64,000 bases of DNA from Lama glama (Eukaryota), in assembly GCA_028534125.1 (NCBI GenBank), contig CM052824.1, positions 60,760,001-60,824,000 on the forward strand, written 5' to 3'. Each line of letters opens with the position of its first letter. Position 1 is the first letter of the stretch. Shown piece after piece: positions 1 through 64,000 of the stretch. The notes below the pieces were generated by a model that ran no database searches, was not told the origin of the DNA, and saw only the letters and a program-made list of their open reading frames with translations. Position numbers and translations under genes: made by a program.

Positions 1-3000
1 TGACAGTAAATGTGCTGTGTTTGGTGACACAGCTGTCGCAGGACGCTCGTCTTTCAGAGGTCTCTGCCGAGGTGTTTTTTATGGACAGTGTGATGTCTGG
101 GGTTTGGGGCGGGGACAGAGGGGCAGAGGCCGGTCAGAAGAGGGGATGGACCTCGGTGAGGCTTCGCCGTCAATTCTTTGTGCTTCTGTAAATGCTCAGA
201 ATTTTTCATAACAAAAAGTTTCTTAAAAAACCCAAGACACTCATTTCTACAGTCTGGTTTTCACTCCACCCCGAGCTGGAGCCCCGCTCCCAGCACTGCC
301 AGCCCTAGGGGGAGCAGGCTCTGTCTTCGTGAGCCACGCTCGGGAGGGCCGCTCAGTCAGCTGGGGCTGTCGGCCCGTCTCCCCACAGTTGCACACGCAC
401 GGGGGATGAGGAAGCAGCGACCCCCACGGACAAGCCAGGAAGAGACCAATGAGGAACAAGAGCGAGGCCTCAGAGAGACAGACACAGAGAGAGAGATGAC
501 GGACGTGGGGTCTCCCTTCTCTCATCCTGTTGCTGTCCTGGGACCTTGCTGAGGACCAGGGAGGGCCCTCGGCTGCAGACTCACCCCAGGCCACGTGGAC
601 AGTGCTGTCCACCCAGCACGAAGGACTCCCGTTCCCGCCTCAACACCTCACAGCAGCTGGCCAGCTCCTCCTGGCGGCCGTCAGCCACGTGACCACCTTG
701 CCCTAAATCCATTTAGCTTGGACGTGCATTTAGCGAGACCGACATCCACCAGAACAACCAACCACTGCACTCCGTCCACTAGCAGACCGGCAGGGAAGAG
801 CCCCGTTCTGTTAACAGCGAGCCCCGGGCTGGCTCAGGACCGCCTCCCCCTGGCCCAGCTCCTTTCCCTCCGTGTCCGCACGCAGCCTGCAGGCCCTTCT
901 CCGCAGCCAGGGACAAACCAGGGACAAACCAGCTCCCGGTCATCCGCAGGCACAGAGCGCCGCCTCCTTTCTGAGTGTAAACAGCGCTGGGCCAGTGAGA
1001 AGGGGCAGCGTGACCACGACACCCAAGTGCACGTGCACCTCTGAAGCCACGTGGCGGGAAAGCCCTCGGTGCACAGGAGACTGGCACCGGGATGGCACCT
1101 TCCCACGAACGCGGGGTCTTCAGCGTCCTCGCCGAAATGGTGCCATGAGGTCGGCACACACACTGAGGCTGCTGCCGATTAATGGGAATAAACCAGAGCT
1201 CAGTCTGGGCGAGGCTGGCCATCCTCGACTGAGGAAGTAACTGGACGCATCTGACCATGAACGGGGGCTGTGGGTGGAGCGTGAACACCTCTAACCCCAA
1301 AGGCTACTCCCCTACTCGGAAGATGGTGCCTGCGCACCTGCCCACGCCCGCCTGTCCACGAGAGATCCACCGTCCAGTTCTCCCTTTCCTGGTCCTCCCA
1401 GGTCCTGCCAATCTTTTCCCAGCACTGGACTCCTGCCCCTTTTCCCTGACCCTCTGCTGCCACTGTCTGGCCTTGTGGGCAGCAGTGGGCTCCCCAGGCC
1501 TGCTGACCCCACCCCAGCCCGTCCAGCACAGAAGGACCTCCGTCCACACTGGCACCACATGGCTCCTACCTCACAACGGCTGCAGGACAGGCCCCAGCTT
1601 CCCTCTCCTCCCCCGCATCTCCAGCCTCACCGGGACCCTCAGCGTCTGAGCTCCATCCACAGCAGGCCCAGGTGTGCCTCACCCCCTCCCCGCTGGGACA
1701 GGCCCCTCCCTCTCCCTCCTCTCCACTTACATGGCTCGATGCGCCCGCAGGCTCACCTGTCTGCACCCTCTCCCCTCTGAAGCACAAACTCCATGCGGAC
1801 AGGTGGTACCATCCTGGCCCTTCAACCAGACACAGTCACCACGGGGCCATGCACACAGGAGGCCCTGAGGAGCAGGCAGTCCGTGATCATTAAGTCCACC
1901 ATCTTTTCCTGCTGCTCCGGGTAAGTGCCCAGCATCCCCCGGCCGCCGTGCCCAGCCTCACGGCTCTGCGGGGCCCTGAGCCCAGGTTTTAGCCACAGAG
2001 AACGTACCCACGTGACCCCAGTTCAGCTGTTGGGCTGCTGACCGCATTCAAGCCTCCCCTTTCCCCCATATCTTGGGGAGCTGATGAGAAAAAGCCCAGA
2101 TGCCACCTCCTTTGGTGCCAAGGGAGGTTCACACCCTGACACCCGGCCCAGCTCACCGGCTTCACCCCAGTCCCACCACTAAAACCCAAGCTGCCTCCCT
2201 GAGTCCTTTGGGACCGGCTCGCGAGCCCACCCTGCTCTCCCCCAAGAGCCTCACGACGTGAACAAGGAACAGCCCAGATTACGAGGTGGGGGAGATGCCA
2301 GGAGCGCAGACACCGGGAGGCACTGGGCACCCCTGGCCGGGAGCAGGCAGTGTCACCCCTGGTCCCTGCCCGCACAGCCCCTAATTTAGCCTCCTCCTAG
2401 ACGGTGCATTCCTCGAGGGCAGGAGCTGTACCCACATCTGTCCTCACCGCAGTCTCGATGGACAAACAGCGCTGACTTTTAAGCACCAACACCTCCCCGT
2501 CTGAGGGCCCCAAGGGAGCAGTGGGTTCCCGCAGAGGGAGAGGCTTCCCTGAGAAAACGACTCCTTCAGTTGTCGTGATGTTAAAGACTCGTCGGGGTGG
2601 CGTCAGTCGCCGTGAGGGCTGGGGCGGTGGGTTCACAGCGCACGGGGGCGGGCTGGGGCAGGCCTGTGGGCATCCCCTCTCCATCTGCCAGCAGCACGCA
2701 CCCCCCTTCCTTTGAGAGAAGTGTTGCCCCCCCCAGACAGAGAGGCCTCCTTAGAGGAAACCAGTAAAAGCAGCAGTGGGGCTGGGCCGGCTCGGCCGCG
2801 CCTTTGCTTCCCGACCATTTGCGGGGAGGGGGCTGCGTTTTCAGATGTCTTCTCTGCAAAGTTGTAATAAAGAGAAAAAAACACAGCAGTTTCTAGGAAC
2901 CTAGAAGCAAACAAAAGCCCACATCAGACCTTAAGGAAAAGAACATAAATTCAAACAAATCCTGGGGCAGAGCAGGGGGAGTGGGTGGGGAAGACCCACT

Positions 3001-4509
3001 TGGGGACCACCCACCTCCTGGCCCGTCGCCCTCCTGACCTGGGGGCCCAACCCAGAAGGACGCCCCTGCACCCCCAGGCGGCTCGGCTGTGCGAGGTCAA
3101 GAGGAAAAGGGGAGGAGTGGGAGAAAGCTGGACTGGTGCTCCAAACCCCCATCCACAGTCTTCCCTCATGAAGAGGGTCCCACGGGAGGGACGTGAACCC
3201 TGTGCGGGACTTCCCTGAGTCCCGTCGGCAGGCTGACCCTGCTGCGTGCTGCGACGTGTCTGGGACACGCGCGTCTCTGCCTGTGTCAGTGCTGTGTCTA
3301 CTCTGTGCCTACTGCGTATCTATTAAGAATCGGCTCCGCGTCCCTTACTACCTGGGACGCGTCCGCCACATGTCTGCTCTGTCCCCTCTGCCTCTGATGG
3401 GTATCAGATGCTGGTCCAGACTGAGGATCCACTGGGAGGCAGGCTCTGACATCTCCACTTCCCAGGCCGGCCGGCGGGGCTCATGAAACAGCGGCACGGT
3501 GAGGACTCCAGGTCAGCTCGGTATTTCCAAAGCCCGCCGGAGCCTTGAACTCCAGGTAACAGAGCAGCAGACACGGGGTGGGGGGACACAGTGGGTAGGG
3601 AAACACGGGCTCACGCAGAGGTCCCTGGGCCCGCTGGGGCCTGTGTCTGTGCACAGCTGCCTCCCAGGGCTGCTCGGGGCGCGGGGTTAGGGGGGACAAG
3701 CAATTGGGCAGCTGTGAGCCCTGCTGGGGAGGACAGTGCAGAGCATGGAGCAGGCGGCACCAGGTGCTGGGCCTCACACCGGCTCCGCAAGGCCACCACT
3801 CCCAGGGTCAGGGAGCCCTGTCCTAGGTCCTGCAGCCACTGGTGACACAGGCCACGCTCGACCGAGGTCATCTGACTCGTGGTCTCAACAGCTGAGCCAG
3901 AAGGAATGAATGAATGAGGAACGAACAAATGAATGAAACACACAAGCTGAAGGGAGAACAAGGAAATAGGAAACGAGCCTCAGGCCCCCCCCCGCCCCCC
4001 TAGTGGTCCCCACGGCCTCACGGCCAGGGCAAAGGAGAGCAGGGGACCCAGGGCCACCCTGGGGGGGGGGGCGCCCACTGGCCTCCCTCTGGTTACTGGA
4101 CTCATCTGGTGTGTTTTTTTCAGATTTCTCAGATCATGTTTGAGAGTCAACAGAGCTCTAGTAATTAAACACACAAAAGGGGCCCACTTCTCCTTGAGAT
4201 GAAGGCTTTCGAGAGGTTTTAAGAATTTGCTGGAGGTGGGGAGGAAGCCCCGAGATCTCACAGCTAAATTCTGACGCAGGGTTTATGTGCTGCTGTCAGA
4301 GCCCTCTACGACGGAGAATCTTTTCATGTCTTTTTACCAAAAAAGTAACTATTTCCTCAGTGTCTTACTCTTCAGAAAGTCAGACCCAAGGAAGTCAGGG
4401 AAGTGCCGGGAGCCCAGGGCCTCCAGGAGGCGGCCGGCATCACGGGGGCGGCCTCTCGCCGCGCCCCCACCCCCACTGCCCAGGAGCGTTGCGAAGATTA
4501 CCCACCAAT

Positions 4510-6595
4510 AAGGCACATCTCGGGGACGCTGTGGGTTTGGTTCTAGCAAGTATAAAGCAAATGTTGCCATGAAGTGAGTCACACACACGTCTGGATTCCC
4601 AGGGCCCATGAAAGGCACGTGCACGCTCGCCCGCAGTCCACCCCCTGCGCCGCAGCTCGGTGTCTGGAGCCCGAGCGCACGCCTCGCTGGCGGGAAGCAT
4701 GGCCAGCAGCAGGCCGTCCCGTCTTGCCGCCGCAGGGCCTTCCCCGACGCGGGCCCTGCGCTCGTGGCTGCAGGCTGGGGCAGTTTCTTCACGCAAGACC
4801 ACAGCGACGCCCATCACGAACACTGGCTCTCCCTTTCCTGAGTCACTGCTCAAGCAGGCGACGCTGTTTGATTGCATTGTAGTCACAGCAGAACTTCCTT
4901 CAAAATCGGAGTCAGTCCTCTCAAACCTGCCGCCGTTTTATCAACTAAGTCTATGGAACATTCTACATCTTTGCTGTGATTCCAACACCTTTCACAGCAC
5001 CTTCCCCAGGCGTGGCCTCCCCCTTGGGAAACCGCTTCCCTTGCTCATCCAGAAGCACCTCCTCCCCCTGCAAGTCCCCCCGAGGCTGCAGCGACTCAGA
5101 CCCACCTCCAGGCTCCAAGTCTCAATCTCGTCCCCTTGCTGTTCCCACCACATCTGCAACAACTTCCTCCTCCGAAGCCTTGAGTCCCTCAAAGTCATCC
5201 ATGACGGCTGGAATCGACTTCCTCCAAACTCCTGGGGCTGTGGATGCTCTGAGCTTTCCCCGTGAATCATGCCTGCTCCTTGTGGCACCTAGAGTGGAAA
5301 ACCTTCCAGAAAGGACTCACCGACGACCTTGCCCAGGCCATCAGAGGAGTGTCCATGGCAGCTGCAGCCTCACGAAATGCATTTCTTAAACAGTAAGGCC
5401 TGAAACTCCCTGATCCCTGGGCTGCAGAAGGGACGCTGTGTCAGGAGGCACGGGAACAACGTGAAAGCCTGTCTGTCACCGAGAGCTCTGGGGGCCGGGG
5501 GCCTTGTCGACGGGCAGGAATATTTCAAAAGGGATCTTTTTTCTTTTTGGAGCAGGTGGTCTCGACTGTGGGCTAAGACACTCAGTAAGCCGCGTGGCAA
5601 ACAGGTGCGGCCGTCCAGGCCTTGCTGTCCACGTGCAGAGCCCAGGTGGAGGAGACCTAGCATCATTCGGAAGGGCCCGGGGTTTTCAGACGGTCAGTGA
5701 GCACCGGCTTCCGCTCCAAGTCGTCAGCTGCTCGAGCCCCTAACAGAGAGCCAGCCTGTCCCGTGACACTGTGAAGCCAGGCGCGACTCCTCTCCAGCCG
5801 TGAGAGTCCAAGAGGGCATCTTCCTCCAACATAAGGCTGTTTCGTCTACACTGAAAAACCGCTGTTCAGTGGGGCCACCCTCACGCACGACCTGAGCGGG
5901 ATCTCCTGGGGAACCAGCTGCAGCTCCCACGTCGGCACCTGCTGCCCCACCCGCACCGCGACGCTGCGAGGACGGCTTCTCTCCCTCGACCTCATGAACC
6001 AGCCTCCGCCGGCTGCAGGCTCTCCTTCTGCAGCTTCCTCGACCCTCTCAGCTCCTCAGAACCGAAGGGGCCAGGGTCTTGCTCTGCACGAGGTTTTGGC
6101 TTCAGGGAAGGTTGTGACTCGTTTCACCCTCTGGCCAACCATGAAGCTTTCCTCTGTATCAGCAGTAATGCTGTTTCGCTTCCTTATCGTTTGAGGGTTC
6201 ACTAGAACAGTACTTTCAATTTCCTTCAAGAACTTTTCCTTCGCAGTCACAGCTCGGCGCAGCTTTCAGCCTGTCTTGACTTTCAGACCACCTCTAGCTT
6301 TTGATTTAAGGTGAGAGACATGTGACTCTTCCTTCCACCTGACCACCTAGCTGTAGGGATATTAACTGGCCCAATTTCAACCTTGTTGTGTCTGGGAAGA
6401 GGCAGGCCCGAGGGAGGGAGGGAGACGGGGAAGGGCTGGTGGGTGGAGCAGTCAGAACACAGAGTTACGAAGTCCACCATCCTAGATGGGCGTGGTGCGT
6501 GTCGGCCTCGAAGAATTACAGCAGTAACATCCCAGATCACTGCTCGCACAATGCGGCATGATGAAGTCTGAAATGCTGGGAGAATCACCCCCTGA
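4510..6595 (-). mobile_element. Tigger1 DNA transposon (TcMar-Tigger), near full length and decayed
   Basis: Transposase remnants KSHMSLTLNQKLEV, AKEKFLKEIES...IRKRNS and FSVDETALCWRKMPS (DDE region, DET motif). TIR-like aggcacatctcgggga after a TA at ~4510. Confidence 0.9.
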
Positions 6596-9500
6596 GCCTC
6601 CCGACAGTGTCGGACAAGGTCGTCCACAGAGGGGACGGACGTGGTGTTCAGACCTGTGGGCAGAGCCCTCGGTGTAGACCCCAGGCCTCGGAGACCAGGG
6701 AGGCGACCGGCCGGGAAAGCGCGGCTCGCGCGCCGGGCTGGGGACGGAGGGGACGACCTGACTGACAGCTGGTGACCTGGGCGAACGGGGTGAGGGGGTG
6801 AGGGGGTGACGAGCGAGATGCACCAGCACGAGAGCTGCTGGCTCCGTGGGCCCCTTGGAAACTGCAGGCAGCTCCCCTGACAGACGTGTTTTCCATGTGG
6901 CAGATTTTGAAGTAATTTTAGCAGAACGGCCTCTACCACTGCAAAATGAAATTAACCAAGGGGAGGACTGCCGTGGGAGCGGACGCCCAGCCCGGGGCTG
7001 AGCTCGGAGCCTCCGTGGCCCCTGGGCGGGATCACCGGCGGGGAAGACCCTGGAGACACCACTCCCTGACGGGGACTGGCTGCGGCTCGCTGCTTCCTGG
7101 TGCAGGTCCTGAGCTGTCTTTTCCCACATAAAACATCCCTGTGTCACGTTCGTCACTTTGAAAATGCGTTTCAAGGTTTTTCCGCTCCTTGCAAGTAATC
7201 CGATTTAGCTGGACGTGGACAACTGACGTTCAACTTAATTGGAACAGCAAATGGGTCAGACCCAGGATTCAGTTCGGTGAACGAACGCCTTACAGGCTCA
7301 CAACATGCACGACAACTAACGGATGGCCAGAGACGCACTCGCGGCCCCTCACCTCCCCTTCGCCTCTCCAGGAGGGTCCTCTGACCGGCCACAGTCCCCA
7401 CCCCCGGGGCCTCTGCACACGATGCACCCCCACCAGAGGGACACCTCCCTCCGCCCGCTCCTTCCACGGCCAGGCCCCCGTGTCCTCTGAGCCTCCCCCG
7501 AGGGGACGCCCTCCGCAGGCCCCCTGGGCCCCGGCATGGGCCACGCCCTCCCCACGTGGTGGTCCTGTCTTGGCGCCACTTACATCAGGTACAACTTGGA
7601 ACTTTGAATTATCCGTCTGTCTCTGCGTGTCTGCTCACCAACAAGGCGAGACTGGGAGTGTGTCCTCCAGGTCACAGGCTCTCCCAGCATCGGCCCAGCC
7701 CTGGCATCCAGGGCCCATGTCCATATTCGGGGAGGGAGGAGGTGGGGATGGCAGGACCCAGGAAGGAAACCAGGAGGCCACGCTGAGGCCCATCATAGCG
7801 ACACAGCAGCTCTGTCGCAGGCTACGTGAGCTAGAATTCCACGACTCAGCGCCCTGGCTCCTGGGGTGGAGGTGTCACCGCCCGCCCTGTGATGAGAGGG
7901 TGGAGGAGCTTCCGGGGTGCGTGGAGCCGCGTGGCTCCAGGAGCAGACGTCCCGGGGGAGCCCGGAGGCACAACGGGTGGGTCACACAGAGGCAGAGCTG
8001 CACGAGGTTCAAAGCAGCAGGAGCCTGATTACTCGGGTGATGGGCGCGACCACGTGGCCTGCGGATACGCGGGCACAGCTGCGGGTTCCACCCCGGCTCA
8101 GGCTCCGCACAGACGGCGGAGACCAAGCACTGACTCAGCGGGAGGCCAACCAGAAGCTTCAAGGGCGCGCGCGGGGGTTCTGCAGCTGAACTCGGGCTGC
8201 GGCCCCTGCGCCCACCCAGTAAGCCGACCAGCCTCAAGCTCCTGCCTCCCGGGGCGCTCCCTTCACGAGAAACAAGAACGGCCTGAAGATGAGGCCCACA
8301 GGGCTGCGCTCCAGCGAGAAGCTGCAGGCCCCTCAGGCCCCCTTCCTCGGGGGCCAGCTCCGGGGGCGGGTGGCGCAGGCACCCACCACGCCTCCTGCAT
8401 CCCACCCCCACCCCCACCCCAGTTTGTTCCAGGCTTCCCCTAAGTCCCCAAGGGAAGCCCAGAGGACCCGGGGCCCCTTGGAGCGCAAGGTGACACAGCC
8501 TTTCACACGCAGGCGGTCGAGAGTCCCCACAAACCCGAGAGGCAGGAGCCTCAGCCCCTCCCAGGATGAATGAGAGCTGGAGCCCCTGCAGGTAGGTTCG
8601 CCCTCCAAGGCCACCAGCCCCTGAGAGGGCGGGGCAGCCGGGACCTCCCCCGGGACCCACCTGTCAGCCTCCCCCTCTGCAGCAGCCCCGGGGTGCCCGG
8701 GGGGGTCCCAGTCCACCCCAGGGCCAGGGGCCAAGGCTGGTCAGGGTGCCACACCCCTTCCACACCGAAGGGTGAAGGCGGGCCCAGGAGCTGGGCGGAG
8801 GAAGGGCCAGTCAGGGCAGAGCTCAGGACCTTGGGCAAAACGGAGGAGGAGGAAGCTGCTCTCCCCCTGGAGGAGAGCAGGACTGGGAACAGCAGGAGGG
8901 CGGCGCCCACAGACCCAGGTCGGCCCCTCCCTGCTCCACGGGGAGGAACAGGCCCCTCCCCTGGGGGGGTCTACTGCTCCTTGTCTGGGCTCTGAAGCCC
9001 CCTTCCCTGCACACAGCGAGCTGGCTGAAGCTGGGAGTCAGCCTGCTGCCCCGAGCCCCCCCGGGGCACACCGGTACCTGGAGGTGAGCGAGGGTGCTGC
9101 CCAGCGACGTCAAAGGCTGGGCCCCGGGCCACGCAGCTCGGACTAGAGCCAGGTTTCTCCCAGCTCTCTCCAAAGACAGCCTGGGGTGGAGCGGTGACAG
9201 CAAAGGAGAACGCCAACATCGTGTGTGCGACAGAGGGTCCCATGGATGGTGGCTGCACCGATGTGACAAACTGGGAGGCCACCCAAGGGAATGGGGACAA
9301 AGGGGTGTCCGGTAGGAGATGCGGCCCTCCAAGCCACCCTGGTCGACGAGCACATGGACCTCGGCACCCGGCCCAGACACTGAGTGCCCTGCTGGCACCA
9401 GACACTCATGTCCCCGCCCGGGATTACCTGGGGCAGGGCACCCTCCCACCACGTCCAGTTGCGCCTGCTGCAGCTCTGAGTACACGCAGGTCTCCAGAAT

Positions 9501-10039
9501 GGGGGCAGCTGCTGCAGGCGGCTCTGTGAGACGCTGGGGGTCCCCAGGGCCTCCCAGCACTGTTTTCACTGCCCACATGCTTGGAAGCCTGGCAAGGACC
9601 AGAGCCCTGGGGCCCTCAGAGGTGTGAGTTTTGGGTGCCCAACACTGACAGCCCCTCCAGACAGGACTCTCTTCTGAAGACAGAGGGGTTAGGACCCCAG
9701 GGTCAGGAGCTGTCCCACGACACTGGGCCACTTCCAGGGAAACCGGCTAGAGGCAGCCCCTCAACCCCCTCACATCAAACACCCAGACCGCACGGTCCTC
9801 CCAGAGAGCCAGGGGCTGGGGTCGCTGCCCAGGCCACAGGGTCCCACGACAGGCAGCGCTGAAAGTCACCACTGACTCACTTCTGCCAGGGCTGCACCTG
9901 GAAGCCCCACGCAGAGAGGGTGGGGTCCTACCCCGAGGCGGTCAGACCTGCCCGGGGGCACTGAGCTCCACACCCCAGAGCGAGGCCAGGTCCACAGGAG
10001 TGTCTGAGAGGAGGTCAGGAGGCAGCAGTGATCAAGTTG

Positions 10040-10190
10040 TTCACCTGTCTACATAGCACCCCACTGTCTACACCTGTCTCCCCTAGTCCACACGGCTTCC
10101 ACACCTGTCCACACTCGCTCACACTGTCCACATCTGTCTCTGCAGCATCCACACCCACCCACACCCGTCTGCATTGTGTCCACACCCAGG
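10040..10190 (+). repeat. Degenerate low-complexity tandem of cac(c/a)tgtc(t/c)a units
   Basis: Repeated cacctgtcta, cactgtcta, cacctgtcca and cactgtcca units. Confidence 0.55.
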
Positions 10191-11394
10191 AGGGAGCAGC
10201 CACCATGAGCTTGGCCAAGGGCCGCCCGCTCCTCCCCACTGGCCAGGGGTCGGGGCTCCAGCAGCAGCCCCTCGCAGGCGGGAGACCCCTGGCAGGCCCT
10301 GCAACTCCCCTTGTGCTTCTGTCACAAATGACCTGCCACGCAGCCCTCCCGCGCACCTGGGGCCGGGCGGGCTGCAGCTGGGTCTCACACTTGGAACTGA
10401 GTGTGGCCAGTGTTTCCCACACGTGTGGGAGGCAAATGAGTGTGACGTCCGTTAGGTTTAAGATCTTGGAGCCCAGTTTTAACGTCTTGGCCGGGACGGG
10501 CCCTCAGAGCCGCCGCCCGGCCCAGCGTCTCTGCCTCCTGAGCTCAGGGGCCTGGGCGCTCAGCCCCGCCCGCCCTCCTCCCCATGGCCCTCCCTGCCCC
10601 GCTCACCTCGAAAACCTAAAAATGATTAAATTTGAAAGCTCTCTTTGTACAAAGACAGACCAGCTAAAACTCATGAATAATTCATGCTTGTTTTGCCCAC
10701 GTCCAGGAACACCCACCGAGGCTCACGTCCCAGACAAACCCTCAGCCTCCAAGCCCACCGGGCCGCGCTGTTTCCTCAAAGCCCCAGAGCTAAGAAAATG
10801 AAGGTGGTTTGCATTCAGCAGCAGGTGCTCCCAGGAAGGACGGGAGCTGGGCCAGGAAGCGGCCACTCAGAGCGCCAGCGCCTCCCAGCCGGGCGCCCCT
10901 GAGGCGGGACACCGGCTGCTGCCCCTTCTCCCAGGCCGAGCCGGTCTCCCCATGGGCCGGGCTGCCCTGCGAGGCTGCCCTGTCACCCTGGCCACGTCCT
11001 GCGGGAGCACGAGAGTCTGGGGGAAGCAGTGAGTCCCGCTCGCCCTGTGGTCACACTGCTGGCAGTGAGGACGGATTAACCCACTTCCTCCTGGGGATGG
11101 AGTAACTCTCACAAGCTGACAAGTACCTTCTGATACAACAGTTCCTCCTCCATACGAGTCTTTTTCCTCCTTAATGAATTATAATACAAAAAGAAGTCTG
11201 ATTAAAGACTGGAAAACATCAAAAGAAAGTAAAAGAGAAAGAAACAGTCGTCCCCTCTTCATGCCGACATCACAGACGCCCGTGGGTCCTCCCCCCGGGG
11301 GGACAAGGCCATCCAGTGCCCCTGACTGCCGCAGTGTCCAGAGGGCTGAGCTCGAGTCGCATGGCCTGGGGGCTGTCGCTAACGACCGACCGGG

Positions 11395-12212
11395 ACAACC
11401 CAGCAACACACAAACAACCCAATTCCCAAACAGGCAAAGGTTTGAACCGACATTTCTCCAGGGAGGGTGGACTGATGGCCGACAGACAAGAGAAGACATC
11501 TCAGCGTCACGGACCGTCAGGGAAACGCGCCAGCACACAGCGAAGGCACCACCGCACACCCCGCAGAACGAGACCAAACACCACCAGCGTCGGCGAGGAC
11601 AGGAGGACACGGCCCCCATGCGCTGCCGGGGCATGTAAGACGGCGCCACTCCGGTGGGCCCTCAAAAACTACAAGTAGAATTGTCACGCGAGCCAGCAAT
11701 TTCACATGCGAGTGTGTTCCCAAAAGAGCCGAGAGCAGGGCCAGGAGAGACACTTGCACAGCCACGTTCACAGCAGCCTCACTCACGAGGGCCAAGCGTG
11801 GACGCTGCCCCGGGCCCGCCAGCGGTGATCGGGTGTGGGGAACGTGTTATGTCCGCGCTCCTTCAAAAGCGGGGAAATTCTGACACAGGCGCCCCGCAGA
11901 AGAGCCATGAGGACATCATGCCGAGCGAAGTAAGCCAGCCCCGAAGGACGCAGTGTGCGACCCCACCCCTGTGAGGACCGGGAGGATTCAAAGTCCTACC
12001 AAGGCAAAGCGGGAGGGCGGGGCCCATGGCTGGCGGGCGGGCAGTGTGTTTCACGGGGACAGAGCCTGAGTCTGGGAAGATGAGAAGGCTCTGCAGACGG
12101 CGGGGGGCGGCTGCACGGCACCGTGAGCGTGCGCTAGCTGCGGAGCTGTGCGCTTAGAAACGGTTAAGACGGTAAGGTTCACGTTACGTGTATTTTCCCA
12201 AGACTTAAAAAA
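11395..12212 (+). mobile_element. LINE-1 3' fragment (L1MB-like), strongly GC-shifted
   Basis: ORF2 C-terminal and 3' UTR landmarks: caaaggtttgaaccgacatttctcca, cttagaaacggttaagacggtaag...gtattttccca, A-rich end. Confidence 0.8.
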
Positions 12213-12899
12213 CCAGCAAAACCCAGTGATGGGCTGGATTCGGCTAGTGGGCCAGTTCTGTCTCTCCTATTAACGTGCCCCCGCAGGAGGGCACACTCGG
12301 CAGTCTTCAGGAACGGCATTCACAACGTGGATTCAACAATCTGCTCGGAGCATAACGTCAAGGAAAAGCAGCCTCTGCAAGGTGTGCAGAAGCCAAGCCA
12401 CCGAGGCGAGCACGCCAGGCAGGCCCGTCCCAGACACCTCGGCCGGGGGCGGGGCCCGGTCACGCCACGCCCAAGCGAGCCACACGCCGGGAACAGGCAA
12501 CGGGGCGTGGAGCTCCCCTCCTGCACGTGCAAGGCCTCCCGGGAGAAGCATCGGGGTCTCTTCAAGGCCGTCTGAGCACAGGACTCTGCCCAGTGACCAG
12601 AGCCTCTGCCTGGAAGGTTCCAGGACGGGGGAGTGGCTGCAGGTGAGGACGTCACAGCCAGATCGTGTCCCCCGGGCTGCACGATGGCCCCTGTGGGGGG
12701 GTGCTGGGCTCGGGGCCCCGCACACGGAGCTCAGACCACACCCAGGTCAGCGGGGCCCCTGTGCTCAGTCACGCGCCGCCAACCACAAATGTGCAGGCAG
12801 TTTCTGCTTCCTGACTCAGAGAGGACACCTGCCACGAAGCCTGCAGGCCTCCCAGGACATGAACCTGTGGGGACCCTGTGGCTGAACCTCTGGGGGTCC

Positions 12900-13260
12900 C
12901 GTTCAGGGCCGAACTGTGTCCCCCCACGTCCACGTGTTGCAGTGCTGACCCCGCACCTCAGAGCGGGCCCTTATTTGGAGACAGGGTCGTTGCAGATGTT
13001 TTAGATCGCAGGGAATCAGGTCACAGGGTGGCCCCTGGTCCAAAATGACTGATGGTTTCATAAAAAGGTGGGGGGATTCAGGCCCAGACACGTGGGGGAG
13101 CACACGTGTGAGCATGAAGACCCGTCTCCAAGCCCAGGAGGGGCCGGGGACCGACCCTCCTCTGCCTCAGAAGGAGCCAGCCCTGCCCACACGGGGGTCT
13201 CCAGGCTCGTGCTGGTTCAGCCGCCCCGTCTGCGGACACTATGCAGACCCTGCCAGCGCG
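12900..13260 (+). mobile_element. MaLR LTR (MLT1-like)
   Basis: gaactgtgtccccc...ttatttggagacagggtcgttgcagatg...ccctggtccaaaatgactgatg...gaaggagccagccctgcccacac. Confidence 0.75.
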
Positions 13261-13499
13261 AGAGGCCGCAGGACCAGAGGCAGACAAGCCCCCGATCCCG
13301 GACGTCTACACCACCAACCCACGTCCTCACATTCACATCCTCATTCCAGCATCATACAGAGCACAGCCCCCCGGGCGCCTGTCCTGGTCACCAGGTCACC
13401 TTGTGCCCTCTGAGGCCCGTCCACCCGGTCCCTGCTCCTTGGAAACACACCGCCTGGACCCTCTGCACCCTCCCGGCGCCTGCAGACTGGAGACTGCTC

Positions 13500-13820
13500 G
13501 GGCGGGTCCGTGTCCCCAAATCCACAAGTGGGGACACAGACCTCCAGGGTGACGGCACTTGGAGGCGGGGCCTTTGGGAGGCGGCTGCGGTGAGATGAGA
13601 TCATGAGATCAGCACCCCGATAACAAGCGAAGAGACCCTGAGGAGCCCCCTCGGCCCCTGGGGGACACCGCCGGGAGGCGGCCTCTGCGACCCGCGGCGC
13701 AGGGCCTCATCAGGCGCTGGCCCCGGCCCCGGGCGCCCGGCCTCCCAAGCTGCGAGGACTCCTGCTGTCTGAGCCGCCCCACCTGTGGCACTTGTTACTG
13801 CAGCTGAGCTGACCGAGACA
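13500..13820 (+). mobile_element. MaLR LTR (MLT1A-like)
   Basis: tgtccccaaatcca...ggaggcggggcctttgggagg...gatcatgag...gcacttgttactgcagctgagctgaccgagaca. Confidence 0.7.
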
Positions 13821-15589
13821 GGCCCCAGTCCCCTGGACCTGGCCTCCCGGCCCTCAGCCTCCCGGTGACTCTCCCACAGGTGGAAACTGGGTCTCCCGTA
13901 AGGAACTGGCTGTGTCAGGCCTCCTCCCACCTGCCCCCGCCCCCCAGACACCCGCACACCCGTGACTCCCAGGGCCCACCCGCAGTTTTCACCAAGAAAC
14001 CACGTCTCAGGAAGGCCGGGTCCACGCTGCTCAACTCTCCCCCTGCTGGGGCCGAGCCGGAAGGAAAGGAGACCCTGGCCTCACCCGGCCGGTCCGCAGC
14101 CCGAAGGTCCCTCAACAGGATGGTCAAACGCGGAGGCGGGTCAGACCACGGACCACTGACGGAGACACAGAGACACCAGCCCAGCCCCCCACCCACTGGG
14201 GGGAACCCAGCGCGGGTGCCGGCTGGGGAGTCGGTACTTTGACACCCAGCCCCGCAACGTCCAAGTAAGGGGGTGAAAACCCCGAGACGGTAACTGGGGG
14301 GGTGCCCAGGGTTGAGGGGTGGGTTCTGGCGTTTGGGTAACCGTCTGCACCCCAGCACACAAGCGCACCAGACGCGGCAGCTCCACCACAGCACAAGGTT
14401 TGAATGGCAAACGTGTGTCTACGTTCTTTGGTGGAGCGATCGCTCTTCTGGGATTCTGCAGCAACGAACAGAGCGGCCCGGGGCGTCCACAGACGGAGGC
14501 GGACGCAGCACCATTCGGGGAGGCCCCTCCCCGCCCCGTGGGGTCCGCCAGGAGCGAGGCTCGGGAGTCCCGGGACTGGCCACTGGCCGCAGGGCCTCAG
14601 ACCATTAGCTAAAAAGGGGAGGAATTCTAACTAACCCGGTGCCTCAGTGTTTCCTTAATACCAATAAGCGTGTGAGGCTGGAATAAAATTTTAAACGGTC
14701 TGCTCTCCAGGGAGCACCATAAAGGGCAATTTAAATTTCTTCCCTTACGTTTATTTTACTGCCTGTTTCAAATTTTCCATAGTCAACGTGCGTTGCTTTT
14801 CAGCCAGAAACAGTTTTGAACACAAAGTGGAAAGCCCCTTCCGTCTGGTGCGGACTCCAGGTCCACTCTCAGTCACACTGTCCCTCCCAAGACGCCGAGC
14901 GAAGACGCTGCAGACACGAAGGCTTCCCGGTGGCCGAGTGGTGCACGTGACCCGGCCCCGGGCTGGCTCGGGCTCCTGCGGCCTGACCCAGATAACAGAG
15001 GTGACGGTCCACCCGGGCAGCGCGCTGGCAGCCCACCGCCGGCCACTCCCGGGACCCGGGGACCCTTGGAAGCACTCCCGGTGGAAGGAGGGGCAGATTC
15101 ACTGAAGCTCATTGAGCAAATGCCCTGGAAGGACATGCCCGAAATCAAAGCAGGTGGCCCACACCCTGGTGGTGGTAGGGGACACTCTGGGGGGCCTGTG
15201 CGCTGGGGAAGAGGACAAGTGGGGGCTGAGTCTTCATTGGGGGGACAGGTTTTGAACAGAGACCCCAGGGGAGGGGAGGGGGAAGCAAGGCAGGTGTGGG
15301 GACGTGGGAGGGAGGTGGGGGGAGGCCGGCAGACCTCCTAGCAGGAGTGGCCTCTGCAGGGCAGGTGGGGCTGGGCAGTGAGGGGGCCGGCTTGACCTGG
15401 GGAGGGGGGTGTTGGGGGGTCACGGCTGAGTGAGGCTGGAATTACAGGCACCTTCAGTCTGCAGGGGGTGGGGCTGTCCAGTGGGGGCGGAGCCTGGGCC
15501 GGTGGATGAGGAGCCGCAAGTGCCCATCCTAAGGCCACACGGAGGGAAGCGATGGAGCCAGAGCCTGCAGCCGTGGCACCCCACGCAGA

Positions 15590-15613
15590 GCCGCCGCCGC
15601 CGCCGCCGCCGCC
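15590..15613 (+). repeat. (GCC)8 trinucleotide repeat
   Basis: Eight uninterrupted GCC units read directly. Confidence 0.95.
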
Positions 15614-16299
15614 CGGGGCAGGCAGAGAAAGCCGCCATTCAGCGCTGGCCCCGCCCCCGCAGAACAAAGGCCGCCTTCACTGCCTGTGTCCAGGCGGCCA
15701 GCACGTGCCAGTCACCAGGCCGCCGGCCCCTCACGTCCGGCCCCGCAGCCCCACCTCGAGGCCAGACCTCCCGCCACGGGCCAGCTCCCCCGTGGCCGCG
15801 ACGGGGCGGGGCCGTGCCTGGTTTTAAGTCAGAGGTTCCTCCTCAGCAGGTCGCTTCCAGCAACTGCGCCCTCCCAACTCCCAGGGGCAGAGAAACGGTC
15901 CCCCCGGCCATGCTGCTCCAGAAGAAAAGCCCCCCAGCTTACTCATGCACCCTCCCCACAATAAATCTTCCTCACAACAGGACACACGCTGCTCAGCTCT
16001 CCCCTGGTAATGGCGCCAACATTTTCTGGGTGATGAGCTAAGACCAAAATAACTGCTGCAAAGATAGGGGATCATTGAAATCCCTCTGAGCAAAGGTCTA
16101 CTCGGTGACACCTGAGCCACAAGAACCACGTGGCGTCTCAGGGCCCCGCCCACGGGCGCCGGCGTCACGGCTCTCTGTGCGGCAGGGCCCTTTCCCGGCT
16201 GTGAGCGCCTCGGCCCACGACAAAGCCTTCACCCTGTGAGCCGCGGTGCTCCAAACCCCGCGTTTATCTCCCATCTTTCACAGAACTCTTCCTTGTTTA

Positions 16300-17215
16300 A
16301 AAGTGGGTAAGAAGGCGAAAGAGTCCCTGAGGTCTGTTGCATAACGTGGGGTGTGGTTAACACTTCTGAACTGTGCACTAAAAATAGTTAAGAAGCACCT
16401 GTCAGAATCCCCAAAATCCAGCACTGACACCGCCAGACGCTGGCGAGGACGCGAAGCAACAGGAACTTCCGCCCGGTCATCGCTGGTGGGAATGCAGACG
16501 GTACAGGCCCTGGGGAGACAATCTGGTGATTTCTCACAAAATTAAACACAGTTTTACCACACAGTCCAGCCATCGTGCTCCCTGGTATTTATCCAAAGGC
16601 GCTGAAAACTGTCGTCCACACAAGAGCCTGCACGTGGGTGTTTAGAGCAGCTTTACTCATAATTGACAAAACTCGGGAGCAACCGAGACGCCCTTCAGTA
16701 AGTGACGTATGAACAAGCTGTCGTCCATCCAGGCAGTGGAATATTACTCAGCACCAAAGAGAAATGAGCTACCAAATTACGAAAGGGCAGGGAGGACCCT
16801 TAAACGCACGCCCGACCACTCAAAGAAGCCAGTCTGAAAAGGCTGCGGACTGAATGGCTCCAGCGATGCGGCGTTCTGGAAAAGGCAGAATTACAGAGAC
16901 AGGAACAGAGCGGCGGCTGCCAGGGTTAGTGCTAGGGAGGGGTGAGCAGGAGGCGCACAGGGGGCTGGGGGGCGGCGAGCCTCGCTGTGTGATGCTGTGA
17001 CGGGGGACACACACAACGCACAACACCCAGAGTGGCCTCCAGGGGACACGACAGGCTCTGGGTGATGATGCAGGGTCGCCCGCTGTAACAGACACACCCT
17101 CCGCTGGGAAGGGGGACAACGGGGAGCCTGGGGCGGGGCGTACGTGGGAAATCTCTATATCTCCCTCTCGATTTTGCTGTGAGTCTAAAAATGCTCTAAA
17201 AAATACAGCCTTAAT
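16300..17215 (+). mobile_element. LINE-1 3' fragments (short L1MB tail followed by an L1MC-like 3' end)
   Basis: gaactgtgcactaaaaatagtta; gctggtgggaatgcagacggtac; gtttagagcagctttactcataattg; tgggaaatctctatatct...gattttgctgtgagtctaaaaatgctctaaaaaa. Confidence 0.8.
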
Positions 17216-17967
17216 GGAAAGAATCATACAGAAGGGTTAGATGTTAACTTTTCTGCTGTGTTGCTTGGCCACAGCCAACTGAGGAAGGTGTGCTGGGAAC
17301 GCAGTGGACGTGGGAGCCTCGCTGGCCTCAGACGCTCTGTAGGACGAGGACCAGAACCTCATCACGGCTTCAAAGCCTCACGCTGAGGGCACACGCCTTC
17401 AGCAGGGCCGGGGCAGCTGCCACTTTGTGTGCCAGGCTGTATTTGTGATTTTACAAAAATCCTGGGTCGAGCCATACGCTGCAAGCATCTCCAAAAAACC
17501 AAGACGTGAGAGACAGTAACACGAGGTTTCACAACGTGCGTCCGTAACGAGGACCCTGCCAGCAGAAGGGCCACCGCACGACTATCGTCTCAGAGGACAC
17601 CTAGGAGGAGTCACCGCACAAGAAAGGCTGAGGTGCCCCGACGCCTCACAAATCCCAAGTGAGAGAAGCCCACGGGGACCCCCCCGGACTTGAAAACAAC
17701 CCTAAACACTGACGTTACCAATAATAACGGGAGCCCTGGAAAAGTCAGGATGTTCTGAATGTGCAGGAAGTAAAGATTTGCCAACCACACCGCAGGGAAG
17801 ACTGAGGTAACTACCGGGGAGGTTTCTCGGCAGCGCCTGCCGCTTGAGGGAAAGGCGATCAAAGTGCCCGCAGCCAGAAAACACGGGCAGGACCAGAGTC
17901 CGCGGGCAGGCTCACGGATGAGTCTCGTGACGTGGCGCTTCCGGATTTTGTGATACTGTCAGTACTT

Positions 17968-18130
17968 CATTTTTTTTTAATTTTTAAAACTTTTTGGGGG
18001 CAGTTTCTTCTTTGTTTTGTGGGGAGGTAATTAGGCTTATTTATTTATTCTTAAAGGAGGCGCTGGGGACTGAACCCGGGACCTCGTGCACACTGGGCAC
18101 GCGCTCTGCCACGCAGCTGCACCCACCCCG
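17968..18130 (-). mobile_element. tRNA-derived SINE (vic-1-like, camelid)
   Basis: The reverse complement gives GGGGTGGGTGCAGCTGCGTGGCAGAGCGCGTGCCCAGTGTGCACGAGGTCCCGGGTTCAGTCCCCAGC (A/B boxes), then AATAAATAAATAAGCCTAATTACCTCCCC and an A-rich tail. Confidence 0.8.
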
Positions 18131-18399
18131 CCGTGGGTGCTTTCACACTTACCACTTACGGTTATTTCCAGCCTCGCTGTGAGTCTCTCACACTCACAGG
18201 GCAGGTGAGCGTGAGAAAGCACAACGGGAAGGACACACCGACTGGGCGACTCCTCACGCAACAAGAGAGTCAGTAACACACACGCCTGTTTTCACAAAAA
18301 GCAGCACATGAAGGATCGGCCAAAACATGCCTGAAACTGGGTGCACGTGCTGAGAGTACGCGGACAGGAATCTGCACACAGCGCCCATTGTTCAATCAT

Positions 18400-19230
18400 G
18401 TCAGTAAGTCACACAACCAACGCAGAAGCAAATAAGGACGGGAAGTTCCCTGGAACAGCAGGAAGTGAGCCCGACGGGCTCCCACGCTGACGCGCAGCCA
18501 GGGCCGCCCTCCAACTGAACCCGCGCTGGGAGCGGCGACCAGCCAAGGACCAAGACCACAGGGAAGCTGGCCCGCACGTGGGCGCGGACCCCCGTCCTGA
18601 TGCAGCCGTTCTGAGCCCGTCTGCGTCCGCGTGGGGGCCCCAGACACCCCACGTGGGGGGAGGGGGCCCGGACGCAAGCGGGGGGGGGGCGGGGCAGCTC
18701 CGAGTCCTGCCGGGAGCTCGGACCCCACTCCCGGGAGTGACAGGCACTCGCAGCCCGAAAGCCCTTCTCCACCGAGAGGAAGCCGGGCCTTGGAGGAACG
18801 GCCGCTCCAGGCAGGAACCAGCAGCCCAAGCGTCCGAGAGGCGATGGGGCCAGGAAGTGGGGAGAAGCCCGGCGCTGGTGGGAGCCGCTTCGGCAGGCTC
18901 TGCGGCCAAATGCAGAGAACCTGAGCTTCAAAATAAATACTGACAGAAAAGGGTACAGCTCGGAGGCGGAGCACCTGCTTAGCATGAGTGAGGTCCTGGG
19001 TTCACCCCAGGAGCTTCCCTAAGAATAAATAAATAAACCTAATTACCTCCCCCCACCAAAAAAACTGACAGAAATGGATTTTAATAAACTCAAGGTTTAG
19101 AAACCCCCAGTCCGCACTGGTATGACTTTTGTTAAGGCTGGAGGGAGGGGCAGCTCTTTACAGCGTAAAATGCCAACTGACGTCGGTAAAGGGAGAGACA
19201 GAACGAGAAACGGCCATAGCTCCACAACAG
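18400..19230 (+). mobile_element. Old LINE-1 3' region (L1MC4-like), interrupted by the SINE
   Basis: ttctccaccgagaggaagccgggccttggaggaacggcc; ggccaaatgcagagaacctgagcttcaaaataaat; ctctttacagcgtaaaatgccaactga resemble L1MC4-type 3' UTR segments. Confidence 0.55.
18950..19063 (+). mobile_element. vic-1-like SINE with 11-bp target-site duplication
   Basis: gggtacagctcgg...gcttagcatgagtgaggtcctgggttca...aataaataaataaacctaattacctcccccc. TSD actgacagaaa at 18939-18949 and 19064-19074. Confidence 0.88.
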
Positions 19231-21294
19231 CACAGCACCCACAACCTCGGAAACCACGTGTGTGACAGGGACACGCCCCGCATTCCGTGGGTCTGGGAGG
19301 CGCCCGGGGTTGAGGCAAAACCACTGGATAGCACTGGCTCGGAGAGGCACCCTCAGATAAGAAAGGACTTTTTTTTTAATGCAATAAACAAGGGCCTGGT
19401 TTGGCAAGAGCTGGGCTGTGCGTGTGGCTGTCGCTGGCCAGCCTGGGGTCCCAGGTGAGACCCAGCACAGTCCCCCTCGGAGCCCCGGCTCCCGCGTTGG
19501 CCAGCGTGCAGCATGACTGACAGACACTGGGAAGCTGGGAGCCTGCAGCCTGGGTCTTGTCTTCCCAGCAAAAAGTACATAAGATGTTGAAGAAGCTACT
19601 GATAAATTTTTGTTGGAACAAAACACCATCCAAGAAAGTACAATTCATGACATAAAAGCTAAGGGTTGCAGCAGACCCCGGGTGCCTCTCCTGACACCAT
19701 CCAGCCTTCACCCTCCCATGACTCTGAGCGCACCACTCCCTGTAAGTCTGTTCCTGCCGTCCTGCCACACTGTTCCCCACAGTGCCACAGTGCCCACCCT
19801 GAGCTGGTCCAGACACACCAAGGAGCCCCTGAACACTCGGCTCCCTCCCCATACTCCTTGCTCAGCAACAGAGGACCCCCGCCCACCTGTGGAATCACAG
19901 GGAGGGGGGAGACGGCCAGCAGGAGGCTCACGGGTGCAGACAGCCCACCCGTGAAACCTGTCCTGCCTGTGGGGTCTGCCCCGACATCCCACCTCCACTT
20001 GCGGACGGAGTCCCTGAGGCCCTCGCGGGGAACCGCACGTGCAGCTAGCTCCCGACAGCACCGGGGAGCGTCCGACCTCTCACCGCTCTCCGCACCTGTG
20101 GAGGCTGCACGGAACGCGGGGCACTGACCACTTCCCAGGGGCCGCGAGCCCAGGGCAGCCAGGTGGGAGCACTCACACCCGGGAGAGCAGCAACGGTGCC
20201 CACCAGAGCCTCCTGCCCCTCGAGGGTGCGTGCCGAGGCCACTTCCAACCCAGACACCGAGTTAATGAAGCAAACTCACAAGCCGCGCGGTCGGCCGCGG
20301 TGACAGCCTCTGAAAGGACTCGCCCCCCTCACTGGCCACAGTGGACGAAGCGCTGGCAGACCTGCTCCCGGGAAGACGCGGCGGGCCGGCTCCATCCCCT
20401 GGCCACACAGGGCCCCTCCCTGGACACGGCGCCAGAGCAGGGGCGCCAAGGGCAGGTGCGTGGGAGCCGGGGGCTGCCAGCCTGCCTCTTGGTGGGACCA
20501 GAACCACCGCCAGATGCTCTGGGTCAGGCTGGCCAGGGCAGCTCCGCGGCCTCTGAGCCAGAGATGGACAGGACCAGGAGGGCCGGGCCGAGCCTGTGTT
20601 AACACGGCCACTTCAGGGATGACAGCCGGAGGGGAGGCACCCGCAGAGACCTGGCGCCCGAAGGCGGGTGCTGCACTGCTATAAAGGTGACGGAGGCTCT
20701 GGAATTCCGCGCCCCCGCCTCCGCCGTCCTCTCTCCTCTATGCAAAACCACCCATGTCCCCAGAGCTGCCAGGAGACGGGACGGAGGGAGGGCCTGTGTC
20801 CAGGCTGGGCTTGTGGGGGTCCATGCCCCGCCTCAAGCTCCCCCTCCTGCCTGGCTGGGTGGAGCACCTGTTGGGGGCAGAGACCCCAGCCTCACCCCCA
20901 ACAGGGGCTCCCACTCGACTGCCCAGCACCGCCGCTGATAGCCGGGCTCCGGCCCCCACGCCCCCAGGCCCCCCGGAAGAGCCCCCAGCGGGCAGAGCCG
21001 GAGCCACAGGGGCAGCAACAGCTGTAGTGGACGCTGACCCTGGTGCAGGCGGGCCCAGCCCGACACGGAGAGAAAGAGACAGAGGACAGCCGCCCTCAGA
21101 CAGGAAGTTCCCCGCGTGGTGGGCTGTGTGACGTCCTTCCCAAGAGGACAGGATGGAGGGAGGGGAGGGGCACTCTGCGGGAGGACGCCAGGGGAGCAAG
21201 GCTGCACCCCGTGAGAGCAGGTGACAGCAGGCGACAGCAGGAGACGACAGCAGGAGCCCGGCCCGGCGTGATGGGAGGGGCTGCAGCTCCGGGC

Positions 21295-21645
21295 TTCCTC
21301 CCCAAACCCCTGCCCCGGTCCAGCCCCAGGAAGAACCTCAGACAAACCACGTCAGAGCACGTTCCACAGACAAGTGGCCGGCACTCCTGCAAAACGCCCA
21401 GGTCACAAAACAAGGGACGTCTCAGCCAGAGGAGCCCGAGGACACGTGCCGACGGAACGTCCCTTAGGGTCCTGGGTGGGAAGAGGACGTGACGGGAAAG
21501 AATGGAAATCCGAGGGAGGGGGACTGAGCTCACGGAACTGTGCCGGCGCGGGACCGTTAACGTAACGGACGTCCGGGAACTGCTGGGTCCCGTGCCGCCT
21601 TCTCTGTTTCCTGTGAAGCAGAACTGTTCTGAACACAGAGGCTGC
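21295..21645 (+). mobile_element. L1MC4-like 3' terminus
   Basis: ctccccaaacc...aagaacctcagacaaacc...cagccagaggagcccgaggacac...ctgtttcctgtgaagcagaactgttctgaa. Confidence 0.6.
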
Positions 21646-22145
21646 TGAATCACACAGAGGCCAGGGCTGGGGAGCGCCTGCAGGTGCCCCAGCTCCGCCC
21701 GCCTCGGCCTCCACTCTGCCTGGGGCTCACCCACCCCTCGGCCTCCACCCCAGGTCACACGGGCCCGGCCGTCTACACTCACCCGCGTCACCTGGGAAGG
21801 CCTTGCCCAGCACCAGCTCTCCTGAGTCACTGGAGGGGGTGTCCAGGCAAACACAATCATTTACCTCCATCCCCTCCAAGACCACAGTCAAAGGAAGAGA
21901 AACACTGATTAACCCACAACAGCACCGAGAAGCAGGACCCTGGGAAGCGGGCGGCCACGGTCAGCAGGAGACGGGCCGGGCCGAGTCCCGCCAGGCCACA
22001 AGCTGGAGGGTCTGGGCGCAGGAGGCGGGCGCCCACCGTCTCTAAGGAGACCCCGGCCTCACCTGAGGCGGCGTGTGGGACAGGGGCTCGGCCAGAGGCA
22101 CAGGGCGCCCGGGACACTGCAGCGGGCCGTCCACGTGGGCACATG

Positions 22146-23290
22146 ACCAAGGGTCACAAGGGTGCTGAGGAAACCTCCCAGCAAAACAAACCAAGAAAAA
22201 GACTCCGGGTGGAGCCAAAGGACGGCCCAAGCGAAGCCTGAGAACAAGGACGCGGGTGCCGCTCCTGCTGGGCACGGCCAGCGGGCAGCGCCTCCCTCCC
22301 CTGCCCGCGGCCACCACCCCGCCCGCCAGGGTCTGAGCGGGCCGGTACTGCTGCGTGAGGGGGAACGGCCTGCTCCCCCATCCCTCGGGCGCCGCTCTCT
22401 GCACGGAAGGGAGGTGACGATAGCGGGTGCCCACCGCGGTGCAACGGGCGGCCGACATACGCGTGGACCTAAAGCCAAGCGCTCGGTGGCTCCCGCAACG
22501 CCTCTGTGCGACAGACAGGGCCTCGCACCACAGTTAATAACCTCGAAGAAGCAGCGTGAGCTCCCACCGCTGGCGCAAGAGCGGGACACTCTCTGAGCCG
22601 GGACGGACCTTCAGGGTCACAAAGGAGCTCCTGGAAGCAGGAAAGTAAGGACAAGACAGCAACCCAGGAGGCGGCTCGGACACGAAAAGCAAGAGAAGGC
22701 GAGACAGAAGCAGTGCGGGCCGGACAACCAGAGGGCCGGCCCACGAGGGGTCGGCGGGGGCCGCGGGGAAGGGCACGAGAAGCGAGGCGACGGGCAAAGG
22801 CGCGGCCGGGCGGGAGCCGCCGCTCCGCAGCCCCGCTTCCCGCCGAGAGCTCCCAGCACGAGGGCCGGGGAGGTCCCCGTCCGGGCACGTCACCGAGGAG
22901 TCTGAGACCCTGAGACCTCCAGGGGAGCAAAAACACACAACAGTGAGGGGCCTCTGAGCAGCGACCAGGCGGGAAGCGAGTGGGCGACAGCCAGTCCCCA
23001 GGCACTGCGCGCTGTCCTAACGCGGGCTCCATACCCAGCCAGACCAGCCCGCGTGTCCCACTAGGTCTCAAAAGATGTGCCCCCCGCCCCTGTCTCACAC
23101 CATCTCTGGAGGGGTCTCAACTGGACATTAAGCCAAGGGGACAGAGGGGCTGGGGATGGAGGAAGCTGGCCGAGCAGCGCGGAGGGGGAGCTCGCGGATG
23201 ACGGATGCGAGGTTCCCGGACCCACTGTGCGGGGCCTGAGGGCACCGGGAGGGCCGTGCCACCAGCATCCAGGGAGGGCGGCCCCTGCTC
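22146..23290 (+). mobile_element. HAL1 (half-L1)-like element, heavily GC/CpG-shifted
   Basis: Collinear landmarks gttaataacctcgaagaag, aaaggagctcctggaa, gagctcccagcacg...gggcacgtcaccg, ctccatacccagccaga and aggtctcaaaagatgtgccccc match the HAL1 ORF region as recalled. Confidence 0.55.
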
Positions 23291-23987
23291 CGGGAAGACT
23301 GTGGGCAAATTTGAGACAGGGCTTTAGAAAACTCTAAGGAGGAAAATCAAGACGCATACTAACCACAAGGGAAACCCGAAGTCGCACAGGACAGGAAACG
23401 GACCGAGCAGCTCGCGAATACTTATGAAACCCATGAAACACAAACACTCGGTGATTACACAGCCCCCCTGGGCGCAGAGGGAGGCGAGCCGAGCAGACGC
23501 GCCCCGAGACGGAGCGGGACGAGCAACGCCCCCTGGGTAAGCGCGGCTCGGGAATCTGGAAATAAGTGCCCAGAGGAGCCACGTTCCGCGCAGTTGAAAG
23601 CAAGCCGGTCAAAGGGTGGGAGGGAGGCTGGAGACACCTGTTCCCTCTCCTTAAACCACGTGGACTGTTTCACATCTTAAAATAGAAACACACAGAACCC
23701 CAGATTCTGGACGTGAAAATGGGGAACAGGACCAAAGTCCACACACCAGCATTTCCGGACCAGGATGAGCCTCACTCCGTCTTCCCAACAAACCCATTTC
23801 ACAAGGATGGAAACAGAGGCACAGGCGGGGGGCATGGGGCCACGTGGACCGGACAGCCCGGGCCCCGGCCACAGCTCGCTCTCTGGGGCCCTTCCCACAG
23901 CCAACGTGGAGACGCTCCATCTTGCTGTAAAGTAAGTCTTTTTTAACTTGCCACGTTTAAAAGAGGCATTTGAGAAAGCAGACTTCA

Positions 23988-24173
23988 GGGGGAGGATGAA
24001 GCTCAACGGTGGAGCGCGTGCCTAGCAAGCAGGAGGTCCTGGGTTCAGTCCCCAGCACCGCCATTAAATAAGTAAGTAAACAAACAAACCTAATTACCCC
24101 CCAAAATAAATAAACAAAAAGATAAAATTTTTTAAAAAGTCAACTCAAAGACAAACTGTGCTTAGAAAAAAAA
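23988..24173 (+). mobile_element. vic-1-like SINE with extended 3' tail
   Basis: gggggaggatgaagctcaacggtggagcgcgtgcctagcaagcaggaggtcctgggttcagtccccagcacc...aaacctaattaccccc. Imperfect TSD aa(a/g)gcagactt(c/t)a at 23975-23987 and 24174-24186. Confidence 0.85.
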
Positions 24174-26958
24174 AAGGCAGACTTTAAAAAGACCAGACAC
24201 ACTCAAGCCACCAATTAAACACTTAAGCACAAATTCAGGGTCCCCTCCAGCCACCAGCGTCGTGTGTACGAGGTCTTGCTCCCCCAGTCAGTGATCAGGG
24301 ACTGAGATGAGCTGAGACAGCCCCCACGCCGCCAGCCATCACCACACCTCAGGAACAAGTACCCAGAAAGGACGGCTCGTCGTCAAGCCGGCACCCGGGC
24401 CTCTCCCGACCTGGCTCCTCCCCTGGAGGGAACGGGGCCCCGGCTCACGGTCTGCCCACCTTGGGGGAGCAGAACGGGCTGGGTCCAGCGTTGGCCTCGA
24501 GACACCAACGAAGAGCAGCCCGTCGTAAATGAGGTGGCCTACTCTACATTCTAGGATAACCCTAAAAATAAACCGTCACGCCCAGACACACCGGCGGGGA
24601 CCTTGCGGGGCCCCTCCTGTGTGAGCGGTGATGTCCGCAGCTTCATCACAGAGCAACTCAAACGCTCCGTGGCAGTTGGTTCAGGCAGTTCATTGTGGAC
24701 AATGGGGTTCCTGCCCCTCCCACAAAATAACAAGCTGTTACGGACGGACACCCTGCTCTGGGCCGGGAGCTGGGGACCCCACCAGAGCACGACATGCCAC
24801 CCACCCCTGTGGAGCGGTGGCCCTAAGTGCCGCTCACCCTGCGGGAGCGGCGGGAACAGCACGAGCAAAGGCCCGGGGCAGCGGGGATTGACCAAGACGG
24901 CCCAGCCCCTGGGCGCGAGGCGGGGAGGCGGGGAACAGGAAGGCTTTCCACTCTCAGGATGCAGCCCAGAGGCGTGGGACCTGCAAAGAGGGTTTGTCCT
25001 CAGAGGGACTGACCGGGTGTCACCTCGGCCCTGGCTCTGCAGGGTGCAGTTCCGAGCCCCCCTCCTCTCCGCAGGACAGCCCCCAGCACGGGGCGCCAGC
25101 AAGGGAGCAACTGCTACCCATGGCTGCGGATCCTCAGTGGAGTTTGGAGCCGGACCCCAGCCACCTGCCAGCTGAGCTCCAAGATGGCAAGAACTCCGTG
25201 GGCTTCGCTGTCCTGGGGAGTCAGAAGAGACCCAGCCCCCCGGCCACACTGATATCAAGGGAACAAGACGGGGGTCTGGGGTGCTCCTGAAGCAGGGAGT
25301 CCCCGCTGGGACCGCAGACAACCCTGACGGGGGGGAGTCAGTGTCCAGGGGGTGGCCGAGGGTGGCCTCCACCCAGAGTGCCCAGGCTGGACTGACCAGG
25401 GCACTCGGCTGCTCCGTGAGACCGACTGGCAGCCGTGGAAGTAACGCTGGAAGGTTACCGGGCTCTGGGCTGGGTGAACAGCACACACACTCCTTACGTA
25501 ACCGCCAGGGCTGGGAATGCTGAGAAGGCGGCCGGTTGGCGGCTGGCGCGTGAAGGCAGGAAGGCGGTGAAGCCGCTCAGACCTGCCCGGACGCAGACGC
25601 AGGTGCACCGTGCCGCAGCCCCACCGGCAGCATCCACACAGGATGGGGGCACGCCTCAGCCCGCCCCACTCACGGCTTCCCCGGAGCCCAGCCGAGGCCC
25701 CGAGGCCGGAAAGCCGCGGTCCGGGGGCAGTGTCTGCCCTCCGAGGGTCCCCGCGGCCCTGCACCGGCAGCGCGTGATGGCGAGGAGGAAAGAGGCCAAG
25801 TAGTTCCGAAGAAACTATGACACAGCTAATTTCTGCTCCCCGGCCAGCACACGTGCAAGCCAACACCTGCCCCATCTCCCACACACCCCACCAACGTTCC
25901 CCACGTCTCTCAGTTCCAGGGTCCAAAAACAGACGGGTCGCCGTGCAACCCGGGCCGGCTACAGAGCAGCCAGTGTTTCAGCGGCCCTTCTGCTCCTGGG
26001 GGAGGGGTGCACTCCGTCTGGAAAGGCCTCCCCGCCACCCCAGCACCGTGCACACGAGGGGGAGCCTGCACCCTGCAGCCCACCCGCCTGGCTCCCCGCC
26101 AGCCTGGGGGGTGCTGTCTGCTGTTGTTTTTGTTTTTTACAAAAACACCTTGCAAAATGGACGTCAGAAAAGCACCCACATCCCCACATCCCCACCAGTG
26201 ACGTGCAGCCCCGGGCGCATCTGACTCTACCTCCAACCATCTCAGAACGGAGAACCAGCCGCTGGGGCCACGCTCATCGCCGACCTCCGAGGCCAGGGTG
26301 GAGGAGCCGGCCCATCAGCGCTGGCTGTGCCCCCAGACTTCAATACAACCTGTCCACGCAAAGACCGAGCCAGGACGAGGGGCCTGCGGGAGCTGAGCCG
26401 CTCTGCGGACGGAGCTCAGTGTGGGGAAACAGGTGCGGGCCACCGCCGCCAGCCAGGGGCTCCACACTTCCCCATCGCGGTGCTGCCGACACTCCCCTGG
26501 CAGCAACGCACACGCACGCTCGCTCGGCAACGGCGCTCAGACCCTCCACGGAGAAGGCAGCAGGCAGGCCCCCAGCCAGGGTGTCAGATGGAAACGAGGC
26601 TGCTTCCTGAGCCAGGCCTCGGCCACACACGCCCGATCTAGGGGGTACGTCCCCTCCCCACCCCCGCGTCAGCACCTCGCTCGCCGGGTGTGCTCCCCTG
26701 GGGCTTGTTTCTAAAACCTGCCCCCTCGGAAACAAGAGCCCCTCAGCACTGCCCCCCTCCCCCCCGCGCGGCTGGAGCTGCTGCAGCCACAACCCTGCCT
26801 GGGGCCAGCGGCCCCCGCACGCCTGTGCTCGGAGCATCCCTGCAGGGGGGAGGCTGCGGGCCAGGCCGCCAGGCCAGCCGAGATGCGGACTCTGCGGCCT
26901 CGGCCGCTGACCGCACACGGCCTGTGCAGAGAAGGCACGGGCGACGGGCATTACTCAC

Positions 26959-27170
26959 GGGCTTTCTCCTGCCTCCTCAGCTCAGGCTCTTTATGCTCTA
27001 CGGAGCGGCAGGCGTGGAAGGAGGCATTCTCCTTCCTCCAATGCGCCAACGCTGCCCCTTGCTCCCCGGACCCCGACAATAGGCAGGGTGGGCTCAGATA
27101 TTTAAAGGAAGGCTGGCCGGCCCGTCCCCCGCCTCTCCCATCCCTGCCTCCTCATGTCTCCAGGCCCGGG
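26959..27170 (-). other. PRKCZ: Alternative non-coding first exon (exon 1') of the brain PKMzeta transcript
   Basis: The minus strand reads CCCGGGCCTGGAGACATGAGGAGGCAGGGATG...CCTTCCTTTAAATATCTG...CCTGCCTATTGTCGGGG...GAGCATAAAGAGCCTGAGCTGAGGAGGCAGGAGAAAGCCC|GTGAGTAA. This closely resembles the PKMzeta 5' UTR as I recall it. Canonical donor at 26958; the 5' boundary is approximate. Confidence 0.85.
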
Positions 27171-27246
27171 TGGTACCCGGCTCCCCTGGGAAGCTGGAGC
27201 CAGCAGCTGAGGCACCAACTAAAACACGGCCTGGATGTCGAGGAGC

Positions 27247-27254
27247 TGACGTCA
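27247..27254. promoter_or_regulatory. Canonical CRE (TGACGTCA) of the PKMzeta internal promoter
   Basis: Perfect palindrome ~80 bp upstream of exon 1'. A CRE is a described feature of the PKMzeta promoter. Confidence 0.85.
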
Positions 27255-30200
27255 CAGGACAACAAGCGTCTCTGTGCTGAGACGGTCCTGAGAGGGAAGG
27301 CAGGGCCATGGCTCGGCCCCCCAGAGCCTTTCAAAGCCAGTGTCTGTCTTTCAAAGACAGAGCCCAGCCGGCCTGGGTTCGCCAGATCGGGCTCGCCAGC
27401 CAGGACACGGGGACACAGCGGCCACCAGAGTGCGGGCGACCTCCGACCCGTGTCCACAGAGGCCAACAACGGGTCCGGCCCAAATGCTCAGGCCCTGAGC
27501 CCTGGGCACTGTGGCTGGAGGGGTGGGATGGAGAGACACTGTGGGTCAGGTCCTCGAGCCGAGCCCTGGGTCATGTGGTGGTTCTGCGTGGCGGCTGTTT
27601 GGGGGGAGGGGGCAGAAATGGGGGAACAGAGCTCCCGGGGGCACCACACACAGGGAGGTGAGCATCGAGTGACTGGCCTGGAATCGCACCTGTCCCAGCC
27701 TAAGGCTCCCCGACACATGGCCTGTGTCCTGCCAACACTGGCCAGGGCAGACCCTCGACCCCTCAAAACTCAGCATCCAGGTCTCACCGGTGGAAGGTGA
27801 GCGCTGAGCCATTTCCCTCCAATTCCAAGGTCACCGGCCTGGGCCAGTTTCCCCGAGCCCCGGTGCTCGTGCCAACCCTACATGGCTGGCTCCAGGCTGG
27901 GGGCCAGGAAGGATCAGGAACTTCTCCCCACCCTCCACACCACCCCCAGCTGGCGCACATGCTGGGAAAGGCAAGTGTCCCAGCTCAAACCTGCCGCCAG
28001 GTTACAAGCAGTGTCAGGCTCACGCTCATTCGCGTCCACCACAGAGTCCGGGCCAGGGCTCTGGGTTCGAGCTCCAGCTCCTTCACTAGCGATGGACTGG
28101 AGTCACTCTGGAGCTTCTCTGACCCCTGGCTGACCAGCCGGCCAGGTAGGGCGTCTCGTAACACATGAAAACCACGAACACAGCACCAGACACACCACTG
28201 GAGTGGAAGGTCCCCAGATCTCCTCCACCGGAAATAAGGCTGGCGAATGACAAGCTAGGGGTGGCTTTCCCGCTGGGCTGACAAAAATCTAAATCCCAGG
28301 CCTTCAAGACACGTGAACGTGGACGAGTCTGTACGGAACGTTTCTGCCTCAGCTGGTTTCCCATGATGGCAGCAGCTGAGCAGCTGCGGCCGAGCCCAGA
28401 CAGCCCAGACAGCCCAGGCCCTCGCCGTCTGGTCTTCGCAGGAGAGGTGTGCCCACCCAGAGACTGCGGACCCCTGGCACCCCGGGGCCGCCGTGCCCAC
28501 AGCGGGCTTCCGCGATGAGTGCAGAGTCAGCCCGAGTCCCAGAGAAGCTTCGTGTGCGAGCAGCTTTGCGTCACGGCTGTTGCCCACGGCCCATGTCTCT
28601 CCTGCAACCTGTCCCGAAACATCCAGCTCTTCAGGCCCCTAGAAAACTCAGGCTAAACTTGAAGACGGCTGATTTTTTTACTGGAAGCATGTTTTAGGTG
28701 GAAAAGTAGCTTTTGTTGCAAATAATCTGAGACAAAACAGAACATGGCTGGATTTGTAATAAAACAACACACACGAGAACCAGGGAATGACGGGCACCAG
28801 GGACCTTGGGGGGACTCCGCAGTAATCAGCCCACGGTGCCTGCTCCATCACCCAGTCGACCACGGGCCCCCACCCACTTTGAGGACGCTGGGTGGCCTTC
28901 AGCACCTGCTGGGGCACCGACCTCCCACCTGATCGGCCAGCGGGGCCGGGGAGGCGGCGAGCTGGGCTCCCTGGGCCCTCAGCCCGTTCCCGGGGCCCTT
29001 TTGAACTCTTCAGTGCGCACCCGGGGCAAGCAGGGGAGACTGAGGCACAGGAAGCTGCACCCCTGCTGGGAGCCCACCCTGGTCGCCCCAGGTGGGTGTC
29101 CGCCAGAGGTGCAGCCCAGCCAAGGTCCCGCCCTGCCCAGCTCTGCCTCTGGGCAGTTGCCCAGCGTGTGTCCCGAGGCACACAGAGCTTCAGAGCCAGA
29201 GAACAGTCAGGGCAGCCGCTCTGGGCCCAACGGGTGGGCGGATGAGCGAGAGGTAGTGGGACGGAGGGCCGCGGCCCAGGTCTGGGGGTGCTGCTATGGC
29301 CCTGTGTGATCCCCTCCTCTCCCACAGCCCTGGCAGGGAGGCCCCTCCGCTCGCAACCCACCGTGGCCCCTGCAGCGCGTGGCTGTCCCTCAGCAGCCCT
29401 GACCCAGCCCGCTCCTCCGTCACCACTCCTCTGAGCTTCTGGGGCTCCTGACAGGTGAGGAGCCCAGGCGGCCCACAGAGGCTGTGCAGGGGACAGAGCT
29501 ACAGACAGAGCCAGCGGTCAAGCACCCTCCTGGCTACAACTCCAGACCCCACAGACCCGAGGGGTAAGGCTGAAGAGGATCCCAGTTTCTCAGGGTCCTG
29601 GCCCAGGTACAATCTCCCACCCCTGGGGATGCTGTCCTGGACACCGTGCTTGGCCCCAGACCCCACACAAGGGCCACCCGGGCAACAAGCAGGGTCCTCT
29701 GCAGGGGGAGCAGTGCTGCCCGCCCCTCGGAATGTGGGCTGCCTCCCCCAGGGAGCAAGCTGGAGGGGGCCGGTCCTAAACCAGCCAGCCCACCAAACAA
29801 CCCAGCAAACGGCCCACCAAACAGTCCAGGGACGCCCCTGTCACTCACGTGTGCAGGCAAATGACACACAGCGCACGGCTGCCGCACCTTCCAGGAAGGT
29901 GATCCCGCCCCCCAGCGGGGGACTCGCTCCAGCTGTCCATCACCCCCCGGCCCACAGCCCCCCAGGCTGGAGTCAGGTCCCCAGGAAAAGCGCCTACAGA
30001 GGAGGGGCCGGCAGGAGTGGCCGATGGGTGTCCGATCACATGGGTAGGACGGTGGCCAGACATCAAGGACAGTGGCCATTGAAGGGGCTGACAGGGCAGT
30101 GGGCCAGCAGCAACTGGGCAGCAGGGCCCCAGTGTCCGTGGAAAAACGGGCAAAGGTCTTGGCCACGCTCAGCCGTGCTGGGCCTGCCACTGCCGGAGGC

Positions 30201-30544
30201 CCTACGGACATGCCTCCCAAACCCACAGCTGTCCACAAGCCCAGCCGGTGTTCCTGACCACTCGCACTGGCCGCACACAGACCACAGCCCCCAGGTGGCT
30301 CACAGGAACCCCGTGTCACGAGGGGGGCCCGCACCCCTGGGCGGGCCTGGTGCGAATCCACCATCCACTGTCCGACACAGGGTCCTACCTCTCAAAGCTC
30401 CGCACGGGACCCCGGCCCAAATGCTGCAAGGGCACTGGACTCCCCGCAAATCCACATGGCCTCCACCACAGGCTTCACACCAGAGGCCTGTGGAAACCCT
30501 GGGCAGAGGGCGTTTCCCGGGGACAGACCCCACCCACGCAGTGC

Positions 30545-30895
30545 GGGGGGGTCTCACCTGAATGCAGCCGACCGACAGTCCACATTCTCACCCCCCGAAC
30601 CTGCAGGTGTTCACAGATGTGATGAAGTAAGGGTCTGGAGGTTGTCCGGTTAACTGAATGGCCCTAAATCCAGTGACACGTCCTTGTAAGAGGAGGAGGA
30701 AAGACAGGCAGACAGGAGGGGAAATGCCGTGGAGGATGGAGGGAGGCAGCGGCTGGAGTGGGGTGGCCGCCACCAGCTGTGACCAGAAGGGCTGGAACAC
30801 GTTCTCCCCCAGAGCCTCCCCCAGGCTCCACCTCCAGGCTGTTCTGAGCTCGTGGTCTTTGGTTGTGTGGCCCCAGGAACCTACCCCACCCCCAA
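30545..30895 (+). mobile_element. MaLR LTR (MLT1D-like)
   Basis: cagatgtgatgaagtaaggg...ggccctaaatccagtgacacgtccttgtaagagg...ttctcccccagagcctcc...gtggtctttggttgtgtggccccaggaacc. Confidence 0.7.
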
Positions 30896-32039
30896 ACATG
30901 CCATGAGGCATCGGGGCGGGGTGAGGGGCTGGCCGCCCGTTGCCCAGTCCCTGCCGTCCCTCTCCAGGCCTGCCCCCTGCTGTCCATCACAGTGACCACC
31001 CGCCCTCGGGGGCCACGGCCCAGGTCTGTGTGCCGAACATCCCACAGGCTCCCCGAGTCCCTGGCTAGAGGGGCGGAGCACAGACTTGGAGCTCTGGCCA
31101 CAGGAGACAGAGAGGAGACAGTCCAGCCAGACACCAGGCCAACCCTGGCATATGTCTTGGATGGACCTAAGACTGAAGCATAAGAGACAGCATTTCTGCC
31201 ACTTGGGGCGGCCAGAAGGGAAGGCGTCACACAGATCTGAGCAGACAGAAATCCAACAGCAATACTTCCATGTGCGCAGAGGCTGGACGAGGCGCCTGGC
31301 GGCAGGCAGGGCAAGGAGAACCCACCCGCACAAGGAGCACGCGGGTGGCAGCGGGGCCCCAGGAGGTCACGGAGCCTCTCTGTGCTGCTGCCCGCCCTCC
31401 TCTCAGCCCTGGGCTGCCTGTGCACCGGCCCGGAGCCAGCAGGTGGTCCTCCCTCAGACCCCGGTGCTGCCGCGACACTCCTGTGCCCAACAAACCACCC
31501 TGCCACCACCGGCTCACCAGCCCGCAGGTCCCGCCGTGCTGAGGACGTCACTGCCAGGCCCACCAAACCAACAGGACTGTGAGTCCTCACTGTGCCCCGC
31601 GCGCCACCCCAGATGCCCTGGAAATGCACTTCCAGCTGGTGGGAAGGACCCTCCCCGGTCCCTCAGCTCCCACCGGGCCTTTGGTGACGACAGCAGGGAG
31701 CCTGGCCTCCCGCCTGACCCGACGGCACGTCCACCTCCACCGCCTGCATGTGACAAGCAGCGTGGGGCCCCTGAGTGCTCCTCACGCAGGACCCGGAACC
31801 AGACTGAAGTCACGCCCTCCGAAAGTGGGGTACCTCACAGGGCCCTGCTGACACTTTAACCTGAAGATGCTTCAACACACACAGACTCGAAAAGTCCTTG
31901 GTATCGTGGCCAGAACAAAGCTGCCGACTCAGCACTGTAAAACCCTTCAACCTGCGCACGCACGAGTGTTCACAAGAGCCAAAGGGCAGAGACGACCCGA
32001 ATGTGCATCGACAAGCGAATGGGGACACAGAACGGGATA

Positions 32040-34825
32040 GAAACACCCGAAGGGAGACTCTCCAGCCACAAGAAGCGATGACGGGACAGCCAGAGACGGC
32101 AGACAAGGACGGCGAGGGCTCAAGCGCACGACGAACCAAGGGAAGCCGCCGGGCACACGAGCAGCCCCAGCAACAGCACACACACCTCCCTGGTGCCCGT
32201 GGGACGCTCCCCAGGGCAGATGTCGTCCAAAGCATCTCCTCCGACCACAGCAGGACAAGTTAGAGACCAACAGCAGAAGGAAAGCTGGAGGATCCATGAG
32301 CGTGTGGAAAGCAGGGAACACACTCCTAGACGGCTGGCGGCCAGAGAAGAAAGCACGAGGGAAGTCAGGGCGCAACATGCCAGGCCCCAGGGACGCAGGG
32401 GGACCGGGGGAGGGAGACCCACTGCCTTGGAAAGCAAGAGGGGGCTCAGACCGACGGCCGGACTTCACAGCTTAAGGACCTAGAAGATCGTGGTTGATCA
32501 AGTCACCGGCCATTGGAGACCCTCGCAGAACGGAAAAAATGCTCAGCCTCCTGCCCCTCGCTCCTCCCGGAGGCCACAGGGCGAGCCTCCAAGTTCCAGC
32601 CCTCTAATCTCCCGGTCTTGTGGGCGACCAGCCTCATCCTGAGACCAGCAGGGGCCCCACCCTAAGTCACCTTGTTAGCAGAAACTCACGGAACTCCTAA
32701 TAAAAGACAAAAGACGCTCCCATGTGCCACAGAAGGAAACCCCCCCAGCACAATAAAGGCCAGACATGAAAGGCCAGGGCAAACGCCACCTCAACGGCCG
32801 AGGACCGAAGACTCTCCTCCACGGGCTGGGACAAGACGGAGACGCCCGCCGGCGCCCGTGCTCCTCGACGCGGCGCTGGGAGTTGTACCCAGAGCAACTA
32901 GGCAAGAAAAGCGAAAGGCATATAAGCCGAAAAGGAGGAAGTCAAGTTCCCTCTGTTCACAGATGACGCAGAAAACTCTCAACGATTCTGCAAACAAGTT
33001 GTCAGAATGAACGAATTCAGCAGAACAGCAGGATACGAAGTCAACACACAAAAATCAGTTGCATTTCTATCCACTAGCAATGAAACAACCCAAAAAGGAA
33101 ATTAAGAAAATAGTTCCATTACGTTAGCATCAAGAATAAAGTGCTTAAGAACACACCTAACAAGGTGACGGACTTGCACACTGAAAACTGTAGAAGTGCT
33201 AGGAGGAGCTACACACAAGTCAGCGCAAAGACACCCGTCCATGGATTAGAAGACTTAATACTGCTAAGATGCTAACAGAACCCAAAGTGATCTAAAGAAT
33301 CAGTGCAATCTCTATCAAAACCCAACGATTATTTTTTTGGTAGGAATTTTTTTTAAATCCTAAAATTCAGGTGGAATCTCAAGGGACTCAGAATAGCCAA
33401 AAAGATCTTCACAAAGAACAAAGCTGGAGAACTCACAATCCTTGATTTCAAAGCTTACTGCAAAGCTTCAGTAACCAAAACAGTGTGGTATAAAGACAAA
33501 TCTACGGAATAGAACACACGGCCCAGAAATGAACCCTCACATGTGCGGTCAAATGACTTCCAAAGAGGGCGCCAAGACCATTCAGTGCGGAAAAGGAGTC
33601 TTCTCAACAAACGGTGCTGGGAAAACTGGGTGTCCACACACACAAGAATTTCGCTGGGCCTGTACGTAACACCACACGCAGAAGTGAACTCCAAATGCAC
33701 CAAAGACCTAACTGCAAGATCTAAAACTATAAGCCCCTTAGGAGAACACACAGGGCAGAGCTTCCAGACATGGGGTTTGGCATCGATTTCTTGGGTATGA
33801 CACCAAAGGCCCAGGCAACAAAGGAAAAATAGACAAATTCATGAAAAAGTGCACTTTTTGTTCATCAAGTGACACTATAAACAAAGTGGAAAAGACCTCA
33901 CAGAACAGGGAAGATACTTGCAAATCCTGTATCTGGTAGGGGGTTCATGTCCAGAACACGCAGAGAACGAACTCCTGCAGCTCAGCAACGACAGACAAAT
34001 GGCCCACTTCACAACGGGCAAAGGACTGGGTTCTGTTAGCATCATTTCTCCAAAGAAGACAGACGCGTGAAAAGACGTTCAGCATCACTAGCTGTCAGAG
34101 AAACGCAAATCCAAACTACGGGGCCCCACCTCACACCCGCTGGGACGGCTGCGGCCAAAACGGAAACCAACCAGTGTGGGTGGGGACACGGAGAAACGGA
34201 AACCGCGGGCACCGCTGGTGGGGACGAAGAACGGTACAGCTGCCGTGGAAAGCGGTGTCGATGCGCCTTGAAAACTTGAGAAAACAACTGCAAACAACCC
34301 AGCAATCCCATGTGCACGTCATGTGCCCGGAAGGACAGGGAGCAGCGTCTCAAGAAGTTCCTAACGCACATTCACAGCAGCACGACTCACGGGAGCTAAA
34401 GACATGGAAGCAACCCAAGTGCTCATCAGCAGAAGACGGAGGAGCAGAGCGTGGTCTGTCCTCACAAGGGAACGCTATTCAGGCTTTAAAAGGAAGGAAA
34501 CGCTGATGCCTGCTACAACCTGCACGAACCCTGAGGATGTTACGTGAGCCAATCGCGAAAGGACAAATCCAGTGTGACCCCTTTTTTGAGGTCCTTAGGG
34601 GAGTCAAAATCCTAGAAACAGGAAGGAGGAGGTGGGTACAGGGACTGGGGCCAGGGAGTGAGTGTTTAACGGAGACTGAGTTCAGTCTGGGAAGATGGAA
34701 GAGTTCTGTGACCGGACGGTGGTGACGGTCGCACAAAAATGTGAGTCCAGTTAATATCGATGAACTGTACACTTAAAAATGGTTAAGATGGTAAATTTTA
34801 TGTGTACTTCACCACAATAAAAAAA
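32040..34825 (+). mobile_element. Large decayed LINE-1 (endonuclease-region, RT-region and 3' UTR pieces with internal deletions; L1MB-like)
   Basis: aaagcatctcctccgaccacagc (EN-region SDH), tctgttcacagatgacgca (FADD motif region), aaaaatcagttgcatttctat, and 3' end cttaaaaatggttaagatggtaaattttatgtg...cacaataaaaaaa. Confidence 0.88.
32487..32725 (+). mobile_element. MER21-like LTR fragment inserted in the L1
   Basis: ggttgatcaagtcaccggccattgg...aagttccagccctctaatc...cctaagtcaccttgttagcagaaactca...caaaagacgctccc. Confidence 0.6.
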
Positions 34826-34829
34826 ACTG

Positions 34830-35180
34830 GGAGAAGAAAAGGAATGAAGTTCTGATGCACATTACCACACGGATGGACTGAGAACATCGCGCCAGTGTCA
34901 GAAGCCAGTTACAAAGACCACACGTCACACGTTCCGTTGACATGAAATGTTTGGCGCAGGCAGACCCAGAGGCAGCGCGGAGGCTGGTGGGGGTCAGGCG
35001 CCGGCGGAGTAAGGGCGGCAGCGGCTGCAGGCGGGCGTGGGCTTCCCTTGCCCAGTGCAGTTTGCCAGCAGTGGGGGTGGCGGACGGACAGCGTGGTGAA
35101 TGCACCAAACGCCACCGACTTGTTCAATGTGATGTAGTCGATTTTACATTATGTGTACTTCAAACAATTTTTAAAAAACC
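34830..35180 (+). mobile_element. Second L1MB-like 3' UTR fragment
   Basis: aaaaggaatgaagttctgatgcac...agaagccagttacaaagacc...gtgaatgcaccaaacgccacc...tgtgtacttcaaacaatttttaaaaaa. Confidence 0.75.
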
Positions 35181-37783
35181 CCACTGAACCAACTAAATGC
35201 AGACTGAACCTGAACAGAAGGTGCCGGAAGGTGCTCCGCGGACATGAACACAGGCTCGGCTGGGGCGACATGGCGCTTCCCGCGGGACATGCCCGCGCCA
35301 CCGCGTGGCTGCCTCCTCCACTTGCCCATCCCCAGCCACAGTGCATCTGTCCCACCAGCCCTCCCCACGTGGTCCTGACCCGGATCCCACCAGCCTGACC
35401 CCTCTCACTCACCTGGCCAGGAACCCATGAACACGGCGCCCACGCTGGTGCCAGAATCCCACAGAGCACCCGGGCCGCCGGGACCAGAGCGGGGCAGTCC
35501 TACTGTCCAAGATCAGCAGCACAGCTGCGTCAGCGAGCAGAGCAGAGGAGGGCACCCAGCCCTCGCCGCTGCCAGCCTCTCACCCCAGTGCCCGGCCTCG
35601 CCACGGCGCCAGAGGAGTGTTCCAACAAAACAGAGCAGCTGGAGCCTCAGAGCCGCCCCTGGAGAGCATCTCAAGGACCTGCTCACCTGCAGGACGGAGC
35701 CACATTCCCCACATTCCCCCACAGTGACGCGGCCTTCGTCTGCATGTCACCTCACGTCCACCTCACCCCGAGCCCTCGGACACTGTGACCCCCATGATCC
35801 CACACCAGCACTGCAGCGGCCGAGCCAACCCGATCACCAACCCCCGCACGAGGCAGAGGGGAGAGCGAGCCCAGGGCGGAGCGGTGTCCACACGGGGATA
35901 CACCAAGGAGGACAGGGAGGCACAAGGAGGGCAGGGAGGTCGTGGAAGAAAGGGCAGACCCAGGACTCTCGGGCCAGCTCCGCCAGGGCCCCGGGCTCAG
36001 CTGACGGCTAGCTCCAGCTTCTAGGACACCGGACGAATGGGAGCCCGAGATGCAGAAATGCCTGGGTGTCCCCACCGCCACGGGCAGTGTGGGCTGTTGG
36101 TAACATCTCTGGGCAGATAAGCACAGTCTGTCACCATGGTTCAAAGCCATCTGGGTCACAAATAAATCCAGCTGGGGGGCCTCTCCCACAGAGCACAGTC
36201 GAGGGGACCCCCACCTTTCCAGCAGAAACGACTATTTTATTTTATTATTTGTGTGTCCAAAAAGGCATATAAACTGTCAAAGTGTAACTTTGCTCCTTTA
36301 GGGTGCTCGTCCCTCTCCATGAGATGTGGGCACCCAGAGGGAGGGATGGGGGCAGCCTTGTGGGGGAGGAGGACCCCGAAATCCACCTGGCTCCGAGCCC
36401 CCCACCAACGGGCTCCTCTCTGGCCGCCTGGGCTCCTGCCAGCCAGCTTCGCCATGAAGTCCACTCCCGGCTGGCCCACCCGTCTCCCAGCACCACTGCA
36501 AGTCCCACCCACTAAATGTTCTCCCGGACCAACACCACTCGCGGCAGAACCACAGGTGCACACCAGTACCTGCAATCCGGGACCAGGCAGCCTGGTGTCT
36601 TCCACCCAGGCTGGACTAGCTGCTGAGCAGTGCTCACCCATGGAACTGGCTCCCCACCCCGCTTCTCAGCGTGGCTTCCAGGCCTCAGAATCTCAAGGTC
36701 CCCATTCCACTTCTTTATTACCACTGTCTGACACTGGCCCGTCACCTGCCTCCCAGACAGGACGCACTGGGGCTCCTCCATCCACCCACCCTCCCAAAGA
36801 GGCCCCTCACGTCCACCACCATGTCCACCTGCCATGGCAGCACCTCCACCACCCCTTGGGCGGTTCTGGCCTCTTTAGACCCCCATGCCAGGATGCCACA
36901 GTGTGGACATCTCCACGGCCTAGCTGGCTGCCCCTCCAGGGCCCCCTGTTCTCTTTGGGGGACCCCAGAGCCCGGTCCTCCACTGGCTGCTCCCTCCAAT
37001 AACCTCTGCAGAGCCAAGGGCCCCACACCCACCTCGAGCCCCACCTCCTCCCCGAGATCCAAGACTCACAGGCTCACTGCCCACTGAACACCTTCACTGG
37101 GTCCGATGGACAACACAAGCTCGGCCCACCTCTGCTTGAGTCTGCTCCTCCCCACACAGGGCGCTGCTCCACCCAGGACCCGAACCGGAGCCCACCCTGT
37201 GACGACGCCCTGCCGGGAAGGGGGCTGAGCCGTCCTGCGAACGAACTCAACACGCATCCACTGTGGCCCAGGGCCCCCCACCCCAGGCCAGAGGCCGAGC
37301 AGGGTCTGCGTGGTTGGTGTGAAGTTTCTCTACGCCCCAGCCAGGGGTGCCCTGCCCCGAGGGACGGGGTGGGGCGGACTGCTCGGGGGCCAGTATGGAC
37401 TTGGAGGGGCCGATCACCAGGTTTGGGGGTGGTCGTCGCTGGGGCAGGGTCACGGGGCCAGCGTCCAGCTGTCACAGCCAGGGCCCTTCCCACCAGGGGG
37501 AGATCAGGCCATGTTCTGGACTTCCCTTGTGCCACCAACAGACCAAGCCAGTGCCCTCTCTGATGGCAGGCTTGTTGGCCAGAACACACACTCAGCCAAG
37601 CGCAGAGAGGCACCAGTGAAAACCCCACACGCGGTCACATCAGCTGCCCACTCTGCCTTTAGATGCCCCTCGAGGGGCACTGGAGCCGCGGGCCACCCAT
37701 CACCCACCCTCCCCCTCCCGGCACACCGCACCAACACCTCCCCTGTGGCCACGACCGCACCGTGGGAGAGAGGTGGTACTCAC

Positions 37784-37834
37784 TGTCTTCTCCCGGGCAG
37801 GGCATGCCTGGCTCCTCGGGGATGCTGGGGAAAA
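37784..37834 (-). CDS. PRKCZ: PRKCZ exon 4 (VFPSIPEEPGMPCPGED)
   Basis: 51 nt with acceptor ctctctccccgtgcag and donor GTGAGT. Matches aPKC VFPS.PE.PG.PCPGED. Confidence 0.96.
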
Positions 37835-39206
37835 CTGCACGGGGAGAGAGAGACAGTGCGTCAGTGCCACTGCAGCCCCGCGAGAAGCCCTGCTCTGGGG
37901 CAGGCTGACCGGACGCACCTGCCCACAAAGCCCACTCACGGTGAGAGCCCACTCTCGGGAGAGGCTCATTAATGAGCCTTGGAACCCGGTACATCGACAG
38001 GTAACAAGGTGCCAAATGCCCTCTGATAAGACCTGGAGACGCCCTGAAAAATCCAGGGGAAAAAGCAGTCAGAGACCCGGCTGACAGCCGTCGGAGGAGA
38101 ACTCCTGGTCTGTACTGATAAATCAACGTGGAGACGGGCAAGAACTGACATTGCTCTGAACACTGACTTTTGAAAGCACACTCATCCCACTGCTTCTCAC
38201 TCAAGAAGGAGCTCAAAACTCAGCATGTTAAATACACCTGGAGCCTCCACGATGAGCCATTAAACAGAAGCTCGCGCGATACATCTTAGCTGAATTCCTT
38301 TCTCCTAAATAAAAGGTAAAGGGAACTTTAAAAGCACCAATCTTTGTAATGCTGAGAATCAACGCACAGATGTCAATGTCACCACCCCAAAAACGAGGCC
38401 TGCGGTAGGCTTCACATTTAGCCACAGGCACAGAAAGGGCTACAAAAGCTGCGTATTTTAACCACCCGCCTGCCCAGTTTTGCACTCCAGCCCCCGCTCT
38501 TGGGCTCAGCTGCCGGCGCCCCGCGCACGAGGACGAGCTGCACCAGGGCGGCCACGCTGCTGGAGCCAAGTGCGCGGTCCCGCAGACACCGGGAGCGCGG
38601 TCTGAAGCCCTCAGTGCAATGGCTACCCTGAATCGAGAACAGTGCCCAGTGCTGAGGTTCACCGTCTGAGGGAGGCTGTGAGCCTGGGAGAAGCCAGAGG
38701 GAGGGCCTTGTCCAGCCCGGAGCAGGGCTGCAGCCCTGTCCCCTGCTCTGCCCGCAGGCACATGGGCCCCAGACCCTCGGAGCTCCGGGAAGGGTGAGGG
38801 CAGGTGAACAAGCCCAGGCTTCTGACACCCCCGGCAATACCGGCCTCCAGGAAACAAGGGTGGTGAGAGCCGACAGCAGGAGCCCAGCTTCTGCGGCCAC
38901 GATCTGACAGAAGAGGCGCAACAGAGTGCCCGTCTTGTCCCCGGCACCCAGGCTAAGGCCAGGCGCACTCACCCGGAGAAGAGGGTTTCTGACTTTTTAC
39001 CGGGAAGAGCAATTTGTATCTGGAGTGACAAAACGTGAAAGAGAACAAAACAAAGCCAAACTGCATCCTATTCCACACCCTCACAGTCTCTGGCACGCTA
39101 AGATCTTAAACTGTGGCCTTCCACGTGGCGTCCGGCCCGACAAAGATGCCCACAGCCGAGGAGGTGCCCCCCCGCTCCCCAGACCGCCCCGCCAGCCAGC
39201 ACTGAC

Positions 39207-39296
39207 CGTGAATGATGAGACCTTCGTCCCTGTGCTGACAGGACAGGCGGAAGGCCTCCTCCAGCTCCATCTGGGAGGACACAGTGCAGGGGTCAC
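39207..39296 (-). CDS. PRKCZ: PRKCZ exon 3 (PB1: [30 protein letters not shown])
   Basis: 90 nt with ccag acceptor and GTCAGT donor, in frame with exon 2; acidic OPCA-type PB1 motif. Confidence 0.97.
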
Positions 39297-40199
39297 CTGG
39301 GCGGGCAGGAGACATCGCTGAGGCCACCGCAGGCCCAAGGCAAGGGGCTCAGGATGGCGGGCATCAGACCCCAGTTCGGGAGGGCAAAGTCCCGCTGCTG
39401 GTGACTGGTGGCCCAGAACAGAGCTGGCGGGTCCCAGAGCAGCCAGACCAGCAAGTCATCTGTCCAAGCCCCGCCTCAGAGTCCCCCAACCCCCAGGGAA
39501 GCGAGTCCACGCAGAGCTGAGAAAGCCACTCGGAGCGAAGCTGGGCTAGCTTCCCGGCTTGGGTGAGTGAGAACACTCTTCTAGTCAGCCCCAGACTGGA
39601 GGGAAGGGCTCCCTGCCCCGTGCTGCAGGACAGGAGCAGAGAGACGCAGACAGCCAGCGCCCACGCGCCGGGCCCTGACGGAAGGGGCTCAGCTAGAGTG
39701 TCTGCCCTGTCCCCCGCGGCCAGGCTGACAGCGCCAGGCGCAGTCATCCAGAGGAGGGGGTCTCTCCTGGACTGTCCCCCAAACCCAAACCCTTTGCTTT
39801 CTCACAAGCATGTCTGACTGTAAGAGAGGAGGGACGGAGCGGGACGAGGCGACACTGGGGCCACCAGAAAAGCCCAGGACACGAGAAAGGAAGGTCACGT
39901 AAGGAGGGTAAGGGCCTGCCCACGGCGGGTAGGGGGCCCGCAGCCTCTCCCTGGGGCCCAAGACCAGGGCAGGCCTTGCAGGCGGACACTCACCTCCCAC
40001 CCCTAAACCCAGGCCCTCCACGCACCTGCTGCCAACCTCTTCCCAGGAAGCAGTTTCCAACGTCCCCTCTGGGGAAGCTGGCTAGTTAAACTTGACCAGT
40101 TCAGTCCCAGGGTTTTCACCTCCCCCTACCCCCGAGGGGCCGCGCCCACTCCGCTCCCCAGACTGAGGTTTGCAGTCCTATGGACACACGCCAACCTAC

Positions 40200-40321
40200 C
40201 TTCACTGTCCACCCACTTGAGGGTGAGCGGGTGGTCCTGGTGCAGACGGCACATCTCCCTCACCTCCTCACAGAGCTCGTCGAAGGTGGTGGCCGAGTCC
40301 AGGCTGGTGATCAGGATGTCT
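40200..40321 (-). CDS. PRKCZ: PRKCZ exon 2 (PB1 domain: DILITSLDSATTFDELCEEVREMCRLHQDHPLTLKWVDSE)
   Basis: 122 nt with ccccag acceptor and GTAGG donor. Phase joins exon 1 (GG|A GAC). Contains the aPKC PB1 motif LKWVDSEGD. Confidence 0.97.
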
Positions 40322-40499
40322 CTGGGGCAGAGAGGACGGATAGGTCTCACCACGGGGTGTGCTTAAATCACGGCCCCCTGCCGCCCACCCCTTCCTGCTG
40401 GAACTGGCCATATCTGCTCAAAGACCCTCAGCACGTGCTCCAGGGCCCAGCTCTCCTCAGGGACCAGCACAGCCCACCTGCACCACGGCCCGCAGCATC

Positions 40500-40545
40500 C
40501 TAGCAGATGGGGAAACTGAGACACAGAGGGCTCACCCAGTCCATC
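40500..40545 (+). mobile_element. MIR core fragment
   Basis: cagatggggaaactgagacacagaggg is the MIR core. Confidence 0.55.
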
Positions 40546-43500
40546 AGTGGGGGCTCCAGAGACCAAGCCCCCACTCCCACCCACCCCAACACCCTGGGTC
40601 ACCCACACCGGTACCAGGCACACTCGCCCCTGACCCAGCATCCACCAGTCCACCTGCGACCAGGAGCCCTGGAAGTCTGTCTGCCATCCCTTCACCTTCT
40701 ACCTCTCCCTGTGCCACGAATCCCTCCACCCCGCAGTTCCGCCCCTAAGTGGAAGCTAGCCTCCCCCCCGCCAGTGCTTCAGGGCCTAGAGGCCAGGCAG
40801 TGGCCCCCAGCAGTCTGGAAGCCCTGACACCAGGCTGGGCCCCCGGACGCCAGGCCTATCACCAGCCACAGCAATTCAGCTCTTCCCCACCCAGGGCAGG
40901 ACTTCAGCACGCACGGGGAGGGGCCGTCCCACCCCCACGCCCAATGTCCTCCCGAACCTGAGTCAGGCAGCCCCTCTGAGCAAACAGGGCCCCCTGAGGC
41001 TGCCAGCTCAGGACTGTCAGGCAACCGCCTGAGGGACTGTCCTTCCCTGGGTGCCTAGAAGGGTACCAGGCCCCAGCACCCAGCCCTGGGCCATGCACAG
41101 AGCAGGCGCTTGATAAGGATCTGGACAAGCCGGAGCTGGAGAGACTGCGGCGCTGCCTAGCTCTCTCTGTGATTTTTTTTTCATAACCTGATTTTTTTCT
41201 CTCTCTCTTTTTTTAATGGAAGTATAGCCCGTTTACAGCGTCGTGTCAAAAGTTTCTGCGATCTTACAAAAGCGGGCTTCTGAGACTCAGCCTGGCAGAA
41301 CAGGGTCTCCACACCCAACCAAGGCACCCCCTGAAGACACAGGAGCTGCTGGACCCCACTTCAGACTCCGGTGACTACACACCCTGCAAAGGCCCAGCTG
41401 GTGGAGGGGGAGGCTCTGACCTCCAGCTTTTGGAGGGACTGTGGCGGAGGTGGGGGGACGGGAAAGGACAACCAGGAGAAGCCATCGCCAGTGGGAGCCG
41501 CTGAAGCCCCTCCCACCTTTAAGAACAGTGTCTTCAACACATCTGACTCTCAGCTCCTGACCCTGCTGCTTAAAAATAACCTCCCTCCAGGAGGCAGCAG
41601 CAGAGAATTCCACTTGGACCTGCGGAGTTTGGATCAGTGAGCGCGGTTCTTGGTGGGTGCTCTCCAGTGCCAGCGTCTGTGCTGGGCTCTGAGGACTAAG
41701 TCTGCCAACTCAGACAGTCCCCGGGGAGAGGCACCAGCACGGAGCACTTTGGGAAGAGCACGGGGAGGAGTGAGCGAGTGCGAGCTGGACTGGGAAGGAA
41801 TGGTGGAGCCTGGGGCAGAAATGGGGGGGGTGACAGGGAGGAGGGAAAGAGGAGCGGGAGGGGAGGAGAGAGGAAGGAGCAGAGGTTGGGAATGGAAGGA
41901 AGAGGAAAAGTGTAGGGTGTGGCCCCATCAGCCTGGGGAAACCGGACTCAACAGGTCACATATCCCTCCCTCGGTAACCAAAGCGCTCTCCAGGGGCCCT
42001 AGCCAGGGAGGGGAGGGAGGGGCGAGGGACAGGTCCAGCAGCCACCCAGCCAGAACTCCCAGGGGCTCCGCGGAACTCTGCCCAAGACTCCTGCCTCACC
42101 CACCTCCATCCCGGGCTCAGTGCCGGAGGGGCCTGGGGGAAGGCAGGGGGTCCGGTTCCCACCCACCCCCTGGCCTCTCCGGGTGTGGACTTCCTTTCAT
42201 TAGGAATCAACTCTGATTTTCCAAAAGCCGCTTGCTGCTCAATCCCATGGCTCCAGACAGAGAGGACGACCATGTCTGATACTGAGACGCCCGTTCCTTG
42301 CAGTGGGCAAGCAGGAAGGACCAGTATGAGGACCAGGACCTAGCTGGCATCTCACCAGTTCAGCCCATCCTTCCAGGAGAGAAGACAAGATTCCCCAACC
42401 TCCTGAGGTGCGCTGGCCCGGCGTCCCTCAGAAATCCTTCGGTGGGGCTCTGCCACCAATTCTGCCCCCCCCCCGCGCTCCCCCCCCCCCCGCTCCCAAG
42501 TGATCAGGCTAAGGACAGCAGAGGGCAGGAGGAGAGGCTTGACAGACACCCAGACAAGGTGTGCTCACCCGGCCAAGAGCCTGAAGCCCCACCTCGGGTG
42601 CACCACAGTGGGGACCACCAAGTTCAACTGCGGGCCAGTGTTCGGCTCCCTTCCCCTTCCCCCAGCAGAGGCGACCCTGGGAGCAGCCCGTCTGATCTCG
42701 GGCGCCTGGAGTCCAAGACAGGTGGGAAGCAGCGGCAAAGGCGCCTAGCTCTCCGATGAGCGCCGTCTGCACTGCGCTAGAAGGGGCAGCGGGGTTCTGG
42801 TCTCCAGTGGCCAAGAACCCAGCGCTTCCTGGGCCAGGCCGGGCGCTCCGGTCACTGACCCCCGTGAGGCCCCCTCGCCCCACTTCACAACGAGGCAGGT
42901 CGAATCCAGGGCGCGGTGCCCGGACGCAGGGCCCGGAGGCTGTCCCAAGGGTCCAGTCACCAAAGGAACCGCGCCCCAGCCCTTCCAGGCGCCCTCCATT
43001 CGTCCAACCGCCGGGGACTCACCGCACCTGGCCTTCTCCGGTCAATAAACCTTTGTTAAACGGAGACCTCTGGCTCGGTAAATTGGGAAAAGTTCAGGAA
43101 AACCTCGATTTTTAAAACTGTCAGTTTTCACAGTTCGACAGAAACTTTCGTCCTTACGGGTCTGTGGCTTAATGTTCTGACCAGCTTTCCAGGGAGACAG
43201 TCAACACAGTGCCCGGGGCTGCGGACCGTGCCCGACGCCCGCCTCCGGCGCCACAGGGTCCTTCGGGCAAGTCCGGGCCCAGGAAAATCTCCTCCAGGCA
43301 GGGAGAGACCCTTGCGGCCGCCGCGCTCCGAGCCGGGCCCGGCGACCCCGCCCTGCCCGCGAGTTCTCCCGCAGGTGACGTCCAAGCGAGCCCGGAGCGC
43401 CCACCTCGCCCGGCGCCGCCGCTCGGCGCTGGCGCGTCAGGACCTCCCGGGACGCCCCTCCGCCCAGAGTGGCCTCGCGGCCCCACCCCTCCTGCGCCAC

Positions 43501-43668
43501 GGCCGGCTGCCCACAGCCCTCGGCCTCCCGAAGTAGCGGCGACACGGTCCCCGACGGCCGGCGCGATCGCGGGCCGCTCCCGACGCCGGCTCGGCCCTCC
43601 GCCCCGCGGGCCTCGACGCACACACCCCCGGCCCGGGTAGGGCTCCGCCGTCGGGCGCTCGCGCTCAC

Positions 43669-43739
43669 CCGTTGTAGTGCGCCTTCAGGCGGACGCGGCC
43701 GCCGCTCCCGTCCATCTTGGGGCCCGTCCTGCTGGGCAT
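43669..43739 (-). CDS. PRKCZ: Protein kinase C zeta, coding part of exon 1 (MPSRTGPKMDGSGGRVRLKAHYNG)
   Basis: ATG at 43739-43737 (gccATGc). The translation matches the PKCzeta N-terminus. 71 nt, followed by donor GTGAG; lies inside a CpG island. Confidence 0.97.
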
Positions 43740-43760
43740 GGCGCGCTCCGCCGGCCGCCG

Positions 43761-43790
43761 TCAGCGCCGCGCTCCGGACGCTCGGGCCAT
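43761..43790 (-). other. Upstream ORF in the PRKCZ 5' UTR (MARASGARR*)
   Basis: gccATGg at 43790; TGA at 43763-43761, 21 nt before the main ATG and in the same frame. Confidence 0.8.
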
Positions 43791-46700
43791 GGCGCGGAGC
43801 CCCAGCGGCCGGGCCGCGGCGCAGGTGGGACCGACGGTGGAACGCGGAAGGGAGCGCGCGGCGCAGGGTCCGAGGGACGCGAGTCCCGCCAACTCCGCGG
43901 AACTTGGCGGCGGGCGGGGCGGGGCGGGGGCGCGGCCGGCGGGCGCGCGCAGGGGGTTCGGGGGACGCGCACGGAGTCCGGCGTCAGGGCTCGCCGGCGG
44001 CGGGGGGGTCCGAACATGGCCGACCCGAGACCCAGCCGGCGGCCAATCGGCGGGGCGGGCGGACCCGGGGCGGGGGCGGTGGCACCTGCGGCCAATGAGG
44101 GCGAGGCGGGGCCGCCACCTGGGCCAATCCCCGGGGGACCCTGCGGCCTTGGCCCAATAGCGCGGCGCTGGGCGGACTACCTGTCGGGCGGGGCGCGGCC
44201 CCACCTGCGGCCAATGGGAGCGCGTGCGGCCCCGCTCTGCCCGGCAACCCGCGCCCCACGCCCGCCCTGCGCGCTGGCCCCTCGGTGAAGCGGGCTCTCG
44301 GGGCCGCGGTTCCCAGGTGGGGCCCCTGAGCTGCGCGCCCTGGGAACTTACGGAAATACGGGCCCTCGGCCCAAACCAGACTGGTTGAGTCGAAACTCCA
44401 GCAGTCTTTGCTAACAAGCCCGGGGAATTCGGGGCGAGCGCTAGTCTGAGAGCCGCTGAGCTAGGGGACAGCGGGGAGGGGGTCTCCCTAGAGGAGTGCG
44501 GCAGCCGCTCAGACCTTTGACTCCGAACGGCGCTCGGACTGCGGTGACCCGCGTCCGGCCAGCTTACGGACGGGGAGACTGCGAGGAGCAGAGAACCCGG
44601 CGAAGGTCACCGCCGGCAGGTCCGGGCTCAGCTGGTTCTCCCGGCCCCAGCCGCCCTCCTCCCATTGCGGAAGGTTTGTCTACGCTCGCTAGCCTTCCCC
44701 CTCTGCTCCAGTCCACTCCTCGGTCCAGGACAAGGAAACTGCGTTTGTGCAGGTCGCCCTTGACCTTCACTTCTGAATCCACAGCTTCTTTGGGTCTTAC
44801 TAACACCGTGCATTTGTTCTGGACCGTCGCCTCGAACTCTACCTACACCCCCGCCCCCCAGGTGCCTGCATCCTGGGCCTCTTCCCCTTAAACGCGGGAT
44901 CCGGTTTTCCCTGAGGAACCCATCCCGTGCTGGTTGCATCCCAGGGGGCCCAAACCTGCAGTTTGCGGGGCCCAGGTGGGCACCCCAGACTCAGAGGTCT
45001 GCGGCTGCCTCATCCCTGCCATCCCTGCAGAACCCGTTGCCTCCCTCCCCTTCCCTACCCCACCCTGTTGGCAACCTCTGACCCTGGACTCCGGCCCTAG
45101 AGAAGCCACTCCTCACCTGGACAATTGTAAGGAATTCCCATGCACACACTTTCATTCCAGAGACGCTTCCTAGCGCCTCCTGGTACCAGGTGCTGGGGTG
45201 TCCCTGGAGAACCAAGAAGACACAGGTCACAGAACCCATGCTCTCCTCAGAGATGGCCGCCAAGACACCTGTTGACAGCCCGCTGCTCACTAAGCTGCTG
45301 TGAACGCTCCCATCTTTGAAAACAAACAAACAAACAAACTAAAAAAGTCTGCATCCCACACCCGTCCACCCATCAGTCCATTTCTCAGTTCTTCACCACA
45401 AAACTCCTGCCTGGAGCTGTCTGCAGCCCTTGTCTCCACTTTATCTCTCCTGCACTTTCTCTGAGCCCCTCCCTTCCCCCCACCATCACCACCAACTCCC
45501 GTGTTTGAAATACAGTGGCCGGTTCTCAGATTGTTTCCCGGTTGGCCCTTCACAGTGTGCTCACCCTAGGACTCTGCTCCCTCCCTCCTCTCCTCACCTC
45601 CCCCACTGCTGCTTCCTGCTGCCCCACCCCCTACCAAACCCGCCTCCTCGTCTTCGGTCCTCTGAGACCCTGGAGCGGCTCAAGCCCACCTCCAAGCACC
45701 ACCCCAGGCTCAGGTTCCCCCACCTCACCCCTCCCGCGCTTCCAGGCCTCCCTCGGACATGCCCTTTGTCCATTCTCAGCTCGAGCTACCTTTGCCTCCT
45801 CACACCCCCACCCCCCAGATTCCAGCCTCGTCTCGCCTCTTCCGTTGCTGCCACCTGGCCTGAGCCGCGCCCTGCGTGCTGGGATTCTTGCAGCAGCCCA
45901 ATTTCCATAGAACGAAGTCAGCCCGTGTCCGTCTGTCCGGCATTCGAAACCTGCCGTGGTTTCCATCCTCAGGGACCCCAGGCCTTCTGCCCTCCCAGGT
46001 GGTCTCCTAGTGCCCCAGCCGCCCAGCGGCATCGGCCTCGGCCTTCTCACGTGCATCCCATCTCCTGGGAGCACCTGTGCCCAGACCCACACTTGTCTGA
46101 AGTCCTCATCGTCACTGATGCCCGCTTCATCCACCCCCAACGCAGGCACAGGGGTCCCTGGCGGTCAGTTGCATGTGAAGGGGGTGGAGCCGCAGGCATG
46201 AGCAGGACCCTGCAGCCCAGAAGCAAGCGTGTGGGATGCAGCCTCCTGGCCAGCACGGTGGCTGTGTCTCCTGGGCTGTCGTGAGTCCAGCCTGGCTCAT
46301 GGCCACGGATGGGCACGCCCTGGCGGTTGGGGAGGAGCAAGGATGCCCACAGTATCCCCCAGCACTCTGCTGTCCTGTCTCAGTGTGGTGGGGGTCAGTG
46401 AGGTCAGCGAGGAGGGGTCAGGGAGCCCAGTTCTTCATGCCCACTTCCCACTGCAGACAGGACCAGCCAGCGAGTGGCCCTGTCACTGGGCACGTCTCTT
46501 GGATGTGCCCCATCCCAGGCCCCTCTACATGACAGCCCAAGTCTGGCCCAAGAGCTGTTTCTACCCAGGGAAGCCCTTGCCAGGGTGGGAGCCCCAGGTG
46601 TCCTGGGTGTCCTGGTGGTCACTGGCCCCCACCTGCAGACCTGAATGCCACATGGGAACCTCAGCCCCCAGGCCTGGTGAGAAAGCCTGGAGGGGAGGTA

Positions 46701-48607
46701 CTGTCTGCTTGGGGTCAGCCAGCTTTGGAGGGTGGGGCCTCTGCTCTCCATGGGGTTGGGAAAGGGGAAAGGCCTATTCCAGGAGAAGGATCTCTGGCCA
46801 TGTCCAGCCCCAGGCCAGGGTGAGGGCACGTGTGTCACCTGTGGTGTTCAGAATATTCCTGAGGCCCCCAGAAGGTGGAGGCTCCTGCTTTGGGGTTCCC
46901 CTCACCAACAAGCTCTGGAAAATAACTGCCCCATGCAGCAGCTGGCAGACCCACCCCCAGAGGGCCTTGTGGGCAGAGGGCTTGGATCTGAGGGACAGGC
47001 ACCGGGCGTTCGCGTGTTTGGCAGGAGCTGTGACCCCACCACCTGGATCACATGCCCACTGCGTCTCCAGGTATCTGGAACACCTGGAATGAATGAATGA
47101 ACGGACAAATAGTTGAAGACCCCTCCAAAGCGCTAGGAGTGGGTGGTCCTCCTAGGACCCCGGGCCTGTTCTGGGGGTCATCCCAGCATCAGCCTGCAGC
47201 ACAGTAACGTCACGCAAGGACTTGCCTGCGCCTGGGGCGGTGCGGGAGGTGGCCCCTGGGTGGAGGCGTGGGCAGGACAGACCCCTGAAGGGCCCGGCAG
47301 CTGAGGTCCAGTCCTCTTCACCTCTGGACAGTTTCCGTATTTCCCAGTTTTCCACCAAGATCTCATACTTTCATGGTCACAAACACCTATTGTTTCCAAA
47401 GTGAAAAGTACAAAGATGTTGTTTCTAACTGATTATAAGAGTGATGGAGGCTCCCTGTAGAACTCGGACAGCACGGCTGGTGTGGGGAAGGGGACCGCCA
47501 CCAACAAGCCCCCAGGCCCTGCACCTGTCACTTATGACCTGGGACCCAGGGTGGGACGCACCGAGTGCCTCCTACCAGCTGTGGGCCCGTGGGGGGGGGG
47601 GGCTTGGCCAGGGCAGGGAAGAGCGGGGTCCTGGCCTCGGGCTCAGGTCCCTCCGCGAAGATGGTGCCAGGCTCACCCCACCCCTGGTTTTCTCTGATAA
47701 ATGTTCTTTGTGAGATACTTTCAGAAACTTAGAGATCCTTCAGGTGAAAGGGGCAGGTCGGGTGGAGTTTATGTTCAGTGAGACCTCATCAGACAGAAAC
47801 AGAGGCCTCCCAGGGGGTCAGTGGCCCCTCCCAAGGGGTCCTTCCTCGTCCAAGTTCACAGGCTGCATTTGTGCCAACTTCGCGCGTGGCGCTGCCCTGG
47901 AAGAGGTGAGTGGTGGGCTCTGGCATCTCCGTGAGCCATGAGGCGGGGGTGTGGTCACCCCACCAGGTGTGACCCTGCCCTGAGTGGGGCCTGGCGAGGA
48001 CCACACAGGTCACAGGAGAGCCTGGGACACTCGCTGCCAGACGCTGGGCACACACAGCTGTGGGACGGACGGGCCACAGATGTTTCCTGTCTTTGTGTCG
48101 GGTCTCAGGATCTGGAGAGGCTGCTGCAGGTGACAACATTTGTTTCACTGGCTCCTTCGCTCATGCAGGGGCTGCTGACGGGGTGCCAGGAGTCGTGTGG
48201 GACTGGGGGCTGACTTGGCCCACACGCCGGCGGGGGGACAGGTCACAGCCGTGGCAGCTTTGTTGGGGCGACGGGGCCTGACCAGGTCCCCAGAAAGGAG
48301 GCTGCAGTGGGCCGTGAGGAGGACAGTGGAGGAGGGAGGCAGGTGGGCGGCGGGGAGCAGCCCACCTGCCTCCCTGCGTCCCTGTCCGTGCAGGTGTGTC
48401 AGTACACGTGTGTCTGCGTGCATCCGTGCGCCTCTCAGCCCCGGGTGCACCATTATAGATGGACTTCCTCCGAAGTGAGAGTGAGAGTTTCTCCCCCAGC
48501 ACTGCTGGTTTGGGCGCCGGGCCGTTCACGGTGGTGGGACCTCCGAGCCTTGCAGGGTGTGGCGCGCCATCCCCCCCCACCCCGCCCCCAGGCGCCTTCC
48601 CGTGGGC

Positions 48608-48638
48608 GCAGTGCTGTGCGTTCCCAGTAGAGGGCGCT
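48608..48638 (+). promoter_or_regulatory. Probable CTCF site (core CCAGTAGAGGGCGCT plus upstream GCAGTGC motif)
   Basis: The core at 48624-48638 fits CCASYAGRKGGCRSY at every position. A GCAGTGC upstream-motif-like element starts 16 bp before it. Confidence 0.65.
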
Positions 48639-51600
48639 GCGGGACACGGCCGGCGGCCGCGGAACGGCTCGTGGGGTCCCGGGCGCAGGAAGGTGAGGAC
48701 ACATGGGGGCTCTGCCCAGCCACACGTCCAGAGCCCGGGCCCGGGGGCCAGCCTGGGGAGGGCCCTTTGCAAAGTCATCCCCCGTGGGCACCCTGGCTCA
48801 GCCTGCCTTCTGCCTGCAGTCTCGTCCGCGGTTTAAGCACCGCTTACATTAAATGGTCCCTGTTTAAAAGCACTGGGAGGCTCGTCTGCGGTGGGACCTA
48901 GACGGACCATCTGCGTGTGTCTATGCACCTGAGTGTGGTCTGTGTGCGTGCACTGGAGGAGGTGCCGCAGGGGCCGGAGAGCGCGGGGAGGGAGTGTTGC
49001 TGTGTCCAGGGCCTGGAGCGGGGAGGCTGCAGAGGCACTTGCTGGGCGCTGCTGGGCTTCCCGTATACCCCTGCTGATCCTCACCTTGTCTGCGTGTCCT
49101 GGGGCCGTCCGCGACACCAGGAACCCCAGCGCCATGCCCTGTACCAGGTATCACCTGCTCTGCCTTCCTCGGACGTGGGTATCAGGGCCCACTCTCTGGA
49201 TGAAGACACTGAGAGTCAGGGCGGCCTAGTGCTTGGTCCAGGATCACAGGGCTGGGATGTGGCATCACCGCCAGCCCCACCCAGGCCTTTTGGGACACGC
49301 CGCGCATCTCTCATCAGGCTGGGTGTGCCCACAGAATGGAGCCTACGACAGTTGGGGTCAGAGCACCGTGGCGGCACGGGTGCGTCCCATCCTGTGGCCG
49401 CTGGGAAGTGGAGTGTGTCCCGCTTTCACATCCCCTCGGCCGCCTGGAATTATATTTAAAACCCAAAGCAGCCTGATGGGCTGAGGAGGCAGCAGCCAAA
49501 GCTCGGTCACCATGGCGATGCTGGGGGAGCGCTGTTTCAGCAACACGAAGCTCCACGGGCTGGAGGACGCAGCGGCAGAGCTGGGGCAGGTCTCCAACTG
49601 TTCACCCGAGCCCTGGTCCATCCTCGCCTGGCTGCACCCAGCCCCCTGCACCACACCCACCTGGCTGCGGTGCCCCCACCTTGCTGAGCTGGCCCGTCAA
49701 AGCCTGAGACCCCCGGTGGGTGTGGCCCACGTCCTGGCACAGCTTCCAGATGGCTTGTCCAGGGGGGCGTCCGGGAGGCCTCGTCCCAGCGAGAGGCGGG
49801 GCTGTGACTGCCTGGGAGCAAGCGGCATGGCTTCAGCGTCTGGTCTGCTCACCATGCTCTGGGTGCCCACTCTGAGGGGAGAACTGACAACGCAGATGGT
49901 CGCAGACAGGTGTCTGCCACCCACGCAGCTGCAGGGTCGAGGGTGGGAGGTGACGTGGATGACCGCAGGCTCCGTGTGGCCCTTGAGATGGAAAGTTGCA
50001 CACACAAGTGCCCGTGCATACGCAAACTCACATACACACACTCACATCTGGGATAGTGCAGGAGCCAGGCAGGTATGGCCCCGCTGGGACAGAAAGAGGG
50101 GGTACCCTGCCGGGTGCCCCAGCAAACCAGCAGATGGACAAGCAGGGCCTTGCCCAGCAGATGGACAGGCCTGAAGGCCGCCAGCCCGGCTGCAGAAAGT
50201 GCCCCAGCTTCCCAGTGCGGGGAGACAATCCCTGGGGGCCTTGTCACTGGGGTCAGGAGCCTCCTGTGGGCGGGGCCCAGGGACAGCCAGCGGCACCCAG
50301 AGGCAGCCCTCAGTCCTCGCTGAGCCCTGACCACCCTCCCCGGGCAGAGCAGCTGGGGTGACAACTGCTTTTAGGACAGGGCTTCATTTAACCTCTGCAG
50401 CATCCACCTGGGTGGGTGGGTGGGTGGGGCTCTGCAGGTTTGAGAGGTGCGGCACCTTCCAGGGGTCCAGCACAGATACCAGGGCGGGCACCTCAGGGCC
50501 CTGTCTGCCTCCTCACACGGCGCCTCAGGGGAGCCCCGAGAGCTGTGCCTTCAGGGTCGACCTGAGGAGGACAGCCCCCAGGTGAAGCCACCCAGCCTGA
50601 CAGTTCCTGGGACAGCCGCTGCGGCTGGGCTGGGCAGCCCTTGGTTCCCAGGGAAGAGGGCGGGGCTGCGGGGCATCCCAGCCCAAGGACGGAAACCCAA
50701 GGCCACCCAGTCCAGGTGCTTGTGCCACTGGGGAGGGGCCAGCCCGAGGGAGGCAGCCCAGGTGGGCGCTGCCCAGCCAGTGGCTTCCATTCCAGGAGAC
50801 AAACCAGAGGCCGGGGAACCCAAATAGTTTATACTGGGCAGAAAACGAAGAGCCTCGCTCCCTGAAGGGGATAATTCCAAGCTGTGCATGCATCAGACCT
50901 CCTTGGAGAGACGGCCTAGAACCAAAGGTGGTTAGCATCTTGCTCACAGGCTGTGCAGAGACAGAGACTCATGGGAGATGGCCTCCCAGCTGGAAACGGG
51001 GACCCTGCTTCCTAACGGCCAGGCCCAGCAGTCCTCCCGCAGGGTCTCCCTTGGTGTCCTGGTTGGCCTCCAGCTCCTTGGCCCCAGTGGAGCCCCAGCC
51101 TCCCTGGAAGGTCATCTCCCTCGGCCTCAGTGCACCCAGGGCAGGCAGCCCAGAGGCTCAAGAGTCTGGCCCCACGTCCAGCCCCTCCACTCCACCCCTA
51201 AGCTGTGCTGCGTCCGGGATGGGAGCAGGTGCCCCCGACGTGTGCCTTCTGGGTGCCGCACCCACGCCGTGCTGGGAAGCCAGCCCTCTGCAGCACCCCC
51301 CGGTGTGGTGTTTGCTGCTGCGTCCATGGCGTGAAGGCACTGAACTTGGAGTCGTGGAGACGCATGCACAGTCAGCTCCTGTGGGTCTGGAGGAGACCCC
51401 TTCCTCCCACCCTGGTCTGCCTTCTCCTTCCTGCAGCCCCTCCCTGGGCGGGCTCTCCCATTCCTAGGGTCCACCCCGTCCCAGGGCCCTGCGCACTGAG
51501 GGCTGTCCACGTCTCCCAGAGTCGCCCTGGCTGTGCTCGGTGGAAGCTGAGAGTTCAGGGAATTCTCAAGACCCAGCCTGGACGGCAAGTCTGTTGTCTT

Positions 51601-51714
51601 GCTGCAAATCCTATTTCGAATAGCTAAGCCCGAACACTGACCACCTCTCCTTCCTGCAACTCTCCTCTGCTGGCCGCCTCCCAGCCCCGCAGAGGGTGTC
51701 CGGCCAGCCACGAA

Positions 51715-51900
51715 CCTGCTAACCTACTGGGTGCCATGAGGTGACAGGCTCTGTTCTAAGTGAGTTTTGCTAATCACACCAGTTCATGCTGACCACGGCC
51801 GGGTACCATCATTACCCCAGTTTACAGGTGGCGATTTCCAGCTCGGGGGGGTTAGTCACTGGCTGTGTGCGGGAAACGGTAGGGTTGAGGCTAACCAGGC
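51715..51900 (+). mobile_element. MIR SINE fragment
   Basis: ctactgggtgcca...tctgttctaagtg...catcattaccccagtttacaggtg...gttagtcactgg. Confidence 0.55.
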
Positions 51901-52839
51901 ACCCAGCGCCAGCGCCCACACGCCAGCCACCGCGTCACAGGACTTCTCAACCAGGAGAGAACAGCGTGTTCGTCTCCCCCAGGCGGTCGCCCTACGACCC
52001 TGGAAATCCAGAACCTCTTGCTTGTAGGGGTTCTTGGTCCCCTCCGCTTGCCTCCAAGTTCGCAGCAGTGGGGTGGACAGTCCCCAGGCGCATGGGCAGC
52101 GTCCTACCCTAGCTGTCCCCCGCCCCCTAGGACTTTCCCTCATGTGCTCAGCCCGGGCAGGGCAGCCTGGACGTGGGGGAGCTGACGTCCCTCGGGGCAG
52201 CCGTCAACCGACAGGGCTTGGACCCTGGTGGACCCTCCTCGGGAGGACAATGCCGAGGGGCTCCAGCGGGGCTCTGGGGACGGACCCACGCCCCAACAGG
52301 GACAGCCCAGGACGCAGACTCCACCGCCTGCAGTGGAGCCCTTGCAGTGGCCTCCACTCTCGGGTCCTGGAGGTGGCTGTGGAGTCGGGTCACTCAACGG
52401 CGCGAAGACGAGGGCCCCCCCACCACCACCGGCTGGTGGGTCGTGGGGTGGCGATGACAGCCCGCACACCCTCACCACCGCGGAGTCCGGAGCCGACTGC
52501 GGCTGCAGGGCGTGCGGAGAAAGCCGCAAAGTCCTCCCGGTTGGGGCTCAAAGAAACCCCGTCTCCTGCAGCCACAGGCAGATGGGGCTGAGAATCAGGC
52601 CCAAGGTCCAAGTCTAGATGAGACGACAGACCCGCCAAGAAGACTGGTCGTGCGGCCGTGCTGAGATCAGGACCCTGCGGGGGTCGCAGGGTCTGAGGCC
52701 TGGTCTGGGGTCCTGATGAGTGAGCCAACCTGAGGCCCTTGTACCCCAGCATCTATCCTGCTTCTTTGTGGAAAGGAGGCTCCTCTGATCAGGGCTCCCT
52801 AAAAAGACACTAGAGATGGACGCCTTTGCCAGGTGCTTG

Positions 52840-53280
52840 CTGTGTGCGTTTCCTGTGGCCACTGAAACACAGGACCACAAACTGGGAGGCTTAGAACAGC
52901 AGAAATCGACCATCAGTCTGGAGACCAGAAGTCTGAGGCGCAGGTGCTGGTAGGGCTGGTCCCTTCTGGACCCAGGCCTCTCCCGGAGATGCCGCCGGGT
53001 TCACAGGCTCCTGGACGTCCCTTGGCTTGGAGACACATCACTGCCATCTCTGCCTCTTTCTTCGCCTGGCTGTCCTCCGTCTCCCTGCATGTCCTCTTCT
53101 TGAGTAGGGACACTAGGAGTTGGATTCAGGTGCAAGGTCCCCCTAATCCAACAGGGCTTCATCTTAACCTGCATCTTGATTGCCTCTTCAAAGACCCTGC
53201 TTCCAACATCACACTCACAGGCACCAGGAGTGAGGACTTAGCACATCTTCAGGGGCACACGACCCCACCCATCACTCTCA
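52840..53280 (-). mobile_element. MaLR LTR (MLT1B/C-like)
   Basis: gtttcctgtggcc...ccacaaactgggaggcttagaacagcagaaat...cagtctggagaccagaagtctgagg...agggacactag...aagaccctgcttccaa. Confidence 0.8.
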
Positions 53281-55070
53281 CCCTCTGTGGAGTCTGCCCC
53301 TGCCTTCCCTCACTGCTCCAGACACCAGCTGGCAGCGAGTCTCAGCATGGCCTGAGCGGGGGTGTCCAGTACCTGGTACGGGAGGGGACAGCTTGCTCCC
53401 AGAGGAACTGCAGTTTCCGGCTAGTCAGTCCTGCGGGAACTTTGGTCGCATGTGGCCCTGGAGAATGTCGGACAGGGGCGCGGTCTGTGAGGCTGGGCAG
53501 GGAAAGCTCATTGACGTGATGTGGGGCTCACTGATGGCCAAGGGCTGGCCGTCTGAGCGAGATGGAAGCAGCCCTCGTGCATGGGGCCTGGCTCCCTCAA
53601 GCTGGGACGCGATGCTGGAGACTCTGGGACGTCTTTGGAGGAGTGTGAAGAGGGGCCTGAAGTCTTGGGCTGGGGCTACTGGGGAGAGTGCACAGGAGCC
53701 ACAACCTGACGGGGTCCCCAGGGACCTGGAAGACGTGCCTTTCCCTAACACAGCAGGAAAGGTGCAAGCGAGAGAGTCCAGTGCGGCCGGGGAGCTCCAG
53801 GATGGCTGACCTGGAGCTGTGTGGCCAGTGTGACCAGGAGGGCCCACCACGGGTCCGGAAATAGCAGAGGCATGGCCGTGGGCACACAACTGTCAGAGGC
53901 ACAGCCGTGGGCCCAGTTATGGGAATGGGAGGATCTGGAAGGAAACCAGAGTGCCTCAGAGAGGGGAGGGGTGCTGGCTCACGCACCAAGCAGATTTGTC
54001 TCATGGCGGACGTCGTGTTAACTGGACCTGCTGGCCAGAGGGCAGACAAGTCCCACCCGGATTCAGGGTTCAGCCTCATCAGGGAAGTTCTGGTCACGCC
54101 AGGACTCCTGACTCATTGCAAGTTCACAGTGCTTGGCGGGCTTCTTGGAATAGGGGAGGCCACAAACGTCACACCGGGTGCAGGTTTGGAGGGGGCGCGG
54201 AGCAGGGTGCCCTGCAGCAGGTGCGGGCTGGGGTGAGGGCATCCGCACAGTGACACCGCCGCCAGCTCAGGTCCGCGGCCTTGCGTGGGGCTGGAAACCC
54301 TAAAATCAAGGGGCAGGGAAGGCACGCCAGCTGGTTTGTGGCTGTGCCCACGGTGGACACAGATGTGTCCAAGGTGACAAGGGACCACGGTGCCGCCCAG
54401 GCCTACTCCAGAGTGACATAAAAGAAGAGCAGTGAAGGTGTGCATGGGGAACCTCTGAAGGCCAAAGTCCAAGCAACACATTTGACGTTAATGTTTGCAG
54501 GATTTGCCTCCTGGGCTTCCACGTCCGGGGACACAGAATGTGCCATGGCAGCAACTGACACCCAGCGAGGACGAGGTGACCGAGGCTCGTCCTTTGGGAC
54601 CAGAGTCTGGTCACCGCAGCAGGAGGTAACTGAAGTGAACAGAAGCGCTGGTGGGACGAGGGGAGACGGGAGAGGAGGCCTCTTGATTGCGGCCCACGGG
54701 CCACAGCCATGGCACCGACTGGCTTGTTCCACTAAACCTCGCTGTCCTGGGTCCTGCTGCCGTGACAGCCACCACTGGGAAGAACCAGCACCGCCTGAGC
54801 AGATGTGCGCTGCACTGGCTGGAAGCAGCAGTCGCCTCTAGCGCCCCCCAGAGCTCAGCTTGTAGGCAGGCAGCCCTGGGTGGGGGGTAGCTGGTGGTAA
54901 GGCCCCAGCCCCGCCTTCTTCCAAAGACAAGCCGGGGCCCACTCTGCCGGGCTCGTAGTGTCCCCAAAGGGATGAGACCTGGTCGTCCCAGGCCAGCCAG
55001 GCACCCTGTAGCCTGTCCCTCCTTCCTCCGTTCTCCTTACTCCCTGCTCCCACATCTGGGGTGTCACCCT

Positions 55071-55470
55071 CTGTACTGGGATGAACACTGCCCCCCAAAT
55101 CCATGTCCACCCAGAACCTCAGAATATGAGCATGTTTGGAAATAGGGTCTTTGCAGCGACAATTAGTTAAGATGAAGTTGTCCTGGGTTACAAGGCCCTA
55201 ATTCTGATGTCATCAGAAGGACACCCAGAGGGAAGGCCGCATGACCACGGAGGCAGCGGTAGGGCCACGTGTCTACCAGCCAAGCAGTGCCAGGAGCTGG
55301 GGAGACCGAGGCCTGGGACAGACTCACCCTCAGAGCCTCCCGGAGGGGCCAGGCCTGCCCACACCCGGATCCCAGGCTCTGGTGTCCAGAACTGCGAGAG
55401 TGTGAGGTTCAGCTGCTTTAAGGTCCCCAGTCTGCGGTACTTTGTTACAGCCACCCCAGGAAACCAGTCC
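55071..55470 (+). mobile_element. MaLR LTR (MLT1B-like), near complete
   Basis: tgtactgggatgaacactgccccccaaatccatgtccacccagaacctcagaat...ggaaatagggtctttgcag...ggtactttgttacagccaccccaggaaac. Confidence 0.85.
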
Positions 55471-57556
55471 CCCCAGATAAACTCCTTGTACCGAGTCCTT
55501 GTCTCCAGCTCTGATTCTGAGGGAACCCAAACATTGCCCCAGGTGTGGGCTCCAAGCCACAGGCAGGCTGTGTGCCTCACTGGGTCAGTGCCCCTCCTGC
55601 CCCTGCTGCAGGCGAAAGGGAGCTGAGGGGCCGCCCCCTGATGCGCCTGCACTTCCAGCCTGGGGAAGAGCTGCCCCGGCTCTCAGGGAGGCATCCAGGA
55701 GTCTACGTTGGCAGCACACGGCTCCCAGCCTCCGCCAGAAACCACAGCCCAGGAAGCCACCAGCCCTCTGAGACCGTCCCTGCTGGAAGGAGGTGCATAC
55801 AGAGCCCAGGCCGCCCCCACCCCGCTGACCCGGCCCAGGTGCCCCTTCACGAGAGACGCTGACATCACCGCCCCGAGCCGGCTCTTCTCAACTGCAAGCC
55901 TCTGTCACCCTGGCCTTCAGTCTGCGCATGTCATCACCACGGAATAAAACTCGTGTTTCGAAAGCGCCAGCCCTGCAGACACGTGGGCAGGAGCAGCCCC
56001 TGCCCGTCCCTCTCCCCGGCCACGCAGATGTGTGGGCAGGAGCAGCAGCCTGCAGGCTAGAGGGAGTGGCTGCTGCTTGCAGAATCAGGCAAGGCTCCTG
56101 CCCGGGCGGCCTCGCTGCGTGGGTGCCTAAGGCAGTCACAAAGCCCGCTTTAAATAGCTCCTTGTGGGTACGCACAGCAGAAGGGCGGCCTCAAGCCGCA
56201 GGGATGGTGGAGAGAGGCGGGTGCCAGGGTGGGCAGGGTCCGGGCAGCAGGGGGGCCCAGGCGACCCAGCAGTTCCGTGAACCTTGAACCCACCCACGCG
56301 TCCCCCAGAGGCCTTGGTGGAAGGCAGGCCTGGGGGCAGGACCCTGGGTGCCAGGGGTGGGGGGTGCTGTGGGCAGTCTCGGGCCCAGCCTGATAGCTTC
56401 GGAGTGCCTCCTGGGGCCTGGACGTCCCAACCCTGGCAAATCCCCAGGTGCCAGGTAGGAGGGGAGCAGTGCCCCGGCTGGGGTTGGGCAAGCCAGAGAG
56501 TGCCGAGCAAGAAGAGGAGAGGAGGCTTCACTGTCCTGGTTCTCGGAGTTGGCCGGGCTTAGCCTGCCACCCCCCGCTGACCAGAGCTGGCCCAGGGCCC
56601 CGGCCGACCCAGATCCAGGCTCTGCTGCTCCTAGGCCGCCTGCTCTCTGCTGCTCCCAGGTCAGTCACAGTGGAGCCCTACGCCCTGGCCAGACCCACCC
56701 CCTGGGATGACCCTGCACAGCCCTGAAGCCTAGTCCAAAGGGCAGCCTGGTGCAAGGAAGGGTCTTAGGAAGTGAGGGGTCTTCGAGCTGGAGATGCGAT
56801 CCTTGGGCATGGTGCAGGCAGCTGGGCCAACGCCCTGCTCCACCTGAGGGCACGGCTGGTCCTGTGGGAGGCAGCTGTGTCTACACCTGCAGCTGGACCA
56901 CCTGACCTCAGAGGTCACGCTGCCAGCTAGGCCCTGCCCATGGGTGAGTGTCCCCCAGCACTGCCCCATGGCCTGGGGACACTGCCGACCCTGGACAGGC
57001 GTGTAGGCAAAGGGCAGGGCACTTTCTGATTCACACAAAGTCAGCATCATGCTGGGGGTGGGGCCCAGCGGGATCGTGGCCTGGCTGCCACCTGGTCATA
57101 GCCGGGCACTGGGCCGGCACTCCTGACCCCGCGGCAGGCGGCTTGGCCGCACTCATGCCCATCGAATCACAGGCTTCTGTCCATTCCAGGTGTGATGACC
57201 TGTCCTGCTCTGGGGCAGGGAAGCCTGGGCCCCTGATTGAGAGCTGTCTGTCAGGTCACCAATGGCCCAGGGTTGGGGAGGCTGGGGTTGTTAGCGGGGA
57301 CTCGGTGGGCTCTGAGCCCAGTCACCACGTCCAGAAGGCATCGTCGTGGCCCCCACCATGGCCCAAAGGGAGGGGAGGAGTCGAGGCCCCTACAGGCCCC
57401 CAAGCCCCTCTGTATTCGAGTCTCTGTCTCTAAGTCCCTCTGCCCCGAGCCCATCAGCCCTTCGAGCCAGCAGCCAGAGAGACTTCCAGGCTCTGGGAGC
57501 AGAGGTCACAGCCCAGGTGCGGTGACAGCAATCGTCAGCAGGGGCAAAGGTTCCAT

Positions 57557-57562
57557 TTTATT
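57557..57562 (-). terminator. GABRD: GABRD polyadenylation signal AATAAA
   Basis: tttatt on the + strand ~410 nt after the stop codon; the only such hexamer I saw in the immediate 3' region. Confidence 0.8.
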
Positions 57563-57971
57563 TCATGCTGGGACCAAAGGCCTGCGGACGCCCTTCCCCA
57601 CCCTCTCATTCAGGTGATGAGCACCATCCACGCCCGGCCTCCTTCCGCTCCCCGGGCCAAGCCCACAGAGCCAAGTCCCAGAGCCGGACCATTTTGCAGC
57701 CAGATGCGTGGCTCCCTGGGGCCCCTCGCCTGCCTGGCCCGGCCTGGGTCAGGTGGCTCTGCTACTGGAGCAGGGAGCTGGGCCGGCGTCCGCGGAGCCC
57801 AGAGGTGACTGGGTGAGGGTGGGGACAGAGCCTGGGGACGCTCAGGGAGGCCGAGCTTTCCTCTTGTTTTGTGTGACTCGTGGTCATGCCCCTCTGAAAC
57901 ACACAGAGCCCCCTGGGGGGCCTTTCTCAGGGGAGGTTCTGGGCAGCAGGACAAGCCTGTGGTGTGCGGCC

Positions 57972-58262
57972 TCACATGGTGTACGCGGCCCAGTAGATGA
58001 CATTGACTGCGGCGAAGGCAGCAGGGAACACAGCGCGGGCGTAGATGTCAATGGTGTCCGCGTCGATGGGCTTGAAAAGTGCACGGAGGCCCCTTGAGCG
58101 GGCCCCCCCCTGCTTCTTCATCTCCCCTGTCTCCACCTCCACCGACCTGTAGGAGCCCATGAGGTTCCCCCGCATCCGGCACTGCCGGCGGGACACAGCC
58201 AGCTCCTGGGTGACGCCGGCGGCCGAGAGTGAGAAGAGCACGATTGCATTCTTCACGTCCAT
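57972..58262 (-). CDS. GABRD: GABRD exon 9 coding part (intracellular loop and M4, ...[31 protein letters not shown])
   Basis: Acceptor cttccccgtgcag; 96 codons plus TGA at 57974-57972. Confidence 0.97.
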
Positions 58263-58557
58263 CTGCACGGGGAAGAGGGTGCTAAGCAGCAGACAATGAG
58301 AGGCTCCCAGGCAGACCCCGACCTGTGCCTGCAGCTCCACCCCTCAGCGAGCAGATCAAGGGGTCTGGGTCTGCCCTCCTGGAGCCCGGGGGACGCAAGT
58401 GACCTCCTCGAGCAGTGGGCAGAGGGTCCCAGGTTGAGAGCAGGAGAAGTGCCCTGCCTTCTGCCCCTGCAATGCCGCCCCCTCGCTGTGCTGGGGCGCA
58501 GGGTGGGGAGCTGTCCTTGGTCCTGAACACAAAAGACCCGGCCCGGCCTGGCCTCAC

Positions 58558-58769
58558 CTCGGCCCTCTGCTCCTTGACCTTGACCTTGGCCTTTTGCTTC
58601 TTCCGGTAGTCGGCATTGAAGTGGGCAAAGGCGTACTCGACCAGGGCGGCAAACACAAAGACATAGCAGATCCAGAAGTACACGTCCAGCGCCTTGATGG
58701 CTGATGCCCGCGGGAGGGAGGAGCGAGCGCTGACCATCAGTGTGGTCATGGTCAGCACCGTGGTGATTC
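58558..58769 (-). CDS. GABRD: GABRD exon 8 (M2-M3: [71 protein letters not shown])
   Basis: 212 nt with catcag acceptor and GTGAG donor; pore motif TTVLTMTT. Confidence 0.98.
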
Positions 58770-58809
58770 CTGATGGGAGTAGGTGTGGCCATCGCTGAAG
58801 CCCCTGCTA

Positions 58810-59259
<450 letters not shown>

Positions 59260-59679
59260 TCACCGGCCAAGGGGTCAGGAGCCTCCCGTGCACAGGGCCA
59301 CAGGAAGAAGGACCTTCGCAGCAGGACCCTCGCAGAGCACCGTCCACTCACCTCCGTTGATCTGCCCTCCTTGAGGACAGACCAGGCTGAGCCCACTGGC
59401 TCCAATGACGGGGCAGCAGGAGCAGCCAAGAGACAACACAGGCTCGGGCCCGGAGCCCCCACGCCCCTCGGGTATCCCCAAGCCCGGAGCGCTGCTGGCC
59501 CCAGGGAGCAGTGAAGGACCAGGAACCTGCCCCGGCCTGCCCTGTCGCTATTCTTGAGTGGCTTGGCCGGGTTCCAGCTGCACCCTCAGGGGCCCTCAGG
59601 GCGGCTGGCGGCTCAATTAAAAGCACCAGGAAACCACAGGCGGGGCTCATGGGGAAGAGGCCGCAAGAGGCTATGTTAC

Positions 59680-59817
59680 CCGATTTGAAGTTGGTCAGCT
59701 CCGTGGTGAAGCGGTAGCTGGTGATGGTGAACTGGGCCAGCTGCAGCCTGTCCAGCCCGTGGATCTGCTCCTGGTTTTCGGACCAGTAGTAGACGATGTC
59801 CTCAGACGAGTAGCCAT
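59680..59817 (-). CDS. GABRD: GABRD exon 6 ([46 protein letters not shown])
   Basis: 138 nt with ctgcag acceptor and GTAAC donor, in frame. Confidence 0.97.
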
Positions 59818-60079
59818 CTGCAGGAGAGCCACAGCTGGGTGGCAGAGCCTGGCGTCCCCAGCCCATGGCTGCCCCCTGCAGAACCGTCCTGCCCACTCTG
59901 GGAGCCTGATATGCAGACACAGGGGACAGCACAGGAAGACCCGGCCTGGAGAAAGGAGGCCTGGGGCCATGCCTGGCACCATGGGCAGGTGGGTGAGGCC
60001 AGAAGAACTGGCAGAAGCAAGGGTCACCATTGCCAGGTGACCCCCAGGGGCTGCCAAGATGGCCAGTGACGCAGATTCA

Positions 60080-60427
<348 letters not shown>

Positions 60428-60744
60428 TCAAGCCGCTCTCCCGCTTTGTTGGCAAGGTGCCAGCATCCAGGTGGATCCTGGAACCTGTGGCCACTTTACA
60501 GTTATCTGTGGGTCTTTCTCGGGGAATCAAGAACTGGATTTCATTCCCTTTCCTCATCCTTCAAAACACCCGACTGTTTGTCTAAGTCGGGGGCACCCTG
60601 TCTCCTGTGGAGCAGTGTCTGGGGGTCCCGCCGACCCCGCAGCCCAGGGAGCAGCTCGGGCTGCTAAGTGTTCTGACTTCCCACGAGAATTTAGATCGTC
60701 ATGTAAATCTCCTGATCTGTAAAATGCTGGCAATTAACCCCTCT

Positions 60745-61237
60745 TTTAAAAGGCAAGTGTCAGAAACCACACATGCAGATACACGCACACCTATGTTCAA
60801 AGCAGCATGTCTCACGACCGTCAAACGTGGAAACAGTGCAGGTGTCGATGGACGGAGGGCAGACAGACAAACCGCCGTGTCTGAGCAGTGGAATGTTACT
60901 CAGCCATAAAAAGGAAGGAGATTCTGATACATCTGAGGCTAAGCCCCAGAAACACTATACTTAGTAGGAACAGGCAGACACAAAAGGTCACGGATCGCAT
61001 GACTAACTTTGTGTGAAATTTGCAGAGTAGGCAAATGTGTGAAGACAGAGCAGACGCGGTTTCCGGAGCTGCAGGAGGGGCACGGGTACAGGGTCTCCTT
61101 TTGGGGGTGAAACGAGTTGGAGCACGGTAGAGGTGATGTTTGCACAACATTGTGAATGCACTAAATGCCGCAGAATTGTTCACTTTTAAATGGTTGATTT
61201 TCTGTGCTGTGAACCTCACCCCAATTTAAAAACAAAA
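60745..61237 (+). mobile_element. L1MB-like 3' fragment in GABRD intron 4
   Basis: cacctatgttcaaagcagc...ggaatgttactcagccataaaaagg...gttcacttttaaatggttgattttctgtgctgtgaacctcacc. Confidence 0.8.
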
Positions 61238-61402
61238 GGGCACGTGTTAGCCAAAAAGCGGCATCCGCTGGCTTCCCGCCAGCAGCCTCTGCGGGCCACG
61301 TTTCCTGAGCAGCTGCCGGCTGCCGGAGGTTATAAATAACGCCGCCCAGCTCCAAGCAGAGCCCGGGTTTTCTCCGCGGGGGCGGGCCGGGCCCAGGGCT
61401 CA

Positions 61403-61954
<552 letters not shown>

Positions 61955-61957
61955 CTA

Positions 61958-62206
<249 letters not shown>

Positions 62207-62914
62207 TCACAGAGGTAGGGGACCAGGGTCAGAGACTGTCCTGGGCACTTAGGCCAGCAGGGACAGGGAGGAGGCCCACCAGGCTGGACCCAGCCAGTCC
62301 TGGGAATTCACACCAGAGGCCCAGGGAGGTCCAGGTCCCAGGGCTCCTCGACCTCTTCCCCCGGCCCCAACCACCAGCCTTGAGGGAGGCTGCTCGAGTC
62401 AGACAGAGGCCAGTCAAGGTTGAGTACCCAGGCTCTTCCATAACCAGCCCAGCGTTCCCAACTCAGGGTCCCTCAACAAATAGGCCTCGGAGGACCCCAA
62501 CAAGAGAGCATGGCCTGCCTTTTAGCTTCTGAGGGCAAAGTGTCCTGTAGGAGATGACTTGGGAGAAAAAGCATGTGACCAGGAGGCTGAGGGCTGGGAG
62601 AGGGAGAGAGTGGGTGAGGTCCCAAATCTGGGACCCAGGGTCAGGCCAAGAACCCACAGGGCGGCTGCAGTCCGGCCTCCTGCTCTCAGTGCCTTCCCAG
62701 GCGGGTCCCAGAGGCCCCCAAATCACCATGTGTTTAGCCTGAGTCCAGAGCAGCAGGGGGCCATGCACGCTGGTTGCAGGCTAATGCCACTGACAACCTG
62801 TGCTGGTCAGGTCTGTCACTGGCGGGGCTGTAGAAGGTGACCCCACACACACACACCGACTGCCAGACGCTTCCCAGTAGCTCTGCCGCCCTCCCCTCCT
62901 GCTGCTCACCCGTC

Positions 62915-63010
62915 CTGCGGTGAACAGTGTCATCCAAATTCATGTCCACCCAGAACCTCAGAACAGGACCTCATTGGGAAAGGGAGGCTCTGCAGACGTG
63001 ATGAGTCAAG
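62915..63010 (+). mobile_element. MLT1B-like LTR 5' fragment
   Basis: ccaaattcatgtccacccagaacctcagaac, nearly identical to the start of the LTR at 55071. Confidence 0.7.
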
Positions 63011-64000
63011 AAGCTGTCCTAATCACCCATCTATTCATCCACCCAGACCCCGTGGTGCCATCCCATTCTAGGCACGTGACTGAGCCAGGACAAGGACAGT
63101 TGTGGCACAGGCCCACGTGGAGGTCGGCGTCTGTGATAAAGCAAGTGGCTCTAAGTGTGGTGAAGGTACAGAAAGGGGACGCCAGGAGCCCCGTGGCCGG
63201 GGAGGACGGGACAGCATCTCCGGGAAAGTGACATTGGAGCCCCAAGGGGGAGAATATGAATCTGGGGGAAGGTTGGTGGTGGGAGGCAGGTGAGGGTCCC
63301 CGTGTGGGGCCCGGAGGCAGCGGGAGGCAGCGGGGTGAGGAGGGAGGAAGAGCGGCCTGCGGAACCCACCCAGGGTCAAGGGGAACCACCGCTCTCACCA
63401 GGATGAGACTCCCAGCTTTAAACCACGATCCTGGTGAGGGAAGGGTGAGAAGTGTCCTGGGAGCGGAGAGAGAGCAAACCGGGGGCCGTCACAGAGGCTG
63501 AGGGTGACGTGGGGCTGGACTGGCAGAGCAGCGGAGGGACGGAGGCTGACACCCCAGGACAGGAGGGGACCTGGCCTGGACTGCGGGAGGGACAGTGGGT
63601 GGGAGGGGCTGGGGGAGCAGGTTATGCTGCTGAGTTTGTGCAGCAGGGCGTCCAAGGGTCCTCTCCAGCGGGCTCGAGGAGCACCAGCAAGAGGTCGCCC
63701 AGACCCCGTACCCCAGTCTGTCTCATACGCTGGCCTGTGAGGAAGGGGAAACTTGCAAACCCTGATCCATCCCGTAGACCCTCCAGGCGGTGGCTGGGCT
63801 GAGCGTGTGGACAGGGCAGGTGCTTTGGTAACAAAGTATAAGAAGGAATTAAATGAAACCCTAATCCCAAGTAAAGCACAATTTAAAAATGCAAATGGAG
63901 ATCACCCTGAAGGTTGGATGTAAAGGGACTCAAATTAGGCTTGATTTTTGGACTAGCCCAGCTGCCATCTTGAGGCCGTGGCTGACCTGCCTGGAACGAT

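Follow-up and report, generated by a model that had tools for sequence, protein, structure and literature searches.

The first exon of PRKCZ, the gene for protein kinase C zeta (PKC-zeta), carries just ahead of its main start codon an upstream open reading frame (uORF) of nine codons that, judging from orthologous leaders, has apparently been kept across mammals. The reading that we favour, and hold to be rather likely, is that of a conserved repressive or reinitiation uORF that would lower kinase output. It was found on the minus strand of the window, the 64,000-nucleotide stretch of Lama glama DNA analysed here, where the upstream start codon (uATG), the uORF stop and the main start codon share one frame.

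The PRKCZ leader and its start codons

The uATG (43790-43788) stands in CGCGCCATGGC, with G at both -3 and +4, and its frame closes at a TGA (43763-43761) followed by CGG. The main ATG (43739-43737) stands in CGCGCCATGCC, with G at -3 and C at +4. The main features, all on the minus strand, are as follows.

43761..43790, minus strand: uORF of nine codons plus TGA (MARASGARR*), opened by a strong Kozak ATG; signature in 17/17 orthologous clusters
43758..43763, minus strand: uORF stop and context, TGA-CGG; L-T in 15/15 frame +1 and A-D-G in 2/2 frame +2 orthologous ORFs
43740..43760, minus strand: stop-free spacer of 21 nt (RRPAERA on readthrough); 21 nt in 14/17 clusters, 18 nt in 2, 20 nt in 1
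43669..43739, minus strand: coding part of PRKCZ exon 1, opening MPSRTGPKMDGSGGRVRLKAHYNG; splice donor GTGAGC next, after 43669
43713..43715, minus strand: second in-frame ATG of exon 1 (Met9), in the strong context AAGATGG, 45 nt past the uORF stop
43890..43892, minus strand: near-cognate TTG in the uORF frame, opening a 43-codon ORF to the uORF stop; frame lost in orthologues
40200..40321, minus strand: PRKCZ exon 2 (PB1 domain), with AG/GT borders
43917..44267, minus strand: TATA-less CpG-island promoter (consensus matches; CpG observed/expected 1.03)
44215-44047, minus strand: five ATTGG (CCAAT) boxes (consensus matches)
44020, minus strand: YY1-like motif GCCATGTT (consensus match)
43986, minus strand: half-CRE (consensus match)

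The sequence-only reading, which had described an upstream ATG in strong context opening MARASGARR-TGA at 43790, a main ATG without the +4 G lying 51 nt away in the same frame, and an open frame from TGA-CGG to the main ATG, is exact on each of these points in the window sequence. Its description did not include Met9, the third in-frame ATG, which is kept in 27/27 matches of a search with the exon-1 peptide and is, from its context, a candidate start by reinitiation or leaky scanning.

The uORF frame is also open for 272 codons 5' of the uATG (44606-43761, minus strand), with TTG or CTG codons at 43952, 43892 and 43805, an extension that is not kept in orthologues. Another frame holds an ORF of 110 codons (44017-43685, minus strand) whose ATG lies within the YY1-like motif and which overlaps the main start; it would be an overlapping uORF if any transcripts start above 44017, and the CCAT motif at its start is seen in several orthologous ORFs.

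Gene identity and probable transcription of the leader

The gene is PRKCZ: its exon-1 peptide is 92-100% identical to named PKC-zeta proteins, exon 2 is nearest to that of the hippopotamus among the retrieved proteins (38/40), and the genome (G000) carries the pseudosubstrate exon 58 kb further downstream. The paralogue PRKCI (L033:1426-1530, G000:C4) shares with PRKCZ an in-frame ATG pair, here Met1 and Met10. A paralogous uORF was sought there, and no ATG occurs within 280 nt upstream of the PRKCI start, the frame of which is closed by a TAG 36 codons upstream. Upstream of PRKCZ the minus strand of the window carries exons of a GABA-A receptor subunit (at about 58764 and 60325), by synteny probably GABRD.

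The putative promoter motifs (YY1, half-CRE, CCAAT), which include several GC boxes in 43917..44267, lie 130-480 nt 5' of the uATG, and from them we infer a start site upstream of it. No YAG acceptor was found between 44085 and the main ATG, which makes removal of the uATG by splicing unlikely. Six RNA runs contain 0.32-0.38 of the words of 43400-44200; these were unaligned and are not counted as evidence.

A human PRKCZ uORF, NM_002744 29-139, is among the translated ORFs in supplement 1 of PMC4739776, whose method prefers AUG starts when these score. The listed human uORF is 111 nt long and is not the 30-nt AUG ORF. If the RefSeq coding sequence begins where we assume it to, the stop of the listed uORF would be the orthologous one, 21 nt ahead of the main ATG. 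A search for the term PRKCZ in the supplements of PMC10032668, PMC6547434, PMC7943595 and PMC9789052 (11 of 13 files) gave no match. A gene-level predicted DENR dependence for PRKCZ (0 to 42), found in the accessible part of PMC5473865, was set aside, as the model there is one of one-codon uORFs and the transcript is unspecified; a mention of Prkcz in the available text of PMC10307641 is unrelated.

Chance expectation and conservation

How often such a layout arises by chance was gauged from 12 Mb of sequence simulated from this CpG island, the GC content of which is 81%. In the simulated island 73% of stop triplets are TGA, the next base is C after 28% of these and the next triplet CGG after 3.2%, and seven open codons follow the stop in 95%; with the one-in-three chance of a common frame, TGA, CGG and an open frame multiply to about 0.7% per uORF. 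Since 4392 genes have translated uORFs (PMC7943595, in the part available), tens of genes with this layout are expected. The window has 32 copies of TGACGG against 29.0 +/- 4.8 expected, and so no enrichment. The layout in one genome is unremarkable, and conservation is what exceeds chance; as one genome proves nothing, conservation had to be tested.

It was read from database ORFs that gene callers had placed over the orthologous leader in the two frames not used by the uORF. Searches with the ORF gave 11 clusters, a profile ending at the stop gave 15 (5 of them new) and a frame +2 search gave 2, for a total of 18, of which 17 span the leader (15 in frame +1, 2 in frame +2). Cluster P0058 was left out because it ends before the uATG, as were the members P0045, P0046 and P0049, whose frame closes before it; 12 further cluster members, also with 51 nt, were not counted as independent. 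The clusters include Galemys pyrenaicus (P0034) and Alexandromys fortis (P0037, P0057, P0058). In frame +1 the signatures are H-G for the uATG, L-T for the stop and R-H for the main ATG; in frame +2 they are P-W, A-D and P/Q-C, respectively.

Read at the peptide level, the uATG and stop signatures stand nine codons apart in 17 of 17 clusters, while ATG-to-ATG spacing amounts to 51 nt in 14 clusters, 48 nt in two others and 50 nt in the last one; the frame from uATG to main ATG is thus kept in 16 of 17. The stretch of about 114 nt just 5' of the uATG serves as an internal control: among the same 17 clusters it has eight lengths (105-116 nt), falls in all three frames and equals the window's length in only two, whereas the uORF itself is without indel. 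The codon before the uATG reads R in 5/15, S in 9/15 and Y in 1/15, all of which fit a purine at -3. It is this agreement in start, length and stop, set against eight lengths just upstream, on which we base the view that the uORF is a conserved feature, apparently kept across mammals. The sequence-only reading had made its case depend on such a comparison of leaders: at this level the uATG, the uORF length and the stop signature stand throughout, and frame and spacing stand in all clusters save one, which is out of frame.

Several properties of the sample bear on these counts. Third codon positions are unseen in the orthologues, such that His could be CAC and Leu need not be CTG; the orthologous ATG and TGA-CGG therefore follow only from combining two frames across species, and no single orthologue displays ATG and TGA at the DNA level. 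Nine of the 17 clusters are vole-like and Alexandromys accounts for three copies, leaving perhaps nine independent lineages, with no primate, marsupial or bird leader among them. Because the first ORF search and the frame +2 search scored past the main ATG, in-frame matches were favoured. An atlas search returned only matches under 0.9.

Two oddities of the databases came to light on the way. In Alexandromys fortis the PRKCZ promoter and first exons occur in three copies or more, each on another contig (P0037, P0057, P0058). The gene models of two of these end after exon 3, a truncation reminiscent of mouse PKC-zeta II, and the uORF signature is retained in two. The Galemys model annotated as 'protein kinase C zeta type' (P0034) translates both leader and exon 1 in an incorrect frame and continues into intron 1; it is an annotation artefact in public databases.

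How the uORF may act

Under the repressive or reinitiation reading, the uAUG in its strong context would, on general knowledge of initiation, capture most scanning subunits; nine codons would then be translated and termination would occur at the weak UGA-C stop, after which some ribosomes would drop off and some resume scanning. The latter could reinitiate at Met1, 21 nt on, or at Met9, 45 nt on, and subunits that leak past the uAUG would start at Met1. As 21 nt is a short distance, reinitiation would fall partly on Met9 in its strong context; that this matters is a tentative proposal, which we would sooner doubt than assert. Selection would keep the start-stop unit and not the peptide, since a frameshift inside the uORF would create an ORF overlapping the main start while indels in the spacer would be tolerated. 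In keeping with this, the distinct changes in uORF and spacer among 12 ORFs comprise 9 non-synonymous and 5 synonymous ones, out of 47 and 41 possible, respectively, although the numbers are small. Any readthrough of the stop would be a basal leak without a selected role.

Published work fits such a scheme. Weak UGA or UAG stops are preferred in translated human uORFs, a bias that the study relates to reinitiation (PMC7943595), and a 48-nt reporter uORF, similar in size to that of PRKCZ, sends ribosomes along the same three paths in comparable shares, roughly 25-36% drop-off, 28-31% reinitiation and 18-22% leaky scanning (PMC6630898, in the sections available). The proposal of the sequence-only reading that the uORF lowers PKC-zeta output is likely to be right, given the strong context and the start, length and stop signature in all 17 clusters. 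The level of PKC-zeta matters for cell polarity and tumour metabolism. A conserved strong uORF would be a simple handle on kinase dose and on the choice between Met1 and Met9. What the repressive reading does not explain is that the spacer is in frame in 16 of 17 clusters.

Alternative explanations

It is possible, if unlikely, that the conservation lies in the DNA and not in translation, CCAT and TGACG being kept as transcription factor sites (a YY1-type core and a half-CRE) of a CpG-island promoter and first exon, with the frame as a by-product. The TGACG at the stop does match a half-CRE, of which a second copy stands at 43986, several orthologues display a motif of the CCAT type as at 44020, and the invariant core is a short nucleotide block round TGACG. 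However, these are consensus matches with putative factor names, and a factor site would leave the pattern of +4 G and -3 purine unexplained, as it would the 27 nt from ATG to stop, fixed in 17/17 clusters while the neighbouring DNA varies freely in length. Since a leader with a strong AUG ahead of the main start usually pays a cost for it, the retention of this AUG suggests a translational role. Another scenario, which would account for the common frame, is that ribosomes coming from the uAUG decode UGA-CGG at a useful rate, yielding PKC-zeta with 17 additional N-terminal residues. If true, this would be the first N-terminal extension made by readthrough, and the activity of a polarity kinase would come to depend on how faithfully translation terminates; the locus is also an unusually clean test case for readthrough of uORF stops as a source of such extensions. 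Apart from the frame itself, the stop is followed by C in 15/15 frame +1 ORFs and then by -GG in 2/2 frame +2 ORFs, and UGACGG is a type II readthrough hexamer (PMC13517186, as far as the accessible text goes), so that the claim that UGA-CGG is a known viral readthrough motif is well founded. Each of the two 48-nt spacers can be explained by one deletion of 1 nt and one of 2 nt with no substitution, whereas a single 3-nt deletion would need 3 substitutions in Galemys and 1 in P0039, the twelve 51-nt frame +1 orthologues needing 0-2. This pattern may hint at frame restoration but no more, since a model with two free deletions is easier to fit and the combined length of two indels is divisible by three in about one case out of three. 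Against these points stands P0007, a spacer of 50 nt with a 1-nt deletion and 0 substitutions, out of frame on a single contig; in its exon-1 peptide it has G14C and an altered Y22 in common with dog PKC-zeta, and is thus probably a real orthologue. Triplet slippage is expected in CGG-rich DNA, and the bias of two of the searches towards in-frame matches also weakens the count. The peptide bears no mark of purifying selection (the 9 and 5 changes given above), and the extension is at the N-terminus in 0/27 matches of the exon-1 peptide search. Sites with UGA-CGG in VEEV and CTFV yield less than 1% readthrough without an extended stem-loop from +12 (PMC13517186, available part). Thus, while the hexamer of a type II signal is present in PRKCZ, no such stem-loop is predicted: twelve folds of the spliced mRNA, begun at +9, +12 or +15, are all no more stable than dinucleotide shuffles (z -0.39 to +1.61), and predicted folds of exon 1 and leader likewise hold no stem-loop above shuffles (z 0.08 and -0.08). 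Weak stops, moreover, are usual for translated uORFs and linked to reinitiation, so that a conserved UGA-C needs no readthrough product. A 2022 preprint (10.1101/2022.05.02.490320) names this route to N-terminal extensions as a possibility but says that no case of it had been reported, our literature search, mostly outside subscription journals, found no example made by uORF readthrough, and the term 'readthrough' is absent from the main text of PMC9789052. We consider useful decoding of the stop quite improbable. The N-terminally extended PKC-zeta of the sequence-only reading hence retains the 16 of 17 in-frame leaders, two of them after net 3-nt deletions, but is probably not a conserved function, in view of P0007, the lack of purifying selection and the missing stem-loop.

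A further attraction of readthrough is that, with Trp inserted at the stop, the junction would read SGARRWRRP, its GARRWR being identical to six residues of the pseudosubstrate of PKC-zeta in this genome, RRGARRWRKL; GARRWRR would form a second pseudosubstrate-like stretch that could alter autoinhibition. A six-residue run like GARRWR occurs at 16 of 59,848 simulated TGA sites, or at 70 of them if any W-, C- or R-centred stretch of PKC-zeta is allowed, and a degenerate pseudosubstrate pattern has 273 occurrences in the genome (G000), two of them in PRKCZ. G-A is kept in 4/15 frame +1 orthologues and the key Ala is replaced in 9/15, the two frame +2 ORFs being uninformative for these codons, and the uORF has Ala-Ser where the real pseudosubstrate has two Arg ahead of G-A. 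The match was noticed post hoc and depends on choosing Trp; we keep it as a lead. A duplication of the pseudosubstrate exon at the DNA level was rejected by eye, the codons being different. Perhaps the free nine-residue peptide itself acts in trans as a pseudosubstrate-like inhibitor, as does uPEP2 of PKC-eta, which begins MASRGALRR and the residues 1-9 of which were modelled in the substrate pocket (PMC8501901, in the text available); MARASGARR is similar in length to these nine residues and ends in G-A-R-R. However, DNA with 81% GC encodes R, A and G more often than any other residues, and the nine-residue peptide is not conserved: the Ala at the phospho-acceptor position with basic neighbours that marks a uPEP2-type peptide is not kept in most orthologues, and the upstream Arg-Arg is absent. 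uPEP2, besides, has 26 residues, is weaker in a shortened form and, within the same part of that paper (PMC8501901), does not inhibit PKC-zeta. We regard an action in trans as very improbable.

Relation to known systems

The repressive or reinitiation uORF that we prefer for PRKCZ has relatives. The same gene yields PKM-zeta, the transcript of which we take to arise from an internal promoter and to lack exon 1. uORFs in the PKM-zeta leader repress translation of that atypical PKC-zeta product (PMC5061749, available part); they belong to another transcript, whereas here one short uORF precedes full-length PKC-zeta. Translational control has been studied in the PKM-zeta leader; for the exon-1 uORF of full-length PKC-zeta a literature search, mostly outside subscription journals, found no study. 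uORF2 of PRKCH, which encodes uPEP2, is like that of PRKCZ a conserved AUG uORF ahead of a PKC gene with a pseudosubstrate-like G-A-x-R-R start, and its 26-residue peptide is conserved and inhibits novel PKCs in trans (PMC8501901, as far as available). The PRKCZ uORF, in contrast, has nine residues and an unconserved peptide, and its best pseudosubstrate match spans the stop codon.

Among stops that are read through, the type II signals of VEEV and CTFV share with PRKCZ a UGA followed by CGG and an open frame behind (PMC13517186, in part), whereas PRKCZ has no predicted extended stem-loop near +12. Efficient readthrough in mammals occurs at UGA-CUAG (PMC4132726, accessible text), and the PRKCZ site is not CUAG. 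Readthrough in PRKCZ would extend the N-terminus, whereas the viral type II and UGA-CUAG cases extend the C-terminus. In C/EBP alpha and beta a short conserved uORF just 5' of two in-frame AUGs can shift the choice of start, an arrangement that resembles the uORF, Met1 and Met9 of PRKCZ; however, the C/EBP uORFs are out of frame and their isoforms differ by whole domains, whereas Met1 and Met9 products of PKC-zeta would differ by eight residues.
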